Below are positions 1 to 56,090 of a stretch of DNA of 56,090 bases, one piece after another (position 1 is the first letter of the stretch; each line of letters opens with the position of its first letter). The notes under the pieces are model-generated. The model searched no databases and was not told where the DNA came from. It saw nothing but the letters and a program-made list of their open reading frames with translations. The stretch comes from a virus (taxonomy: Duplodnaviria; Caudoviricetes). The position numbers and the translations under genes were made by a program. The stretch spans positions 1 through 56,090 of IMG/VR virus record IMGVR_UViG_3300037191_001062; one strand, given 5' to 3'.

Positions 1-45
1 ATAAATTGATAAACCTTTAAAAAAACTTGAATTAGGAAATAAATT

Positions 46-363
46 ATGTATAATTTTGCAAATTGTCACGGTTACTCTGACGTAACTCCTTATGAAGTTG
101 TTCGTGCTGTTTCTGCTAAAACTATGGATATTCGTAGAATGAATTCTGTACGTGATGAAACGTTTAAATTGGAATTTCATGTTGGTGGGTTCTCTGCGAA
201 TTGTTCAAATCAAAACGATCAAAGATGGTTTATAACACCTGATACTGAATCTTCAGTTATCCGCATCAGATATAGCAAAGCAAATGATAGATGGCAAGAT
301 GCTGGCGGCTCTCGTTACTTGTTATCTGAAAAGCCTGTAAAATTTTATGATTATAATTATTAA
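46..363 (+). CDS. conserved phage hypothetical early protein
   Basis: ORF preceded by the repeated early leader (ataaattgat...taggaaataaattATG). Confidence 0.75.
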   Translation: MYNFANCHGYSDVTPYEVVRAVSAKTMDIRRMNSVRDETFKLEFHVGGFSANCSNQNDQRWFITPDTESSVIRIRYSKANDRWQDAGGSRYLLSEKPVKFYDYNY

Positions 364-376
364 ATTAATATAGACA

Positions 377-401
377 ATGAGGGTGGAAATTCCACCCTCA
401 T
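377..401. terminator. GC-rich hairpin (possible terminator or RNA-stabilising stem)
   Basis: atgagggtgga-aat-tccaccctcat, perfect 11-bp stem, no U-tract. Confidence 0.5.
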
Positions 402-535
402 CGATATACACGGATTCTAGAATAAAATTAGAGCCCGTTTAAATATGGAGATTTTAAAAACTCTTTCGAAAATGCAAAATATAACAAACTATTAACAAAC
501 TTAAATTTATAATAACAACCAAAGGAAAAAACTAA

Positions 536-1399
536 ATGCAAAAAACATTACCAATTAAAACTATCGTAGCATCTATCATTGGACTACTAATATTTCTTCT
601 ATTGTGGTCAAGCTGGTACACTGTATCTGAAGGACACGTGGGAATCGTTAAACGCTTCTCTGAAGCAAAAAGTCAACAAAACCCAGGTTTGCGATTTAAA
701 ATACCATTCGCAGATACTGTCGAAGAAATTGAAATCCGTACTCGTAAAAACGAAGAAGCAATGACTTCAAGCACTGCAGAACAAATGCCAGTCACAGTGA
801 AGGTGTCTGTTAACTGGACAGTCGACAAAACTGCTGCGCTTGAATTATTTAAACAATACGGCGGCCTTCAACAATTTGAAAATCGAATATTAGATCCACG
901 ATTCCGTTCTGCTACCAAGGATGTTATTCCTAAGTTTACTGCGGAAAAGTTAATACAAGATCGTAGTTCTGCTATTATGTTGATTGAATCATTATTAATT
1001 GAAGAAATGACTCCGTTCCCAGTCAAAGTTGATAACATTCAAATTGAGAATATTACGTTACCACCAAAGTACTTGCAATCAATTGAAACTAAACAGACTG
1101 CTAAAAACTTAGCTGATGCTGAACAATTCAATCTTGATAAGCAAGCACTAGTTGCTCAACAGGGTGTTAACATAGCAAAAGCAAAAGCTGACGGTATTAA
1201 CTTTGTTGCTGAAGCTGAAGCGAACTCAATTCGATTAAAAGGTGAAGCTGAAGCTTCCGCTATTAAAGCAAAAGCTGCTGCACTGAAAAGTAATCCACTT
1301 ATTGTCGACTTAACTGAAGCACAACAATGGAATGGTCAATTGCCATATACCATCCTTGGTGAAGGCGGAATGCCGATATTGGATATGCGCACAAATTAA
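536..1399 (+). CDS. SPFH/band-7/prohibitin family membrane protein
   Basis: N-terminal TM helix, GLRFKIPF motif, Ala/Glu-rich coiled C-terminus (AEAEA, GEAEA), WNGQLP; AAGGA RBS. Confidence 0.9.
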   Translation: MQKTLPIKTIVASIIGLLIFLLLWSSWYTVSEGHVGIVKRFSEAKSQQNPGLRFKIPFADTVEEIEIRTRKNEEAMTSSTAEQMPVTVKVSVNWTVDKTAALELFKQYGGLQQFENRILDPRFRSATKDVIPKFTAEKLIQDRSSAIMLIESLLIEEMTPFPVKVDNIQIENITLPPKYLQSIETKQTAKNLADAEQFNLDKQALVAQQGVNIAKAKADGINFVAEAEANSIRLKGEAEASAIKAKAAALKSNPLIVDLTEAQQWNGQLPYTILGEGGMPILDMRTN

Positions 1400-1416
1400 A
1401 ATAAAATAAACTAATT

Positions 1417-1449
1417 AAAAGGTTCTCCTTAATTGCGAGAACCTTTTTT
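1417..1449 (+). terminator. Rho-independent terminator
   Basis: aaaaggttctc-N9-gagaacctttt followed by T-run. Confidence 0.85.
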
Positions 1450-1470
1450 GTTTGTAATCTAAAATAAGCT

Positions 1471-1499
1471 TTGACATTTATTTTAATTTGTATTATTAT
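1471..1499 (+). promoter_or_regulatory. sigma70-type early promoter
   Basis: TTGACA-17-TATTAT, then cataaattaataaagga leader. Confidence 0.7.
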
Positions 1500-1530
1500 A
1501 ATTCCATAAATTAATAAAGGAAACTACACT

Positions 1531-2019
1531 ATGTATAATGAAATGCTACCATTAATCAAAGACTATTTGGACTCTTGTACTAACATAATGGGAGACGGAA
1601 GTAAAAAAGCAACTACTCACCAGTCACTTGTGAAAATACATGTTAAACATCACGGTGGTGATGAAGATGATATACACAGAAAAACAAGAGTTCTTACTGA
1701 TAACTTAGATAATACTGTAGGTCTTGATTTGAATGATATTCCTTCTTATGGCGTTCATTGTCCTGTATTTTATCATAAGTGGTGTTTGATAACCGGAGTT
1801 ATCAAAGAATTTGAAACTCATACTGAAAGGATGTTTAAGCAAGTTATGACAAAAAATATTAGATATGCGAACGGTATCTTAAATAGTTATGCTTATAAAA
1901 TTAAAGATCATAGTGTTATTAATGAAACCCCTCTCTGGGCTATCTACGAGAACAGATCGAATCACATAATTAAAGTTACACAAAACAAATACTTTGGTTG
2001 TACTGTTGAAGAAATTTAA
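1531..2019 (+). CDS. hypothetical protein
   Basis: ORF with own promoter and AAGGA RBS. Confidence 0.75.
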   Translation: MYNEMLPLIKDYLDSCTNIMGDGSKKATTHQSLVKIHVKHHGGDEDDIHRKTRVLTDNLDNTVGLDLNDIPSYGVHCPVFYHKWCLITGVIKEFETHTERMFKQVMTKNIRYANGILNSYAYKIKDHSVINETPLWAIYENRSNHIIKVTQNKYFGCTVEEI

Positions 2020-2026
2020 TTAAACG

Positions 2027-2055
2027 TTGACATTTTACTTTGATTTTAGTATAAT
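2027..2055 (+). promoter_or_regulatory. sigma70-type early promoter with cassette leader
   Basis: TTGACA-17-TATAAT followed by agttacataaattgataaagg. Confidence 0.9.
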
Positions 2056-2085
2056 AGTTACATAAATTGATAAAGGTAATATATT

Positions 2086-2268
2086 ATGATGACATTCAAG
2101 GCTGTTTATAAATCTATCTCGACACATACTAGTAAAACCGCAGGGCGTCGCACTGATTTAGTAGTAGGCGGTAAATCCGAGGAGAGAGCTTTAGCAAAAT
2201 GTCCGGACACAATCGAGATATGTAGTACTACTTACAAATTTTATAAATTGATTCTGATCTATGGCTAA
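2086..2268 (+). CDS. hypothetical protein
   Basis: first ORF after promoter cassette. Confidence 0.65.
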   Translation: MMTFKAVYKSISTHTSKTAGRRTDLVVGGKSEERALAKCPDTIEICSTTYKFYKLILIYG

Positions 2269-2554
2269 CATCAAAAACAACACCAAACAGAGAACTATAA
2301 TTATGACTCAAAATAAACATAAAAATTATCTAGAAGAAGCAAAAGTAGAAGTTGTTCAAATTTCAAACTCACAACGAAAAAAACAAGCTGCTGCATTATA
2401 TAATATGAGTAGAGCTGAATCTTTAGCTTATATTGAAGATAGAAAATTATTCCCACCGAAACGAAAAGTATTAACAGCCGCTGAAAAAATAAAAAGAAAG
2501 AAAGCTCAACATATTTTAATACTCGGCGGTGCAATTGGTGTGATTTGTTCTTGA
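2261..2554 (+). CDS. hypothetical basic protein
   Basis: overlapping ORF; true start may be the internal MTQNK. Confidence 0.6.
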   Translation: MANIKNNTKQRTIIMTQNKHKNYLEEAKVEVVQISNSQRKKQAAALYNMSRAESLAYIEDRKLFPPKRKVLTAAEKIKRKKAQHILILGGAIGVICS

Positions 2555-2624
2555 GTCATTTGTTTAATATATTAACAGCGTGGATTACTAAAAATGGATA
2601 ATTTAAAACTTTGGTCAGACGAAC

Positions 2625-2933
2625 ATGATTTCGAATTGCGAGACATCGCCCGAGATGTCTCGCAATTCTATATATAACTTGTATGAAGATATAAGAGTAT
2701 TGAAAAAGTATATAGCATCACTAACAAAGACACAATGGCTGAGTGTTAAAGATAATACACCACCGTTTCACACTCCAATACTCTTTTATGCCGGTAAACA
2801 TATTGGTACATTAAGAGGAGAGTTTTGCCGCAACTCTCACACATTTCGAGACACAAATGGAAACAAATTTTATAAGTCTGATATTTCATATTGGACGAAT
2901 TTACCAGCAGATCCAACACAGGAAAAACAATAA
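2625..2933 (+). CDS. hypothetical protein with DUF551-like C-terminus
   Basis: WLSVKDNTP...ISYWTNLPADP pattern. Confidence 0.65.
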   Translation: MISNCETSPEMSRNSIYNLYEDIRVLKKYIASLTKTQWLSVKDNTPPFHTPILFYAGKHIGTLRGEFCRNSHTFRDTNGNKFYKSDISYWTNLPADPTQEKQ

Positions 2934-3118
2934 TAATGAGAACAAAGAGAACAAACAAAATCGTTTTTGTAAAAATAATTTTCTTCATCATATGGATTTG
3001 GGGTATTGTGTTGGCTAAGGGCTTTTGGTCAACCCTCATTGCTTTTTCCATACCGTTTTGGGCTTTCTACTTAGTTGTAGAGTCACTTCTTATTAGATAC
3101 GAATTTGTATCAATATAA
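2891..3118 (+). CDS. small membrane protein
   Basis: two hydrophobic stretches; start probably the internal MRTKR. Confidence 0.6.
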   Translation: MDEFTSRSNTGKTIIMRTKRTNKIVFVKIIFFIIWIWGIVLAKGFWSTLIAFSIPFWAFYLVVESLLIRYEFVSI

Positions 3119-3121
3119 CTG

Positions 3122-3150
3122 TTGACATTTCGCTTTGATTATAGTATAAT
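3122..3150 (+). promoter_or_regulatory. sigma70-type early promoter with cassette leader
   Basis: TTGACA-17-TATAAT; leader nearly identical to positions 1-48. Confidence 0.9.
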
Positions 3151-3200
3151 AGTTACATAAATTGATAAACCTTTAAAAAACTTAAATTAGGAATTAAATT

Positions 3201-3542
3201 ATGAACAACAATACTTATTGGGCCAATAACGGAAAATATGACAAAGCTCAAAAAGAGCTTTGCGAATTGATACCAATTACTGGTTGTGTTGATAACCCAC
3301 GTAGTAAAAACAAAAAGCTTGAGAAATTTCGCAAAGCATCAAATTGTTACTATGACCTGTATAACAATGGTCTTTGTAATAGAGCAGCACAATTTGCCAA
3401 AATATTCGGAATTCCTTCTCGCAATTATGGCAACTACAGTAGCGGTTATATATCATGTTTATATGATGAAGTTGAATTAGAAATGAACTCTATTATCGAA
3501 GCTGCTGCTTTAGAACAAGGTTTTGAATCTTTGTTAAAATAA
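3201..3542 (+). CDS. conserved phage hypothetical protein
   Basis: YW..NGKY...YYDLYNNGLCN motif; AGGA RBS. Confidence 0.8.
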   Translation: MNNNTYWANNGKYDKAQKELCELIPITGCVDNPRSKNKKLEKFRKASNCYYDLYNNGLCNRAAQFAKIFGIPSRNYGNYSSGYISCLYDEVELEMNSIIEAAALEQGFESLLK

Positions 3543-3545
3543 TAG

Positions 3546-3574
3546 TTGACATTTTCTTTTAGTGGTGTTATAAT
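3546..3574 (+). promoter_or_regulatory. sigma70-type early promoter
   Basis: TTGACA-17-TATAAT. Confidence 0.85.
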
Positions 3575-3608
3575 AGTCTCATAAGTTAAATCAAGGAGTA
3601 ATAGTTAG

Positions 3609-3773
3609 ATGGAAGTTCTTGTATTATTTTTTATAATTATAGTAATAATGGTCTTATTGGTTAAATTATTTTTAAACATTATCTTATTTATATTTAAATT
3701 TGCTTGGTACTTTTTAGTTGGTTTTATACTGTTATTGATATTTGCTTCAGTAGCAGCACATAGTGTCATTTAA
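3609..3773 (+). CDS. 54-aa very hydrophobic membrane protein (not in ORF track)
   Basis: AAGGAG RBS; MEVLVLFFIIIVIMVLLVKLFLNIILFIFKFAWYFLVGFILLLIFASVAAHSVI. Confidence 0.7.
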   Translation: MEVLVLFFIIIVIMVLLVKLFLNIILFIFKFAWYFLVGFILLLIFASVAAHSVI

Positions 3774-3798
3774 ATTGCATAAATAAACGGAATATATC

Positions 3799-4077
3799 AT
3801 GTATAAAGTATGGGTAATAAAAAACAACGGTAACAATAACGAAGAACATTTTAATAGCGCACAAGAATCAATTAATTACGCAAAAGAATGCTCTCTTAGA
3901 GCTCTATGTGCTTTTAGGACTCAAGGAAATGGCATCGTTACATATCAATATGGTGAGCAAGTAACTGACCAGCAAATAATAAAAGATTTATACGAAACAA
4001 CCGAAGCAATTGAAAATTCTAAAAACGAATTTTACGCTAAAGATGGCCGCGGTAAAGCTTGTCGTCGTAAAGTTTAA
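3799..4077 (+). CDS. hypothetical protein
   Basis: ORF in operon context. Confidence 0.7.
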   Translation: MYKVWVIKNNGNNNEEHFNSAQESINYAKECSLRALCAFRTQGNGIVTYQYGEQVTDQQIIKDLYETTEAIENSKNEFYAKDGRGKACRRKV

Positions 4078-4094
4078 TTGATACAAGGAACTAC

Positions 4095-4706
4095 ATGAAA
4101 AAAAATAAATTTGATAATAACTTCTTAGATTTACTGCAGCCAAGCAAATCTAAGGATTTCTTTACTTCCAGATCAACTGATGTTGTTCATGATTTTTACT
4201 TATCAGGACCAGTAGAAACTCCAGAATATTACGTCGAATGGTTTAATATAATTAGAAACTGCAGTGAAGCTGATACAGTACATATACATATTAACTCGTG
4301 TGGTGGTGATCTACTTGCTGCTATACAGATGATGCGAGTTTTGCGCGAGTGTCGGGCTACTGTAATTGCTTCAGTTGAAGGCGCTTGTATGTCAGCGGCA
4401 ACAATGATATTCTTGAGTGCTGATGTATTCGAATTATCTAGTCATACAATGTTTATGTTCCACAACTATGCTGGAAAAACCTCTGGTAAAGGTGGAGAAA
4501 TGTATAGTCAAATAATTCATGAACGCTGTTGGTCAGCTAAATTATTAAGAGATGTTTACTGCGGTTTTTTAACAAAAAGAGAAATCAAAGATATGCTTAA
4601 TAATAAAGATTTGTGGATGGATGGTAAAGAAGTTTTACTGCGCCTAGAGAAACGTTCGTGCAAATTAGAAAAACGCGAAGCTAAGAAAAAAGCCAAAGTT
4701 GATTAA
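4095..4706 (+). CDS. ClpP-like serine protease
   Basis: INSCGGD, ACMSAATMIF (Ser), FMFHN (His), KDLWM (Asp). Confidence 0.85.
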   Translation: MKKNKFDNNFLDLLQPSKSKDFFTSRSTDVVHDFYLSGPVETPEYYVEWFNIIRNCSEADTVHIHINSCGGDLLAAIQMMRVLRECRATVIASVEGACMSAATMIFLSADVFELSSHTMFMFHNYAGKTSGKGGEMYSQIIHERCWSAKLLRDVYCGFLTKREIKDMLNNKDLWMDGKEVLLRLEKRSCKLEKREAKKKAKVD

Positions 4707-4731
4707 ACAACAACAATAAAGAGAAATTATA

Positions 4732-4986
4732 ATGAAACCATTAAAGAATTTTGTACTAGTAACCGAAATAAAAACAAACGATAAGTTGACAGAAAGTGGC
4801 ATAATCTTAACACAGCGAGTTACAACAGGTGCATTACCAGGGTTAGTCTTGGAAGTTGGCTCATTGGTTGAGGATATTGAACAGGGTAATAAAGTTGCTC
4901 TTGATTGGGCTAAGGGATTACCTGTTACAGTAGAGGGTGTTAAGTGCATCTTAGTTAGCGATGAATTTATCCGAGCAATCTACTAA
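4732..4986 (+). CDS. groES: GroES-like co-chaperonin
   Basis: MKPLKNFVLV, TESGIIL mobile loop, VLEVG. Confidence 0.85.
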   Translation: MKPLKNFVLVTEIKTNDKLTESGIILTQRVTTGALPGLVLEVGSLVEDIEQGNKVALDWAKGLPVTVEGVKCILVSDEFIRAIY

Positions 4987-4998
4987 GGAGGATGACAT

Positions 4999-5178
4999 TT
5001 GCCTACATATACATATGAATGTATTAAATGTAAAAAAGTTATTGACACAGTTCAGCGTATGTCAGATGACGCATTGACTAACTGTGAAGAATGCGCTGGA
5101 GATTTGAAAAAGATTATCACCTCTACTGGCGGATTTCAATTGAAAGGTAAGGGTTGGTTTAAGAGTGGCGGTTACTAA
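4999..5178 (+). CDS. FmdB-family zinc-ribbon protein (TTG start, not in ORF track)
   Basis: AAGGAGG RBS; MPTYTYECIKC...CEEC...FQLKGKGWF. Confidence 0.85.
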   Translation: MPTYTYECIKCKKVIDTVQRMSDDALTNCEECAGDLKKIITSTGGFQLKGKGWFKSGGY

Positions 5179-5187
5179 AAATAAATG

Positions 5188-5216
5188 TTGACATTTTCTT
5201 TTTGTTGTGTTATAAT
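5188..5216 (+). promoter_or_regulatory. sigma70-type early promoter
   Basis: TTGACA-17-TATAAT. Confidence 0.85.
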
Positions 5217-5247
5217 AACATATTAATAATAAAAGTGAAAAGTTTAG

Positions 5248-5499
5248 ATGATTGCAGAAAGAAAAACAAAATTCATTAACGTTACTAGATTTTCAATTTT
5301 TATTGTTGCAATTGTAATAATATCAGTAGCGTCTTATGTTCGAACTACTGATACTGCAGCTGGATTATTACAAGTTATCTTATCAATTCCATCGTGTTTT
5401 TACGTTATATTTTTTATATTAGGTGTTAAAGATGAATACAACAAAACAAAAGAAACCAAACTCAAGAAACTTAGTCGCAAAGCATGCGAGGACGTTTAA
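5248..5499 (+). CDS. two-TM membrane protein
   Basis: two hydrophobic helices and basic tail. Confidence 0.7.
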   Translation: MIAERKTKFINVTRFSIFIVAIVIISVASYVRTTDTAAGLLQVILSIPSCFYVIFFILGVKDEYNKTKETKLKKLSRKACEDV

Positions 5500-5594
5500 C
5501 AAATCTATAGTTATGATTGATCGGAAACGTGAAGCAAAGAAAAATGGCGATTATTATCAATGAAATACAACTGTAAATAGGAATAGAAATAACA

Positions 5595-6170
5595 ATGACA
5601 CTAAACTTAAGAGAACTGACCAAAGAGAATCATAATAATATAGAAGGCTCAGATTTTGCTGAAATATTATTAGGCGGAAGAATAAATCCACTACTATATT
5701 ACCAGTATCTCTCGGCCCAGTATGAGATTTATGAAGCACTTGAGTCGTTAGTGACAATTCCGTCAAAACTTAAAACTGTTTTTCGAGCTTCTCATATAAT
5801 GCAAGATATGCATGGACTTGAAGATGAGTATGGACTTGAAGAAATAACCGAAAACCTCGAATCAGTTAGTTCATATATTAGTCATATAACCGAGCTTAGC
5901 GCAAAAGGAGAACATGATAAGCTATTAGCTCATCTGTACGTTCGGCATTTTGGTGATTTACATGGTGGTCAAATAATCAAAAAGAGAGTCCCTGGTTCTG
6001 GTACAATGTATGAGTTTACTGGTCGCAAACAGTTGATCACAGATCTTCGTAGTATGTTAAATAATGATATGGCCCCAGAAGCTATTGTCTGTTTTAAGTT
6101 TGCAGAGCTATTATTTTTAGAATTAGTTGATAATTTTGAAGGTGAAGATTTTGAAGTTGATGATCTATAA
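5595..6170 (+). CDS. hemO: heme oxygenase (HemO/Ho1-like)
   Basis: LRELTKENH proximal His; AHLYVRHFGDLHGGQII distal helix signature. Confidence 0.92.
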   Translation: MTLNLRELTKENHNNIEGSDFAEILLGGRINPLLYYQYLSAQYEIYEALESLVTIPSKLKTVFRASHIMQDMHGLEDEYGLEEITENLESVSSYISHITELSAKGEHDKLLAHLYVRHFGDLHGGQIIKKRVPGSGTMYEFTGRKQLITDLRSMLNNDMAPEAIVCFKFAELLFLELVDNFEGEDFEVDDL

Positions 6171-6847
6171 TGGATATCAATCCACTCTGGGATAAACTTG
6201 ATACATTTGCATCAAGTCTTAGCGAAACGTTTAATAATCATTTAAAACCGTTTATAAACGAAAAACATGATCAGCAATTCGATGGGTGGACTGATTCTTT
6301 CTGGTGTAGTGATAACATTAGAAAGTGTCATTTGAAAACGATTAACGATGGTAGAATGTGGTTGCTACATATCAATATATTTCCAAGAGAAAATGTTAAC
6401 TTACCTATTCTTGGTTTTGATATAGTTGCATCTAAAACTAAAATAAGTGGTTCGTTTTTTGACTTTTCTCCTGTTATAAAAGATCAAGTTCATCCATTAT
6501 GCGAACTGTTTAAAGCGTCTGTTAAGGATATTAAATGGAATAAACCAAGAGATTTACCTGAATGGGCTACTGAAATATTCTCAGACAACATGGTTGCTGC
6601 TGGTTCTATCACTTATGGTGATGAGTTAGAACAGTTGATTTGTTTATCTACTAACCTTATTAAGGCTTATTTGGCTTCTTGCAATGATATTAAAATGATT
6701 ACTACCTTACCAACTAAAACTCAACTTAACAAATATTGTGAAAATCAGAAGATGAATAAGCACCTGCATAGATCTATACTTGCTATGGGCATATCAGAAC
6801 AAGCTAAAGATAGATATATTAATAACGTTTTATTTGAAGAAATTTAA
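6170..6847 (+). CDS. ferredoxin-dependent bilin reductase, PcyX/PcyA-like
   Basis: W.SDNIRKCH, LLHINIFP, PILGFDIVA, GSFFDFSP, RDLPEWA.IFS, YCENQKMN motifs; stop/start coupled to heme oxygenase. Confidence 0.88.
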   Translation: MDINPLWDKLDTFASSLSETFNNHLKPFINEKHDQQFDGWTDSFWCSDNIRKCHLKTINDGRMWLLHINIFPRENVNLPILGFDIVASKTKISGSFFDFSPVIKDQVHPLCELFKASVKDIKWNKPRDLPEWATEIFSDNMVAAGSITYGDELEQLICLSTNLIKAYLASCNDIKMITTLPTKTQLNKYCENQKMNKHLHRSILAMGISEQAKDRYINNVLFEEI

Positions 6848-6855
6848 ATAAAACG

Positions 6856-6884
6856 TTGACATTTATTTATAACTGTGTTATAAT
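6856..6884 (+). promoter_or_regulatory. sigma70-type early promoter
   Basis: TTGACA-17-TATAAT. Confidence 0.85.
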
Positions 6885-6931
6885 AGCACATCAAATAGGA
6901 AAAAGCTTATTTGAACAACTAAGGAGATATT

Positions 6932-7168
6932 ATGACTGTAATCGCATTAACACCAGAAAAAATACATCATGAAATATCCCATATGATAGCAAGTGGAATT
7001 CCTTACATCGAAGCTCTTGTTGAATATTCGGAAAAGAACAACATCGAAATTGAAGTTGTTGCTAGTGTAGTTAAAAAATCTGCTGTGTTGCGCGAAAAAG
7101 TTAAAAGTGAAGCTATAAATCTTAGGATGGTATATGACGATGATATCGACATCACAGAATTTAATTAA
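6932..7168 (+). CDS. 33: late-transcription coactivator gp33
   Basis: YIEALVEYSEKNNIEIE...LREKVKSEAINL; T4 synteny 33-59-32. Confidence 0.85.
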   Translation: MTVIALTPEKIHHEISHMIASGIPYIEALVEYSEKNNIEIEVVASVVKKSAVLREKVKSEAINLRMVYDDDIDITEFN

Positions 7169-7742
7169 CCAAACTGCTTTCAATAGTTATGTGAAATATC
7201 TTGCGTATAAAAGACATTTCACTACAAAAAGCTACGACTTTCACAAATATAATGGCAAAGTCAAAGCAAACTTTGAAACTTTTAGAACTCGCAATGACGC
7301 ATACTTTTTTGCAAAACTTGCAAATAAACCTGATTATGAGAATATGATACTAGCTAACATGGTTGTTAATCCAGACGCTTGGATAAGAGATCTTATGGAT
7401 GATTCTGGTTATAATATATATGTTGAATGGAAAAAGAAGATAGATTCGTTAGGTCATGTTTTCAAATCAGATTTGAGTAATTTGAAAGATGACTATCAAT
7501 CTAACTTTATATCACACAATGGTCAACATCCACATATTGGTAAATTATTGCTTCAAAAGAAGATAACACTTGAAACATTTACGATGTTAGCTCATATGTC
7601 TAATATATATTCATATTGGAGTGAAAAAGTAGTTGACAAAATTATATTTTATGATATAATAATAAAATCCAAGAAGTATAAACCCTTCTTGCGATACGAT
7701 GAACAACGATTCAAACAAATCGTCAAAGATAAATTTTTTTAA
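7134..7742 (+). CDS. 59: helicase loader gp59
   Basis: YLAYKRHFTTKSYDFHKYNGK, KITLETF, KKYKPFL. Confidence 0.9.
   Translation: MTMISTSQNLINQTAFNSYVKYLAYKRHFTTKSYDFHKYNGKVKANFETFRTRNDAYFFAKLANKPDYENMILANMVVNPDAWIRDLMDDSGYNIYVEWKKKIDSLGHVFKSDLSNLKDDYQSNFISHNGQHPHIGKLLLQKKITLETFTMLAHMSNIYSYWSEKVVDKIIFYDIIIKSKKYKPFLRYDEQRFKQIVKDKFF
7633..7660 (+). promoter_or_regulatory. intragenic sigma70-type promoter for gene 32
   Basis: TTGACA-16-TATAAT with extended TG. Confidence 0.65.
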
Positions 7743-7770
7743 AAAAATTTGTAATTTACAACTAGCTTGT

Positions 7771-7778
7771 TATAAATA
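7771..7778 (+). promoter_or_regulatory. T4-type late promoter upstream of gene 32
   Basis: TATAAATA. Confidence 0.75.
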
Positions 7779-7864
7779 TATCGTTGGTAACAACGCATAC
7801 TAAGCTATATTAAAAATTGCTATACTAAACTATAAAACGCCATATATTCAGGAGAATATTAAAT

Positions 7865-8785
7865 ATGTCATTTGCATCACTAAAAAAGAACCGTACAAAA
7901 TCCCTCGACAAGCTTAACTCTCAGCTTGAAAAAATCACTAAAAAGTCATATGCTGATCCAGATGCTGATAAGTATTGGAAACCAACTCGCGATAAAGTTG
8001 GTAACGGTTTTTCAATTATCCGTTTCTTACCTGCTGTTGAAGGTGAAGAACTACCATTTGTTCGCACGTTTGACCATGGATTCCAAGGACCAACTGGTTT
8101 ATGGTACATCGAAAGTTCTCTTACAACTTTAAACGTCGACGACCCAGTATCAGAATATAACTCTAAGCTGTGGAATTCTGGTATTGATTCTGACAAAGAA
8201 CTTGCTCGTAAACAGAAACGACGTCTTAAGTATATTTCAAACGTATTAGTTGTTAAAGATCCAGCTAACCCAGAAAATGAGGGCAAAGTATTTCTTTATC
8301 AGTATGGTAAAAAAATCTTTGATAAACTGAATGATTTGATGAACCCATCTTTTGAAGATGAATCACCAGTAAATCCTTTTGATTTTTGGGAAGGTGCTAA
8401 CTTCCGACTAAAAATTCGTTTAGTTGAAGGTTACCCTAATTATGATAAGTCTGAGTTTGACGATCCTACTTCTGTTTTCGACGATGATGATGAAATGGAA
8501 AAATTGTGGAAAACTCAACATTCACTTCAGTCATTGTTAGACCCTAATAAGTTTAAATCTTATGCTGAGTTAAAGACTAAATTGTTCCGTGTACTTGCAC
8601 TTGACGAAGCCGATAATAAAGACTTCGGTAAAACTGCAGAACAAGAACCTGTTGGCGGAAGCGATGAATTAGATTTAAGCGGTATTGCCGATTCAGCTCC
8701 AATTGAAGAATCTAAATCAGCTGGTGAAATGAACTCTGACGACGACGACGACTTGGCAATCTTCAAGGATCTAGCTCGCGGTTAA
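7865..8785 (+). CDS. 32: single-stranded DNA-binding protein gp32
   Basis: IRFLP, HGFQGP.G.WYIE, NPFDFWEGANF, NYDKSEF, acidic tail. Confidence 0.97.
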   Translation: MSFASLKKNRTKSLDKLNSQLEKITKKSYADPDADKYWKPTRDKVGNGFSIIRFLPAVEGEELPFVRTFDHGFQGPTGLWYIESSLTTLNVDDPVSEYNSKLWNSGIDSDKELARKQKRRLKYISNVLVVKDPANPENEGKVFLYQYGKKIFDKLNDLMNPSFEDESPVNPFDFWEGANFRLKIRLVEGYPNYDKSEFDDPTSVFDDDDEMEKLWKTQHSLQSLLDPNKFKSYAELKTKLFRVLALDEADNKDFGKTAEQEPVGGSDELDLSGIADSAPIEESKSAGEMNSDDDDDLAIFKDLARG

Positions 8786-8800
8786 TAATAGGAAACAGTA

Positions 8801-9079
8801 ATGAAAAACGTTGAAGAAATATTAGATTTTGGTTTTTATGCTGTTTCCGAAGATGAATTGGAAGTTGTTCAGATTGCAAATAAGCAATCTGAACAACTCA
8901 CTGCTCAACTAGAAACTGTCGACAATAAAGCAGAATTGCTCTATGCAGCAATAATGCCACTAATCAAAAATCTCAAAGCGAATCCAGAAAAAGATTATAT
9001 ATTCTGGCCTAATCGCACTGAAAAACTTGATGCCTTTGTAGAAAGGTTACAAAAAATACACAATGGAGATAATTTGTAA
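8801..9079 (+). CDS. conserved T4-like hypothetical protein
   Basis: DFGF.AV.E.EL, NPEKDYIFWPNR. Confidence 0.8.
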   Translation: MKNVEEILDFGFYAVSEDELEVVQIANKQSEQLTAQLETVDNKAELLYAAIMPLIKNLKANPEKDYIFWPNRTEKLDAFVERLQKIHNGDNL

Positions 9080-9985
9080 ATGAGTCTTTTAGATAAAATG
9101 TTAAAATCCGGTTCAATCAAACAAGCTGGTGTTGTAAATAAATCTGCTTTCTTTGACGAAAAAGAACCAATTCAGACTGAATTACCAATTGTGAATATCG
9201 CTTTTAGTGGTTCACTTAAAGGTGGTTTAATCCCAGGTCTAACTGTTGTCGCTGGTGCATCAAAAAGTTTCAAAACTCTACTATCACTGTATTGTATGAA
9301 AGCATATCTTGAAAAATATAAAGATGGTGTTGCTTTGTTGTATGATTCAGAATTTGGTATTACACCAGATTATTTAGAAAGTTTTGATATTGATACGTCA
9401 CGTGTACTACATATTCCAATCGAAGATGTTGAACAGCTTAAATTTGATATCGTTAAGCGATTAGACCAGATTGATAAGAAAGATCGTGTATTCATCATGA
9501 TCGATTCTATCGGTAACTTAGCTTCTAAGAAAGAAGTTGACGATGCTATGAAAGATAACTCAGCTGCTGATATGACTCGTGCTAAGCAACTTAAATCTTT
9601 ATTTCGCATCATAACTCCAAAGCTAACTACAAGAAACATTCCTTGTTTAGCTGTTAATCATATCTATCAAGAAATTGGTATGTTTCCTAAGAATATTGTA
9701 TCTGGTGGTTGCGTAGTTGAAGGCACAGAAATTCAAACACCAGATGGTCTTAAGAATGTTGAAGACTTCAATGTTGGCGAAAAAGTTATTACTCTAAACG
9801 GTGATAAAGTTGTAAGTCATGTTTGGAACCCTGATACACTTGAAGATGGCAATCCAGAATGTTATGAAGTTGAATTTGAAGATGGATTTAAAGCAACTGT
9901 TTCAGATAAACATAAATTCTTGGTTAACGAAGAATGGGTTGAAGCTAAAGATTTAGTTGTTGGAATGGATTGTACTGTTATTTAG
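9080..9985 (+). CDS. uvsX: UvsX recombinase N-extein (aa 1-210) fused to split-intein N-fragment (aa 211-301)
   Basis: Walker A GASKSFKT, YDSEFG, IDSIGNLASKKE; then CVVEGTEIQT (intein block A) and TVSDKHKF (block B). Confidence 0.95.
   Translation: MSLLDKMLKSGSIKQAGVVNKSAFFDEKEPIQTELPIVNIAFSGSLKGGLIPGLTVVAGASKSFKTLLSLYCMKAYLEKYKDGVALLYDSEFGITPDYLESFDIDTSRVLHIPIEDVEQLKFDIVKRLDQIDKKDRVFIMIDSIGNLASKKEVDDAMKDNSAADMTRAKQLKSLFRIITPKLTTRNIPCLAVNHIYQEIGMFPKNIVSGGCVVEGTEIQTPDGLKNVEDFNVGEKVITLNGDKVVSHVWNPDTLEDGNPECYEVEFEDGFKATVSDKHKFLVNEEWVEAKDLVVGMDCTVI
9710..9985 (+). mobile_element. split intein N-fragment (IntN, 91 aa)
   Basis: Cys1 directly after SGG, SxxH block B, WVEAKDL..G.D end typical of IntN. 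Confidence 0.9.
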
Positions 9986-10038
9986 TGATACAATTGCTCT
10001 AGCTAGAAAGCTATATCTTAATGAAATAAGGAAACAAA

Positions 10039-10155
10039 ATGAAAATAGTTAACGTTAAACAGGTTGGTAGAAAACCGGTTTATGATTTATCAATAGCAAC
10101 TGAAAATTATGATGAGCAACATTATGTACTCAAAAATGGTATAGTAACACACAAT
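10039..10155 (+). mobile_element. split intein C-fragment (IntC, 39 aa)
   Basis: block F VYDL, block G terminal His-Asn, +1 Thr. Confidence 0.92.
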
Positions 10156-10581
10156 ACTGGTATCTATTATTCAGCAAATCAAATCTTTATTATTAGTAAG
10201 TCTCAAGAAAAAGATGGTACTGATTTAGCAGGATTTAAATTTACAATCAATATCGAAAAATCTCGTTTTGTTCGTGAAAAAGCAAAACTACCATTCACTG
10301 TATTGTATGATTCTGGTATTCAAAAGTGGTCAGCATTGTTTGACTTAGCTATTGAATCTGGACATATAGCAAAAGGCGCCACTCAAGGCTGGTATAATGT
10401 TGTTGACCAAGAAACTGGTGAGCTTGTTGAACCTAAGCGTAGACAGAAAGACTTAGGTTCTGATGATAAATTCTTCGAAGCTCTTGTTAAAAACGAAACA
10501 TTTAACAACTTTATCGAACGTAAATATAAATTGACTATACCAGGAAAAATGAAAGATGATGGAAACAACGATACTATCTAA
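10039..10581 (+). CDS. uvsX: split-intein C-fragment (aa 1-39) fused to UvsX C-extein
   Basis: AAGGA RBS; MKIV..VYDLSI...HYVLKNGIVTHN|TGIYYSANQIFII, KSRFVREK. Confidence 0.95.
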   Translation: MKIVNVKQVGRKPVYDLSIATENYDEQHYVLKNGIVTHNTGIYYSANQIFIISKSQEKDGTDLAGFKFTINIEKSRFVREKAKLPFTVLYDSGIQKWSALFDLAIESGHIAKGATQGWYNVVDQETGELVEPKRRQKDLGSDDKFFEALVKNETFNNFIERKYKLTIPGKMKDDGNNDTI

Positions 10582-11986
10582 TTTAGTCTATAATAACGAA
10601 TACTACGCAAAAGTATATCCTTTTATTAAAGACGAATATTTTGATGATAACACACACCGTAAAATCTTTGATTCTTATCGCGATTATGTTGAACAATATA
10701 AGGCGCCTCCTTCATTGGAGGCTCTGCGAATCTCGATTGATAATCGTAAAGACTTAAACGAAACATCTTATTCTGAAATAATGAGTTCTATCAGTGAATT
10801 GAAAGTTGATAAAGATACAAATACTCAATTTCTATTCGATGAAACTGAAAAGTTTTGCCAGAATAAAGATCTTTATAACTCTATTCGTAAAGCAATTAAT
10901 ATCCTAGATGCTGATGATGAAGGCTCTAAAGATGGTACTGAAGAAGGTAAGGGTTCAATACCAAAACTTTTACAAGACTCACTAGGTATCAGTTTTGACT
11001 CGAGCGTTGGTCATGATTATCTAGAAGAATACGAAGGTCGATACGATTTCTATCATAAGAAAGAAGAACGAGTTCCCTTTGATATTGACTTGCTTAATAC
11101 AATTACCAAAGGTGGTCTACCTCGCAAGTCAATGACAGTATTACTAGCAACTACTGGTGGCGGTAAGTCGTTAATTAAATGTCATATGGCTGCAAACCAT
11201 CTGATGTACGGAAAGGACGTACTGTATATTACAATGGAAATGGCTGAAGAACGTATTGCTGAACGTATTGATGCAAACATGATGGATATCACAATTGACC
11301 AAGTTAAAGAAATTCCACGCGATGTCTATGAAAAACGCTTAAACAGATATAAAAGTAAGACTACTGGTAAATTAATTATCAAAGAATATCCTACTGGTTC
11401 TGCTCACGCCGGTCACTTCAGACATTTACTGAATGAATTGAAAATGAAAAAGAATTTTGCCCCAGATATTATCTTTGTTGATTACTTGAACATATGCTCA
11501 TCATCTCGTGTTCGTGGAGCAGCAGCAGCAAATTCATACACATTAGTCAAGTCAATCGCTGAAGAAATTCGCGGTCTTGCTATGGAATTTAATTGTGCCG
11601 TCGTTACATCTTCTCAGTTTAACAGAGATGGGTATGGAAATTCAGATGTCGATTTAACGAACACTTCTGAGTCTATGGGTATCACTCATACTGCAGATTG
11701 CATACTAGGTCTAATTACATCTGAAGCACTTGATGATTTAGGTCAACTTATGATCAAGCAACTAAAAAATCGTTGGGGCGACTTATCACATTATCGTAAA
11801 TTCTTGGTTGGAATAGACAAATCAAAAATGAAGATTTATAATCTTGAAGAAAGTGCACAACAGAATATCTCTACTGGCGATGCTAACCAACAGAAAGATA
11901 CTGGTCCTGCATTTGATAAAGGTGACTTTGGTTCTAGAATGGGTGGTAATAAACCGGGTCGTTTTAACTCGGGTGGTCTTGTATAA
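10556..11986 (+). CDS. 41: replicative DNA helicase gp41
   Basis: ATTGGGKS Walker A, YITMEMAEERIAERID, IKEYPT, VDYLNIC, QLKNRWGD. Confidence 0.97.
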   Translation: MMETTILSNLVYNNEYYAKVYPFIKDEYFDDNTHRKIFDSYRDYVEQYKAPPSLEALRISIDNRKDLNETSYSEIMSSISELKVDKDTNTQFLFDETEKFCQNKDLYNSIRKAINILDADDEGSKDGTEEGKGSIPKLLQDSLGISFDSSVGHDYLEEYEGRYDFYHKKEERVPFDIDLLNTITKGGLPRKSMTVLLATTGGGKSLIKCHMAANHLMYGKDVLYITMEMAEERIAERIDANMMDITIDQVKEIPRDVYEKRLNRYKSKTTGKLIIKEYPTGSAHAGHFRHLLNELKMKKNFAPDIIFVDYLNICSSSRVRGAAAANSYTLVKSIAEEIRGLAMEFNCAVVTSSQFNRDGYGNSDVDLTNTSESMGITHTADCILGLITSEALDDLGQLMIKQLKNRWGDLSHYRKFLVGIDKSKMKIYNLEESAQQNISTGDANQQKDTGPAFDKGDFGSRMGGNKPGRFNSGGLV

Positions 11987-12080
11987 CTACAGTCGTAAAT
12001 TATTAAAATAAGCATAGGTGGATTGATGATAAATTTTAAAAGTTTAGTGAATTATATTTGTCATATGATTCACTCAAGAT

Positions 12081-13373
12081 ATGTCTGAATCATATTTTGT
12101 TGAAGCTAGTCTGAGAAAACAAAAACTAGAACTAAAATCGTACATTAAAAAATCGTTGAAAGATGTTAAGTTTACTGAATCTAGCCGCGGAGCGTATCAC
12201 ATACGTTTTCCGATGGCTGGGACTGATTTGGAAATATCAAACATACTTAAGAAACACAATTTAGAAATTATACATTATGATAAAGCTCCAATATCATCTA
12301 AGTTTCCAACTATGATTTTAAAACTCACAAAAGATATTTCAACTAAACTAGTTGTTGGTACTGAGATACCGTGGGTAAATAATTCGTCGAGCGCTGCTAA
12401 AACTGGTGCTCAACTATTCGGAACTAAAGATTTAACACCAGATAGTTTAGGCTTAGCAGGCAAGACTTTGACACGTTCTGAAATCATAAATACAATTAAG
12501 CCACACTTAGAAAAAAAGTATGAGGCGAGTGTTGTAAGCGAACTTATCAATATGGCAAAAGCAGTTAATACAACAAGTTCAAAAATTAAACACGTTAATT
12601 CGTTTTCAACTAAAGATCTTGCAAAGATATCAGCAGACTTTGGTGAAATACTTTCTGCGATTTGGGCTCAGACTAATCTTTATTTTAGATCTAGCTATTT
12701 CCCTAAAGCAAGCAACGAAGCATTAATAGATTTTTACGGAATGCGATTAGGTATTCCATATCCAATATCTGTAAAGTCTGGTGGTGGCGGTAAAGTTACT
12801 GTTCAAAATATCATCGATTCTATTAATAACAGAATAAAGACTGCCATAGTATCAGATTTAACTAACGAGCATTCGCTAGCAATTTTTAAAATTGTTAATA
12901 ATATGTCTATGAAAGAACAGATGTTCGAACTTCATAAATACATGAATACTATAGCTATTAGAACACTTGCTGAGATTATGGATGTTGACGTGTCTATTAT
13001 CAATTTAAACACTGTTCTTGATTTTGTTAATAATTTCGAATTTCAGCATGATTTAGTGAGAAATTTAGAACCATTCTGGTTAGTTCAAAATACAGTTCTT
13101 ACTGACCGAATAAAAGAAGCTGATGATAGATTAAGGCTTGTTTTATCACCTTTAGGCGAATCTATTTGGAAAATTCTTAATAATGATGAAAAAATTAGAG
13201 AATCTCTTACTCGTGTAGCTAGACAAGTTGCGTTGATTCAAATTAACGTTGATGTAACAAAAACACAAATAAGCTTTAATACTAATAAATTCAAAGATTC
13301 AACCTTTCAATTTGGCTGGGCGGGATATGCAGCCAAAAACAAATTAGGGTTTAAGATGAAGGTTAAAAGGTAA
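12081..13373 (+). CDS. hypothetical protein, possible PD-(D/E)XK nuclease fold
   Basis: DFGEIL...FPKASNEALIDF...ISVKSG pattern. Confidence 0.6.
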   Translation: MSESYFVEASLRKQKLELKSYIKKSLKDVKFTESSRGAYHIRFPMAGTDLEISNILKKHNLEIIHYDKAPISSKFPTMILKLTKDISTKLVVGTEIPWVNNSSSAAKTGAQLFGTKDLTPDSLGLAGKTLTRSEIINTIKPHLEKKYEASVVSELINMAKAVNTTSSKIKHVNSFSTKDLAKISADFGEILSAIWAQTNLYFRSSYFPKASNEALIDFYGMRLGIPYPISVKSGGGGKVTVQNIIDSINNRIKTAIVSDLTNEHSLAIFKIVNNMSMKEQMFELHKYMNTIAIRTLAEIMDVDVSIINLNTVLDFVNNFEFQHDLVRNLEPFWLVQNTVLTDRIKEADDRLRLVLSPLGESIWKILNNDEKIRESLTRVARQVALIQINVDVTKTQISFNTNKFKDSTFQFGWAGYAAKNKLGFKMKVKR

Positions 13374-13377
13374 TTAA

Positions 13378-14607
13378 GTGCATAGTTTTAAAAATTTTAT
13401 AATAGAATCTAAGAACATTCATATGAAACACGTAGAAGATTCAGTAATTGATGGTAGTGTTACTGGTGTAAGAACTGTAATTGATTATTTCAAAAGTCTT
13501 CGTAATATGCTTGCTGGTAGTACAAGTGATACTGTTAACTTAAGTGTTAAATGGGATGGATCGCCTGCTATTTTTGCTGGAATCGATCCTTCTGATGGAA
13601 AGTTCTTCGTTGCAAAGAAAGGCTTATTTAATAAAAACCCAAAAGTTTATAAAACACAACAAGATATTAATGATGATTTGAGCGGTGCACTTCGTGATAA
13701 ATTTACGATAGCGCTCAAAGAGCTTAGTAAACTTGGAATTAAAGGAGTTGTACAAGGTGATTTCCTCTATTCGAGCGATGATATTGAAGAAGATAATATT
13801 GATGGAGAACCGCATATTACTTTTCATCCTAATACCATTGTTTATGCGGTACCAAAGAAAAGCGATCTTGCTAAAAGAATCCTTAAATCAAAAATCGGTG
13901 TGGTCTGGCATACAATCTACAGAGGAGAATCTTTTGAGACACTGTCAGCAACTTTTGGAAAAGAGATTGCAATCGATCTTAAAGAAGTAGGTTCTGTTTG
14001 GTCAGTTGATGCTGTATTTAAAGATTCTTCGGGTTTAGTTACATTTACTAAACAGGAAACTGATGAAGTTACTATGATGTTATCAAATGCTGATAGAGTA
14101 TTTACGCGCGTTAAAAAAGCAGTCTTGGACGAACTTTCAAATAATACAGAACTCAATCTTCGAGTTAATACTTATATAAATAGTAAAATAAGAGCTGGTG
14201 AACGCATTATTGATCTTGCGGCTTTTATGATTGGACTTACTCAATTTATCGAAGAGTATTATCAGAAACTAGCAGACAAGCGTAAAACTCTAAAAGGAAA
14301 AACTGCTCAAATGGATAAAAAAAATTCTGTATTATCGTTCTTTAATAAATTTAAACAAAAAGATATTGAGAACGTATTCATCTTATATAATATACTAGTT
14401 GATATTAAATTAGTTATCATTGATAAGCTGAATAAAGTAGATGGCCTTAAAACTCTACTTAAAACAAACAAAGGTTACGAAGTTACTGGTCAAGAAGGTT
14501 TTGTTGCTATAGATCGTTACGGCAAGAATTCATTGAAACTAGTAGATAGATTACAATTTAGTAAAGCAAACTTTTCAAGTGATTATATTAAAGGGTGGCA
14601 AAAATGA
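13378..14607 (+). CDS. conserved T4-like protein, probable internal head protein
   Basis: GTG start; MHSFKNFIIE N-terminus; HMKHVED, VKWDGSPA, EGFVA, KLVDRLQFS. Confidence 0.8.
   Translation: MHSFKNFIIESKNIHMKHVEDSVIDGSVTGVRTVIDYFKSLRNMLAGSTSDTVNLSVKWDGSPAIFAGIDPSDGKFFVAKKGLFNKNPKVYKTQQDINDDLSGALRDKFTIALKELSKLGIKGVVQGDFLYSSDDIEEDNIDGEPHITFHPNTIVYAVPKKSDLAKRILKSKIGVVWHTIYRGESFETLSATFGKEIAIDLKEVGSVWSVDAVFKDSSGLVTFTKQETDEVTMMLSNADRVFTRVKKAVLDELSNNTELNLRVNTYINSKIRAGERIIDLAAFMIGLTQFIEEYYQKLADKRKTLKGKTAQMDKKNSVLSFFNKFKQKDIENVFILYNILVDIKLVIIDKLNKVDGLKTLLKTNKGYEVTGQEGFVAIDRYGKNSLKLVDRLQFSKANFSSDYIKGWQK
14175..14182 (+). promoter_or_regulatory. T4-type late promoter (intragenic)
   Basis: TATAAATA upstream of structural-like genes. 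Confidence 0.5.
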
Positions 14608-15299
14608 GTGCATTAGACGACTTAAAATCTCTTCTTCAGGAGGCTAACATATCTAAACATATTTTGGAATCAAACCCCTTTGATGAAGTTGCTAAGAAAA
14701 AAGAGCAACATATAGAAGAAAATGTTGCTCAACAATATGCTGGTCGAATTGGCGGACAAAGGCCAATAACGGTATTGGAAGATATTGAAGCTCAACGATG
14801 GAATGATCCGTTAAGATATACAAATTTTGTAACTCAAGAACAGATGAATGATCATTATAGGCTGTTGCTGCAACGAGTACAGACACAACTATCCACTATT
14901 AGTGGCGGTGGTGAAGTCAATCTTCGCATGCTAGACGATGTAGATAGATCATCTATTTCTGATGGTCGGTTCCTTAAATATAATGGTGCAATTGGAAAGT
15001 TTTCGTTTGAAAGCGTAACAGAATCAATTCATGAAACTATATTAGTCACCGACTCATCATATCAAATATCTAGTTCGGATTACTACGTCGGTGTCAATCG
15101 TGCTAGTATAGTGACTCTAACTTTACCAGTATCTCCTATTACAGGTAAAGTATTGGTTATCAAAGACGAAAGCGGCGATTGTGAAACAAATCAAATAACA
15201 GTATCAGGTACTGTAGATAACGATTCTGGCGGCTTTGTTTTACAAATTAACAACGGTTCAATTTCATTAATTTATAGAGACGGATGGAGAATAATATGA
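14595..15299 (+). CDS. putative virion structural protein
   Basis: GGGEVNL..LDDVD and DYYVGVN...LTLP...IKDESG...GWRII beta-rich module. Confidence 0.7.
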   Translation: MAKMSALDDLKSLLQEANISKHILESNPFDEVAKKKEQHIEENVAQQYAGRIGGQRPITVLEDIEAQRWNDPLRYTNFVTQEQMNDHYRLLLQRVQTQLSTISGGGEVNLRMLDDVDRSSISDGRFLKYNGAIGKFSFESVTESIHETILVTDSSYQISSSDYYVGVNRASIVTLTLPVSPITGKVLVIKDESGDCETNQITVSGTVDNDSGGFVLQINNGSISLIYRDGWRII

Positions 15300-16555
15300 G
15301 TTATGCATTCAATAATAAAATTCAAGGTAGTACAACAACTAGTTTTGGTAAAACGGTTTTATCAGTTGATGATGATACAGTTCAACACACATCAAAGAAT
15401 CGCAGAAAAGTTTCTACTTATGAAGTTATCGACTTTTCCACATTCCCTTTTAGTAAAAACGACAAAGATTTCGACGAAATAGCCACTAGTGGCGGGTCAA
15501 GTACTCACGACGAATATCTTGGTATGGTAGAGATGTCGGTTGGAAACACAGCTGGAAGTTCAATTATCCGCCAAACTAAAAGAGTGCAGCGTTATCTACC
15601 TGGTCGTGCAAACGAAGCAACTCTATGTACCATTTTAGGCGATGTTGTAGGTACTACGCGCAGGGTTGGTGTGTTTGATGATTTAAATGGTGCGTACTTT
15701 GAAACTAACGGTACTGACTTGTATTGCGTTATTCGTAGAAATACATCCGGTGGACCTGTAGAAGAACGAGTTTCCCGTGATAATTGGAATGGCGATAAAT
15801 TAGATGGTACTGGACTAAGCGGAATTACTCTTGATCTTAATAAGATTCAGTTAATTGTTATTGAGTATGAATGGTATGGAGCTGGACAAGTTGAATTCAA
15901 ATTTGTTATTGATAACAATGCGCATTCTGTACATCAACAAAACACCTCAAACAACAGCGATTACACTTGGTCGCAAAGCGGAACACTCCCTACTAGATAC
16001 GAATTTACTAATGTTGATGGCACAACTAATCCCGTATCCATGTACCAAGGTTCGCACTCTTTCTTAACTGAAGGTACGGCTAAGCTTTTTGGCAAACACC
16101 AAAGCGTTTCGTTGCCGACTACGGGAAACGCTATCGCTTTGGCAAACACATTTTACCCGTTAGTTGCAGTACGTTTGAAAACAACAGCATTAAGCTCAGT
16201 TGTTATTCCTGATGAATATGCAGCGGCTTCGTTTGATAAGACTGATTTGTTTGTTCGTACCATCACTGATGCTACTGTAACTGGTGGTACGTGGGTAAGT
16301 ATCGGTGCTGAGTCGCCGCTAGAATATAACATCACAGCATCTGGGTTCTCGGGTGGAGTTGTTGAAAGCACTAAATTGATAACAGAAAAAACAATGGGTG
16401 AAACTCTAACATTTCCTTCAAAGGCTATATCTCAGATTGGCAGGAAAACAACAACAATATTGGGAGACACTTCACAAACGTTTTTAATTGCCGGTGCAAC
16501 TACTGATGTCGATAAAGACGTGTGGGCATCTTTGGGTTGGATTGAAGTATGGTAA
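15284..16555 (+). CDS. putative virion structural protein (beta-rich)
   Basis: Thr/Ser/Gly-rich; RYLPGR, WNGDKLDGTG.SG.TLD, YEWYGAG, LGWIEV. Confidence 0.75.
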   Translation: MENNMSYAFNNKIQGSTTTSFGKTVLSVDDDTVQHTSKNRRKVSTYEVIDFSTFPFSKNDKDFDEIATSGGSSTHDEYLGMVEMSVGNTAGSSIIRQTKRVQRYLPGRANEATLCTILGDVVGTTRRVGVFDDLNGAYFETNGTDLYCVIRRNTSGGPVEERVSRDNWNGDKLDGTGLSGITLDLNKIQLIVIEYEWYGAGQVEFKFVIDNNAHSVHQQNTSNNSDYTWSQSGTLPTRYEFTNVDGTTNPVSMYQGSHSFLTEGTAKLFGKHQSVSLPTTGNAIALANTFYPLVAVRLKTTALSSVVIPDEYAAASFDKTDLFVRTITDATVTGGTWVSIGAESPLEYNITASGFSGGVVESTKLITEKTMGETLTFPSKAISQIGRKTTTILGDTSQTFLIAGATTDVDKDVWASLGWIEVW

Positions 16556-16585
16556 ATATAATCGTAGTTTAAACATATAATCGCG

Positions 16586-16614
16586 TGTCGAGGAGATGAA
16601 GAATCTCCTCGACA
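16586..16614. repeat. perfect 12-bp inverted repeat
   Basis: tgtcgaggagat-gaaga-atctcctcgaca. Confidence 0.85.
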
Positions 16615-16648
16615 GAACTATCAATTCATTCAGTCCTTTCTATAAAAT

Positions 16649-16656
16649 TATAAATA
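16649..16656 (+). promoter_or_regulatory. T4-type late promoter
   Basis: TATAAATA about 40 nt before ATG. Confidence 0.8.
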
Positions 16657-16697
16657 GTTTAAAATACGATTAAATTATTTAAAGGGGCGACTGTCCA

Positions 16698-18650
16698 ATG
16701 GACAAAACTAAAAAATCAAAAGGGTATACTAAATCTCGAAAAGAGTTTAACCCAAAAAAATTCATTAATACAAAACCAAGTTTAAACGAAGCAGAGAAGA
16801 AAGATACTGTTGTAATTAGTTTTGGAAGAATGAATCCAATCACAGTTGGTCACGAAAAGCTCGTTAATAAAGTATTAGAAGTCGCTGCTAAATCTAAAGG
16901 TACACCACTAGTATTCCTATCTCAATCCAATGACAAGAATAAAAATCCACTAACGTATGACCAAAAAATAAAATTCGGCCAAAAAGCATTCGGTAGAGTA
17001 GTTACTAAAACTAATTCTAAAACAATTATACAAGTTGCAGTAGAATTACAAGATAAATTTAAAAATCTTGTAATGGTTGTTGGTTCTGACCGAGTTAAAG
17101 ATTTCGAAGCACTTTTAAACAAATATAACGGAAAGGATTATACTTTTGATTCTATTAGAATTGAATCTGCAGGTGAACGAGATCCTGATGGCGAAGGCGT
17201 TGAGGGTATGTCAGCATCTAAGATGAGAACTTCAGCTGTAGAAAATGACTTTGATTCATTTAAAAGTGGTCTTCCAAACAAACTCAAATCAGACGCTAAA
17301 GAAGTATTTGATGCTGTTCGTTCTGGTATGAATATATCAGAAGAAACTATTTATGAAGCGCTTAATAACCAACAACGCAGAAAACGTGCTATATTAATGA
17401 AGAAACTTGCACCTAAAATTAAACGTGGGCGCGAAAGAGCAGCAAAGAAAAAAGCACCATTATCTAAATTAAAAGATCGAGCTCGCAAAAAAGCAATCGG
17501 TGTAATGAAAGACAAGTTAGCTAAAGGTAAAGGCTACGGTGAATTAGGATTTGCACAAAGACAAGCTATCGATGACAAATTAAAGAAAATGGGTCCAGCA
17601 AAAATTAGTGTTCTATCTAGAAAATTATTACCTAGCGTAAAACAGAATGAAAAAGATAGATTTTCAAACAAAAATAAAAAAGAAAGTGTTAACGAAACGT
17701 TTGAATTGTTTTTACAAGATAGAATACTCGATGAAGCATGTAGAATAGATAAAGTTATGAAAAGACCACACATGATGATGGCAAGTAATAACACAATGAA
17801 ATTCGACAAACGCTTTAAAATGTATAAGACAAAAAACAAGACTGTTGACGAAGTAATAGAAAAACATAATACTCATTTTGAAAGTAACGGAGACGAAGCG
17901 ATGAATTTAAAAGACATATTTAACTTGCAAGAAGCAGTAGAAGAATTTATTGATGAATCATTGGAAGAAGCAAAAAAGATTGGATCTAAAGTTGAAGTTA
18001 TTCGTGGATTCGGTAAAGGTAAAGTCGGATATGTAAGAAGAATCCTTAAAGGTGAATATGGTAATCTTTCTGCTCGCAAACTTGATTTAGATTTAGAAGA
18101 TGACGGCGGTCAACTAGTCGTATACACTAAAGACGCTAAAGAAATAAAAAAAATAAAAGAATCTCTTGATGAAGCAATCAATAAAGAATCTCCATTGTAC
18201 AAGCAATACATTGAACTTAAAGGTAAATCAGTTAAAGATTTGAAAAGAATCTATCAAGCTAATAACAGTCTCGATACTAGTGGTTACGACCTTGGCAGTA
18301 AAGCAGATATTATTGCAGCTATATTGTATGATAACCACGGAAGCAGGCGTGTTAAAGTTTTATATAACGAATCTCTTGATGAAGCAAAGAAGCCAGGACT
18401 CTGGGCTAACATTCGAGCAAAACGCAAACGTGGAGAAAAACCAGCAAAACCAGGCGAAAAGGGTTATCCTAAAACTTTAGACATTGAAGAAGCTAAAACT
18501 AGTTATAAAGGTCCTTTTAACGTTGTTAAAGACGGTAAGGTTGTTAACAAAGAGCCAATGACAACTAGTCGTGCACTAGATTATTACGACTCTTTAGGCG
18601 GCGCATCTAAAGGATACGCCGTTAAACCCGCTATGGCGAGTAAGGTTTAA
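16698..18650 (+). CDS. cytidylyltransferase-like nucleotidyltransferase with long modular C-terminal extension
   Basis: FGRMNPITVGH (HxGH-type), VVGSDR, SAGERD, MSASKMR; repeated ESLDEA/ESLEEA. Confidence 0.85.
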   Translation: MDKTKKSKGYTKSRKEFNPKKFINTKPSLNEAEKKDTVVISFGRMNPITVGHEKLVNKVLEVAAKSKGTPLVFLSQSNDKNKNPLTYDQKIKFGQKAFGRVVTKTNSKTIIQVAVELQDKFKNLVMVVGSDRVKDFEALLNKYNGKDYTFDSIRIESAGERDPDGEGVEGMSASKMRTSAVENDFDSFKSGLPNKLKSDAKEVFDAVRSGMNISEETIYEALNNQQRRKRAILMKKLAPKIKRGRERAAKKKAPLSKLKDRARKKAIGVMKDKLAKGKGYGELGFAQRQAIDDKLKKMGPAKISVLSRKLLPSVKQNEKDRFSNKNKKESVNETFELFLQDRILDEACRIDKVMKRPHMMMASNNTMKFDKRFKMYKTKNKTVDEVIEKHNTHFESNGDEAMNLKDIFNLQEAVEEFIDESLEEAKKIGSKVEVIRGFGKGKVGYVRRILKGEYGNLSARKLDLDLEDDGGQLVVYTKDAKEIKKIKESLDEAINKESPLYKQYIELKGKSVKDLKRIYQANNSLDTSGYDLGSKADIIAAILYDNHGSRRVKVLYNESLDEAKKPGLWANIRAKRKRGEKPAKPGEKGYPKTLDIEEAKTSYKGPFNVVKDGKVVNKEPMTTSRALDYYDSLGGASKGYAVKPAMASKV

Positions 18651-18730
18651 ACATATTAGTTAGAAAAGTGATAAATATACCCAAATGAAAGTTTAGATTT
18701 ACAGAAATAATACAGATAATATTATATAGA

Positions 18731-18738
18731 TATAAATA
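18731..18738 (+). promoter_or_regulatory. T4-type late promoter
   Basis: TATAAATA. Confidence 0.8.
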
Positions 18739-18771
18739 AGAGTATAAATTAAACAATATAAAGGAAAAAGA

Positions 18772-19923
18772 ATGTCATTTGAATACAAAACGGAATCATT
18801 GATAGCAAATTTTGTTAATAATACGCTTGGCGAAGCTAAAACAGCAAAAGTTACTGATAAACTCGACGATGGCGATGGAATGGATCCTGTCGGTAAAGGC
18901 GACGCCGATATTGATAACGATGGCGATGTAGATAAGTCAGACAAATATTTAAAAAATCGTCGTAGAGTAATTGGTAAAGAAATTAAGAAAGAATCCGTTG
19001 AACTACAAGAAGCTCAATATAAAGATTTGCAGTCATGGTTGATCGCTGCTCTTGATCCAGCTGGCTCTAATGTATCATACTTTAACGGTAAATTTAAAGT
19101 ACTAGTAGGCCGTAATAAATCACATACGTGGGATACTAATAAAGGCAAAGGTTCTGTAATGGAGTCTGTTGAAATTGAAGAAGGTTTTACTGTTAGTATG
19201 AAAGGCGGTTCAATTGGCGGCGGTAAATCGAAAGGTAGAGAATTTGATACCAAAGAAGAAGCTGCTGCGTATGCCAAAAGAATGAATAAAGTTTTATCTC
19301 CAGGTGAGAAGAAACATTATGGTATGAAGTATGTTGTAGTCAAAGAATCCATTGAAATTGAAGAAGGTTTTAAGAAAGGCGACAAAGTTACTGTTAAGAA
19401 TGCAAAATCATACGATGCACTAGCAAAACCTGAAGTTAGTGGTGTTGTTGGTGGAATGAATGGCGACAAAGTTATGGTTAAAGTTGGAACTGGTTCAATG
19501 AACGTTGATGCTAAAGACTTAATCAAAAAAACAATGGAAGAGTCGCAAGGTAACACTAAAAGTATGCGAGGCTCGTCACGCGTCGGTGGTAAAGAATTTG
19601 CTATAGTCAACAATTATGGTGAAGTTCATAGTAAAGATTATGGCTCTGCTAGCGAAGCTCGCAAAGAAATTAGATCGTATGGTCTTAAAAGTCATAAAGT
19701 AGTAGATGTTGTCGATCTTGAAGAAGGTTCTGTTGTATTAGAAGCTGCTATTGGTGATTATAAAGAACTAATCAAGTTTGCAAGTTCTGAAGGTGGTGCT
19801 GATAAAAGTGACATGCTTAAAGCAGCAGCACTCATTGCTAAAGGCGAAAAAGAATTACTTAAGAAACATTTAGATAACATGGATAGTTATCCTGTAGATA
19901 TCATTAATAGCTATATAGATTAA
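18772..19923 (+). CDS. modular late protein, probable internal head protein
   Basis: DPVGKGDADIDNDGDVDKSDKYL Ca-binding-like motif; repeated ESVELQEA/ESVEIEEG/ESIEIEEG. Confidence 0.8.
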   Translation: MSFEYKTESLIANFVNNTLGEAKTAKVTDKLDDGDGMDPVGKGDADIDNDGDVDKSDKYLKNRRRVIGKEIKKESVELQEAQYKDLQSWLIAALDPAGSNVSYFNGKFKVLVGRNKSHTWDTNKGKGSVMESVEIEEGFTVSMKGGSIGGGKSKGREFDTKEEAAAYAKRMNKVLSPGEKKHYGMKYVVVKESIEIEEGFKKGDKVTVKNAKSYDALAKPEVSGVVGGMNGDKVMVKVGTGSMNVDAKDLIKKTMEESQGNTKSMRGSSRVGGKEFAIVNNYGEVHSKDYGSASEARKEIRSYGLKSHKVVDVVDLEEGSVVLEAAIGDYKELIKFASSEGGADKSDMLKAAALIAKGEKELLKKHLDNMDSYPVDIINSYID

Positions 19924-19952
19924 TAATTAACAATAATAAAGAGGAAACACAA

Positions 19953-20252
19953 ATGGCTTCATGGGGAAAAACTGATACTTTAGCAGATGCTCCAAAGTAC
20001 TTAACAGACACAGAAGTAGCTACAACAGTATTCATTGATACTAACGAAGCAGTAGTTTCAGCTAACAGATCAAAAGGTCTTAAAACTCCGGGTTGGAATA
20101 CGTATTCAGAATATGTAGACCAAAATGGTAACACTCGTAAAAAAGTTGAACCGTTAGTTGTAATGAAAGTTACTGCTGCTGAAGACACTGGTCTAGATGT
20201 TGGTGTAACTGGTGATACTGCAGTTGAAGATGCTATAGTTGCAGATAGTTAA
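19953..20252 (+). CDS. conserved late hypothetical protein
   Basis: GAGGA RBS; MASWG..D, GLKTPGW, RKKVEPLV. Confidence 0.8.
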   Translation: MASWGKTDTLADAPKYLTDTEVATTVFIDTNEAVVSANRSKGLKTPGWNTYSEYVDQNGNTRKKVEPLVVMKVTAAEDTGLDVGVTGDTAVEDAIVADS

Positions 20253-20290
20253 TAAATAACTATATAATAAAAACTATATAGATAATAACT

Positions 20291-20665
20291 ATGAAATTGA
20301 CAGAACAAACCTTTCTTTTATATGCAATGAAGCATTACGATAATCCTCATTGCACTGACGTTGCTGAATTTGAAGAAGACTTAAAAAGATTTCAATATCT
20401 TAGAAAACTTTTCGGAAGATATAGACAAGAAAAAGATTTAAAAGAAAGGTTAATTCTTAATCATCTTATAGTTATTTACAATGTGTTTGGAATTGAAGCT
20501 ACTCAAATGTTATTTTTTAAGCTGCATCAATATCACGAGTATTTATTACCGTTTGTTGAATATTTAAATTATATGCCAAACGTTGTTGAATATGAGAATT
20601 TAAGTATAGCAAAAGTTTCTATTGATTCAGACAAGCATATCGTAAATACACTAAAGGGAATATAA
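20291..20665 (+). CDS. conserved T4-like hypothetical protein
   Basis: YAMKHYDNP.C...EFEEDLKRF.Y, ERLILNH. Confidence 0.85.
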   Translation: MKLTEQTFLLYAMKHYDNPHCTDVAEFEEDLKRFQYLRKLFGRYRQEKDLKERLILNHLIVIYNVFGIEATQMLFFKLHQYHEYLLPFVEYLNYMPNVVEYENLSIAKVSIDSDKHIVNTLKGI

Positions 20666-20668
20666 CAA

Positions 20669-21199
20669 ATGGTAGATTTATTTTTAGTCTATAAGTTTAT
20701 ACGACAACTTACAAAATCGTTCGTTAACTGGGATGCCTATAAAGAAGGCATAATAGATAAAGATGGAAAAATTCTTATCAAAAGAAAGGATTTAAAGACA
20801 CAAAAAGAAAAAAGCGCATTTGGCGTTTTAGAATTAATGATCTTAAATATTAAAAATTTATTAGCTAAACTCCCAGGGAATGGCAAACTTGGTTCGTACT
20901 CAGCGGCATTATGGTTAATAAGAGAATGGAATCATTTTAGTGACGATACTTTATTGACCGAAGATATAACTGATGATCAAATACATAGATCAGTAGCTAA
21001 ATTTAATAGATGTTATACTCATTATATCATAGAAGCGGAAAATGTCAACGATTATTTTAAGCTAAATGAAAAAAAGATTAATGAAGAACCTACAGTATCA
21101 GCTGGTTCTGGTAATATTGCTGGTATTGGTGTTGGACCAGACGGTGAACCGCCCAAGCCAAAAAAGAAATTAAAGGATGTGATGCGGAGAAATAAATGA
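20669..21199 (+). CDS. conserved T4-like hypothetical protein
   Basis: DLFLVYKFIR.L..F..WDAYKEGIID.DG; AALWLIRE. Confidence 0.8.
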   Translation: MVDLFLVYKFIRQLTKSFVNWDAYKEGIIDKDGKILIKRKDLKTQKEKSAFGVLELMILNIKNLLAKLPGNGKLGSYSAALWLIREWNHFSDDTLLTEDITDDQIHRSVAKFNRCYTHYIIEAENVNDYFKLNEKKINEEPTVSAGSGNIAGIGVGPDGEPPKPKKKLKDVMRRNK

Positions 21200-21651
21200 A
21201 ACCTAAAAATAAAGAAAATCTATTTGAACAATTAAAAATAGACGAAGGCGTAAAGTATCACACGTATTTAGATCACTTAGGTTATCACACATTCGGTGTT
21301 GGTCATTTAGTCGTGTCGACAGACGAAGAATTTGGCGAGTTTGTTGGAACTCTAGTTAGTGAAGTTCGTGTGTGGGAAGTATTCCACTCAGATTTGGATA
21401 AGATGATTGGCGAATGTGAGATATTATTCGATGGTTATTGGCATTGTTTTCCTGGTGAAGTACAAGAAATTCTAGTGAATATGATGTTCAATATGGGTAG
21501 AACCCGCCTATCAAAATTCAAAAACATGATAATCCAATTAAAACTTCACGATTGGGCTCAAAGTGCAATCGAAGGCCGAGATAGTCGTTGGCATAAACAA
21601 GTACCAAACAGAGCAGAACGTCTAATGGTGCGCCTTGAAAATTATAAATAA
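21196..21651 (+). CDS. endolysin, T4-lysozyme family (GH24)
   Basis: DEG...YLDHLGYHTFGVGH (E-x8-D-x5-T), NMMFNMG, DSRWHKQVPNRAERL. Confidence 0.92.
   Translation: MKPKNKENLFEQLKIDEGVKYHTYLDHLGYHTFGVGHLVVSTDEEFGEFVGTLVSEVRVWEVFHSDLDKMIGECEILFDGYWHCFPGEVQEILVNMMFNMGRTRLSKFKNMIIQLKLHDWAQSAIEGRDSRWHKQVPNRAERLMVRLENYK
21643..21650 (+). promoter_or_regulatory. T4-type late promoter
   Basis: TATAAATA overlapping the endolysin stop codon. Confidence 0.75.
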
Positions 21652-21682
21652 CTAGTAATATTAATCCTTAGGAGAACATTAA

Positions 21683-21883
21683 ATGTCAATCGAAAAAATA
21701 ATTGCACACGCAATTCAAGGTAACGTGCTTGAAATGGAAGAATCGTTTAAAGAAGAAATGCGTGATCGCATATCTATTGAACTTGAAGAAAAAAGAAAGA
21801 AAATAGCTAAAGAGTCTGAAGAAGATGAACTCGAAGATGATGATGATGAAGATGAACTCGAAGAATATTCTAACAAAAAATGA
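21683..21883 (+). CDS. acidic protein resembling prohead core protein gp67
   Basis: AGGAG RBS; II.HAI.GN..E....F...M..RI...LE..R..IA plus acidic tail. Confidence 0.6.
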   Translation: MSIEKIIAHAIQGNVLEMEESFKEEMRDRISIELEEKRKKIAKESEEDELEDDDDEDELEEYSNKK

Positions 21884-22140
21884 ATTGTTAAGCGAAACAA
21901 TTACAACATCTACTGATAATAACTCAACATTGCGTTGCTAAGAAAATAATTACTCTATTAAAAAGAGCAATAAATTGATAAGAACTACAACGTAATGTTC
22001 AGTGAATTTGATAGTGTTGAATTAAATAGTACATCAAAAAAGTGCACTTAGCACTATCAAATTCTGTTAAAACAGCTAAAAATAAGATTTCGTTTAGTGA
22101 CGCACTAGAATATAACTTCATCATTGATATTACGAATATG
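21883..22140 (+). ncRNA. candidate structured RNA in intergenic gap
   Basis: stems 21883-21902, 21926-21937/21988-21999 and 22004-22020/22048-22064 with G-U pairs; no ORF. Confidence 0.4.
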
Positions 22141-22230
22141 TAAATTAAGTACTAACTAATTTTAATAATGTATATAAGTTACTTGTTAGGTTCTATAAGA
22201 TATAGAGTTGAAAAAACTCAGGAGAGCAAC

Positions 22231-22872
22231 TTGTCAGAAGAACATGATATTAAACCAAGACGTAGATTAGATATATCTTCTTTAATTATTGTCATTATTA
22301 CAAATTTTGTTACGTTATCAGGTTCATTATTTGCGTTCAAGACTAGTCAGGATACTACTCAGAGCGCATTAATGAAAACTGCTTTACATCAAGTGCAATT
22401 GCAGAGTAAAGAAATAGTAGAACTTAGAGGTTTACTATTAGATGCTCAAATAAAGATAATAAATTTAGAAACTAGAGTTAGATCAAATGTTGATGAAACT
22501 GTGTTGATGTCTGAATTTTTAGACTCTCTACCATTTCCAGCTTGGATTAAAAGATTCCGCAAAGAAGACGGATTATTTGAAATGACTCTCATAAACCAAC
22601 ACTACACTGCTGACTTTGGTTATACGGAAAATGAATACATTGGCAAGACTGATTTTGATATACATAGTGATGAACTTGCTAGTTTATATTTATCAGATGA
22701 TCTTATGGTTTTAAGCACTGAGAAAATGCGGGTTATAGAACAAATTATGGTAACCAAGAACGGTGTTCCTAAAAAGATATTTGTTTATAAGTTTATAATC
22801 AGGCTACCAGACGGTGAATTAGCAGTAGGCGGTGTAGCAATAGATAAGAAAGATATTGGTGTAATACATTAA
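22231..22872 (+). CDS. TM + coiled coil + PAS-domain protein
   Basis: in-frame TTG after AGGAG (ORF track starts at 22168); FLDSLPFPAWIK...IN..Y...FG....YIGKTDFDI...DD..VL is a PAS_4-type pattern. Confidence 0.8.
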   Translation: MSEEHDIKPRRRLDISSLIIVIITNFVTLSGSLFAFKTSQDTTQSALMKTALHQVQLQSKEIVELRGLLLDAQIKIINLETRVRSNVDETVLMSEFLDSLPFPAWIKRFRKEDGLFEMTLINQHYTADFGYTENEYIGKTDFDIHSDELASLYLSDDLMVLSTEKMRVIEQIMVTKNGVPKKIFVYKFIIRLPDGELAVGGVAIDKKDIGVIH

Positions 22873-22890
22873 ATAACGCGGGGTTCAATT

Positions 22891-23382
22891 ATGAATTGGT
22901 CAGATATAAAAGGTGTCATTGGTAATATTGCCCCATTAGTTGGTACTGCTATTGGTGGTCCAGCTGGTACAGTCATAGGTTCAATGGTGTCAAATGCATT
23001 AGGTGTAGATAATACCCCCGACGCTATCGCATTAGCGCTAAAAACTGACCCGGAAGCTGCAATAAAACTACGAAAATTTCAAATTGATAATGAAAAAGAT
23101 ATTCGAAAGCATGCTTTCGAAGTTCTTGATGTCGAACTTCAAGACAAACAAAGTGCCCGTAATTCGCACAAACATAATCCGATGCCAATGATAATATGTA
23201 TAGCACTAACAGGAATGGTTGCCGGTGGCGCTTATATGTTATTTACAATGGATATTCCTGTTGATAACAAAAACATAGCAAACTTACTATTCGGTACGTT
23301 GTTAGCAAAATGGGGTGACTCAATAGCATACTGGGTTGGTACAACGCGTTCAAGCAGTGAAAAAACAAAATTGATGAAATAA
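22891..23382 (+). CDS. 3TM holin-like protein
   Basis: APLVGTAIGGPAG N-terminus, D.QSAR, two C-terminal TM segments, YWVGTTRSS.EK. Confidence 0.75.
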   Translation: MNWSDIKGVIGNIAPLVGTAIGGPAGTVIGSMVSNALGVDNTPDAIALALKTDPEAAIKLRKFQIDNEKDIRKHAFEVLDVELQDKQSARNSHKHNPMPMIICIALTGMVAGGAYMLFTMDIPVDNKNIANLLFGTLLAKWGDSIAYWVGTTRSSSEKTKLMK

Positions 23383-23384
23383 AG

Positions 23385-23413
23385 TTGACATTTTAGTTAT
23401 ACTATGTTATAAT
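23385..23413 (+). promoter_or_regulatory. sigma70-type promoter for primase operon
   Basis: TTGACA-17-TATAAT. Confidence 0.85.
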
Positions 23414-23459
23414 GTATCTACGATAAAAACGAATAAGACTGTATAATTTAACATAGTCG

Positions 23460-23488
23460 TTGACATATATAGTTGACTGTGATACAAT
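23460..23488 (+). promoter_or_regulatory. second tandem sigma70-type promoter
   Basis: TTGACA-17-TACAAT. Confidence 0.7.
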
Positions 23489-23526
23489 ACAACAATCATA
23501 GAAACAACTAAAGAAGTGTATAATGA

Positions 23527-24558
23527 ATGATTGATTTTGTAGAAATAAAATATGCTCAATTGCTTGCTGGTAGACTTGACAATTATAGAGTAAAATCCCA
23601 CGCACCATATAAGATTAATTTTAGATGTCCTATATGTGGCGACTCTGAAAAAAGCAAGTCTAAGACTCGTGGATGGCTCATAGAAAAGAATAATGGCTTT
23701 TACTTCTATTGTCACAATGGTTGTGGTAGTAGGTCCTTTAATCAATTTCTTAAAAGTCAAGACAATATGTTATTCAACGACTATATTGCCGAAAAGTTCA
23801 TGAGCAAGAATACTTCTAATTCTAAAAAAGAAAAAGAACGCACAATCACTGGCGATATGTTCACTGCACCAAAATTCAATAAAGAAAAACCTGTTGATCC
23901 CTTAAAGAAAATCAAAAAGATAAGCCAATTAGAGTGGAACCATCCTATAAAACGATATATCAATCGTAGAGAGATTCCAACTAACCAGCATTATCGCATG
24001 TATTTTGCTAAGAAATTTCAAGCCTGGATTAACACGATCATACCAGACAAGTTTCCTAATATTAAAAAAGACGAACCTCGTTTAGTCATACCATTTCTTG
24101 ACGAAGATGGTAAAATGTTTGGTTGTTCAGCTCGTGGTTTTGATCCTAACGGAATAAGATATATATCTATAATGTTCGATGAAAGACCTAAAGTATTTGG
24201 ATTAGACACTGTTGATTTTAATCGTGAATACTTCATACTTGAAGGAGCTTTAGATAGTATGTTTATAGAAAACTCCGTTGCCATGGCAGGCGCAGATGGT
24301 AATATTGGGGGTTTTGAAAATATAGAAAATGCAGTATTTGTGTTTGATTCTGAACCGCGCAATAATCAAATACATAAGCTTATGACAAAGATTATAAAAT
24401 CTGGTTATAAGATATGTATATGGCCAGATAATGTTCCTGGTAAAGATATTAACGAAATGTTTTTGAATGGTGTCAAAAGCCCAAGAAAACTGATAAAAGA
24501 AAACACATATTTTGGTTTAACAGCAGAAGCTAAATTTTCGGCGTGGAGAAAGACGTAG
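23527..24558 (+). CDS. 61: DNA primase gp61
   Basis: FRCPICGDS...CHNGC zinc finger, RLVIPF, EGALDSMF, DINEM Toprim motifs. Confidence 0.97.
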   Translation: MIDFVEIKYAQLLAGRLDNYRVKSHAPYKINFRCPICGDSEKSKSKTRGWLIEKNNGFYFYCHNGCGSRSFNQFLKSQDNMLFNDYIAEKFMSKNTSNSKKEKERTITGDMFTAPKFNKEKPVDPLKKIKKISQLEWNHPIKRYINRREIPTNQHYRMYFAKKFQAWINTIIPDKFPNIKKDEPRLVIPFLDEDGKMFGCSARGFDPNGIRYISIMFDERPKVFGLDTVDFNREYFILEGALDSMFIENSVAMAGADGNIGGFENIENAVFVFDSEPRNNQIHKLMTKIIKSGYKICIWPDNVPGKDINEMFLNGVKSPRKLIKENTYFGLTAEAKFSAWRKT

Positions 24559-24560
24559 TT

Positions 24561-25139
24561 ATGATTAATATGATATTAGCAATTGATCTTGAAGGTGGTA
24601 TTGGTAAAGATGGAACACTACCTTGGTATTATCCTGAAGATTTAAAAAGATTCAAGATGTTAACTAAAGACGATATTGTTGTAATGGGTAGAAATACTTG
24701 GAACGATCCTAAGTTTCCTAAACCTTTAAAGAGTAGAAAAACTGTTGTGTGTTCTAGGAATAGTGATTTACTAATAGAACCATATCATATTGACGTAATT
24801 CTTGATGGCAAATATAGCGATATACCCAACGAAATTAATTGGATTTATAATACTGATGTAATTCTTGATGCTTCTGAAGGTGATACACCTAAGAAAGTTA
24901 ATTGGCCGGATTACCTTGAAATAATAAACCATAGTAATAAAAACGTATGGATTATTGGTGGCGCTAAGTTATATCATCAAATGTTGTTGCACGTTGATAA
25001 TGTATTCCTGACGATGATATTTGATACTCATGACTGTGACACGTTTTTTGATACCTCGATACTATACGATAAATTTGAAATTATTGGGAAAGAACACTTC
25101 GATGATTATTCTTTCTTAACATATAGGAGAAATAAATAA
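24561..25139 (+). CDS. frd: dihydrofolate reductase with internal 21-aa duplication
   Basis: IGKDGTLPW..PEDLKRFK, VVMGRNTW, WIIGGAKLY, CDTFF; start uncertain (24543, 24561 or 24570). Confidence 0.93.
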   Translation: MINMILAIDLEGGIGKDGTLPWYYPEDLKRFKMLTKDDIVVMGRNTWNDPKFPKPLKSRKTVVCSRNSDLLIEPYHIDVILDGKYSDIPNEINWIYNTDVILDASEGDTPKKVNWPDYLEIINHSNKNVWIIGGAKLYHQMLLHVDNVFLTMIFDTHDCDTFFDTSILYDKFEIIGKEHFDDYSFLTYRRNK

Positions 25140-26029
25140 TGGATAAACAGTATAAAGAAATGTTGCAATACGTACTAGATAATGGTACATATAAGAAAGA
25201 TAGAACTGGTACAGGCACATTGAGTGTATTTGGTTATGATATGCGATTCGATTTAAGTGAAGGTTTTCCAGCAATTACAACTAAGAAACTTGCTTGGAAA
25301 TCAGTCGTAAGCGAATTACTTTGGATGCTTGAAGGTTCTGAAGATGAACGTAGACTTGCTGAAATACTGTATGATAAACCAAGAGAAGAGTTAATAAATA
25401 AAAAAACTATATGGACAGATAACGCAGATAAACAAGGTAAAGAATTGGGATACACAAACACAGATCTTATAAAAAGTTTAGGTCCTGTTTATGGTTCACA
25501 ATGGCGCAGTTGGTATAATGGACAGACTAGTGAAGAATATGATCAAATTGCTCAACTGATTAACAGTCTTAAAAATAATCCCAGTTCAAGACGACATATA
25601 TTATCTGCGTTCAATGTCGGTGAGATTGGCATGATGGCATTACCACCATGTCATTATGCAGCTGAGTTCAATGTAACTTCTGATAGACTCAGCTGCAAAT
25701 TTAACATGAGATCTAACGATCTATTCTTAGGCAATCCTTTTAATGTTGCTGGTTATGCTTTGTTGACTCATATACTTGCAAAGGAATGTGGTTATGAAGT
25801 TGGTGACCTTATATGTTCAATTGGCGATGCTCACATTTACGTGAATCACGTCGAGCAAGTAAAAGAATTATTACTGCGTGAACCATATGATATGCCAACT
25901 CTAGAAATAGATGAAAACTTTAGTCTAAAGTCAAGATTATATAGTGGATTTCAGCAAAAAGACGTTGACATGTTCAAGCTTTTGTGTTATAATAGCCACG
26001 AAGCAATAAAAGCACCAATGGCTGTATGA
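25139..26029 (+). CDS. td: thymidylate synthase ThyA
   Basis: DRTGTGT, LGPVYGSQWR, MALPPCH, RSNDLFLG.PFN, GDAHIY, KAPMAV. Confidence 0.97.
   Translation: MDKQYKEMLQYVLDNGTYKKDRTGTGTLSVFGYDMRFDLSEGFPAITTKKLAWKSVVSELLWMLEGSEDERRLAEILYDKPREELINKKTIWTDNADKQGKELGYTNTDLIKSLGPVYGSQWRSWYNGQTSEEYDQIAQLINSLKNNPSSRRHILSAFNVGEIGMMALPPCHYAAEFNVTSDRLSCKFNMRSNDLFLGNPFNVAGYALLTHILAKECGYEVGDLICSIGDAHIYVNHVEQVKELLLREPYDMPTLEIDENFSLKSRLYSGFQQKDVDMFKLLCYNSHEAIKAPMAV
25965..25993 (+). promoter_or_regulatory. intragenic sigma70-type promoter for nrdA
   Basis: TTGACA-17-TATAAT in td 3' end. Confidence 0.75.
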
Positions 26030-26056
26030 ATCAAATAATAATAAATTGGAGAAAAA

Positions 26057-28318
26057 ATGAGTGTAATTAACGTTACAAAAAGAGCTGGTCAATTAGAACC
26101 ACTTGACTTTGAGAAGATACACAGAGTATTAGAGTGGGCGAGTAACAGTTTAACTGGTATATCAATATCCGAGGTTGAACTACGAGCTAATTTGCAATTA
26201 TACGATGGAATTCCATCAGACGATATTCACGAACTATTAATAAAAAGTTCATCTGAATTAATATCAGAAAGTACTCCAAATTATCAATTCCTAGCTGCAA
26301 GATTAGTTAATTATAAATTGCGCAAAGAAGTATACGGTCAATACGAACCTTGGGCTTTATCGCGAGTAATTGACATTAACGTTGGTCTAGGTGTGTATGA
26401 TGATCAGATATTGGTTAAATACACAAGTGAAGAAATCAATAAATTAGATTCATTTATTCGACATGCGAGAGATGACGAATTTACATATGTTGCAATGGAA
26501 CAAATGCGCGGAAAATATCTTGTCCAGAATCGTAATACTGAAACAATATATGAGACTCCACAAATTTTATATATGATGGTTGCAGCTACATTATTTTCTA
26601 ATTATCCAGAAGATACAAGGATGCGCTATGTTAAAGATTTTTATGACGCAACATCACAATTCTTTTTATCATTACCAACTCCAATTATGGGTGGTGTGCG
26701 CACATCAATTCGTCAGTTTAGTTCTTGTGTATTGATTGAATCTGGTGATAGTCTTGATTCTATTAGTGCAACATCAAGTGCTGTTGTTAAATATATCTCT
26801 AAGAAAGCGGGGATAGGCATTGGAGCTGGTCGTATTAGAGCTTTAGGTTCAAGTATTGGAGATGGTTCAACTGTGCATACAGGGCAAATTCCATTCCTTA
26901 AACTCTTCCAAGCATCAGTTAAAAGTTGCAGTCAAGGAGGTATTCGCGGAGGTGCAGCTACTACTTATCTGCCAATTTGGCATAGAGAATTTGAAGAATT
27001 AGTTGTACTTAAAAACAATAAAGGTACTGATGAAAATCGTGTTCGTAACATGGATTATGCATTCCAGTTTAATAAATTAATGTATGAACGTCTACTTACT
27101 GGTGGCAATATCACTATGTTCTGTCCTAATGATGTTCCTGATTTATATGATGCGTTCTATTCAGACCAAGATTTGTTTGCTGAACTTTATGTTAAGTATG
27201 AAAATGATAAAACTTTAAAAACCAAGACAATGAAAGCAATGGATGTTTTTGTCCAATTCTTATCAGAACGTAAAGATACTGGTCGAATTTATCTGATGAA
27301 CGTAGATCACGCAAATACTCATGGCTCATTTTTACCAGAAGCTGCGCCTATTCGAATGAGTAATTTATGTGCTGAGGTGACATTGCCAACAAAGCCTTTG
27401 GATAACATCAACGATCCAGACGGAGAGATCTCTCTGTGCACATTGGCTGCAATAAATTGGGGTTTGATCAATCACCCCTCAGAGTTTGCAAAGTATAGTG
27501 ATTTGATTGTAAGGGCTCTTGACGAACTATTAGATTATCAAGATTATCCAGTAATAGCTGCTGAAAATTCAACAATGAACAGACGTCCACTTGGCAACGG
27601 CATTATAAATCTTGCTTACTTCCTTGCAAAACGCGGCTTAAAATATAATGCAGAAGCATTACCGGTTATTGATGAATACGCTGAAGCATGGTCTTATTCT
27701 CTCATTAAAGCAAGCGCTGATCTTGCTATTGAAAAGGGTAAGATTCCACTTAACAACGAAACCAAATACGGCCTAGGTATTTTGCCAATTGATACTTATA
27801 AGAAAGATGTTGATGAATTAGTACCGCATATTGAAAGAATGGATTGGTCTAGTTTACGTGAACAACTTAAAGAACATGGTATTCGTAATAGTACTTTAAT
27901 GGCCCTTATGCCAGCTGAAACTTCTGCCCAGATCTCAAATAGTACAAACGGTATTGAACCACCAAGAGCACTCGTAAGTCATAAACAAAGTAAAGACGGT
28001 ATAATGGCTCAAGTAGTTCCAGGATATCATAAGTTAAAGAATAAATATGACTTACTATGGGATCAAGAAAATCCTGAAGGTTATCTTCAAATATGTGCTG
28101 TATTACAAAAGTATATTGACCAAGGTATCTCTGTTAATACTAGTTATAACCCAGAGAAATTTCCAGATGGCAAAGTACCAATGTCTCGCATTATTAAAGA
28201 TGTTATTTCGTTCTACAAATACGGCGGAAAACAATTATATTATAACAACACATTTGATTCGGCTGGTGAAATCGAATCTGAAGACGAAGATTGCGCAGAC
28301 GGCGCTTGTAAAATTTAA
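26057..28318 (+). CDS. nrdA: ribonucleotide reductase class Ia alpha subunit
   Basis: ATP cone, FSSCV, SNLCAE, LCTL, QLYY, C-terminal CADGAC. Confidence 0.98.
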   Translation: MSVINVTKRAGQLEPLDFEKIHRVLEWASNSLTGISISEVELRANLQLYDGIPSDDIHELLIKSSSELISESTPNYQFLAARLVNYKLRKEVYGQYEPWALSRVIDINVGLGVYDDQILVKYTSEEINKLDSFIRHARDDEFTYVAMEQMRGKYLVQNRNTETIYETPQILYMMVAATLFSNYPEDTRMRYVKDFYDATSQFFLSLPTPIMGGVRTSIRQFSSCVLIESGDSLDSISATSSAVVKYISKKAGIGIGAGRIRALGSSIGDGSTVHTGQIPFLKLFQASVKSCSQGGIRGGAATTYLPIWHREFEELVVLKNNKGTDENRVRNMDYAFQFNKLMYERLLTGGNITMFCPNDVPDLYDAFYSDQDLFAELYVKYENDKTLKTKTMKAMDVFVQFLSERKDTGRIYLMNVDHANTHGSFLPEAAPIRMSNLCAEVTLPTKPLDNINDPDGEISLCTLAAINWGLINHPSEFAKYSDLIVRALDELLDYQDYPVIAAENSTMNRRPLGNGIINLAYFLAKRGLKYNAEALPVIDEYAEAWSYSLIKASADLAIEKGKIPLNNETKYGLGILPIDTYKKDVDELVPHIERMDWSSLREQLKEHGIRNSTLMALMPAETSAQISNSTNGIEPPRALVSHKQSKDGIMAQVVPGYHKLKNKYDLLWDQENPEGYLQICAVLQKYIDQGISVNTSYNPEKFPDGKVPMSRIIKDVISFYKYGGKQLYYNNTFDSAGEIESEDEDCADGACKI

Positions 28319-28327
28319 GGAATAAAA

Positions 28328-29449
28328 ATGTCTGTATTTAAGAAAAGGGCAGGATCGCACCTCTCATCGAATATTTTTTTCGGTGAGAGGGTAGACATCG
28401 CAAGGTATGACGAAGTAAAATATCCAGCGCTAGAAAAATTAACTAATACAATGCTTGGATTTTTTTGGAGACCTGAAGAAGTTAATATCACAAAAGACAA
28501 GTCTGATTTTGTTAATCTTTCTGATAAAGAAAAACATATATTTACTGCAAATTTAAAAAGACAAATATTATTAGATAGTGTACAAGGTAGAGGTCCAACA
28601 GAAACTTTTATACCTATTGCGTCGTTGCCCGAAATAGAACCACTAGTTCAGACTTGGGCATTTATGGAAACTATTCACTCAAGATCTTATACTCATATTA
28701 TAAGAAACATTTATCCTAATCCAAGTGAAGTGTTCGACACGATGTTGGATATTAGCGAGATATTAGATTGTGGCGATAGTATATCAAAATATTACGATGA
28801 TTTTATTGAAGCAAGTAAATGGTGGCAGTTACTAGGTGAAGGTACTCATATCATTAATGGTAAAGAATTTGTAATTGATTTATACGAATTAAAAAAGAAA
28901 TTGTGGTATGCAATCAATTCAATCAACATATTAGAAGGCGTTCGTTTCTATGTTTCGTTTGCTTGTTCTTGGGCATTTGCTGAAAATAAATTAATGGAAG
29001 GCAACGCAAAGATTATTAAACTAATTGCCAGAGATGAGAATACACATTTAGCAGCATCACAGATGATTATAAAAAATCTTGTAAAAGAAGATCCAGATTT
29101 TGCTAAAATATCTGTAGAATGTCACGACTATATTCAATCAATGTTTATACGAGCTGCTGATCAAGAACGAAATTGGGCTTCATACTTATTCAAAGATGGT
29201 TCGATGTTGGGTTTGAGTGAAAACATTTTGGTGCAATATATTGAATGGATTGTAACGAGACGTATGAGATCTTTAGGTTACACGTCTCCTTATCATGTTC
29301 AACAAACAAATCCGTTACCATGGACTGAAAAATATATTGGTGGTGGTAATGTACAAGTAGCACCACAACAGACACAAATATCTAGTTATGTTATCGGTGG
29401 CGTTAATCAAGATATGACAGCAGAAAAGTTACAGGGATTATCTTTATAA
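28328..29449 (+). CDS. nrdB: ribonucleotide reductase class Ia beta subunit
   Basis: FFWRPEE, LLDSVQGR, ETIHSRSY, LEGVRFY, RDENTH. Confidence 0.98.
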   Translation: MSVFKKRAGSHLSSNIFFGERVDIARYDEVKYPALEKLTNTMLGFFWRPEEVNITKDKSDFVNLSDKEKHIFTANLKRQILLDSVQGRGPTETFIPIASLPEIEPLVQTWAFMETIHSRSYTHIIRNIYPNPSEVFDTMLDISEILDCGDSISKYYDDFIEASKWWQLLGEGTHIINGKEFVIDLYELKKKLWYAINSINILEGVRFYVSFACSWAFAENKLMEGNAKIIKLIARDENTHLAASQMIIKNLVKEDPDFAKISVECHDYIQSMFIRAADQERNWASYLFKDGSMLGLSENILVQYIEWIVTRRMRSLGYTSPYHVQQTNPLPWTEKYIGGGNVQVAPQQTQISSYVIGGVNQDMTAEKLQGLSL

Positions 29450-30081
29450 TGTACCGAGTTGGTGACTTTAATGATTACATCGATTTTGCAAAAGCAATTG
29501 GATGCAAAAGAATTGAAGAAATATTAATACAACCAGAAGATGGCGCTGAAGTTTTTCAGTGCCATCACAACGCAAGTTCTAATCCAGTACTGGGTTACTA
29601 TTTTGCTACTGATTCTCACGGTATTAAACATGCGTTTAAACATAGTGTATTGGGGCAAGGTGATATATTAGTTGATGTTACTCCAACTCTAGACAATAGA
29701 AAATATAATATATTTGCTTATGGCTGTATTGACATTGGCGAACACATTACATATTTAAATAACGAAGTCTTTATAAATAAAAATAAACAAGAGACTGAAA
29801 TTATTTACTATGTATATGCATTAATTGATCCAATAACTAAAGAACCTTTCTATATTGGAAAGGGTGAAGATGACAGGGCTCTTTCTCATTTTAAAGAAAC
29901 AGCTTTAGAAAAAGAAGGCAATAATAGAAAGACAGCTAAAATTAAAAAACTAAAATCGTTAGGATATGAACCAATGATTGAATTTTACGCACAAAACATT
30001 ATTGATGAAGATCTTGCATATTATATACAAGAAAAAATTGTAGAAAAACACAAATTGCAATTAGAATCCGGTGTGTATTGA
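29449..30081 (+). CDS. unknown N-terminal domain fused to an apparently truncated GIY-YIG endonuclease
   Basis: YVYALIDP...PFYIGKG...RA.SH; ends shortly after the catalytic helix. Confidence 0.75.
   Translation: MYRVGDFNDYIDFAKAIGCKRIEEILIQPEDGAEVFQCHHNASSNPVLGYYFATDSHGIKHAFKHSVLGQGDILVDVTPTLDNRKYNIFAYGCIDIGEHITYLNNEVFINKNKQETEIIYYVYALIDPITKEPFYIGKGEDDRALSHFKETALEKEGNNRKTAKIKKLKSLGYEPMIEFYAQNIIDEDLAYYIQEKIVEKHKLQLESGVY
29772..29779 (+). promoter_or_regulatory. T4-type late promoter just before the GIY-YIG domain
   Basis: TATAAATA inside ORF 29449-30081. Confidence 0.6.
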
Positions 30082-30188
30082 CCAAAAATTACACTAAAGA
30101 AAAATACTTGAAAAGTCACCATATAAAAATAAAGGATTGAAATGAGATTAACAACTAAAAACGAAATTAACAAAGGATTATCACTTTA

Positions 30189-30455
30189 ATGTATACAGTA
30201 TATAGTAAAGATTACTGCTCACAATGCGTATCAACTAAAGCATACTTAAAGCAAAAAGATATAGCATTCACTGTTGTGAATGTTCCTGGTGATATGGATT
30301 TGGAATTTTTTAAGAGTATGTTTCCAACTGCAAGATCATTCCCTGTTATCGTAGGACAAGATAATAAAGCATATTATGATCACAACACTATTAAGATTGA
30401 AATTGAATCTGATTTTTTTAGCAAGTTTCCAATAAGTGATATTATGGGATTATGA
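30189..30455 (+). CDS. nrdC: glutaredoxin
   Basis: VYSKDYCSQC, ARSFPVI. Confidence 0.9.
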   Translation: MYTVYSKDYCSQCVSTKAYLKQKDIAFTVVNVPGDMDLEFFKSMFPTARSFPVIVGQDNKAYYDHNTIKIEIESDFFSKFPISDIMGL

Positions 30456-30655
30456 CTGTGAACGATGTTGAAAATCAAATTGAACGTGATAAACGCGACT
30501 TAAAGTTTAAGTGTGACTATGAGATAGATTCATGCTGTCAAACTCTATGTGTATCTTCTGTAGTAAAGGATTACATAACATCGCTTGAAGATGAAATAGT
30601 ATTATTAAAAAATAAATTATTGGAGATAGAAAGTGAAAACATTGTATGTGAGTAG
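30452..30655 (+). CDS. hypothetical protein
   Basis: ATGA overlap with glutaredoxin. Confidence 0.65.
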   Translation: MTVNDVENQIERDKRDLKFKCDYEIDSCCQTLCVSSVVKDYITSLEDEIVLLKNKLLEIESENIVCE

Positions 30656-31076
30656 ACAATTGATTAACTCTGTAGAGTTTATAGGATGGGCAAGGTCTCA
30701 AGGATTTGATGAAATGTTAGATGAAAGTGAGTTCCATGTAACAATCGCATTCTCTCGTGAAAAAGTTGATTGGGATGAGATTGAACTTAAAACAGACACA
30801 ATGACAATAAGCGGCGGTAAAAGATTAGTTGAACCATTAGGTGATGATGGCGCAGTTGTATTAAAATTTAATTCCGATTTTTTACCAAAAAGATGGCAAG
30901 AAATACGAGATGTTGGCGCTTCATGGGACTTTGAAGGCTATACTCCGCACGTAACTATAAAATACAACGATATTGATATTGACCTTTCACAAGTTGAACC
31001 GTTTACCGGTAAACTTATATTCGGTCCTGAAACAATGACTGAACTCAACCTGAATTGGTCTAAGGATAAAAAATGA
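30633..31076 (+). CDS. acb1: Acb1 / T4 gp57B-like 2H phosphodiesterase (anti-CBASS)
   Basis: two HxT motifs (FHVTIAFSR, YTPHVTIKY), GASWDF, C-terminal Trp (LNLNW); GGAG RBS. Confidence 0.85.
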   Translation: MKTLYVSRQLINSVEFIGWARSQGFDEMLDESEFHVTIAFSREKVDWDEIELKTDTMTISGGKRLVEPLGDDGAVVLKFNSDFLPKRWQEIRDVGASWDFEGYTPHVTIKYNDIDIDLSQVEPFTGKLIFGPETMTELNLNWSKDKK

Positions 31077-31486
31077 ATATACGCAAAAAGTTGTGGTTTA
31101 TATCAGGGATAATGTTGTTGTGTTTAGCGTATATTGGTGTTGTTATGCCTGGCATTCCCTTTAGTATTCCGCTTGTTGGTGCTGCGTACTGTTTTGCAAA
31201 TAGTAGCAAGAAGATGCACAATTGGTTATACAATCATAAACAATTTGGACCTTTCCTTGTTAACTTTAAAGACAAGAAAATATTTCCAACAAAGGCAAAA
31301 TATGGCATGGTTGCTATGATGTCTAGTAGTTTAGCAATTATGTGGTTCACAACATATAACTTGAAAGCATGCATCTACGCTGCAATATTCATGTCTGCAG
31401 GTGCAATATGGTCCTGGCGCATGCCAGGGTCTGAAGAAGAATGGCAGATTAAAAATAAATTAAAAATGGAGAAAGGTGATGAGTAA
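31073..31486 (+). CDS. YbaN/DUF454 family inner-membrane protein
   Basis: IGVVMPGIP...AAYCFANSS..MHNWLYNHK.FGP. Confidence 0.85.
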   Translation: MNIRKKLWFISGIMLLCLAYIGVVMPGIPFSIPLVGAAYCFANSSKKMHNWLYNHKQFGPFLVNFKDKKIFPTKAKYGMVAMMSSSLAIMWFTTYNLKACIYAAIFMSAGAIWSWRMPGSEEEWQIKNKLKMEKGDE

Positions 31487-31778
31487 AAAATACGTATTGG
31501 TTGAAGCAACAGCAACATTCAAAATGAAATACTCAGTACCAGTTGACGACATTAATCTAGGTGGTTCTAATTACGACATAAGAAGATATGCCGAAGATTT
31601 AGTATCAAAAGAAAGGGTCACAGATATTTGCCAAGAGTATATGGGAGATACTATTACTAATTCTGCAATAATTGCTGAAGATGATCTTATTGAAATATAC
31701 AAAGAGCAGTTCAAAATTAATACACTAAGAACAAAAGAAGATATCTTAAAAATAATTAACAGCTGGGAAATTAATTAA
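31476..31778 (+). CDS. hypothetical protein
   Basis: overlapping ORF, KYVLVEA..TFKMKY.VP. Confidence 0.7.
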   Translation: MMSKKYVLVEATATFKMKYSVPVDDINLGGSNYDIRRYAEDLVSKERVTDICQEYMGDTITNSAIIAEDDLIEIYKEQFKINTLRTKEDILKIINSWEIN

Positions 31779-31784
31779 TAAACG

Positions 31785-31813
31785 TTGACATTTCGCTTTC
31801 ATTGTAGTATAAT
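31785..31813 (+). promoter_or_regulatory. sigma70-type early promoter with cassette leader
   Basis: TTGACA-17-TATAAT-agttacataaattgataaaggaattaaatt. Confidence 0.9.
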
Positions 31814-31882
31814 AGTTACATAAATTGATAAAGGAATTAAATTATATGTTCAAGTTTTATAAAAACTTAATGGACGCATGTT

Positions 31883-32341
31883 ATGGAATTTAAACCACTA
31901 CTCACACCACTTCAAATGCTTGAACTTGGAGTTTTTGACGGCACATATTTCAAAAACGATTACAGCGACTTTAAAGAAGAAGTTAATGTTTCATCAAAAA
32001 ACCTATTCTTAGAGAAAGCCTCACAACCAATGTCTGTATGGATAGAAAATGGTTGGATAACTCCAGAAGATCAATTGGGTTGGTTTCAATGGTACACTCG
32101 CTACTACTACGGCCGCAGAATACAAAAATTAGATGAACACCAGATTAAACGTTGGAGATCATTCACTGCTCGACACGGAGCACAAGTGAAGAAAAATGGC
32201 GATTGTGATCTTACACAGCGAACAAAACAAAGACAAGCTTTACTTCATTGGGGGTGTGATCCAATTCCGGACGTTATTGACATCGAAGACAAGTATGAAT
32301 TTTTAAAAGAATATAAAGAACAATTAGCGTTTTGTTCTTGA
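31883..32341 (+). CDS. conserved protein of unknown function
   Basis: LTPLQMLELGVFDGTY, D.LGWFQWY.RYY.GRR, QIKRW, RQALLHW. Confidence 0.8.
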   Translation: MEFKPLLTPLQMLELGVFDGTYFKNDYSDFKEEVNVSSKNLFLEKASQPMSVWIENGWITPEDQLGWFQWYTRYYYGRRIQKLDEHQIKRWRSFTARHGAQVKKNGDCDLTQRTKQRQALLHWGCDPIPDVIDIEDKYEFLKEYKEQLAFCS

Positions 32342-32369
32342 CATGTTATAATTTAAACTGGAGATAATT

Positions 32370-32672
32370 ATGAGTGAAGATGAGCAAATAAAACCAATTA
32401 GTATTAATCTAGATAGAGACGATTTTGTCGAAACTATAATTGCTGACTTGGTCGCATGTGGTTTATCAACAGAAGATCAAGATGTTAGGAAATCATGCGA
32501 AGTTATGATTGATTATTACACAAAAGGTAATGCAAATTTCGATGATAAGACCGAAACTGTAATTTGTAATTTAGATAATTATGGTGTTAACGACGATTTT
32601 GATAATTATGACGACGATTTTGATGCTACAAAATACGCTATTGATAATAATCGTTTTGGTTACTTCAACTAA
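32370..32672 (+). CDS. acidic hypothetical protein
   Basis: GGAG RBS. Confidence 0.7.
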   Translation: MSEDEQIKPISINLDRDDFVETIIADLVACGLSTEDQDVRKSCEVMIDYYTKGNANFDDKTETVICNLDNYGVNDDFDNYDDDFDATKYAIDNNRFGYFN

Positions 32673-32947
32673 TGGATTTGAAAATGACAAATGCGGCAGA
32701 TTATATGAAAGAATATAATTATGTTATACTATCAAGTCTTCAAAGAGGTTCATCACATTTCTCATATAATATAGAATCTTATCGTGTTGATTGTACTCAT
32801 GGTGGTTGGGGTGGAACGTTAGTCATAAACGAAGATGGAACATGTTTAGTTGATCTTGGTTTTGACGGTGTCATCGTCAATTATACCAGTTTTAAGTTTA
32901 CAGACCTAGTTTCATATTGCGATTGTGTATCGGCTAAACTAATCTAA
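32672..32947 (+). CDS. hypothetical protein
   Basis: TAATG translational coupling. Confidence 0.7.
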   Translation: MDLKMTNAADYMKEYNYVILSSLQRGSSHFSYNIESYRVDCTHGGWGGTLVINEDGTCLVDLGFDGVIVNYTSFKFTDLVSYCDCVSAKLI

Positions 32948-32955
32948 CATAAATG

Positions 32956-32984
32956 TTGACATTTCACTTTGAGTTTATTATAAT
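32956..32984 (+). promoter_or_regulatory. sigma70-type early promoter with cassette leader
   Basis: TTGACA-17-TATAAT-agttacataaattgataaagga. Confidence 0.9.
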
Positions 32985-33014
32985 AGTTACATAAATTGAT
33001 AAAGGAAATATATT

Positions 33015-33428
33015 ATGACGATGCACATGATACGAGGTGCAAACTCTCTAAATAAGAAAAATCCTAAAGCTCCAAAGCGCACAAAATCCAATATGAATAA
33101 ATGGTCAGAAGGCCACTTAGAGTACAACAGAAGTAAATCTAAAGACAATCGAGTGACACTAGAAGACTATATTGGTATTATGCATGGTAAAATTCCGCAA
33201 TCACAAAAGTCTTCTGGTGAATCATTTGGCGAATATAAAATGTCTGAGCCACCTCGGCGTGGACCACAAATCCCGTCTTTGTCTGGTACTGGACATTCAT
33301 GTTCAAAAATCGAACCACAAAAATACACAGGAACCTTAATAAAAGGAATCAGCACAATGCACAAAAGTAATGCAATTCCGGTTATTAATAAACAAGAAAT
33401 GATAGACCACGCCAAAATGAGACGTTAA
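33015..33428 (+). CDS. conserved T4-like hypothetical protein
   Basis: YTGTLIKGISTMHKSNAIPV...AKMRR. Confidence 0.85.
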   Translation: MTMHMIRGANSLNKKNPKAPKRTKSNMNKWSEGHLEYNRSKSKDNRVTLEDYIGIMHGKIPQSQKSSGESFGEYKMSEPPRRGPQIPSLSGTGHSCSKIEPQKYTGTLIKGISTMHKSNAIPVINKQEMIDHAKMRR

Positions 33429-33443
33429 CAGGGAAAATGAATT

Positions 33444-33728
33444 ATGCGCAGATTTGATAAATTATGGATAGCATTTGTATTATGCTTGCTATTGAGTATT
33501 GTTTGTTATACTATTATTCACATTAGTACAACAAAGACTTTTTTAAAATTTGATGGAGATTATCAGACTTGCACTGAAACTCAAATAAAAGGTCCGGGCA
33601 TTGAAGATGCAATAGTAGAACAAGAATTCAAATTAAGGGAAACGTGCTACACTATTGCAAGTAATAGCAATAGAATACTCAACAAACGTGCTGATGAAAG
33701 ACTAAACAACATCAAAATTAGAGAGTAA
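33444..33728 (+). CDS. membrane-anchored hypothetical protein
   Basis: N-terminal TM, two Cys in the soluble part. Confidence 0.65.
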   Translation: MRRFDKLWIAFVLCLLLSIVCYTIIHISTTKTFLKFDGDYQTCTETQIKGPGIEDAIVEQEFKLRETCYTIASNSNRILNKRADERLNNIKIRE

Positions 33729-33876
33729 TATATGATTAAGTTTTTTGTTGAAATTTAGAAAACAAAGTAAACCAATTAAACGACGAGATTACGGTAGGCA
33801 TTACTGCGTAGACGAAGATTTTTATAACAACCCAACAGGAAAGAAATAACGTTGGAATAATTCATCACAGATAACA

Positions 33877-33884
33877 TATAAATA
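33877..33884 (+). promoter_or_regulatory. T4-type late promoter
   Basis: TATAAATA. Confidence 0.7.
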
Positions 33885-33913
33885 CCTTTATATAAAAAAG
33901 TGAGGTATTTAAT

Positions 33914-34462
33914 ATGGTTGTCTGTGGAATAGATTATAGTATGACAAGTCCAGCTATTTGTGTGCATAGTGGTGATGAGTGGAGTTACGATAATTGTATT
34001 TTTTATTATATCGTTAGTAAAGAAAAGAATTTAGTAAGCAAAGATCAATATAAAAGTGTGATATACCCAGAGTGGGAACATAACATACAGAGATTCGATA
34101 ATCTTGGTAGTTGGTCTATTGATATATTAACAAAACATGATGTTAAAGTTGCTTATATCGAAGGATATGCTTTTGGTGCTAAAGGTTTAGTGTTTAATAT
34201 GGCTGAAAATGGAGGCATACTTAAACACAAAATTTGGATGGCTGGAATATTTCAAGAAGTTGTACCTCCATCAGTTATTAAGAAATTTGCAACTGGAAAG
34301 GGTAACTCAAATAAAGAAAAGATGTACGAAGCATTTATTGAAGAAACCGGTATTGATGTAAGAAAGGAAATTGATATTATAAGCAATAGTTGGAATCCAG
34401 TATCTGATATTGTAGATGCTTATTATATCGCAAAATACGCATATGAAAATAAGGTGAAATAA
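33914..34462 (+). CDS. RuvC-like Holliday junction resolvase
   Basis: GIDYSMTSP, IEGYAF, AENGGILK, KKFATGKGN..K, SDIVDAY. Confidence 0.85.
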   Translation: MVVCGIDYSMTSPAICVHSGDEWSYDNCIFYYIVSKEKNLVSKDQYKSVIYPEWEHNIQRFDNLGSWSIDILTKHDVKVAYIEGYAFGAKGLVFNMAENGGILKHKIWMAGIFQEVVPPSVIKKFATGKGNSNKEKMYEAFIEETGIDVRKEIDIISNSWNPVSDIVDAYYIAKYAYENKVK

Positions 34463-34465
34463 ATT

Positions 34466-35098
34466 ATGATAGTTATTTATAACGGCCCGCCAGGGTCTGG
34501 TAAAGATGATGCTTGTTTAAAAATGATGGAACATGGATATATTCATTTATCATTTAAAGGCGAATTATATAAAGAAGTAGCTGATTTTTATAATGTAGAC
34601 TATAACTGGTTTATGGAAGGATACGCTGTTAGAGAAGTAAAAGAAAACGTTAGGGAACAGTCACTTGGCTGGAAAACTAGACGTGAAGCTATGATCTATG
34701 TTGCAGAATCTGTAATTAAACCATTCCACGGTAAAGACTATTTTGGTAAAAAAGTATTAGACCAAATAGATCCAACAAAAAACTACTGTATATCTGACGC
34801 TGGTTACGCTGAAGAAGTTCAGCCACTTGTAGATGCATTCGGTGAAGAACTTATAAACATAGTTCAAATTGAACGAAAAGGTTGCGACTTTTCGAATGAC
34901 AAGCGAAGATATATTGGCGAGCCAAAAAGCGGTACGTTAGCGTTCTTTAATCAAGAAAAAATACAAATAGAAGAACCGAGAGAGTTTATTAAAACTAGCT
35001 TTAGTGTTGACACATATCTGATACGTAATAACACAACTCTAGAAAACTTTTATATTCATGTTAATCACATAGTGTTTTTACTCTCAGAAAAAGGCTAA
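34466..35098 (+). CDS. deoxynucleoside monophosphate kinase (gp1-like)
   Basis: NGPPGSGKD P-loop, ISDAGY.EE, IRNN. Confidence 0.8.
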   Translation: MIVIYNGPPGSGKDDACLKMMEHGYIHLSFKGELYKEVADFYNVDYNWFMEGYAVREVKENVREQSLGWKTRREAMIYVAESVIKPFHGKDYFGKKVLDQIDPTKNYCISDAGYAEEVQPLVDAFGEELINIVQIERKGCDFSNDKRRYIGEPKSGTLAFFNQEKIQIEEPREFIKTSFSVDTYLIRNNTTLENFYIHVNHIVFLLSEKG

Positions 35099-35101
35099 TG
35101 T

Positions 35102-35869
35102 ATGTTAAAGTTATCTAATATATCAGTTCCCAATATAATTAATTTGAAAGAATGTCGCGACCGCATGAAATATATGAGAGACGAATTTCTAAAACTTGGT
35201 ATCGAAGATATACAATTCCACCAGTTTGATAGATATAACAACAATACATCTATACAGTTTACTGGCGACCAAGAATTAATTAACTCAACATCTAAAGGCG
35301 TTGCATCTTCTCATTTATTAACTATTAAATGGTGGTTAGACAATACAGATGAATCAATTGGTTTATTTTTTGAAGATGACGTTGATTTCGAGCATGTTCA
35401 TAAATGGAATTTTACGTTTAACGAATTTATAGAGCGATGTGGTGATTCGTGGGATGCATTACAATTGTGCATCGTGTGTGAATATCCATATGATGTTTAT
35501 AATAAGTATCCAGTTATGACTCCTCGCCCTCGAAATTTATGGGATCATGGTTTGCAATGCTATGTTCTGAAAAGAGAATATGCTCAAAAATTAGTTAACT
35601 TTTATTTTAACGAAAATAATAGTATTAATTTGCGAATGCCTGATGGAGTTCCAATTTCAGTTGAAAATAACGTATTATGTGGATTTGGAAATGTAGTAAC
35701 GTTCCCATTATTTAATCACAACATAACTAATTTTTATTCAAAAAACATATATACTCCAGATGGACAATCAACTTCATCAATACATTCGTATGAATACATA
35801 AAAAATTGGTGGGAAAGAGTAGGTTACAAAATGAATTTAGAGCAAATATTTAACAACACGGAGAATTAA
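35102..35869 (+). CDS. glycosyltransferase, GT25-like
   Basis: INL...DR...M, SSHL..I..W, FFEDD, WDALQL. Confidence 0.8.
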   Translation: MLKLSNISVPNIINLKECRDRMKYMRDEFLKLGIEDIQFHQFDRYNNNTSIQFTGDQELINSTSKGVASSHLLTIKWWLDNTDESIGLFFEDDVDFEHVHKWNFTFNEFIERCGDSWDALQLCIVCEYPYDVYNKYPVMTPRPRNLWDHGLQCYVLKREYAQKLVNFYFNENNSINLRMPDGVPISVENNVLCGFGNVVTFPLFNHNITNFYSKNIYTPDGQSTSSIHSYEYIKNWWERVGYKMNLEQIFNNTEN

Positions 35870-35872
35870 ATT

Positions 35873-36832
35873 ATGAGCTGCATATACAAGGGTTCTGTTA
35901 TAGAAACAGAACTTTCAAAGAGTTCAAAAGGTGGTACTGAAATGATGCGAGATCGTCTTATCAAACATCTTGATCCAAAATTACTAGAACAGGTTGCAAT
36001 ACATTTTTCAAGACCAAAGGTTTTGTATGAAGATGTTCCAAATATTCTATATTGCCACGACTTGGCAAATGATCCAGCTACAGATACATTAAAAGATCAA
36101 GGACATTTAAAGTTCGATCACATCGTTTTTGTAAGTGCTTGGCAGAGAGATCAATTTATATATAACTACAAAATACCTTATGACAAGTGTTCGGTGATTC
36201 ATAATGCAATTGAAAAGAAATACTCACCACGTGATAAGTATTCTGTAGGTGATAAAATAAAATTCATTTATCACACAACTCCGCATCGGGGTTTAGAGTT
36301 GCTTGTTCCAGTATTCGAATGGCTTTGTGAAAAGTTTGATAATATTGAGTTGGAAGTATATTCTTCATTTGAAATTTACGGATGGGGTCATCTGGATGAG
36401 CAATACAAAGAACTATTCAGTAAAATTGAAAATCATCCAAAAATGAACTATCATGGATCAGTTAGTAATGAAAAAGTGCTTGAAGCTCTTGACGAGTCTC
36501 ACATTTTCTTGTATCCCAATGTGAGGTTAGAAACATCATGCATCTCAATGATTGAAGCAATTAAGAGTCAAGTAATTTGTATTCATCCTAATTTTGGTGC
36601 ATTAGTAGAAACTGCGTCTAACGCAACGATAATGTACGACTACGCTCAAGACGCTAACATCCACGCAAACAGAGCTTACCATATAACAAATTTAGTAATA
36701 GAAAGAATAATGCAAGATAGAGATTATTTTAATAAAATTACTACGTCAGATCGATACAATCTATCACGGAATGATGTTGGCACATACAGAGCGCTCTGGG
36801 GCGGTTTATTGAAAAATATTGTTAATAAATAA
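35873..36832 (+). CDS. glycosyltransferase, GT-B/GT4-like
   Basis: GGTE, FVSAWQ, HTTPHRGL, ETSCISMIEA, GALVET. Confidence 0.88.
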   Translation: MSCIYKGSVIETELSKSSKGGTEMMRDRLIKHLDPKLLEQVAIHFSRPKVLYEDVPNILYCHDLANDPATDTLKDQGHLKFDHIVFVSAWQRDQFIYNYKIPYDKCSVIHNAIEKKYSPRDKYSVGDKIKFIYHTTPHRGLELLVPVFEWLCEKFDNIELEVYSSFEIYGWGHLDEQYKELFSKIENHPKMNYHGSVSNEKVLEALDESHIFLYPNVRLETSCISMIEAIKSQVICIHPNFGALVETASNATIMYDYAQDANIHANRAYHITNLVIERIMQDRDYFNKITTSDRYNLSRNDVGTYRALWGGLLKNIVNK

Positions 36833-36841
36833 AAATAAGCG

Positions 36842-36870
36842 TTGACATTAGAACAAAAGTTTGTTATAAT
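36842..36870 (+). promoter_or_regulatory. sigma70-type promoter
   Basis: TTGACA-17-TATAAT. Confidence 0.85.
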
Positions 36871-37012
36871 AGATACTCAAAAATAAACAAGTTCCACTAT
36901 ATTAACAGACGTTAAATAATGTGGTTATAGACAAAAACCAGGAATCGTTAATTATGAGAAAAAATACAATTGTATTGATTTTAACTAAAGTGTCTACTGA
37001 CGCGGGAGGTGT

Positions 37013-37876
37013 GTGATTGCTATATTTGTAGATTATAATCAAGTAGTAATAGCTTCACTATTCGCTAGTATTGGAAATCACCATAATGTTGATTTAGATG
37101 AAAATCTAATTCGACATATGTTCCTGAATTCGATCAGAGCTAATAAAAAGAAATTTTGTAAAGATTACGGCGATATAGTCATCTGTGCAGACAGCCAGGA
37201 TGTTTGGCGCAGAGATTTTTATCCTTACTACAAGGCTAACCGTCGCAAAGCAAAAGGCGATTCAGATTTAGATTGGAAAGCACTCTTCGAAATTATGGAC
37301 AAAATTCGTAATGAGTTAATAGATTACTTTCCTTATAAAGTTCTAAAAGTAGATCGTACCGAAGCTGATGATATTATTGGAGTTCTTGGTCATCACTTAG
37401 GTACTGAATTAAACACGGGATCTGAAAAACACTTAGTTTTATCAGCTGACGGAGATTATGTACAATTACAGAAATTTGCAAACTTTGATCAGTATGATCC
37501 TATTCGTAAGCGTTGGTTGAAGCATGCTAATCCAGAATTATATTTAGCTGACCACATAATTCGAGGCGATACTGGTGACGGTGTTCCTAATATACTATCT
37601 CAAGATAATTGTCTTGCGGTCGGTATAAGACAAAAAGCAATGACGCAAAAACGTGTTGCTCTTCTCATGAAAGGCGAAGAGCATATGGACGAAGAAACAA
37701 AACTTCGATATTATCGCAACAAAAAAATGATCGACTTATCTCAAGTTCCTCAAGAATATGTAGATGCTATATTAATACAATGGGAAAAACCGTCCAAAGT
37801 TGGTCGCGAAAAGCTCTTTAACTTTTTTATTCAGAAAAAACTAAAAAACTTAATCACAGATATACAGGACTTTTAA
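37013..37876 (+). CDS. rnh: T4-type RNase H (5'-3' exonuclease)
   Basis: WRRDFYPYYKANR, EADDIIG, SADGDYVQL, GDTGDGVPN; GGAGG RBS with GTG start. Confidence 0.95.
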   Translation: MIAIFVDYNQVVIASLFASIGNHHNVDLDENLIRHMFLNSIRANKKKFCKDYGDIVICADSQDVWRRDFYPYYKANRRKAKGDSDLDWKALFEIMDKIRNELIDYFPYKVLKVDRTEADDIIGVLGHHLGTELNTGSEKHLVLSADGDYVQLQKFANFDQYDPIRKRWLKHANPELYLADHIIRGDTGDGVPNILSQDNCLAVGIRQKAMTQKRVALLMKGEEHMDEETKLRYYRNKKMIDLSQVPQEYVDAILIQWEKPSKVGREKLFNFFIQKKLKNLITDIQDF

Positions 37877-38302
37877 ATGCAAATTTCTATTTCAGAAATC
37901 ATCAACAAATTGGCATCGCTGAAAACTAATAAAAAAAAGATTGAATGGATTCACGAGAATGATTCAACTCCATTGAGAATAGTTCTTCGACTCACTTATG
38001 ATTCTAGCGTTGAATTTTTAATACCGAATACTGCACCTCCTTGGAAAAAGAACGCATATGTTGGTGTAGAAGGTATGCTGTATAAAGAAGCTCGTAGGTT
38101 GCGAATCTTCGTTAAAGGTTGTGGTTATGATCAACTCAAACAAGTTAAGCGTGAAACTCTGTTCATAACTCTGCTTGAAGATGTTAATAATGACGATGCT
38201 ATATTGCTCACAAAAATGATTACTCAAAAGCCGTTTAAAGGACTTACTGTAAAAGTTCTTCTAGAAGCACTCCCAGATTTATTTCAAATGAAATTAGCTT
38301 AA
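37877..38302 (+). CDS. conserved T4-like hypothetical protein
   Basis: LYKEARRL..F, KRETLFI.LLE. Confidence 0.8.
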   Translation: MQISISEIINKLASLKTNKKKIEWIHENDSTPLRIVLRLTYDSSVEFLIPNTAPPWKKNAYVGVEGMLYKEARRLRIFVKGCGYDQLKQVKRETLFITLLEDVNNDDAILLTKMITQKPFKGLTVKVLLEALPDLFQMKLA

Positions 38303-38311
38303 TAAGGAAGT

Positions 38312-38470
38312 ATGATGAAGCGTTTTAAAAACTTTAAAGAAGACTTAAATTCATATGAAAATGAGTGGGGCAATATAAACGAAGATAACAAAGCGAAGAA
38401 AAATAAAGTTCAAAAGATAAGATGTGATCGTAAGAAAAAAGAAGATGAGAAGTTTTCAGCTTTTGATTAA
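38312..38470 (+). CDS. 52-aa charged protein (not in ORF track)
   Basis: AAGGA RBS; MMKRFKNFKEDLNSYENEW... Confidence 0.65.
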   Translation: MMKRFKNFKEDLNSYENEWGNINEDNKAKKNKVQKIRCDRKKKEDEKFSAFD

Positions 38471-38477
38471 ATAATGG

Positions 38478-38506
38478 TTAACGTTAACACAAGGATGTGT
38501 TATAAT
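38478..38506 (+). promoter_or_regulatory. early promoter with degenerate -35
   Basis: TTAACG-17-TATAAT plus taaattaataaagga leader. Confidence 0.55.
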
Positions 38507-38534
38507 AATTATATAAATTAATAAAGGATTAATT

Positions 38535-38762
38535 ATGAATAAGATTACTAAAGTGAGGTGGGGTGGCGGTGCTGGTGAATTAGTTGGTATAGTAGAAGTT
38601 GTAAATTGCAACGAAACTGCGCATTATATAAGATTAGTAGAGTATGGTGGATTTGACCCCGAGGCTGACGCTATTCACGTAGCGCAGTATGGCGGCAAAA
38701 TTAACTTAGACATTAACACATTGGTTAGTTTAGAAGTACTACCTAACCCAATAATTTTTTAA
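38535..38762 (+). CDS. hypothetical protein
   Basis: AAGGA RBS. Confidence 0.7.
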   Translation: MNKITKVRWGGGAGELVGIVEVVNCNETAHYIRLVEYGGFDPEADAIHVAQYGGKINLDINTLVSLEVLPNPIIF

Positions 38763-38772
38763 AGAGAACATT

Positions 38773-39360
38773 ATGAAAGATAAATTAATATTAGTAGATT
38801 GTGACGGCGTATTGCTAGACTGGTTTTATGCGTTTAAACAGTGGATGAAGCGACACGGTTATGGTGAACCTCAGATGTTCGATGGCAAGTCTTATTACGA
38901 TGTTTCAAAATCATTTGGAATAAGTAAGAAAGAAGGTAAAAAGTTAGTTCGTATGTTTAACGAATCCGCTACAATACGTAAACTTCCACCTCTACGTGAC
39001 GCCATTAAATACGTTAAAAAATTACATCAAGATCACGGCTATATCTTCCACGCAATAACATCATTAAGTGATGATTGTTATTCTCAACACCTTCGCACTA
39101 AAAATCTAATTGAATTATTCGGTCCAACTGTATTCGAAAAATACGTATATCTTGATACTGGCGCTGATAAAGATGAAGCACTACTACCATACAAAGATAG
39201 TGAATGCTATTGGGTTGAAGATAAAGAAAGCAACGCTCAGTTGGGATATGAACTTGGTTTAGACCCATTATTAATGGCACACCCATTTAATACGTTTCAT
39301 AAAACTGATGCTCGCAGAGTTCAAAATTGGAAAGAAATTTATGAGATTGTCACCGGATAA
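38773..39360 (+). CDS. HAD-family phosphatase/nucleotidase (T4 gp30.2-like)
   Basis: DCDGVLLDW, ITSL, WVEDK. Confidence 0.85.
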   Translation: MKDKLILVDCDGVLLDWFYAFKQWMKRHGYGEPQMFDGKSYYDVSKSFGISKKEGKKLVRMFNESATIRKLPPLRDAIKYVKKLHQDHGYIFHAITSLSDDCYSQHLRTKNLIELFGPTVFEKYVYLDTGADKDEALLPYKDSECYWVEDKESNAQLGYELGLDPLLMAHPFNTFHKTDARRVQNWKEIYEIVTG

Positions 39361-39372
39361 TCTCTTTATTTG

Positions 39373-39380
39373 TATAAATA
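39373..39380 (+). promoter_or_regulatory. T4-type late promoter
   Basis: TATAAATA upstream of the phoH-PAAR block. Confidence 0.75.
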
Positions 39381-39414
39381 AAATTATATGTTCTATATAA
39401 TTGTTAGGAATAAG

Positions 39415-39657
39415 ATGCCAACGTACGATTTCAGAAATAATAAAACTAACGAAGAATTCGAAAAAAGACTATCTATGTCTGACCGCGAAACATATCTAAA
39501 AGAAAATCCTCATATTCAACAAATTCATAGACAGTCAGCTCAGTTGATTGATTCTAGGAATACCACCGCGGTAAATAATAAACCCGACTCTGGTTTTCGT
39601 GATGTACTAAAAAACATAAAATCTCACCACAAGGTTAACAACATTAACGACTTCTAA
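39415..39657 (+). CDS. FmdB-like protein lacking Cys ligands
   Basis: MPTYDFRN..T.E.FE...YLKENPH..Q, GFRDVLKNIK; AGGA RBS. Confidence 0.75.
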   Translation: MPTYDFRNNKTNEEFEKRLSMSDRETYLKENPHIQQIHRQSAQLIDSRNTTAVNNKPDSGFRDVLKNIKSHHKVNNINDF

Positions 39658-39671
39658 TAAGGGGTACTTTT

Positions 39672-40424
39672 ATGGGTAAGCAGAGCAACACAAGACACGC
39701 AAACTCTCGTGACAAACGCAAAACACAAAGGGAAGAAAGGCAACATCTAAATACTAGATTTGCAATGTCAGAAATCCAACCTTTAACTGACCGCCAAGAA
39801 GACATGTTTAATGCATACGAAGATGATCACAATATTATAGCGGTAGGTACAGCTGGAACAGGTAAAACAATGTGCGCACTATATTTAGCTTTAACTGACA
39901 TATTAGCTTTGACGGATTATAAGCGCGTAGTAATAATAAGATCAGCAGTACAGACTAGAGAGCAAGGGCATATGCCCGGGACTAAGGAACAGAAAGAAGC
40001 TCATTTCAGTGCGCCATATTCATCAATAGTTAACGAACTTTTCGAAAGAGGTGATGCATGGGAAATACTAACTAAGAAACAACAAATCGTATTCACAACA
40101 ACTTCATTTATTCGTGGCACAACATTAGATAACGCAGTAGTTATAGTTGATGAATGTCAGTCAATGACATTCCATGAATTAGATACTGTTATAACACGAG
40201 TCGGTAAAAATACAAAAATCATCTTTTGTGGTGATACTAGGCAAGACGATCTCAAATCATCACGCAACCGTGCAGATGTTACAGGATTACCGGACTTTTT
40301 AAACATTATAGATAAGATGGATTCATTTGAGTTTGTTGAATTTAATCGAGACGACATCGTTAGATCTGGACTTGTTAAAGAATACATAGTCGAAAAAGAA
40401 AAATATGAATCGTTAGCAGCGTAG
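39672..40424 (+). CDS. phoH: PhoH-family ATPase
   Basis: GTAGTGKT, GHMPG, FIRGTT, VDECQ, TRVG, CGD..Q.DL, DIVRSGLV. Confidence 0.95.
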   Translation: MGKQSNTRHANSRDKRKTQREERQHLNTRFAMSEIQPLTDRQEDMFNAYEDDHNIIAVGTAGTGKTMCALYLALTDILALTDYKRVVIIRSAVQTREQGHMPGTKEQKEAHFSAPYSSIVNELFERGDAWEILTKKQQIVFTTTSFIRGTTLDNAVVIVDECQSMTFHELDTVITRVGKNTKIIFCGDTRQDDLKSSRNRADVTGLPDFLNIIDKMDSFEFVEFNRDDIVRSGLVKEYIVEKEKYESLAA

Positions 40425-40465
40425 CCAGTATACATAATACAAATAAAAAAAATAGGAGAGTTTTA

Positions 40466-40768
40466 ATGCCAGCTGCAGCAAGAATTGGTGACATTGTTAA
40501 CACTGGACACGCATGTACGACAGTAGTTGATATTGCTTTAACTCTACAATCTAATGTTAAAATTGATGGAAAACTTGCTGCAGTTGTTGGTTCTCAACTT
40601 GCCGATCACACGTTTCTGTCAGGTAGTTCTTGTATTCCACATTCAGCAACTGTCACTGCCGGATCTAGCAAAGTTTTTATTGGTGGAATTGCAGTATCAA
40701 GAATTGGAGATACTGCCGATATGGGAGCTATTATAACAGGATCTTCAAGTGTGTTTATCGGTGGATAA
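40466..40768 (+). CDS. PAAR spike-tip protein (gp5.4-like)
   Basis: MPAAARIGD..TGH, H...H, GSSKVFIGG, RIGD. Confidence 0.92.
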   Translation: MPAAARIGDIVNTGHACTTVVDIALTLQSNVKIDGKLAAVVGSQLADHTFLSGSSCIPHSATVTAGSSKVFIGGIAVSRIGDTADMGAIITGSSSVFIGG

Positions 40769-40782
40769 TTTACAGGAAATTT

Positions 40783-41499
40783 ATGATGTTTAATCGCGAA
40801 TCAATGGTGCCAGATCTAAAACCAACTTTCAATCACATGGACCACGGAATAGTCTTACCAAAATTAACTAGAGTTACAACTGACAAGGGCCGATTGTACA
40901 CAACACCAACGGGTGAGCGTTATCCGTCCATTACAACAGTGCTCGGTGTAATGGACGATAAGAAATGGCTATTCGAATGGATATCGAGAGTCGGTAAAGA
41001 AGAAGCAAATCGAGTAACTGGAAGAGCGTCTAGACGTGGTACTGCAGTACACAAACTCGCAGAAGATTATTTAGATAACGTAACTGACTGGAAAAAGAAA
41101 GCTCAACCAGCAAACATACACATGTTTAGAGCAATGCGCAAATCATTAGACAAAAAAGTAAACAACATATGGTTTCAAGAAGTGTACTTATACAGTCACA
41201 TATTAAAGACAGCAGGTCAAGTCGATTGCATTGGTGAGTTTGAAAACGAACTTGCCATAATTGATTTTAAGACAGCTAGCAGACCAAAAGAAGAAGATGA
41301 CATACTATCTTATTTTATTCAAGTCTGTTTTTACGCTGCAGCTTTTTATGAAATGACTGGTGTCACGATAAAAAAGGGTGTAATATTAATAGCAGTTGAC
41401 AACGAAGACGAGCCACAAGAATTTGTATTTGACATATACGACTACTTGCCACATTTCATGTCTGTTAGAAAAAAATACAAACAGATTAAAGGAGTTTAA
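40783..41499 (+). CDS. PD-(D/E)XK exonuclease
   Basis: YPSITTVL, RGTAVH, AGQVDCI, IIDFKT, YFIQ..FYA. Confidence 0.9.
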   Translation: MMFNRESMVPDLKPTFNHMDHGIVLPKLTRVTTDKGRLYTTPTGERYPSITTVLGVMDDKKWLFEWISRVGKEEANRVTGRASRRGTAVHKLAEDYLDNVTDWKKKAQPANIHMFRAMRKSLDKKVNNIWFQEVYLYSHILKTAGQVDCIGEFENELAIIDFKTASRPKEEDDILSYFIQVCFYAAAFYEMTGVTIKKGVILIAVDNEDEPQEFVFDIYDYLPHFMSVRKKYKQIKGV

Positions 41500-41501
41500 T
41501 C

Positions 41502-41885
41502 ATGATAAAAAGATACATTATTATAGACGAAAGTCGTGGAATATTCTTAGGTAGTTATTCAACACCAATTTCTGCAAATGAACCAGAACTTAGTGATGAT
41601 GAGTATGACGTAGTTGATGAGTATAAATTGTACGCACTGTTTGCAAGTAATAATCCATTTAGTGTTAGTTGTGCGCCAACGTTTGATTCGCTAAAAGATG
41701 CAAATAAATACGTGACAAGTTATCTATCAAAACCAGACCTTTTCGATATTAAAATAGTTGATGTACTTACATCGAATTCAAATGAAAATTACGCATCGAT
41801 TGCTGAAATAATTAAAGCCGGATATTCAGATTACACATTTGATATGATGGACTCACTCCTACCAGAATCGTCACTAGTTCACTAG
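41502..41885 (+). CDS. hypothetical protein
   Basis: AAGGAG RBS. Confidence 0.75.
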   Translation: MIKRYIIIDESRGIFLGSYSTPISANEPELSDDEYDVVDEYKLYALFASNNPFSVSCAPTFDSLKDANKYVTSYLSKPDLFDIKIVDVLTSNSNENYASIAEIIKAGYSDYTFDMMDSLLPESSLVH

Positions 41886-41943
41886 ACAAAAATCTCTTAT
41901 TCTTTCTAGTTATATCATATAACTTGTTGTTATAATAATGTTG

Positions 41944-41972
41944 TATACATTTCAATTTGATTATGATATTAT
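41944..41972 (+). promoter_or_regulatory. degenerate early promoter
   Basis: TATACA-17-TATTAT plus caaataaaggaaggaattaaattATG leader. Confidence 0.55.
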
Positions 41973-42003
41973 AGTCTTATCAAATAAAGGAAGGAATTAA
42001 ATT

Positions 42004-42363
42004 ATGAACAAATTCAAAGTATATCAGCTAGACATCTCCCGTGAAGTTTATAACACAGTTAATCGAGTTGGTCACTCCAAAGCATTTGAATTATTCCCAG
42101 AATGGAAACTTCGAATGGATCTTCAAATAGGTAATAGAAACAAACTTACTGATGATGAGATATCATACTTTAAACCAGTCTGTATTATTCATTGTAAAAA
42201 TGTGAATAACGTATTCCACATTGGTAACGTAGGGCCAGAAAATCAAATTGATCGTTTGGCTCAAATGCACAGTGTAAGTGTTGGAGATGTTATTGTTGAT
42301 AATCAAAATAACCAAGCCTATATTGTTCAGCCATGGCATTTAGCTAAAATTAATTTCAAATAA
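42004..42363 (+). CDS. YodL-like hypothetical protein, paralog A
   Basis: VFHIGNVGPE, MHSVSVGDVI. Confidence 0.75.
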   Translation: MNKFKVYQLDISREVYNTVNRVGHSKAFELFPEWKLRMDLQIGNRNKLTDDEISYFKPVCIIHCKNVNNVFHIGNVGPENQIDRLAQMHSVSVGDVIVDNQNNQAYIVQPWHLAKINFK

Positions 42364-42404
42364 AGTTTCACTTAAATTATATCAACAACAATAGGAAATA
42401 TATT

Positions 42405-42638
42405 ATGACGGGATTAATATTACAATTTACAGCCGGTTTATTATTTGGTGCGTCTAGCGCCTTCTTGGTATCAATAAATTCAAACTATTCTTTTGGTAAT
42501 TCAGCTGCTCTTCATCAAAATCTAATCGAAATATGCTTATCTGTAAATTCAGTTCCAAAAGAAAACGACCTTAGTAGCGAGCTCGTTTGTGAAAATGGCG
42601 CAACATTTGATTATAGAGAATATTTAAATAATCGTTGA
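42405..42638 (+). CDS. signal/TM-anchored hypothetical protein
   Basis: hydrophobic N-terminus, C...CENGA. Confidence 0.7.
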   Translation: MTGLILQFTAGLLFGASSAFLVSINSNYSFGNSAALHQNLIEICLSVNSVPKENDLSSELVCENGATFDYREYLNNR

Positions 42639-42663
42639 CATTTCGCTTTGATTGTAATACAAT
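42635..42663 (+). promoter_or_regulatory. sigma70-type early promoter
   Basis: TTGACA-17-TACAAT; -35 contains the upstream TGA stop. Confidence 0.8.
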
Positions 42664-42693
42664 AATCATATCAATAAAGGAAGGAATTAAAAT

Positions 42694-43062
42694 ATGACAG
42701 TATATACAGTTCACCAGTTAAAATTAAATGACGAAGTCTACAAAGCAGTTAACGAACTAGGCCATCAAGGAGCTTCTGATAAATTCCCAATCTGGGCGTT
42801 CAAAATGGATATGTTTATAGTTGATGAAAACTTCTCTCCACTTACTGACGAACAGATTGGTTTCTACCACCCTGTTTGTACTATCATTGCTAAAGATCTT
42901 GAAGATGTATTTCGCATTGGAAATATAGGTCCTGAAGAAAATATTACTTATTTAACTAACAGAATGCACTCAATGAGTGGTGGAGATATAATTGTGAATA
43001 ACAAGACTGGAGAAGCTAACATGGTAGCTTCTATTGGATTTAACAAAGTTAATTTTAAATAA
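42694..43062 (+). CDS. YodL-like hypothetical protein, paralog B
   Basis: VFRIGNIGPEE, MHSMSGGDII; aligns end to end with 42004-42363. Confidence 0.75.
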   Translation: MTVYTVHQLKLNDEVYKAVNELGHQGASDKFPIWAFKMDMFIVDENFSPLTDEQIGFYHPVCTIIAKDLEDVFRIGNIGPEENITYLTNRMHSMSGGDIIVNNKTGEANMVASIGFNKVNFK

Positions 43063-43065
43063 ACA

Positions 43066-43094
43066 TCAACATTTCGCTTTGATCGCGTTATAAT
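43066..43094 (+). promoter_or_regulatory. cassette promoter with mutated -35
   Basis: TCAACAtttcgctttga...TATAAT-ggttacataaattga. Confidence 0.6.
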
Positions 43095-43124
43095 GGTTAC
43101 ATAAATTGAATTAGGAAATACATT

Positions 43125-43472
43125 ATGAATGAACTAAAAGAACTACCTCAAGCTCGATACTACTATGCTGGAGACGTGATTGAGTTTACGTCTGGTGACG
43201 GGAGGACTGGTGATGTTGTAAACACTAAAGCATACACGGTTTTAACTTCATTCGATCTCAAATTAGAATTGGAAAAATACAAAAAATTTCGTGGCGAGAT
43301 GTATCAATCATGCCAAGGCGCCGGATATTGGCTTGTTGATAATCTAGATTTAGAAGAACATGGCGTCCAAATTATCAAATTGGGTTCGTATGAACTAAAA
43401 GATTTAGACTATACGGATGAAACCTACGATCCCAAAAAATGCTTAGTTAAACTAAATGAAAATAAAAGTTGA
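43125..43472 (+). CDS. hypothetical protein
   Basis: AGGA RBS. Confidence 0.7.
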   Translation: MNELKELPQARYYYAGDVIEFTSGDGRTGDVVNTKAYTVLTSFDLKLELEKYKKFRGEMYQSCQGAGYWLVDNLDLEEHGVQIIKLGSYELKDLDYTDETYDPKKCLVKLNENKS

Positions 43473-43497
43473 CATTTAGTTTTGAACATAATACAAT
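43469..43497 (+). promoter_or_regulatory. sigma70-type early promoter
   Basis: TTGACA-17-TACAAT. Confidence 0.75.
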
Positions 43498-43545
43498 ATA
43501 TTTAACCAATCGGGTTACAATTTTTATTATTGAAGGAAGTATATT

Positions 43546-44499
43546 ATGCATGAATTAGAAATGGTTAATGATAAAGCTCAAATGGCTTTCCGCGAATCAA
43601 AAGGTTTACCGTGGCATGGTCTTGGTACTCCAGTCTCAGATGATATGACTCCACACGAAATGATGGTTGCAGCTGGTCTAGATTGGACTGTTGCAAAACA
43701 CGATAACTTTATTGATCTTAACGGTGAAGTTATCAAAACTGGTCAACAGTCACTAGTTCGCGAAACTGATGGTGCAATCTTAGCTAATGTTGGTAAAGAT
43801 TGGAATCCTGTTCAAAATGAAGAAGCCTTCGAATTCTTCACTGAATTTGTTTCTAATGGCGACATGGTAATGGATACAGCTGGTTCACTGAAAGGTGGCA
43901 AGATGATATGGGCTGCAGCTGACGTTAAAGATGGCTTTTCGCTATTTGGTGGAGATGAAGTAAAAGGTTACTTGTTATTCTCAAATCCTCACATGTATGG
44001 TCGGTCAATCGACGTTAAATTCATTATGACTCGCGTAGTTTGCAACAACACTCTTTCAGTTGCTCTCACTGAAAAGAATCAACCAGCTGTTAAAATGTCT
44101 CATCGTACTCAGTTTGACCCAAGTAAAGTAAAAGAATTGCTTGGTCTTTCTCAGCAAAAAATTCAAACGTTTAAAGAAACTGCTGAATTCTTAGGTAGTA
44201 AGCGATATAATGATGAATCATTCCAGAAATTCCTCGGTAAAATATTTGGAAATTCTACCAAGGATAAGAACTCATTATCACGAACAGCCCAACGAGCGAT
44301 GGATATTGTTGAAACACAGCCAGGTGCTGAGTTCCAGAAAGGTTCATGGTGGCAGGCTTATAACGCTGTAACATACATGACTGATCACGAACTTGGTCGT
44401 AGCGATAATGCTCGAGCTGAATCAGCTTGGTTTGGTGGTAATGCTAAACGCAAACTTACTGCTCTTACAGATGCTATTAAATTTGCTGAAGTTGCTTAA
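43546..44499 (+). CDS. DUF932 family phage/plasmid protein
   Basis: PWHGLG, AGLDW.V, PVQN.EAF.FF, TAGSL.GG, RVVCNNTL, W.AYNAVT...DH. Confidence 0.9.
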   Translation: MHELEMVNDKAQMAFRESKGLPWHGLGTPVSDDMTPHEMMVAAGLDWTVAKHDNFIDLNGEVIKTGQQSLVRETDGAILANVGKDWNPVQNEEAFEFFTEFVSNGDMVMDTAGSLKGGKMIWAAADVKDGFSLFGGDEVKGYLLFSNPHMYGRSIDVKFIMTRVVCNNTLSVALTEKNQPAVKMSHRTQFDPSKVKELLGLSQQKIQTFKETAEFLGSKRYNDESFQKFLGKIFGNSTKDKNSLSRTAQRAMDIVETQPGAEFQKGSWWQAYNAVTYMTDHELGRSDNARAESAWFGGNAKRKLTALTDAIKFAEVA

Positions 44500-44507
44500 T
44501 ATAACTG

Positions 44508-44530
44508 AAAGGGGAGAAATCCCCTCTTTA
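44508..44530 (+). terminator. Rho-independent terminator
   Basis: GGGGA-GAAA-TCCCC then tcttta. Confidence 0.7.
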
Positions 44531-44556
44531 TATAATTAATTGATATAATAAAGTTG

Positions 44557-44585
44557 TTTACGTTTTAATATGACTGTGATATAAT
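44557..44585 (+). promoter_or_regulatory. early promoter, GTTTAC-type -35
   Basis: gTTTACG-17-TATAAT-agatacataaattaataaagg. Confidence 0.75.
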
Positions 44586-44614
44586 AGATACATAAATTAA
44601 TAAAGGCGTTAAAA

Positions 44615-44965
44615 ATGAAAACAGTTATAAAATTGGCATTAAGCAACGATGGTATCGCAAAACGACTAGAACGCAATTCTAAATCTTACATGCTTACTGT
44701 ATCTACATCGTCTGATTCTGATATTCTACTATTAGATAGAATCAGAGCTCGAGTAAAGCAAATAAATAAAAATCTTAGAGAGGCAGATGTCAAGACGGGT
44801 AGTGGTGAATCTTTACAATATTACATAAATTGCCGGGGCCGAGTTCCTCTTTCTAAAAAAATTAATCAACAAACAGGAGCTGAATATTCATACAATTATA
44901 GTGGTAGTATTGTAGGTGGACTTAAAAACGCATCCCGCATGGATGTTTATTTGTACGAACGATAA
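44615..44965 (+). CDS. hypothetical protein
   Basis: ORF after promoter. Confidence 0.7.
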   Translation: MKTVIKLALSNDGIAKRLERNSKSYMLTVSTSSDSDILLLDRIRARVKQINKNLREADVKTGSGESLQYYINCRGRVPLSKKINQQTGAEYSYNYSGSIVGGLKNASRMDVYLYER

Positions 44966-44984
44966 CTAAAACAGGAATAAATAG

Positions 44985-45224
44985 ATGCAGAATTTTAATG
45001 AGTGCGAAATCGTTGACGATTTGATAGATCAATATGGTTTATCTTGTAGTGATAATAAGCGCACTGTTTTTGCGAAAGCATATGAGTACTTTTATAACTA
45101 TTTTAGATCAATTCAAGAAGAATGTGTGTCGCTCGCTATGGAATCTGCTAACATAACAGCTAGCGATTCAGAACAATTTAATAAAATTTATAATGAAATA
45201 CAGGAGAGAAACTATGGATCGTAA
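44985..45224 (+). CDS. hypothetical protein
   Basis: AGGA RBS. Confidence 0.7.
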   Translation: MQNFNECEIVDDLIDQYGLSCSDNKRTVFAKAYEYFYNYFRSIQEECVSLAMESANITASDSEQFNKIYNEIQERNYGS

Positions 45225-45510
45225 TACAATTCTTAATATGCTACGCAGCAACGCGGTTAACTTGGAATTCACTAAAGTTGATGGCTCAGTTCGTAAGATG
45301 GTTGCAACACTAAATGAATATCTTATTCCGCTCGAACAATTACCAAAAGTTGTAGTTGCTGATAAATCTGAGCATGTTAAGCCGGTAAAAGCAAAAAATC
45401 TCGAAGTTGTTCGTTGCTTCGATTTACAAGCACAAGCTTGGCGCTCGTTTAAAATCTCGTCTCTAATAAAGGAGTTGAGCATAAACGAAGATGCTTGTGC
45501 TGTAGATTGA
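45214..45510 (+). CDS. WYL_2/SH3-like conserved T4-like protein
   Basis: EFTKVDGSVRKM.ATL, FDL..QAWRSFK; AGGAG RBS. Confidence 0.8.
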   Translation: MDRNTILNMLRSNAVNLEFTKVDGSVRKMVATLNEYLIPLEQLPKVVVADKSEHVKPVKAKNLEVVRCFDLQAQAWRSFKISSLIKELSINEDACAVD

Positions 45511-45525
45511 TTCTGGAAATATTGA

Positions 45526-45744
45526 ATGACTATTGAAGTACTACAGGAAATTACTGATTGGGGTTTCGCTGGCGCCCCATCATTAAATCAACACAATGGT
45601 GTATATTGGGTTGATAAAAAACATGGATTGGTTGCTTATCAACCGCCAGGTGGCAAAAAAGTTACGTACGAAAAACCAATGCGAAACTTTTCAAAAACTA
45701 GACGAAAATTCAAAAAAATAGGAGAAGAAGATTGTTTAAAGTAA
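45526..45744 (+). CDS. hypothetical protein
   Basis: LQEITDW...F.KTRRKF pattern. Confidence 0.7.
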   Translation: MTIEVLQEITDWGFAGAPSLNQHNGVYWVDKKHGLVAYQPPGGKKVTYEKPMRNFSKTRRKFKKIGEEDCLK

Positions 45745-46028
45745 ACGAAATATTAACAATAATGACGACAAATGGTGAATTCGTTGGAAAATTACTCAGA
45801 GAAGGCTCGGGTTCTGTAACTTTATCAGACCCACGTATGGTAGTTGCGTCTGATAAAGGCATGGGCTTTGCGAATGGTATTGCTATGACTAGCGACCAAG
45901 ATCCAAAAGATGCGACTTTCTATAACATAATTTTTATCACGAGAACTAATAGTGAAGTTGTATCTGCTTGGATTGAATGCACCTCGTTGATTGCCATGCC
46001 AAATAAAGGCGTATTCACAGGAGTTTAA
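45732..46028 (+). CDS. Sm-like conserved hypothetical protein
   Basis: GEFVGKL...L.DPRMV....GMGFA.GI. Confidence 0.7.
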   Translation: MFKVNEILTIMTTNGEFVGKLLREGSGSVTLSDPRMVVASDKGMGFANGIAMTSDQDPKDATFYNIIFITRTNSEVVSAWIECTSLIAMPNKGVFTGV

Positions 46029-46029
46029 T

Positions 46030-46263
46030 ATGAGTATGAAAAAAGCGCTTAAAGAATCGTTCGTTGATACTGGCGTAGGCATAGTAATTAACACACCTTT
46101 AAACTTTGCGCTTATTTCTATAGCTTTTTCTCTTGAGCTTTCTGCATTTGAGACAAGTATGTTATTAACTGCATTCTTTACATTTTTTGCTATAATTCGA
46201 AAGACTGGTACAAGAATGTATTTTAGCAAAAAAGATGAACAGGAAAAAAATAATGAAAATTGA
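46030..46263 (+). CDS. two-TM membrane protein
   Basis: AGGAG RBS; ALKESFVDT.VG. Confidence 0.7.
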   Translation: MSMKKALKESFVDTGVGIVINTPLNFALISIAFSLELSAFETSMLLTAFFTFFAIIRKTGTRMYFSKKDEQEKNNEN

Positions 46264-46504
46264 AATAAATGACGAAATTGTAGATCAGATTATTGTTGAA
46301 GGGTTAGTTAACGCAATGGATAATTTAAAACAAGCTATTGATGATCTCTCATGTGCTAAAAGCGGGGATGACAAACGAGTAATACCATATTACGATAACG
46401 ATCCAGTAATAGATGCTCGATATATTCAAGAAGATATTGAATCAATTCGTAAAGTGCTCGATTTTTATGGTGCTTTGCCACCATCTCGTAATGCCAAAGC
46501 GTAA
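46235..46504 (+). CDS. hypothetical protein
   Basis: likely start at the internal MKIEIND after AGGA. Confidence 0.65.
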   Translation: MNRKKIMKIEINDEIVDQIIVEGLVNAMDNLKQAIDDLSCAKSGDDKRVIPYYDNDPVIDARYIQEDIESIRKVLDFYGALPPSRNAKA

Positions 46505-46715
46505 AGCCAACGAACAATCTATCGAATTTCTGCAGTATGAAATAGAGAGATTAAAAAAAGAGAATTCTAAAACTTGGCACGAGAATCAATCACTTACAGA
46601 AAAGATAAACACTTATCATGAAATAATATCTTCTCTCATAAATGATCAGTCGTTCTGGTCAGAAAAAAGTTTAAAAACTGGTCTTATTGACCGGTTAAAA
46701 ACTTTAATTAAATAA
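46413..46715 (+). CDS. hypothetical coiled-coil protein
   Basis: likely start at the internal MPKRK. Confidence 0.5.
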   Translation: MLDIFKKILNQFVKCSIFMVLCHHLVMPKRKANEQSIEFLQYEIERLKKENSKTWHENQSLTEKINTYHEIISSLINDQSFWSEKSLKTGLIDRLKTLIK

Positions 46716-46724
46716 GGAAACAAA

Positions 46725-47864
46725 ATGGATTTAAGAATAGCTGAAATCTTAATAAAAGAGTGTAATCGACAAGACAAAACTCTTGAATTAATCGCCAGTG
46801 AAAATTTTGCAAGTGAATCTGTAATGACGCTGTGCGGCAGCGAGTTTACAAATAAGTATGCCGAAGGTTACCCAGGAAAACGCTATTACAACGGCTGTGA
46901 TTATGCTGATTCTATTGAGCAATTAGCAATTGATACTGTTACTAAATTGTTTAAATGTAATTATGCAAACGTCCAACCGCATAGTGGTGCAAATGCAAAC
47001 CTTGCAGTATTTAAAGCCTTTCTAAAACCAGGAGATAGAATCTTGGGTATGGACTTAGCCAGCGGTGGACATTTGAGTCATGGTGCTGGGGTTAACATAT
47101 CTGGTGCTTGGTTTAATGCCGAGTCTTACGGTGTCGATAAAAATGGTCTATTAGATTATGGAGAAGTATTAGAGAAAGCTGAATTATATAGACCTAAAAT
47201 AATTATTGCAGGTGGCTCTGCGTATCCAAGACAAATTGATTGGAAAAAGTTTAGAGAAATCGCAGATTCAGTTGGTGCAATCTTATTAGTCGATATGGCA
47301 CATTATGCAGGTTTGATTGCAGGTGGAGCATATGATAGCCCATTACGGTATGCCGACGTAGTAACGAGCACAACACACAAAACACTTCGAGGTCCAAGAG
47401 GTGGTATTATACTATGGAATAATAAAGATTATTCGCGCAAGATTAACAGTGCGATATTCCCTGGTACCCAAGGTGGACCATTGATGCACATCATAGCTGC
47501 GAAGGCTCAATGTTTTGTTGAAGCAAGTGAAGATTCGTTCGGAGAGTATACAAAGTCTGTAGTTGAAAACGCAAAAACAATGTGTCAAGTATTTAACGAA
47601 CACGGATATAATGTTCAGACAAACGGCACCGACAGTCATATAATTTTACTTAATCTTTCCGGTCACAAACACAGTGGTCGCGAAGCAGCAGATTTATTAG
47701 AAAAAAATGGAATTACAGTGAATAAAAATGGTGTACCAAACGACGATAGATCCTTTGCTGAGACAAGTGGAATAAGAATTGGAACTGCTGCAGAAACAAC
47801 ACGTGGCCACAACACAGAATCGTTCAAAAAAATTGCGAAACAAATCGTAAAGATTCTAAGCTAA
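46725..47864 (+). CDS. glyA: serine hydroxymethyltransferase
   Basis: LIASEN, NKYAEGYPGKRYY, QPHSG, GGHLSHG, DMAH, TTHKTLRGPRGG (PLP Lys), SGIRIGT. Confidence 0.97.
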   Translation: MDLRIAEILIKECNRQDKTLELIASENFASESVMTLCGSEFTNKYAEGYPGKRYYNGCDYADSIEQLAIDTVTKLFKCNYANVQPHSGANANLAVFKAFLKPGDRILGMDLASGGHLSHGAGVNISGAWFNAESYGVDKNGLLDYGEVLEKAELYRPKIIIAGGSAYPRQIDWKKFREIADSVGAILLVDMAHYAGLIAGGAYDSPLRYADVVTSTTHKTLRGPRGGIILWNNKDYSRKINSAIFPGTQGGPLMHIIAAKAQCFVEASEDSFGEYTKSVVENAKTMCQVFNEHGYNVQTNGTDSHIILLNLSGHKHSGREAADLLEKNGITVNKNGVPNDDRSFAETSGIRIGTAAETTRGHNTESFKKIAKQIVKILS

Positions 47865-47923
47865 ATAAACTTATGTAAATCGACAGACAAACAAATAAAA
47901 GTAAATCAATATTGTATCATATA

Positions 47924-47947
47924 AACGGCTGCTATTCGGTAGCCGTT
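47924..47947 (+). terminator. hairpin after glyA
   Basis: aacggctgc-tattcg-gtagccgtt. Confidence 0.55.
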
Positions 47948-48016
47948 CTCACCCCCTTATTATAAAAACCCAATTTCCTATTCTTTTTTGATCTAATCAA
48001 CACTGTTCAAAATCTG

Positions 48017-48044
48017 TTGACATTTGCAGTGAGTGTGATACAAT
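48017..48044 (+). promoter_or_regulatory. sigma70-type early promoter
   Basis: TTGACA-16-TACAAT plus aataaaggaaggaattaa leader. Confidence 0.75.
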
Positions 48045-48075
48045 AATCATATAAAATAAAGGAAGGAATTAAGTT

Positions 48076-48399
48076 ATGGGTATTATAGTTCAAGTATTAA
48101 GAAACAGTCTCGGTGATAGCACAGCAGATGGCGTATCAAAATTTCAAGACCAGTTTGTTGTAGGAAACACTGAAGGGCCCTTCAGTGCTACTGGTTCTGA
48201 AGAAACACTCTATTTAAAAGTTTCTTATAGAAACACAATCAAATTAGTTACTCAACGAGAAATTGACACTGGTGAAACAGCGATGGCTGGCGGTAATTTT
48301 GCTTCATCTTCTGATTCAAGATTCAAAAGAGCAATTGAAGAATTAACTGGGCAACGTTTTTATGGTGCAGTTGCTATTCACGATAGATATGAAAACTAA
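48076..48399 (+). CDS. conserved phage hypothetical protein
   Basis: MAGGNFA.SSDSRF...GAVAIHDR.E. Confidence 0.8.
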   Translation: MGIIVQVLRNSLGDSTADGVSKFQDQFVVGNTEGPFSATGSEETLYLKVSYRNTIKLVTQREIDTGETAMAGGNFASSSDSRFKRAIEELTGQRFYGAVAIHDRYEN

Positions 48400-48411
48400 T
48401 AAAATTAATCA

Positions 48412-48440
48412 TTGACATTGATATTTAACTGTGGTATAAT
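48412..48440 (+). promoter_or_regulatory. sigma70-type early promoter
   Basis: TTGACA-17-TATAAT. Confidence 0.85.
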
Positions 48441-48476
48441 AGATGTATCATCGTTAATATCAATAGGAATTAAATT

Positions 48477-48737
48477 ATGCTTAAAGTAATGAAGACACCA
48501 TGTAATCAATGCTTATTCACTAACAATAAGATTGTTAGTGATGAAAGAAGAATGAAAATTTTACAAGAAATAACAAGTAATCAACAGTTCTTTAATTGTC
48601 ATAATGCAACCATGGCTGGTACAGACCATTGCTGTAAAAATTTCTACGATAAATTAGGTTATACGTCGCAAACAATACGCACTGCTCAACGTTTGGATTT
48701 AGTTGAGTTTTCGTTACCTAAACAAATTTCAGAGTGA
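48477..48737 (+). CDS. Cys-rich putative Zn-binding protein
   Basis: PCNQCLF...FNCH...HCC. Confidence 0.75.
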   Translation: MLKVMKTPCNQCLFTNNKIVSDERRMKILQEITSNQQFFNCHNATMAGTDHCCKNFYDKLGYTSQTIRTAQRLDLVEFSLPKQISE

Positions 48738-48916
48738 ACATAATGCAAGTAACTGAGATTAAAGTATTAAAGTCTAACGCAGGGTTTTACATAGGTAGAG
48801 AGTGTTTAGATGATGATATGTGTGTTTACATACCGTATGAGAGATTAAGTGGTTACTATCCCACTAAAGACTCTGCGAATATTGCATTAAACAAAGACAA
48901 TTACTTCCGACCTTAA
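48734..48916 (+). CDS. hypothetical protein
   Basis: VLKSNAGFYIG...PY.RLS.YY motif. Confidence 0.7.
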   Translation: MNIMQVTEIKVLKSNAGFYIGRECLDDDMCVYIPYERLSGYYPTKDSANIALNKDNYFRP

Positions 48917-48938
48917 ACCAACAATACAGGATTAAATA

Positions 48939-49145
48939 ATGTTTAATAATAAGTTTAATATTAAATCGTTTATCATGTGTGCTTCAGACACTGATATCTC
49001 CAACACGATATGTAGGATAATAATAAATTACTATGTTGGCGAAACTAGTCAAACAGAATTAAAATTAGCAATTGCTGAATTTTATTGTTCAGGTATTAAT
49101 AAAGAATATCTTAGTAAATCAGTAGAAATCTTAGAAGGATTATAA
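48939..49145 (+). CDS. hypothetical protein
   Basis: AGGA RBS. Confidence 0.6.
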   Translation: MFNNKFNIKSFIMCASDTDISNTICRIIINYYVGETSQTELKLAIAEFYCSGINKEYLSKSVEILEGL

Positions 49146-49366
49146 TGTCACATCCAAAAATAGCTTATCAATTACACCCAGATCATAATTACATTCATGT
49201 TGTAGAAACTAGTCAAACAACACACAAATCTAATGACAAAATGCGTGTAGTAACTGAAGACTATGAAGCACCATACACTTGGAACTTTGTTCATGAAAGT
49301 ACTCCAATTGGAGTGCACTCTATAGACAATCTTGACGTCGAATTATTCTCAAACTCAACATGGTAA
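49145..49366 (+). CDS. hypothetical protein
   Basis: TAATG coupling. Confidence 0.65.
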   Translation: MSHPKIAYQLHPDHNYIHVVETSQTTHKSNDKMRVVTEDYEAPYTWNFVHESTPIGVHSIDNLDVELFSNSTW

Positions 49367-49373
49367 ATTTTTG

Positions 49374-49435
49374 TTGACATTTTGCTCTAATAATATTATA
49401 ATAGTTACATAAATTGATAAAGGAATTAAATTATG
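49374..49435 (+). promoter_or_regulatory. full promoter-leader-RBS cassette
   Basis: TTGACA-17-TATAATAGTTACATAAATTGATAAAGGAATTAAATTATG. Confidence 0.9.
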
Positions 49436-49666
49436 TATATTTTTCTTAAAAAAGACATTAACGATATAGCAGCAGTTGTTGAAGATAACGTAGAATTCTT
49501 CTTTGGTAATTCAAATGAGATTGGATCTTCCGATGTAAGTAGTTGCGTAAGAGCTATATGTAGCGAATTAACTAGTGTATCATTTGACGTTTTGTCTGAC
49601 ATTGAAGTTTCGATGATACGTTGTTCAGTAAATAACAAAATAAGCGAGCTGTACGACAATGGATAA
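49433..49666 (+). CDS. hypothetical protein
   Basis: starts at the cassette ATG. Confidence 0.75.
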   Translation: MYIFLKKDINDIAAVVEDNVEFFFGNSNEIGSSDVSSCVRAICSELTSVSFDVLSDIEVSMIRCSVNNKISELYDNG

Positions 49667-50099
49667 TGTTACTATCAGCGATGTACCGAGTGACGATATA
49701 AAAGCATACATATATCGAGTATGTAAAAATCTAGGTATAGAAACATACGCTGGTTTTGTTGACATAGAATTTTTAAAGGATGCCGGCTTTGGTGGAACTG
49801 CATATTGTGATGGCGATGAAGATCTTACTAATATCACAATAGGTCAATACTTTGAAGGCTTACCACTAGAAACCAATCAGATAATGATTAATGTTGCGCA
49901 TGAACTAGTTCATGCGCAACAAATGCTATCTGGTCGTTTACTTAATAGTGGATTTCAAATTGACAAAGAATCACCATCCGGTTTAAAAAATGTTTATAAA
50001 TTTGAAAACAGAGATTATGTTAACATACCCTATATGGAGCAACCGTGGGAAATAGAAGCATATGGTTTAGAAAAAATAATATTCGAGGAGTGCAAATGA
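49659..50099 (+). CDS. putative zinc metallopeptidase
   Basis: AHELVHAQQ (HExxH), Y.EQPWEIEAY. Confidence 0.8.
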   Translation: MDNVTISDVPSDDIKAYIYRVCKNLGIETYAGFVDIEFLKDAGFGGTAYCDGDEDLTNITIGQYFEGLPLETNQIMINVAHELVHAQQMLSGRLLNSGFQIDKESPSGLKNVYKFENRDYVNIPYMEQPWEIEAYGLEKIIFEECK

Positions 50100-50329
50100 A
50101 AGCGCGCGACAAATCATACTATGACGAAATGATAGCAGAATATAACATAGAATATAAAATATACACTCGAAAAGGAAATGACTTCTTCGAAGCATATACG
50201 GCATATTTACCAGACATTATTGAATTCGGAAATAGTAAACAAGAATCACTAGAACTTATTTGTGATAGTATAGAAACTACTAAAAGTTTCTGGTACGATA
50301 AATTTATACACAGGAGTGAAAAAAAATGA
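50096..50329 (+). CDS. HicB-like protein
   Basis: GAGGAG RBS; F.AY...LPDIIEFGNS..ESLE.I.DSI. Confidence 0.55.
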   Translation: MKARDKSYYDEMIAEYNIEYKIYTRKGNDFFEAYTAYLPDIIEFGNSKQESLELICDSIETTKSFWYDKFIHRSEKK

Positions 50330-50580
50330 AGTTAGAAGATTTATTTTTATTTTTTATATTGCCATATTTAATAATAATATTGCCATTTACTGTAGGTTCT
50401 TTGTTTTCAAAACGAATTGCAGACATTGCTTTTATTAAAAACATAGTTGAATTAATTGTTGTAACAATTGTTGCTTTCATACCATTCCTTAATACAGTAA
50501 TCGTTATTATGGTGATATGCATGCATATCAATATTAAAGAATTTATTAATCGTTTTTTGCCAGAACATCTTAAAATATAG
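50326..50580 (+). CDS. membrane protein
   Basis: two TM segments, FIPFLNT. Confidence 0.7.
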   Translation: MKLEDLFLFFILPYLIIILPFTVGSLFSKRIADIAFIKNIVELIVVTIVAFIPFLNTVIVIMVICMHINIKEFINRFLPEHLKI

Positions 50581-50587
50581 GATTAAA

Positions 50588-50890
50588 ATGAAAATTAAAA
50601 TAGAAGAATCGTTTGAAGTTGAAAAAAATACTAGACTATACGAAGTTCTTATTAGACTCTACATGTCTTCTGCAAAAGATCAAGGTAAAATATTTAAGTC
50701 AAAAAGATACTATCGAAGAGAAGAACACAGAAATAGAATCGTTAATAGAGCTCATTCAATAATCAGAAAAATTAATAAAGAACAAGATCTTGGTTGGCTT
50801 CAGTGGGAAATCTCCAAATCTGGTTCTAATAACCTTTTTGATGTTATGGGTGGCAAAAGACAAGAATTCATCGTGAAGAAGAAATTATGA
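50588..50890 (+). CDS. basic hypothetical protein
   Basis: AGGA RBS. Confidence 0.7.
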   Translation: MKIKIEESFEVEKNTRLYEVLIRLYMSSAKDQGKIFKSKRYYRREEHRNRIVNRAHSIIRKINKEQDLGWLQWEISKSGSNNLFDVMGGKRQEFIVKKKL

Positions 50891-51093
50891 AAAAACAATT
50901 AATACCATTTTTAATGCTCACTTATGTATTTTCATTATGTTTATTATCTGTGTTAGCGTTTATTGGAACTAAAGCGGCTTACGATCCTCAATCAACTGCT
51001 AAATGGTTGATTGCAATAATCGTATTTAATATTATCAGCTATGTCTATACAATGATTTGGTCGATTGATATTGCCGAAGAAGATAAAAGTTGA
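50887..51093 (+). CDS. two-TM membrane protein
   Basis: ATGA overlap, hydrophobic helices. Confidence 0.7.
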   Translation: MKKQLIPFLMLTYVFSLCLLSVLAFIGTKAAYDPQSTAKWLIAIIVFNIISYVYTMIWSIDIAEEDKS

Positions 51094-51118
51094 CATTTTT
51101 CTTTTATCATAATATAAT
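51090..51118 (+). promoter_or_regulatory. sigma70-type early promoter
   Basis: TTGACA-17-TATAAT; -35 contains the upstream TGA stop. Confidence 0.85.
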
Positions 51119-51154
51119 GTTTACATAAACTTTATAACAAGTAGGAGTACACGA

Positions 51155-51637
51155 ATGATTTTATATATTCATGGTTATGGTTCTAGCGCTGAAACTGCAA
51201 AGGCTGGATTAGTCAAAGGAATGCAAAGCTATACTATTGACTATGACACAAATACTTTCGAAGACACTTTTAAGTTCTTCGAAAGTATAATCACCAATAA
51301 CGATGTTACTTTAATTGTTGGTCATTCTCTAGGTGGGTACTGGGCACTTAAAATTGGAAACAAATATGAAATCCCAGTGGTTTTAGTTAATCCTTCTCTG
51401 TTCCCTACAGTGATTTCTGGATATCCTCCTTGTACTAATGATGATACAATAAATAAATCTCACAGATTTGCTTATTTAGAAATGGGTGATGAAGTGATAG
51501 ATATGGCAGAAGTTTCAAATTTTTTAGAAGGCACTACTAGCATCTATAAGGTTTGCGGCGGTCATCATAGAATTCAATTTCAAAATAAGTTAAAGGATTT
51601 TATAAATACATGTTTAAACTATACCATAGTTGGATAG
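51155..51637 (+). CDS. YqiA/YcfP-like alpha/beta hydrolase (esterase)
   Basis: LYIHGYGSS, GHSLGG, LVNP, GDEVID, GGHHR. Confidence 0.88.
   Translation: MILYIHGYGSSAETAKAGLVKGMQSYTIDYDTNTFEDTFKFFESIITNNDVTLIVGHSLGGYWALKIGNKYEIPVVLVNPSLFPTVISGYPPCTNDDTINKSHRFAYLEMGDEVIDMAEVSNFLEGTTSIYKVCGGHHRIQFQNKLKDFINTCLNYTIVG
51601..51608 (+). promoter_or_regulatory. T4-type late promoter
   Basis: TATAAATA upstream of internal-protein-like genes. Confidence 0.7.
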
Positions 51638-51672
51638 ACAATTGATTTAAACTTAAAATGGAAACAATACAA

Positions 51673-52039
51673 ATGAGAACTTTCTTGAAATTATATCACA
51701 CAATTTCAAGAAAGTATTTTAGATATATTTAAAAAGAAAGATCAAAAAGTTAAATCAATCGAAGAAGTAGATGCGAAAGATCGCGAATTAATAGCAAAAT
51801 ACTTTAATTCAAATACTACGGAATTCAATGTAGGTGGTTTAAAATATAGAGTTACAGCAAACTACAAACGCAACATGCTTCGTTTTACTAAATCCAATAA
51901 TCAATTAAAAGTTGAAATAATAGTACATCATTCTATCTTAGACAGGGTAAACCCAAAAGGTGTTCCTATTTTTTCGTACGATGTCGTTATTGGTGACGAT
52001 TCAGATTTGTACAATCTCAAAATTAAACTGGATAAATAA
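51673..52039 (+). pseudogene. frameshifted ~121-codon gene, probable internal head protein
   Basis: ATG MRTFL then open +1 frame NYITQFQESILDIFKKK...KLDK, stop abutting the next ATG. Confidence 0.65.
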
Positions 52040-52603
52040 ATGAAAACTTTTAGTAATTACATCTCAGAACGTTTCGTTAACGTTTTTAAACCTAACGAAA
52101 AACAACCACATGCACAAGAAGTATTCGACATGATACAAACATCATATGCATCTATTGGCGGCATGAAAGGAAGTGGGTTTAATTCTCCAGAAGACATGAT
52201 TGCAAAAATACCATTCTGGAAACTAGTACGTAAAGATAATAAGATTGTTGCTGGTTCTATGTACAAAGATAAATCAGGTAGAAAGCGTGTTGCAGTATTC
52301 ACAAATGGTGAAACTAACGGTAAAGCTGGTCTTGCAATGATCATGAAAGAAGATTTTGCTCGAGCATATTTCGAAGTATCAAAAGCATCTTTAGGATTCA
52401 TGGTTAAAACTCTTGGTGTTTCGTTTGTTAAGAAGTATGCAAAAACTCTTGATCAAGTTGCTGATCGATTAGACGACGATGTTGAATTATTACCAGTTCC
52501 CAAGGACGATCTTCATCTATCTAAGTTTCCAGAATTGAAAGACTTTTTCTACCAAAGAGAACTTGGTGGCACAAACCACACTAAAATCATGTTAGGAAAA
52601 TAG
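52040..52603 (+). CDS. conserved protein, probable internal head protein
   Basis: MKTFSNYISE N-terminus; SYASIGGMKGSGF.S..DMI..IPFWKL, YKDKSGRKRVA. Confidence 0.8.
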   Translation: MKTFSNYISERFVNVFKPNEKQPHAQEVFDMIQTSYASIGGMKGSGFNSPEDMIAKIPFWKLVRKDNKIVAGSMYKDKSGRKRVAVFTNGETNGKAGLAMIMKEDFARAYFEVSKASLGFMVKTLGVSFVKKYAKTLDQVADRLDDDVELLPVPKDDLHLSKFPELKDFFYQRELGGTNHTKIMLGK

Positions 52604-52674
52604 ATAGAAAATACGTTATGATACTGTGCGCACTACTCTTATGTTGACTCGTAATACTTATTATAAAATAATAG

Positions 52675-52703
52675 TTGACATTTGGTAGCGACTGTTGTAT
52701 AAT
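52675..52703 (+). promoter_or_regulatory. sigma70-type early promoter
   Basis: TTGACA-17-TATAAT. Confidence 0.85.
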
Positions 52704-52734
52704 AATTATATAAACTGATAATGGAATTAAATTC

Positions 52735-53034
52735 GTGATCTCAATAGACAACAAAATCAAAAATATTAAAGAGTCAATTAAAAATCTTGAAGAATTTACA
52801 AAGAAGATAACAGCGTTCATAAATTGTTTATTTGTAGATGAATGGGAACAATCAGATCGCGACAAACTTATTGAAAATATAAAGCGAAAGCAAGAATCTC
52901 TTGAAAAATACGGTGGTAAAGTGTCTGGCTGGGGTACCACTAAAACAAAATTTAAAACAAAAACTGGTGACAGGGACTGCTATAAAAACGTAAGAAGTTC
53001 TTTCAATAGAGATATCAAAAATGACAAGTTCTGA
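52735..53034 (+). CDS. hypothetical protein
   Basis: GTG start after cassette-like leader. Confidence 0.6.
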   Translation: MISIDNKIKNIKESIKNLEEFTKKITAFINCLFVDEWEQSDRDKLIENIKRKQESLEKYGGKVSGWGTTKTKFKTKTGDRDCYKNVRSSFNRDIKNDKF

Positions 53035-53293
53035 ATATCGTTCAAAATGTAATTGCGGCCGTGAAGGAAAGTTTTCAGTAAGCACTGAAGACCTCAGTCA
53101 AATGTCTTGTAACAAATATGCCCAGTGTCCAACATACGAAGAACTAGAGAAGAACTCTGGAGAATTGTTTAAAGATTTAATGAGATTACTAGATGCGTTT
53201 TGTGATCAGTCTAATTACAAAGAAGGATCTGAATATAGTAATCGTTCTCTTGTAATATTCGAAGATCTGAAAAAAAAATACTTACTTGATTAA
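53021..53293 (+). CDS. Cys-containing hypothetical protein
   Basis: CNCG...SCNKY..CPTY. Confidence 0.7.
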   Translation: MTSSEYRSKCNCGREGKFSVSTEDLSQMSCNKYAQCPTYEELEKNSGELFKDLMRLLDAFCDQSNYKEGSEYSNRSLVIFEDLKKKYLLD

Positions 53294-53335
53294 AAGTATT
53301 TAAATTATGACTTATTATATAGTTACAAACAATCG

Positions 53336-53397
53336 TTGACATTTCGCTTTGATTTTATTATAATAGTTACATAAATTGATAAAGGAATTAAATTATG
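53336..53397 (+). promoter_or_regulatory. full promoter-leader-RBS cassette
   Basis: TTGACA-17-identical 39-mer ending in ATG. Confidence 0.9.
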
Positions 53398-53664
53398 TAC
53401 TCAGCAAATGCTTCAAAAATCACATCTAATTCTAAGATGTTTAAAATTCTTCAGCTAATTATTCTTAACAATGGCGCAACAAAATACGAATGTATTACTA
53501 CAGCATTAGGCGTTGTAGGTTCGAATCAAAAACTTAGAGGTTATTACTCTTGTACTTTCCGTGGTTTAGTTAATGCTGGTGTTTTATGCCAATCAAAAAC
53601 AAGCTATAAATATTATATTACTGCTGACGGTATCAGCAAATATGTTGAGGCAGCAAATAGATGA
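53395..53664 (+). CDS. putative winged-helix DNA-binding protein
   Basis: IL..I..NNGATKYE...LVNAGVL....KYYIT.DG pattern. Confidence 0.65.
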   Translation: MYSANASKITSNSKMFKILQLIILNNGATKYECITTALGVVGSNQKLRGYYSCTFRGLVNAGVLCQSKTSYKYYITADGISKYVEAANR

Positions 53665-53864
53665 AAACTGTTGAGAAAATTGAAGTAAGTTTATCTGGTC
53701 CTGAAGGAAATGCCTTTTCGTTATTAGCGCTAGCTAAAAAACTATCTAGTGACTCCTTTTACAATTATGAAGCTATAGTTGATCTCATGAAATCAGGCGA
53801 CTATGATAATCTAATCAAAGTGTTTAAGTTATACTTTGGTGATCGCGTAATTTGTATTGATTAA
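53661..53864 (+). CDS. conserved phage hypothetical protein
   Basis: L.GPEGNAF.LL, M.SGDYDNLI.VF..YFG. Confidence 0.8.
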   Translation: MKTVEKIEVSLSGPEGNAFSLLALAKKLSSDSFYNYEAIVDLMKSGDYDNLIKVFKLYFGDRVICID

Positions 53865-53876
53865 ATTCACAATATT

Positions 53877-54089
53877 TTGGAGAAAGGTATCAAAACTTTT
53901 TATATTATTGGATTGAGTGATAACGAAATTTTAACATCAAAATTACAATATACTAACGATGTTAACAAAGCAAAAATATTTAAAACGTTTAACGACGCTA
54001 TTGATTTTGAAGAAGTTCAAGGCGATAAAATCGAAGGTTTAACTGATATATATAAAGTTGTCGGTTTAAAATTCACAAAGCAAACCTAA
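53877..54089 (+). CDS. hypothetical protein
   Basis: ORF in operon, TTG start uncertain. Confidence 0.55.
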   Translation: MEKGIKTFYIIGLSDNEILTSKLQYTNDVNKAKIFKTFNDAIDFEEVQGDKIEGLTDIYKVVGLKFTKQT

Positions 54090-54109
54090 CTACATACAGG
54101 ATGTAAATT

Positions 54110-54313
54110 ATGAAATTAAGCTATGGTGATGTTGTTAAATGTATTAATGCGAAATCTGATGTTCATGAACATGGTGTAATTACTGATGTTGCTCGTGGTG
54201 TTGACGAAATAGAATTTCTGTTAATGACAATTGATAATAAGTGCAACTGGTACAAGAGTGGTGAAATTGAAATAACAGAATATTGTAAATTGAGAATTCC
54301 ACGCGGTTTTTAA
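54110..54313 (+). CDS. small SH3/KOW-like hypothetical protein
   Basis: AGGA RBS; GDVVK...GVITDV. Confidence 0.65.
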   Translation: MKLSYGDVVKCINAKSDVHEHGVITDVARGVDEIEFLLMTIDNKCNWYKSGEIEITEYCKLRIPRGF

Positions 54314-54389
54314 AAAAAAATAGTTGTTGACGTTAGATTAACAAAAAACTTAATAACTTTAGTTTACATAAAATAATAAAGGCTTTATA

Positions 54390-54575
54390 ATGAATTTTGA
54401 AATAAAAACTAGTTACACGCAGTATACAACATTAGTTCCGCATTCTTTTTTGGGTTCTAGTCTAATGCCAGACTACGAGTTTAAAACTGCTATATCTAAG
54501 TACTTGGCGAAAGATTCGTTTTGTGTTGATGTTGAATGGTTTGATGAATCTTTCTTAGTAACCTTTAGAGTTTAA
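54390..54575 (+). CDS. hypothetical protein
   Basis: AAGG RBS after degenerate leader. Confidence 0.6.
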   Translation: MNFEIKTSYTQYTTLVPHSFLGSSLMPDYEFKTAISKYLAKDSFCVDVEWFDESFLVTFRV

Positions 54576-54587
54576 TTTAAATAAATG

Positions 54588-54648
54588 TTGACATTTATTT
54601 TGATTGTGTTATAATAGTTACATAAATTGATAAAGGAATTAAATTATG
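54588..54648 (+). promoter_or_regulatory. full promoter-leader-RBS cassette
   Basis: TTGACA-16-identical 39-mer ending in ATG. Confidence 0.9.
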
Positions 54649-55176
54649 AAGACTTTACAAGATTTGCTTAATTTAGCAGTTGAGCAGAATGGTGGAATAG
54701 ATAGATCTATTGAACAATGCGATCGCATGTATTCGTGTGAGTTTAGAACCGAATCATTCACACTTGGTAGATACTTTGAACTTAATTACGACATGAATAG
54801 TGATGATCATCAAAATATAATTGATGAATTGTTTATTGATATTGCTATTACGTTATATCCAACCAGTAAACACACAGCTCAAAAACCTGTTTATCCTACA
54901 TTTGATTTTGAAGATGACGAAGAGCAATATGAACACATTGTAGACGCTGAACTAGGGCATTATTATGATTCACTTGAATATTATAATACAGTTGCGGTTA
55001 CTTGGTTTAAATCAATATTCCCAGATTTTATAATAGATTTAAATACTAAAGTAATTGAATCTTGCAACTACAAAGGTGAAGGCGAAGGTGAAGTAATGTT
55101 ATTTGACACTAACAAGCATAAACCCATTTTTGTGAGTAAGTCGCATTCTTTTTATCAAGCAAATCAAGGTATATAA
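54646..55176 (+). CDS. acidic hypothetical protein
   Basis: starts at the cassette ATG. Confidence 0.75.
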   Translation: MKTLQDLLNLAVEQNGGIDRSIEQCDRMYSCEFRTESFTLGRYFELNYDMNSDDHQNIIDELFIDIAITLYPTSKHTAQKPVYPTFDFEDDEEQYEHIVDAELGHYYDSLEYYNTVAVTWFKSIFPDFIIDLNTKVIESCNYKGEGEGEVMLFDTNKHKPIFVSKSHSFYQANQGI

Positions 55177-55178
55177 TT

Positions 55179-55442
55179 ATGAATAACCAAAAGATTTTAG
55201 ATAATGTGCCAGAGGGTGCAACTCACTTTAGTTGGGATGGGTACTACTTAAAATATGACCTTAACAGAGTGCTGGAAATCTACCATGTTAATTACAAGCA
55301 TTGGCAGCAAGCTTCAACATGGATAGGGGTTGACCGCTCACTAGCTGATATTAAACGCATTGCAGGGTTAGAAACAGCAGAAAAACGCTTACAAGAACAG
55401 TTTGAAAACATTGCCAATAAAATATTTAAACGATCCATTTAA
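55179..55442 (+). CDS. hypothetical protein (PEGATH...RSLADIKRIA type)
   Basis: ILDNVPEGATHF, RSLADIKRIAGLE. Confidence 0.7.
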   Translation: MNNQKILDNVPEGATHFSWDGYYLKYDLNRVLEIYHVNYKHWQQASTWIGVDRSLADIKRIAGLETAEKRLQEQFENIANKIFKRSI

Positions 55443-55462
55443 AGTGCTAAAGGACTAGACAA

Positions 55463-55660
55463 GTGAGCAGACAGAAACGAACAACCATACAACACACAAA
55501 TGTCGATAACTTGCACAAGAAAATTGCAGAGCTTGAATATGTATTAAAATGTGTTAAAAAAGACCTTTTAATAAGAGCTGAAGAGGACAGTGATGGATTT
55601 AAAATTGTGAACTTGAGTTCATCACTCTGGATCACATTAAACGATGTAATAAAGGAGTAA
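55463..55660 (+). CDS. hypothetical protein
   Basis: AAGGA RBS, GTG start. Confidence 0.65.
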   Translation: MSRQKRTTIQHTNVDNLHKKIAELEYVLKCVKKDLLIRAEEDSDGFKIVNLSSSLWITLNDVIKE

Positions 55661-55665
55661 GTCAA

Positions 55666-55980
55666 GTGACTACTAGCCAGTATATAGCAGCAATACAACG
55701 TCAGTCAGATAAAATTGCAGAGCTTAAAGAGTTAATAGATTTAACCGGTTTGCAATATGATGCCTCTCGAACTGCCTTTATGAGTCAAGAGGCAATGCTT
55801 AGAAACCGTATTGCAGAGCTTAGGGAAAGGTTAATAGCTCCAACTGATAGTGGAGTTTTAGAATTAGATGATATTTGTAATAAATTTAACAGTAATAAAA
55901 AATCTAACTTGCATGATTTAACTTGTTCAATATGGAATAAGGCGCATTTTGAAGCACTAAAGGAGCAGGTCAAACTATGA
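55666..55980 (+). CDS. hypothetical coiled-coil protein
   Basis: AAGGAG RBS, GTG start. Confidence 0.7.
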   Translation: MTTSQYIAAIQRQSDKIAELKELIDLTGLQYDASRTAFMSQEAMLRNRIAELRERLIAPTDSGVLELDDICNKFNSNKKSNLHDLTCSIWNKAHFEALKEQVKL

Positions 55981-56090
55981 CTGTTCAGTCAAAACTATTA
56001 AAAATAGAACGCAGCATAAGACAATGTCAGGCAAACGGATTTTGCATTAAAAAATTAATTTTAGCTAAAAACTTTTATATTTCAAAACTA
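55977..56090 (+). CDS. hypothetical protein, truncated by window end
   Basis: ATGA overlap, MTVQSKLLKIERSIRQCQ..., open to the end. Confidence 0.5.
   Translation, partial: MTVQSKLLKIERSIRQCQANGFCIKKLILAKNFYISKL

Follow-up and report, generated by a model that had tools for sequence, protein, structure and literature searches.

Fractured uvsX gene bearing the halves of a putative gp41-1-type split intein in a phage genome, with no endonuclease gene between them

How a phage could make a complete UvsX recombinase from a gene that is cut in two is the question raised by positions 9080–10581 of a 56,090-nt stretch of viral DNA (hereafter the window). The window comes from an uncultured marine T4-like phage. 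As read from its translated frames, uvsX here consists of two genes whose ends bear the predicted halves of a split intein (IntN and IntC), in the following arrangement:

9080..9709, forward strand: uvsX N-extein (ExtN), residues 1–210, with the RecA-type ATPase core, up to ...SGG (Pfam RecA, 8.9e-10)
9710..9985, forward strand: IntN, 91 aa, from Cys1 to ...DCTVI, followed by the stop codon TAG (9983–9985)
9957..10052, forward strand: 31-aa ORF in the third frame, running across the spacer
9986..10038, no strand: spacer of 53 nt with the Shine-Dalgarno motif AAGGA at 10028–10032
10039..10155, forward strand: IntC, 39 aa, from Met1 to His38-Asn39
10156..10581, forward strand: uvsX C-extein (ExtC), 141 aa from Thr+1, followed by a stop codon (homology to 3io5_A)

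The upstream ORF (N-ORF, 9080..9985) encodes 301 aa, of which the UvsX part ends with KNIVSGG (residue 210), and the downstream ORF (C-ORF, 10039..10581) encodes 180 aa, with Thr-Gly-Ile-Tyr-Tyr following the His-Asn pair. Without the intein, UvsX would comprise 210 + 141 = 351 aa. The AAGGA motif lies six bases 5' of the ATG at 10039. IntN has a net charge of −14 (21 D/E, 7 K), and four K/R (+4) fall within the first 12 residues of IntC. The longest ORF across the spacer is only 31 aa, therefore a homing endonuclease gene is absent between the intein halves. The first-pass annotation had described this same layout, including the 53-nt gap, the product of about 351 aa, the acidic IntN, the basic start of IntC and the missing endonuclease; each detail compared was found to be correct, residue counts included.

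Such an interruption might have been created from a contiguous mini-intein by an error of assembly or sequencing. Contiguous relatives do exist at the UvsX site (P0044, the P0075/P0124 cluster, with P0124 present on 43 contigs, L011 and L062), and among the sequencing runs listed, ten of DNA with small shares (best 0.27) and none of RNA, the contigs from the four that were compared (X1–X4) leave positions 9955–10139 uncovered. However, the spacer contains five stops in the IntN frame, IntC lies in the +2 frame relative to IntN, and an in-frame stop is found 12 nt before the IntC ATG, so that the fusion of N-ORF and C-ORF by one base error is impossible. Moreover, the spacer with its AAGGA motif is homologous to the end of the spacer in the closest relative, locus L008, an identical copy of N-ORF is present on three contigs, and short or overlapping spacers recur at four further distinct loci. 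Given this, the probability that the split is an artefact is minimal.

Residues 29–210 of N-ORF align with positions 5–186 of the T4 UvsX chain 3io5_A (E 4.1e-61), and Thr40 of C-ORF aligns with position 187 (E 1.4e-26 for the C-extein); the two exteins therefore abut exactly. The 186/187 junction presumably corresponds to the end of DNA-binding loop L2, as judged by homology to RecA. The Pfam model T4_UVSX_C matches the C-extein at 5.5e-5, under the curated cut-off of 27 bits. In the intein-free relatives L013–L017, whose ExtN is 77–79% identical, the end of ExtN and the start of ExtC lie on adjacent bases (e.g., 3630/3631 in L013). Seawater contigs from runs X3 and X4 connect position 9708 with 10156 through a single letter, which corresponds to an allele lacking exactly 9710–10155. 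The earlier proposal that removal of the intein restores UvsX is thus borne out by the T4 protein, by the intein-free relatives and by the empty-site allele. Since both exteins are homologous to T4 UvsX and contiguous without the intein, the host protein is identified by homology as UvsX, a RecA-family recombinase.

The residues expected of a splicing domain are in place. Cys1 (C211), S275 and H278 are invariant in 91/91 aligned N-fragments, IntN contains a second invariant cysteine (C261), and its length is 91–94 aa in 88 of the 91 sequences. Block B is of the SxxH type (Ser275-Asp-Lys-His278) and aligns with S-E-E-H of the gp41-1 intein. All 40 aligned C-fragments have the same start position, with M1, V14, Y15, D16, N33, G34, T37, H38 and N39 of IntC and Thr40 (+1) invariant throughout; L056, a locus outside this alignment, has Ser at +1. 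By Cys1, the SxxH block B, the His-Asn pair and Thr+1, IntN and IntC are classified as a conventionally split class-1 intein, in agreement, as far as sequence goes, with the first reading of the locus. Searches with Hint-domain profiles, suggested at that time, gave matches for the window protein with all three models, although all lie under the curated cut-offs, each ORF carrying half a domain: Hint_2 (6e-5, 23.9 bits versus 28.4), Intein_splicing (17.9 versus 35.8) and PT-HINT (16.2 versus 27.7). Many homologues bear precomputed assignments to PF13403, PF14890 or PF07591. Canonical (S0) split inteins have, according to the available text of PMC13014065, an IntN of roughly 100–130 aa and an IntC of 35–50 aa; the window likewise has two ORFs, with IntN (91 aa) slightly short and IntC (39 aa) within this range. 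The split is located at the position of endonuclease insertion, and the junction aligns with the split point of gp41-1.

Among solved structures, the gp41-1 split intein (6qaz), hosted by the gp41 helicase, is the nearest relative; it has the same split position and SxxH block B and matches the window's IntN with a phmmer E of 6e-4. A contiguous relative (L011:3631-4020) is similar to the gp41-1 intein along its entire length (phmmer E 1.3e-11), and its two halves meet at the point where gp41-1 is split. The fold was tested on this contiguous intein, the IntN of which is 77% identical to the window's, rather than on the window's own. Its AF2 model has a pLDDT of 68.5 and a pTM of 0.49, with the last 15 residues poor, which is probably explained by the absence of IntC-only rows in the alignment used (A6). 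A Foldseek search with the model produced 48 matches at E <= 0.001; every match listed was an intein or a HINT domain, the best being gp41-1 at only about 28% identity, and the contiguous relative is therefore predicted to have a gp41-1-like HINT fold. Two MAFFT alignments in which IntC fragments were added to contiguous inteins misplaced the IntC rows (with identities of 9–21% in one of them) and were discarded.

Complex prediction for the association of the fragments gave a score of 0.58, the best of three controls being 0.00, with at least 92% contact agreement between runs and a partner pLDDT of at least 71. This result was graded 'weak support': 116 of 157 solved complexes reached the same mark, as did 2 of 215 mismatched pairs, and scores of 0.60 or less were held by only 18 of the 157 solved complexes, together with both passing mismatches. 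The pass may reflect likeness to solved split-intein complexes rather than binding of the window's copy.

Association of the halves could also serve only to hold the UvsX fragments together non-covalently, as a dimerisation tag, with splicing lost or unnecessary. A parallel would be phage Aeh1, whose split NrdA lacks an intein, and T4-like phages are known to have essential genes that are split and function as two peptides (Friedrich et al., 2007, as cited in the available part of PMC10448857). It is, however, at odds with the invariance of Cys1, block-B His, Asn and Thr+1, which are needed only for the chemistry, in 91/91 and 40/40 fragments, and an unspliced domain of 130 aa would interrupt UvsX between T4 chain positions 186 and 187. 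A non-covalent tag is thus improbable. The split intein is real and canonical, and probably functional.

The origin of the short spacer is indicated by comparison with L008. Positions 9083–9973 of the window align with 3001–3891 of L008, and 9981–10581 with 4741–5341, so that the window spacer corresponds to the last ~55 nt of the 895-nt L008 spacer, with the same ribosome-binding site retained. The L008 spacer contains a 229-aa ORF with weak matches to the I-HmuI/I-TevI DNA-binding domains. Because the window spacer matches the 3' end of this endonuclease-bearing spacer, a deletion of ~849 nt is implied, by which the endonuclease gene would have been lost in the window lineage, the direction being deduced from the comparison. 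The 31-aa ORF across the spacer ends with ...IALARKLYLNEIRKQNENS, and a 54-aa ORF of L008 (4648–4812), located 3' of the endonuclease gene, ends with ...IALAKKLYVNDIRKQNENS; in view of these matching C-termini, the former is probably a truncated relic of the latter. IntN shares only 56% identity with its L008 counterpart, whereas IntC and ExtN are each 90% identical (85–90% for IntC, ExtN and ExtC), therefore the two intein halves may differ in history, their mutual compatibility being assumed. As a corollary of the tentative life cycle proposed below, such a mosaic would suggest that halves are swapped between alleles and still work together.

Loss of the endonuclease could also be a step in the decay of the whole gene, with uvsX a pseudogene, the intein halves dead and the phage relying on other recombination functions. 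The endonuclease gene has indeed gone, and the available text of PMC4177764 describes uvsX as a 'quasicore' gene that some T4-like phages can lose. In contrast, both ORFs are intact, with complete catalytic residues, the ribosome-binding site of the L008 type is retained, and the identical N-ORF recurs on three contigs. Between the window and L008, dN/dS values are 0.34/1.53 for IntN, 0.05/1.21 for IntC (ratio about 0.04) and 0.06/0.80 for ExtN; the ratios, which are rough, dS being high and near saturation, are 0.04–0.22 for the two intein parts and close to 0.07 for the exteins. Values well under 1 point to purifying selection on both intein halves, and decay of the gene is very unlikely.

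Taken together, these data make it likely that the locus is a fractured uvsX with a gp41-1-type split intein, trans-spliced to a 351-aa UvsX, from which the endonuclease gene was deleted in this lineage. Terminator-like sites were not found within 8700–10700, and the promoter scan returned 7 sites versus 9.2 expected, none of them prominent. The two ORFs would most likely be co-transcribed and translated separately. The acidic IntN and the IntC with its basic N terminus would then come together as a gp41-1-type HINT domain, and class-1 trans-splicing, with Thr+1 as the nucleophile and with Cys1, the Ser/His of block B and the terminal His-Asn also taking part, would join Gly210 to Thr+1. The element itself appears to derive from a widespread family of UvsX split inteins, normally with a free-standing endonuclease gene between the halves; the proposed deletion would have left a stop codon, 53 nt, a ribosome-binding site and a start codon.

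Splicing of this kind might in addition be conditional, through the redox state of Cys1 or fragment stoichiometry, and so switch recombination post-translationally, a role suggested in the first-pass annotation. Conditional splicing was reported for RadA and DnaB inteins (PMC4513877 and PMC6195587, in the parts available), and the invariant C261 lies within IntN. The sequence, however, contains no regulation-specific feature, and close relatives have both intein-free and contiguous alleles, which fits a selfish element better than a needed regulator. This addition to the trans-splicing model is unlikely, though less so than the alternatives to it discussed above.

Fractured genes with split inteins are known from marine T4-like phages (Dassa et al., 2009; PMC2677866, available text). 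Like those loci, the window contains a T4-like replication/recombination gene that a canonical split intein divides into two ORFs on the same strand. The hosts differ: gp41, NrdA, NrdJ, IMPDH and DNA polymerase in the available text of that study, in which UvsX appears only as an intact neighbour, and UvsX with Thr at +1 in the window. The endonucleases also differ, being of the Vsr-like family in the loci described there and of the HNH+NUMOD3, GIY-YIG and NUMOD3-only types in the window's relatives. The free-standing endonuclease characteristic of those fractured genes is lacking in the window, as in gp41-7, the one locus without an endonuclease gene in the part of Dassa et al. (2009) available.

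The first-pass annotation had mentioned a UvsX-hosted split intein reported as 'VidaL UvsX-2'. VidaL (6vgv) is likewise a HINT-fold, cysteine-dependent, naturally split intein of metagenomic origin. It is only a weak relative, however: VidaL is atypically split, with an IntN of 16 aa (PMC13014065, available text), and is a weak match, with a phmmer E of 0.013 for the C-terminal half only and Foldseek rank 30 at 17% identity.

The novelty of host and site implied in that annotation did not stand. IntN at the same UvsX site occurs in 324 protein clusters, all but a few of the 120 listed being of ~300 aa, and among 50 GenBank records matched, 25 records from 19 cultured phages contain the same UvsX split intein. 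Among the papers available to the literature search, none was found to describe a UvsX split intein. The arrangement is therefore known and common in public phage data, and the window differs by its missing endonuclease gene. Among 29 distinct split loci of the family, 20 have a free-standing endonuclease gene between the halves and five have short or overlapping spacers.

A single gene thus offers a natural series of intein-free, contiguous, split with at least four kinds of endonuclease, and split endonuclease-free forms. The family at this site (site b) may have passed from the empty site to a split intein with endonuclease, then to loss of that gene, as in the window, and finally to re-fusion into a contiguous mini-intein; this life cycle is a tentative proposal, held with rather low confidence. 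If true, contiguous mini-inteins would derive from split ones, and not only the reverse. A quick IntN tree (SH-aLRT support, 91 columns, many open forks) scatters three contiguous forms over three different positions among some 100 split forms, with P0044 nested in a clade of split forms (support 97), and short-spacer alleles arise several times. Two of the three contiguous forms retain Met exactly at the IntC start; a clear relic of the ribosome-binding site was not found in the linker DNA of L011, hence re-fusion is not settled by the linker. Because coliphages that are easy to grow, HY03 for example, carry members of the series, gain, loss and possible re-fusion are open to experiment. With the window, the natural canonical split inteins of the gp41-1 lineage gain a further member, its +1 residue being Thr, and a candidate ligation tool beside hundreds of alleles of the family.

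Cultured phages with the UvsX split intein include HY03 (Escherichia), PM2 and Pm5461 (Proteus), TG1 (Yersinia), PspYZU05 (Pseudomonas), Thanatos-1 (Shewanella), vB_VmeM-32 and EniLVp02 (Vibrio) and others. They share the insertion site GG|T and the split point with the window, and their IntN is 48–62% identical to the window's. Unlike the window, all six records examined have an annotated or evident endonuclease gene, with spacers of 501–1066 nt. In such records the halves are named 'DNA repair protein' and 'recombinase', and a HintC domain is noted only for vB_VmeM-32; the two ORFs are better annotated as N- and C-terminal UvsX fragments, each fused to an intein half, than as separate repair proteins.

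The uvsX gene of the window, which is the complete IMG/VR viral contig (56,090 bases, G+C content of 33%, completeness of 31% according to CheckV), is divided into an N-ORF and a C-ORF on the plus strand, among replication and recombination genes of the T4 type.

Genes around the split uvsX in the window
7134-7739, + strand, gp59
7865-8785, + strand, gp32
8801-9079, + strand, 92-aa ORF with no family
9080..9985, + strand, uvsX N-ORF, 301 aa: UvsX to ...SGG (residue 210), then 91 aa starting with Cys
10039..10581, + strand, uvsX C-ORF, 180 aa: 39 aa ending in His-Asn, then Thr-Gly-Ile-Tyr-Tyr and the remaining UvsX
10556-11986, + strand, gp41-type DnaB helicase

The 53-nt spacer between the two ORFs carries AAGGA six bases 5' of the ATG and five stops in the frame of the N-terminal intein half (IntN); the frame of the C-terminal half (IntC) is a different one, and no terminator-like site was found between the ORFs. 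IntN has 21 D/E versus 7 K, and the first 12 residues of IntC include four K/R, as counted correctly in the first-pass annotation. The C-ORF stop is overlapped by the helicase ORF, which starts 26 nt earlier (10556-10581). Gene 40 of T4, which separates uvsX from 41 in the cultured relatives that were inspected, is missing here. Genes for heme oxygenase (5595-6167) and ferredoxin-dependent bilin reductase (6170-6844), pigment genes of the type found in marine cyanophages, are located immediately 5' of gp59.

The boundaries of the intein, inserted at GG|T after UvsX residue 210 (site b), are exact as judged from three concurring lines of sequence evidence. N-ORF residues 29-210 match positions 5-186 of the T4 UvsX chain 3io5_A (E 4.1e-61), and position 187 is the counterpart of C-ORF Thr40 (E 1.4e-26). 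The matches to the N- and C-exteins (ExtN and ExtC) directly adjoin each other, with no base between them, in the five intein-free IMG/VR relatives closest to the window (loci L013-L017, with N-exteins 77-79% identical). Contigs from two seawater sequencing runs of another study (X3 and X4) pass from window position 9708 to 10156 with a single intervening letter; this allele is an empty site, without exactly 9710-10155.

By sequence comparison the intein is assigned to the gp41-1 lineage. The Pfam matches in the N-ORF (Hint_2, Intein_splicing and PT-HINT) are all below the cut-offs, as one would expect from half a domain, and phmmer links the window IntN to the gp41-1 intein (6qaz) with an E-value of 6e-4. 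A contiguous relative (L011:3631-4020) aligns to gp41-1 along its entire length (E 1.3e-11), and the junction of the two halves in this relative is the natural split point of gp41-1. Its AF2 model is of moderate quality (pLDDT 68.5, pTM 0.49; last 15 residues poor), but gp41-1 is the first Foldseek match (28% identity) among 48 at E <= 0.001, and every listed match is an intein or HINT domain. The VidaL intein (6vgv) matches only weakly (E 0.013; Foldseek rank 30 with 17% identity); PMC13014065 describes VidaL as atypically split, with an IntN of 16 aa.

No variation is seen among 91 N-fragments at Cys1, at Ser and His of block B or at 15 further positions of IntN; 88 of these fragments have an IntN of 91-94 aa. 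The 40 C-fragments all start at the same position and share Met1, VYD of block F, NGxVTHN and Thr+1. Comparison with the closest relative, L008, gives a dN/dS of roughly 0.22 for IntN, 0.04 for IntC and 0.07 for both exteins, these values being rough since dS is high. Complex prediction of N-ORF residues 205-301 with C-ORF residues 1-46, each with its own alignment, gave weak support, with a score of 0.58 against 0.00 for the best control. Of 157 solved complexes 116 attained the pass mark, as did 2 of 215 mismatches; scores up to 0.60 comprise just 18 of the solved complexes plus both passing mismatches. Runs agreed in at least 92% of contacts, and the pLDDT of the partner was 71 or higher. 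Since solved structures of split-intein complexes exist, the result speaks more for likeness than for binding. The window's canonical split intein is real and very probably functional. Of the functional, conventionally split intein proposed at first pass, the canonical split, exact boundaries and conserved residues are borne out, while splicing itself is what we infer from them.

The window intein is part of a large, already sequenced family, one that is apparently undescribed in the searchable literature. A word-seeded search using IntN as the query region retrieved 324 protein clusters (E <= 0.001); nearly all of the 120 clusters listed are N-fragments of about 300 aa ending at the same split point, and the window's own N-ORF is present on three contigs. 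Among 50,697 phage records, 50 were matched by IntN in tblastn. Half of these (25 records, 19 cultured phages) have the match within uvsX, at 48-62% identity, and their hosts are Escherichia, Salmonella, Shigella, Klebsiella, Enterobacter, Proteus, Yersinia, Pseudomonas, Shewanella and Vibrio; the other 25 matches are inteins of portal, ribonucleotide reductase, helicase and unannotated genes. Six of these 19 phages were inspected, and in each of them the halves are separate CDS flanking endonuclease ORFs. Among cultured phages, identity to the window's UvsX N-extein does not exceed 59%, and no description of a split intein in UvsX was found in the literature searched.

Local tblastn sorted 122 loci into five classes: 80 without intein, 34 split, four contiguous, three partial and one with IntC only. 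Six duplicate-flagged rows were removed and each locus was checked by eye, changing two classes; L074 was reclassed as split with overlapping ORFs, and the split intein of L080 proved to lie at another site. After curation, 29 distinct split loci (window included) and two contiguous ones (L011 and L062) remained at site b. Twenty of the 29 have a spacer of at least 653 nt with an ORF of 129-485 aa; in four, the spacer measures 286-501 nt and holds ORFs of 85-161 aa. The other five have spacers shorter than 150 nt or overlapping ORFs: the window (53 nt), L060 (75 nt), L066 (107 nt), L056 (142 nt) and L074. IntC of L060 has a TTG start and no evident ribosome site, and this locus may be degenerate. 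The spacer ORFs encode HNH plus NUMOD3 (L018), GIY-YIG (Thanatos-1) or NUMOD3 only (L010, L020, HY03), and that of L008 has a weak match to the I-HmuI/I-TevI DNA-binding domain. Elsewhere in the window, directly after nrdB, a 210-aa ORF (29449-30078) with a GIY-YIG match (LEM-3_GIY-YIG, E 1.5e-7) may be a free-standing homing endonuclease.

The endonuclease gene was probably lost from the window's split intein. The closest relatives, L008/L009 (90% identity in ExtN and IntC, 85% in ExtC), have an 895-nt spacer holding ORFs of 229 and 54 aa. In blastn, L008 3001-3891 corresponds to window 9083-9973 and L008 4741-5341 to window 9981-10581; the last ~55 nt of the L008 spacer align with the 53-nt spacer, ribosome site included, and a 31-aa third-frame ORF (window 9957-10052) ends like the 54-aa ORF. 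The simplest reading would be that an L008-type spacer lost about 849 nt, and with them the endonuclease cassette, by deletion. IntN identity (window 9710-9982 versus L008:3628-3900) is just 56%, against 85-90% for ExtN, IntC and ExtC, which, together with the long branch of L008 in the IntN tree, suggests that IntN was exchanged along with the endonuclease gene. Several relatives (L008:4648-4812, L004:4179-4364, L005:3933-4100) have a small ORF of 54-61 aa that follows the endonuclease gene and precedes IntC, whose start it overlaps in L008; only its last ~20 codons are retained in the window (9957-10052), and the L008 copy matched no Pfam family.

Contiguous mini-inteins at site b occur in proteins P0044 and P0075 and loci L011 and L062; P0124, a member of the P0075 cluster, is present on 43 contigs. 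In a quick IntN tree the contiguous forms occupy three distinct positions among the split ones, with P0044 inside a split clade (support 97), although many forks are unresolved and the starred branches alone are compatible with a single origin of the contiguous forms. The window intein represents one stage of a natural series open to study in cultured coliphages, and there lies its chief interest.

A second UvsX insertion site (NHxYx|C...SHN|TQE) is located 12 residues upstream of site b. The intein there is contiguous in P0005 and, it appears, in L074 (1694-1957), both of which also have the split intein at site b; in L080 it is split, and its 816-nt spacer contains an ORF of 266 aa. Elsewhere the window has an ORF (30633-31073) matching the anti-CBASS protein Acb1 over its full length (PF23474, E 4.9e-38), and genes for serine hydroxymethyltransferase (46725-47861, E 2.3e-148) and a DUF6267 protein (13378-14604, E 9.8e-100).

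Follow-up and report, generated by a model that had tools for sequence, protein, structure and literature searches.

What does a membrane-anchored PAS protein do among the lysis genes of a phage? The question is raised by the window, a stretch of 56,090 nucleotides from an uncultured marine T4-like phage, in which a PAS gene lies between an endolysin gene and a probable holin gene. The timing set by holins is a textbook example of a simple molecular clock, and the well-studied adjustment of this timing to outside conditions is the lysis inhibition of the T-even phages; a similar adjustment has reportedly been seen in ICP1 and N4. If a PAS component acts in lysis cassettes, burst timing would be linked to a chemical signal, and this would provide a testable handle on the lysis decision of marine phages. 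A full-text literature search found no description of such a PAS protein, and a term look-up in a 2025 survey of viral lytic proteins gave no occurrence of 'PAS', 'sensor' or 'antiholin'. The recurrence of PAS homologues among lysis genes in several phages that are unrelated to one another suggests that burst timing may be tuned in a way not yet described.

The locus occupies positions 21196 to 23382 on the plus strand and contains all five elements of the original prediction in the predicted order: a T4 e-type lysozyme, a 66-aa acidic protein, a non-coding gap, the TM-coiled coil-PAS protein, and a probable holin. The gene set is kept in the related contigs L001 and L002 with protein identities of 56-79%, and therefore the open reading frames are not chance occurrences. 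The lysozyme (21196..21651, plus strand, 151 aa) is a soluble endolysin that scores 24.3 bits against PF00959 (cut-off 22.3), and its residues 8-145 align to T4 lysozyme chains in phmmer (E ~1e-18) with the positions of the Glu/Asp/Thr triad retained. No TM segment was found in it with a Kyte-Doolittle scan. The following ORF (21683..21883, plus strand) encodes a 66-aa helical protein with a poly-acidic tail that is 45-49% identical in L001 and L002 and has only a weak match, to phrog_1064 'prohead' (E 0.0012). The non-coding gap behind it (21884..22230) is 284 nt long if the PAS gene begins at the ATG at 22168 and 347 nt long if it begins at the TTG at 22231. The gap had been described as structured, which is true of one long hairpin, a perfect 13-bp inverted repeat with arms at 22004-22016 and 22052-22064, but not of the gap as a whole, whose folding is not significantly better than that of shuffled sequences (z = -1.52; 6 of 100 shuffles did as well). 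No Rfam family and no tRNA match was found in the gap, and it is neither alignable to the shorter gap of L001 nor conserved there.

The longest ORF of the PAS gene starts at the ATG at 22168 and encodes 234 aa. An in-frame TTG at 22231 is preceded, 6 nt upstream, by an AGGAG ribosome-binding site (site and start together 22220..22233, plus strand), and seven homologues of the PAS protein are 175-224 aa long with aligned N-termini near this TTG. Because of the AGGAG and of the lengths and starts of the homologues, the gene most likely starts at the TTG and encodes a product of 213 aa (22231..22872, plus strand) rather than 234 aa, as judged from sequence. The 213-aa form has one hydrophobic segment, a single helix at residues 15-36 (22273..22338, plus strand) with a TNxVTLxG motif, and residues 37-213 make up the soluble part. 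A motif of the [ST]NxxxL type, [ST]N..[ST]L, is found in the TM helix of 17 of 46 family representatives. A coiled-coil-like helix of 45 residues (residues 42-86; 22354..22488, plus strand) follows, as seen from the AF2 model and the heptads, with hydrophobic residues at 10 of 13 a/d positions, a count that was reached in 49 of 2000 shuffles. The PAS domain (residues 100-209; 22528..22857, plus strand) opens with an invariant LPFPAW(I/V)K motif. Mean pairwise identity is 52% in the TM helix, 56% in the coiled coil, and 47% in the PAS core. Conservation of the TM helix and of the coiled coil thus equals or exceeds that of the PAS core, and this, together with the polar TM motif, is in keeping with contacts between helices in the membrane more than with simple anchoring.

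The predicted PAS fold is borne out by Pfam, by the AF2 model, and by Foldseek. PAS_4 (PF08448) matches residues 137-225 of the 234-aa ORF with 25.4 bits (cut-off 23.1), and the homologues score from 14.9 to 36.3 bits. The AF2 model has the five-strand PAS layout, with strands at residues 104-110 and 115-120, four helices, and strands at 167-174, 180-191, and 197-205, and the pLDDT block means over the domain are 79-94. At least 250 matches at E<=0.001 were found in the PDB with Foldseek, the best of which are to LOV domains, HTR-like PAS, FixL, HIF/ARNT, and VqmA, with TMt values of 0.57-0.71 for single-domain chains. Additionally, the family profile matches the PAS domain of BvgS (E 1.3e-4), and the only PHROG match of the protein is to phrog_31932, a family of unknown function (E 0.0045). 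The claim that the protein carries no output domain also held up, as PAS_4 is the sole domain found and the protein stops right after the last PAS strand.

A profile search with the family gave 34,268 matches. The best 150 include 44 single-stretch proteins (155-236 aa), most of which span nearly the whole profile. There are also several Atlas clusters, with viral members only and 60 to 1142 members each, that resemble the short PAS protein. The remaining 106 of the best 150 are long multi-PAS sensors (549-3009 aa) in which only the PAS part matches; their best stretch starts no earlier than profile position 40 and lies outside the TM region. No fused output domain was found among the best 150 of the 34,268 matches. 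The PAS units of bacterial PAS histidine kinases (multi-PAS proteins, BvgS) are close sequence relatives of the phage PAS domain, and an Azonexus kinase starts with LPFPAWLKD. The order of TM helix, coiled coil, and PAS domain recalls the N-terminal part of ArcB (TM-zipper-PAS), to which the protein has a weak match (E 0.0035; 15.6 bits, cut-off 838). Unlike these sensor kinases, the phage protein has no kinase, receiver, GGDEF, HTH, or other output domain.

The gene for the neighbouring 163-aa protein (22891..23382, plus strand) starts 18 nt past the stop codon of the PAS gene. This protein belongs to the phrog_1544 family (E 2e-32) and is a probable holin. It had been described as a 3TM holin; in the AF2 model the two long hydrophobic helices at residues 98-119 and 124-152 are firm, but the first TM helix, a broken glycine-zipper helix at residues 15-37, is plausible and not firm. 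One phage record labels its homologue of the 163-aa protein a 3TM-type holin. Its helical membrane nature and its gene position directly behind an endolysin are shared with the 3TM holins of gene transfer agents (PF11351), and the BFVD models labelled 'Holin of 3TMs, for gene-transfer release' are weak fold matches (E 1.2e-3 to 1.7e-2, TMq 0.24-0.47). The 163-aa protein differs from the PF11351 holins in its N-terminal glycine-zipper and in a basic helical region of about 57 residues, and it has a basic tail, RSSSEKTKLMK. It has no PF11351 match at E<=0.1 and no NCBIfam match near any cut-off.

The phrog_1544 family is found in 417 phage records and forms 267 protein clusters at E<=1e-10. In 13 of 17 loci scanned in other phages, the phrog_1544-type gene lies no more than one gene downstream of a peptidoglycan hydrolase, and these hydrolases are of the M15_3, M15_4, GH108, Amidase_2, muramidase, and pesticin-type lysozyme classes. 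The closest cultured case is Oceanospirillum phage GJ44, in which an amidase gene abuts the gene for a protein 64% identical to the 163-aa holin. These findings support naming phrog_1544, now listed as 'unknown function', an endolysin-coupled probable holin family. No PAS homologue was found in any of the 18 such phrog_1544 loci. Since the pair is contiguous in 13 of 17 loci and is accompanied by a PAS gene in none of 18, the acidic ORF, the gap, and the PAS gene of the window lineage represent an insertion between the two members of an endolysin-holin pair, and the predicted placement of the PAS gene inside the lysis module is supported. The phrog_1544 holin evidently works elsewhere without a PAS protein, and the PAS protein is therefore accessory.

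Homologues of the PAS protein also occur in lysis cassettes of three further, unrelated lineages, each of which has another endolysin class. In L005, the order is M15-type endolysin, 195-aa protein, PAS gene, and stop and start codons overlap. The cassette of L009 consists of an Amidase_2 gene, the PAS gene, and a gene for a lipoprotein with an LSAC lipobox and a C-terminal TM segment, and that of L016 consists of the PAS gene, a secreted SLT endolysin, an Rz-like protein, and an overlapping lipobox ORF. A looser link is seen in Cellulophaga phages (lysozyme 1.5 kb downstream of the PAS gene) and in L004 (GH108 and a phrog_1544 protein 4.5 kb downstream). Overall, the PAS gene lies within two genes of a peptidoglycan hydrolase in 4 of about 12 judgeable lineages. 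At least six PAS-bearing lineages (L006, L017, L020, L008, the Brevundimonas jumbo phages, and G004/L007) have no endolysin nearby; in the complete genome of G004/L007 the phrog_465 endolysin is ~16 kb from the PAS gene, which is adjacent to a Peptidase_C92 gene. The linkage of the homologues to lysis genes that the original prediction called for is thus present in the window lineage, L005, L009, and L016 and missing in the six other lineages. A phrog_1544-type protein was found in none of the five other PAS-bearing records, an empty search result of a kind that is weak evidence. The endolysin operon of L005/G003 encodes no clear membrane protein besides the PAS protein, and no PHROG 'lysis' family except that of the endolysin was found there among the scanned proteins (83 of 137 ORFs, encoding proteins of up to 300 aa that had not been scanned earlier).

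We tentatively favor the explanation that the PAS protein is an accessory, sensor-bearing regulator of holin triggering, and we consider it quite possible that this is its role. The 213-aa protein would be an accessory part of the lysis module, a membrane-tethered PAS sensor that is probably dimerized by its coiled coil and may be made together with the adjacent holin, ahead of whose start its gene ends by 18 nt. It would shift the time at which the holin triggers, in an antiholin-like or co-holin-like manner, and the cue may be a small molecule or a redox signal bound by the PAS domain. The role in lysis timing that had been predicted for the protein is favored by the PAS fold, the position in the module, and the recurrence in cassettes, while the six unlinked lineages count against it. 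The partner holins differ between the cassettes, and therefore a specific contact between the PAS protein and the holin would have had to arise anew in each of them, unless the action is generic.

Unrelated accessory genes are known to gather beside lysis and tail-fiber genes, and the protein could be a membrane sensor with another function (e.g. superinfection exclusion, host manipulation, or defense) in a variable region that sometimes adjoins lysis genes. The six lineages without a nearby endolysin fit such a sensor, as does the position of the gene behind tail-fiber or structural genes in L004, L006, L009, and the Cellulophaga phages, and short phage PAS proteins form many large uncharacterized clusters. 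The comparison with the T4-like L008 is also in its favor; L008 and the window have the upstream DUF7207 and phrog_18642 genes in common, but no lysozyme or holin gene lies beside the PAS gene of L008, and therefore the conserved neighbors within the T4-like phages are not lysis genes. Against this stand four independent cassettes with four hydrolase classes (GH24, M15, Amidase_2, and SLT) in which the gene is within or abutting, with overlapping or near-abutting reading frames in two of the four, and the fact that the gene in the window splits a pair that is otherwise mostly contiguous. Under a rough null of ~5% for a random gene lying no more than two genes from an endolysin, 4 of 12 has a P of ~0.002, which is a rough estimate. 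On this balance a sensor unconnected with lysis appears rather unlikely.

The PAS protein could instead be a holin itself, of the T4 T type (class III architecture), whose short, charged N-tail would lie in the cytoplasm and whose single TM helix would be followed by a periplasmic coiled coil and ligand-binding PAS domain that would control oligomerization. T4 T has one TM helix with the topology N-in, C-out, and lysis timing is regulated via its large soluble domain; the 218 aa of T compare with 213 aa here, where the TM helix is near the N-terminus and is followed by ~175 soluble residues. Holin genes usually lie upstream of the endolysin and Rz/Rz1, and the PAS gene of L016 is upstream of an endolysin and an Rz/Rz1 pair; in L005/G003 no other clear membrane protein is available in the endolysin operon to serve as the holin. 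The conserved polar TM helix and the basic N-tails (KPRRR in the window, 8 Lys/Arg in the longest ORF of L016, and several others) also point this way, the latter favoring N-in. Over 47 members, however, the flanks hold 98 Lys/Arg on the N side and 85 on the C side (N greater in 18, equal in 17, smaller in 12), and the nearest cellular relatives are the cytoplasmic PAS modules of sensor kinases, which points to a cytoplasmic PAS domain. In L008 and the Brevundimonas phages the PAS domain occurs as a soluble protein without a signal peptide, which likewise favors C-in. The comparison with T4 T itself revealed no sequence similarity and no convincing fold similarity, the soluble domain here being a classical PAS fold: hhalign gave a probability of 0.2%, holin T is not among the Pfam matches at E<=0.1, and the class III holin model is a poor fold match (rank 30, E 0.027, TMq 0.30). 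A probable holin of a different, multi-helix family is already next door in the window. We regard a T-type holin as unlikely. An i-spanin-like role, with an inner-membrane anchor, a periplasmic coiled coil, and a C-terminal domain reaching the outer membrane or an o-spanin, is scarcely credible. An N-terminal TM helix followed by a coiled coil is indeed the i-spanin layout, and in L009 the next gene encodes the LSAC lipoprotein; but that lipoprotein has its own C-terminal TM segment, which is the u-spanin layout, and L016 has its own Rz-like gene and overlapping lipobox ORF beside the PAS homologue. There is no plausible lipobox ORF in or beside the PAS gene or elsewhere in the window, and the PAS protein has no PHROG spanin family match.

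A regulator of holin triggering has partial counterparts in known systems. The lysis-timing system of the T4-type phages includes, besides T, the antiholins RI and RIII, which are accessory, act on the holin, and are dispensable for lysis as such. No rI-like or rIII-like gene was noticed in the window in the course of the other searches. The lysis cassette of F1-cluster mycobacteriophages has the holin-like pair LysF1a/LysF1b (PMC13056207), in which a small multi-TM holin-like protein requires a partner that has one N-terminal TMD (predicted N-out, C-in), and both proteins shape lysis timing. The likeness is by architecture only; the host is Gram-positive-like, and no PAS or sensor domain is mentioned in the abstract of that study. 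The VqmA protein of phage VP882, a PAS-HTH quorum-sensing receptor, is a phage-encoded PAS ligand sensor tied to the lysis-lysogeny switch, and VqmA PAS domains are among the fold matches (6ide, TMq 0.48, rmsd 2.7; 7dwm, phage VqmA). As a transcription factor, VqmA is soluble and has a DNA-binding domain, whereas the protein described here is membrane-anchored, has no DNA-binding domain, and is encoded among lysis effector genes.

The window also encodes a heme oxygenase and a bilin reductase (5595-6170 and 6170-6847), ~15 kb upstream, and it had been speculated that the PAS domain senses the heme or bilin product of these enzymes. A heme oxygenase is also encoded by G001, the closest PAS-bearing relative, and heme-binding PAS (FixL, 1d06) is among the fold matches. 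Beyond the closest relative the link found no support, since a heme oxygenase is present in one of five PAS-bearing records searched (G001) and in none of the three that are at least 90% complete. The sole conserved His (GKTDFDIH, at the start of the F-alpha helix) is not invariant, being Trp or Tyr in distant members, the protein has no LOV-type Cys motif, and bilins normally bind to GAF rather than PAS domains. A heme or bilin sensor is highly improbable.

It may be that the TM-coiled coil-PAS proteins are a family of ligand-controlled holins or antiholins, exchanged among the cassettes of unrelated marine phages, that gate lysis timing by sensing a small molecule or redox state. This broader proposal is doubtful at present. 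If it is true, burst time would be set by a chemical cue and not by holin concentration alone, and possible cues would include the energy state of the host, the oxygen or redox level, and a periplasmic signal of superinfection. Such a system would be the sensor-domain counterpart of T4 lysis inhibition, and it would give a role to a sizeable group of uncharacterized short phage PAS proteins (the 44 of the best 150 profile matches).

Promoter-like elements flank the inserted genes and the holin gene. The octamer TATAAATA (21643..21650, plus strand), which resembles the T4 late-promoter consensus, is located 40 nt upstream of the acidic ORF; sites of this type number 13 in the window against 11.55 expected and are thus not enriched, and the position of the octamer ahead of a gene start is only suggestive. 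Strong promoters were seen only 3' of the holin gene, where two sigma-70-like promoters (23385..23488, plus strand; 12/12 and 11/12 matches) close the module ahead of the primase gene.

The gene order of the original prediction (endolysin, small acidic protein, structured gap, TM-coiled coil-PAS protein, and holin-like gene) is correct in the window, and the lysis block as a whole is kept in two T4-like relatives (contig loci L001 and L002) with protein identities of 56-79%. The first gene (21196-21651, plus strand) encodes a soluble T4 e-type lysozyme (PF00959, 24.3 bits); its alignment to T4 lysozyme chains has an E value of about 1e-18 and pairs the catalytic Glu, Asp, and Thr. It is followed by an ORF (21683-21883, plus strand), also kept in L001 and L002, for a 66-aa protein with a poly-acidic tail, the sole family match of which is weak (phrog_1064, 'prohead', E 0.0012). 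The T4 late-promoter-like octamer TATAAATA lies 40 nt 5' of this ORF; it is not enriched in the window (13 sites versus 11.55 expected). The gap preceding the PAS gene is structured insofar as it contains a single perfect inverted repeat (13-bp arms, 35-nt loop), but its overall folding is unremarkable when compared to shuffled sequences (z = -1.52; 6 of 100 shuffles fold equally well) and it is not alignable with the shorter gap of L001.

The longest ORF of the PAS gene starts at an ATG at 22168. An in-frame TTG at 22231 is preceded by AGGAG at a distance of 6 nt, and seven database homologues are 175-224 aa long with N-termini near this point; for these reasons the product was taken as 213 aa. 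An AF2 model based on 14 family members (mean pLDDT 76.5) contains a helix over the hydrophobic segment (residues 15-37), one long helix (42-86), and a domain of two strands, four helices, and three strands with block-mean pLDDT values of 79-94. Hydrophobic residues occupy 10 of the 13 a/d heptad positions of the long helix, a number equalled by 49 of 2000 shuffles. The proposed PAS fold is borne out by this model, by a match to Pfam PAS_4 (25.4 bits, just over the cut-off of 23.1), and by Foldseek, which returned at least 250 PDB matches at E<=0.001, the top ones being LOV domains, an archaeal HTR-like PAS domain, FixL, ARNT/HIF PAS-B, and VqmA. Additionally, the family profile picks up the BvgS PAS domain by sequence (E 1.3e-4). 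The claim that no kinase or other output domain is present also holds, as the protein has nothing past the PAS domain; a kinase or a transcription factor is thereby ruled out.

Run against 1.84 billion representatives, the family profile returned 34,268 matches at E<=0.001. The best 150 of these comprise 44 single-stretch proteins of 155-236 aa, most of which span nearly the whole profile, and 106 longer sensors (549-3009 aa, 3-11 PAS repeats) whose match is confined to the PAS part. The first PAS domain of a cellular Azonexus sensor kinase opens with LPFPAWLKD and also carries GKTDFDI, motifs that are common to the phage family. On this evidence the phage protein is a PAS unit of the classical sensor-kinase kind, to which a membrane helix and a coiled coil, but no transmitter, are attached. 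By a word-indexed search the close family is small, with 7 other clusters out of 5.8 billion; in the ESM Atlas, short PAS proteins form several clusters that are restricted to viruses and have 60-1142 members each. When the window protein was compared to phage records by tblastn, only Brevundimonas jumbo phages were matched, and the homologues from loci L005 and L018 added Cellulophaga phages. No prophage copy was identified among the 9 weak or partial matches from a scan of genome contigs, and the one locus inspected (L046) is a cellular multi-domain sensor kinase. In NCBIfam neither the PAS protein nor the holin nor the neighbor proteins of related loci had a match that came close to a cut-off, and the nearest PHROGs model for the PAS family (phrog_31932) is annotated as 'unknown function', as is that of the holin family (phrog_1544).

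The gene that starts 18 nt past the PAS stop codon (22891-23382, plus strand) encodes a probable holin of 163 aa (phrog_1544, E 2e-32). There are 267 homologous clusters at E<=1e-10, and tblastn matched 417 phage records, in a few of which the product is called holin, putative holin, or 3TM-type holin. Modelled by AF2, the protein shows two long hydrophobic helices, a helix with a glycine zipper, a helical region of basic character, and a C-terminal tail that is also basic; the model has weak matches (E 1.2e-3 to 1.7e-2) to BFVD entries that bear the name 'Holin of 3TMs, for gene-transfer release', and the PF11351 profile does not match the 163-aa protein. With this holin as the query 20 viral loci were collected, two of which are the T4-like relatives, leaving 18. 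The upstream genes were scanned in 17 of these (L032 has the same ORF layout as L031 and was left out), and 13 of them have a peptidoglycan hydrolase gene immediately 5' of the holin or separated from it by one small gene. The hydrolase families are Peptidase_M15_3, Peptidase_M15_4, GH108 with PG_binding_3, Amidase_2, pesticin-type lysozyme, and muramidase with PG_binding_1; the upstream scan of the other four loci (L035, L036, L037, and L041) gave no hydrolase match. The cultured Oceanospirillum phage GJ44 has an amidase gene that abuts a holin homologue (64% identity to that of the window) 5' of the terminase genes. A PAS homologue was found in none of the 18 loci by blastp or by hmmsearch with the family profile (E<=0.01). 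Therefore, in the window lineage three elements (acidic ORF, gap, and PAS gene) sit within an endolysin-holin pair that is contiguous elsewhere, and the holin evidently functions without the PAS protein in most phages. Prediction of a complex between the PAS protein and the holin scored 0.00 in two runs, a result that is no answer and bears on binding in neither direction.

Scans of viral and metagenome contigs for PAS homologues gave 9 and 11 loci, respectively; L011 and L015 are the contigs of L003 and L007, respectively, L013 resembles L004, L014 resembles L006, and L021 was dropped as a cellular multi-domain sensor. L003, L012, and L018/L019 fall on short contigs or at contig ends and were left out of the linkage count. 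The PAS gene lies within or abuts a lysis cassette in L005, L009, L016, and the window lineage (a GH24 lysozyme in the last). The provirus L005 has the order phrog_465/M15 endolysin, 195-aa protein, PAS gene, HNH, and terminase genes, with overlapping stop and start codons at the PAS gene, and L009 has a tail protein, Amidase_2, the PAS gene, a lipoprotein, and a 148-aa membrane protein. The lipoprotein of L009 (6345-6845, 166 aa), directly 3' of the PAS homologue, has an LSAC lipobox and a C-terminal TM helix, which is the layout of a unimolecular spanin (u-spanin). The PAS homologue of L016 is followed by a complete lysis cassette (5752-6935) of an SLT endolysin with an N-terminal signal or anchor, an Rz-like i-spanin, and an overlapping lipobox ORF (6654/6678-6935), and then by the portal gene. 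A looser link is seen in two Cellulophaga phages, phi19:1 and Nekkels_1, with a lysozyme gene 1.5 kb (four genes) 3' of the PAS homologue, and in L004, where GH108 and then a phrog_1544 protein lie 4.5 kb 3' of it. The Cellulophaga homologue gp108 is not among the proteins marked in the records as virion-proteomics finds, and a literature search on Cellulophaga transcriptomics yielded nothing on the PAS homologues.

No lysis link was found in L006, L017, L020, the T4-like L008, the Brevundimonas jumbo phages, and the complete 45.6-kb genome G004 (locus L007). In G004 a Peptidase_C92 gene adjoins the PAS gene, but this genome was not counted as linked, as the phrog_465 endolysin is about 16 kb away; the scan of G004 and a second phage genome, G003, covered 83 of 137 ORFs, omitting proteins >300 aa and those scanned earlier. 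L008 has DUF7207 and phrog_18642 genes upstream, as the window does, but neither a lysozyme nor a holin beside the PAS gene, and this counts against a strict tie between PAS and lysis genes. Overall, the PAS gene is no more than two genes from a hydrolase in 4 of about 12 judgeable lineages, with four hydrolases from four families, and six lineages are unlinked. If each lineage had a 5% chance of such linkage, a rough null, the probability would be about 0.002 by our own estimate. Just 5' of the PAS homologue in L012 (60-419) is a phrog_2524 protein, and such a protein adjoins the phrog_465 endolysin in G004 (L058 341-709), which may be a further weak thread from the PAS family to lysis genes. 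Two-TM proteins that match phrog_3342 and phrog_23985 (both 'unknown function') are encoded a few genes from the PAS homologue in L004 (4422-5072) and L016 (1368-1658) and are candidate small holins.

The interpretation of the PAS protein as a regulator of lysis timing is thus supported in part, by a PAS fold without an output domain within a lysis module, and is weakened by the absence of linkage in six lineages. The best, if tentative, reading is that the protein would serve as a sensor-bearing accessory regulator of holin triggering, and we infer every functional step of it from context. The unlinked lineages could also be explained if the protein were an unrelated membrane sensor in a variable region; given the recurrence of hydrolases of four families beside the PAS gene, we consider this rather unlikely. 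The T4 holin T has one TM helix and a large soluble domain. The PAS protein shares this layout and could be a T-like single-TM holin itself, but it is no member of the T family (hhalign probability 0.2%) and its fold match to a class III holin model is poor, which makes this reading unlikely. A spanin-like role for the single-TM protein is extremely improbable, as the window lacks a lipoprotein partner and L016 has an Rz/Rz1 pair separate from its PAS homologue. By analogy, an accessory regulator of this kind would act most like an antiholin or a second holin-like protein. LysF1b of F1-cluster mycobacteriophages offers a parallel in layout: it has a single N-terminal TM helix, is predicted to be N-out, C-in, and is required together with a two-TM holin-like protein (PMC13056207). 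Searches of the literature for PAS domains together with holin, endolysin, lysis, or phage found no description of such a protein, and a term look-up in a 2025 survey of viral lytic proteins returned no instance of PAS, sensor, or antiholin.

The odds of a periplasmic versus a cytoplasmic PAS domain are near even. An N-in orientation, with a periplasmic PAS domain, is indicated by the KPRRR beside the helix in the N-tail of the window protein, by the 4-5 Lys/Arg in the N-tails of several members (8 in the longest ORF of L016), and by the flank charges, which are net positive on the N side (98 Lys/Arg versus 77 Asp/Glu) and net negative on the C side (85 versus 109). On the cytoplasmic side, Lys/Arg counts alone are near equal (N>C in 18, equal in 17, and N<C in 12 of 47 members), and the cellular PAS relatives are cytoplasmic modules. 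In L008 (5878-6746) and the Brevundimonas phages (L010 3881-4811) the PAS domain is encoded by itself as a soluble protein (152-166 aa) without a signal sequence, which also favors the cytoplasm. The product of the next gene in both is a coiled-coil protein whose C-terminal TM helix ends in GAG(G). A true fission is not supported, as these partners have no detectable similarity to the fused TM-coiled coil or to each other, and the parallel is architectural only. A cytoplasmic PAS domain is favored as well by holin residues 40-96, the sole sizeable soluble part of that protein, which carry 10 Lys/Arg and are predicted to be cytoplasmic. The C-terminus of the 66-aa acidic protein is a run of Asp/Glu, and a charge-based contact with this holin region is conceivable. 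The TM helix of the PAS protein bears a polar motif of the TNxVTLxG type in 17 of 46 representatives and is about as conserved in the close family as the remainder (mean pairwise identity of 52%, versus 56% for the coiled coil and 47% for the PAS core), which suggests that it may make specific contacts within the membrane.

A link between the PAS domain and heme or bilin finds no support as a property of the family. Heme oxygenase was found in one of five PAS-bearing phage records, that of the closest relative (G001), and in none of the three that are at least 90% complete. The conserved His of the family lies at the start of the F-alpha helix and is replaced by Trp or Tyr in distant members, and heme or bilin as the ligand, a matter separate from the function of the protein, is very unlikely. 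A heme oxygenase gene in the window (5595-6170; PF01126, E 1.1e-20) adjoins that of a ferredoxin-dependent bilin reductase (6170-6847; PF05996, E 2.6e-19), and no photosystem genes were found in the window of this T4-like phage.

The 56,090 bases have a G+C content of 30-36% with nearly all genes on the plus strand. They encode a replication and nucleotide set of the T4 type (gp59, gp32, UvsX/RecA-like, gp41-type helicase, primase, DHFR, ThyA, class I RNR, RNase H, and PhoH), and the helicase shares 50-52% identity with its counterparts in Caulobacter phage Cr30, Stenotrophomonas phage DLP_6, cyanomyoviruses, and Methylophilales phage Melnitz; the source is therefore an uncultured marine T4-like phage. 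Shared words matched one marine-metagenome DNA run (0.40 share) and no listed RNA run, which carries no information on expression; a nucleotide search of 20000-25000 against phage records gave only three short matches (69-70% identity), and Rfam and tRNA scans of the window found nothing. Two near-consensus sigma-70-type promoters, both with a TG extension (23385-23413 and 23460-23488; 12/12 and 11/12 matches), lie 3' of the holin gene and 5' of the primase-DHFR-ThyA-RNR block, which suggests that an early transcription unit begins directly past the lysis genes.

The UvsX/RecA-like gene is apparently in two ORFs, one (9080-9985) with the RecA core and a short Hint-domain match at residues 211-242 and the other (10039-10581) with the C-terminal domain of T4 UvsX; the arrangement may reflect a split gene or the remains of an intein. 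A homologue of the Acb1 anti-CBASS nuclease (30633-31076; PF23474, E 4.9e-38) precedes a membrane protein of the DUF454 family. Genes for an SPFH/Band 7 protein and a ClpP/NfeD-like protease lie close together (536-1399 and 4095-4706), a pairing seen in cellular stomatin operons. The nrdA gene of L001 (9638-12071) may be interrupted: its large-subunit RNR ORF is 543 aa versus 753 aa in the window and is followed by a 239-aa ORF without a match in the window.
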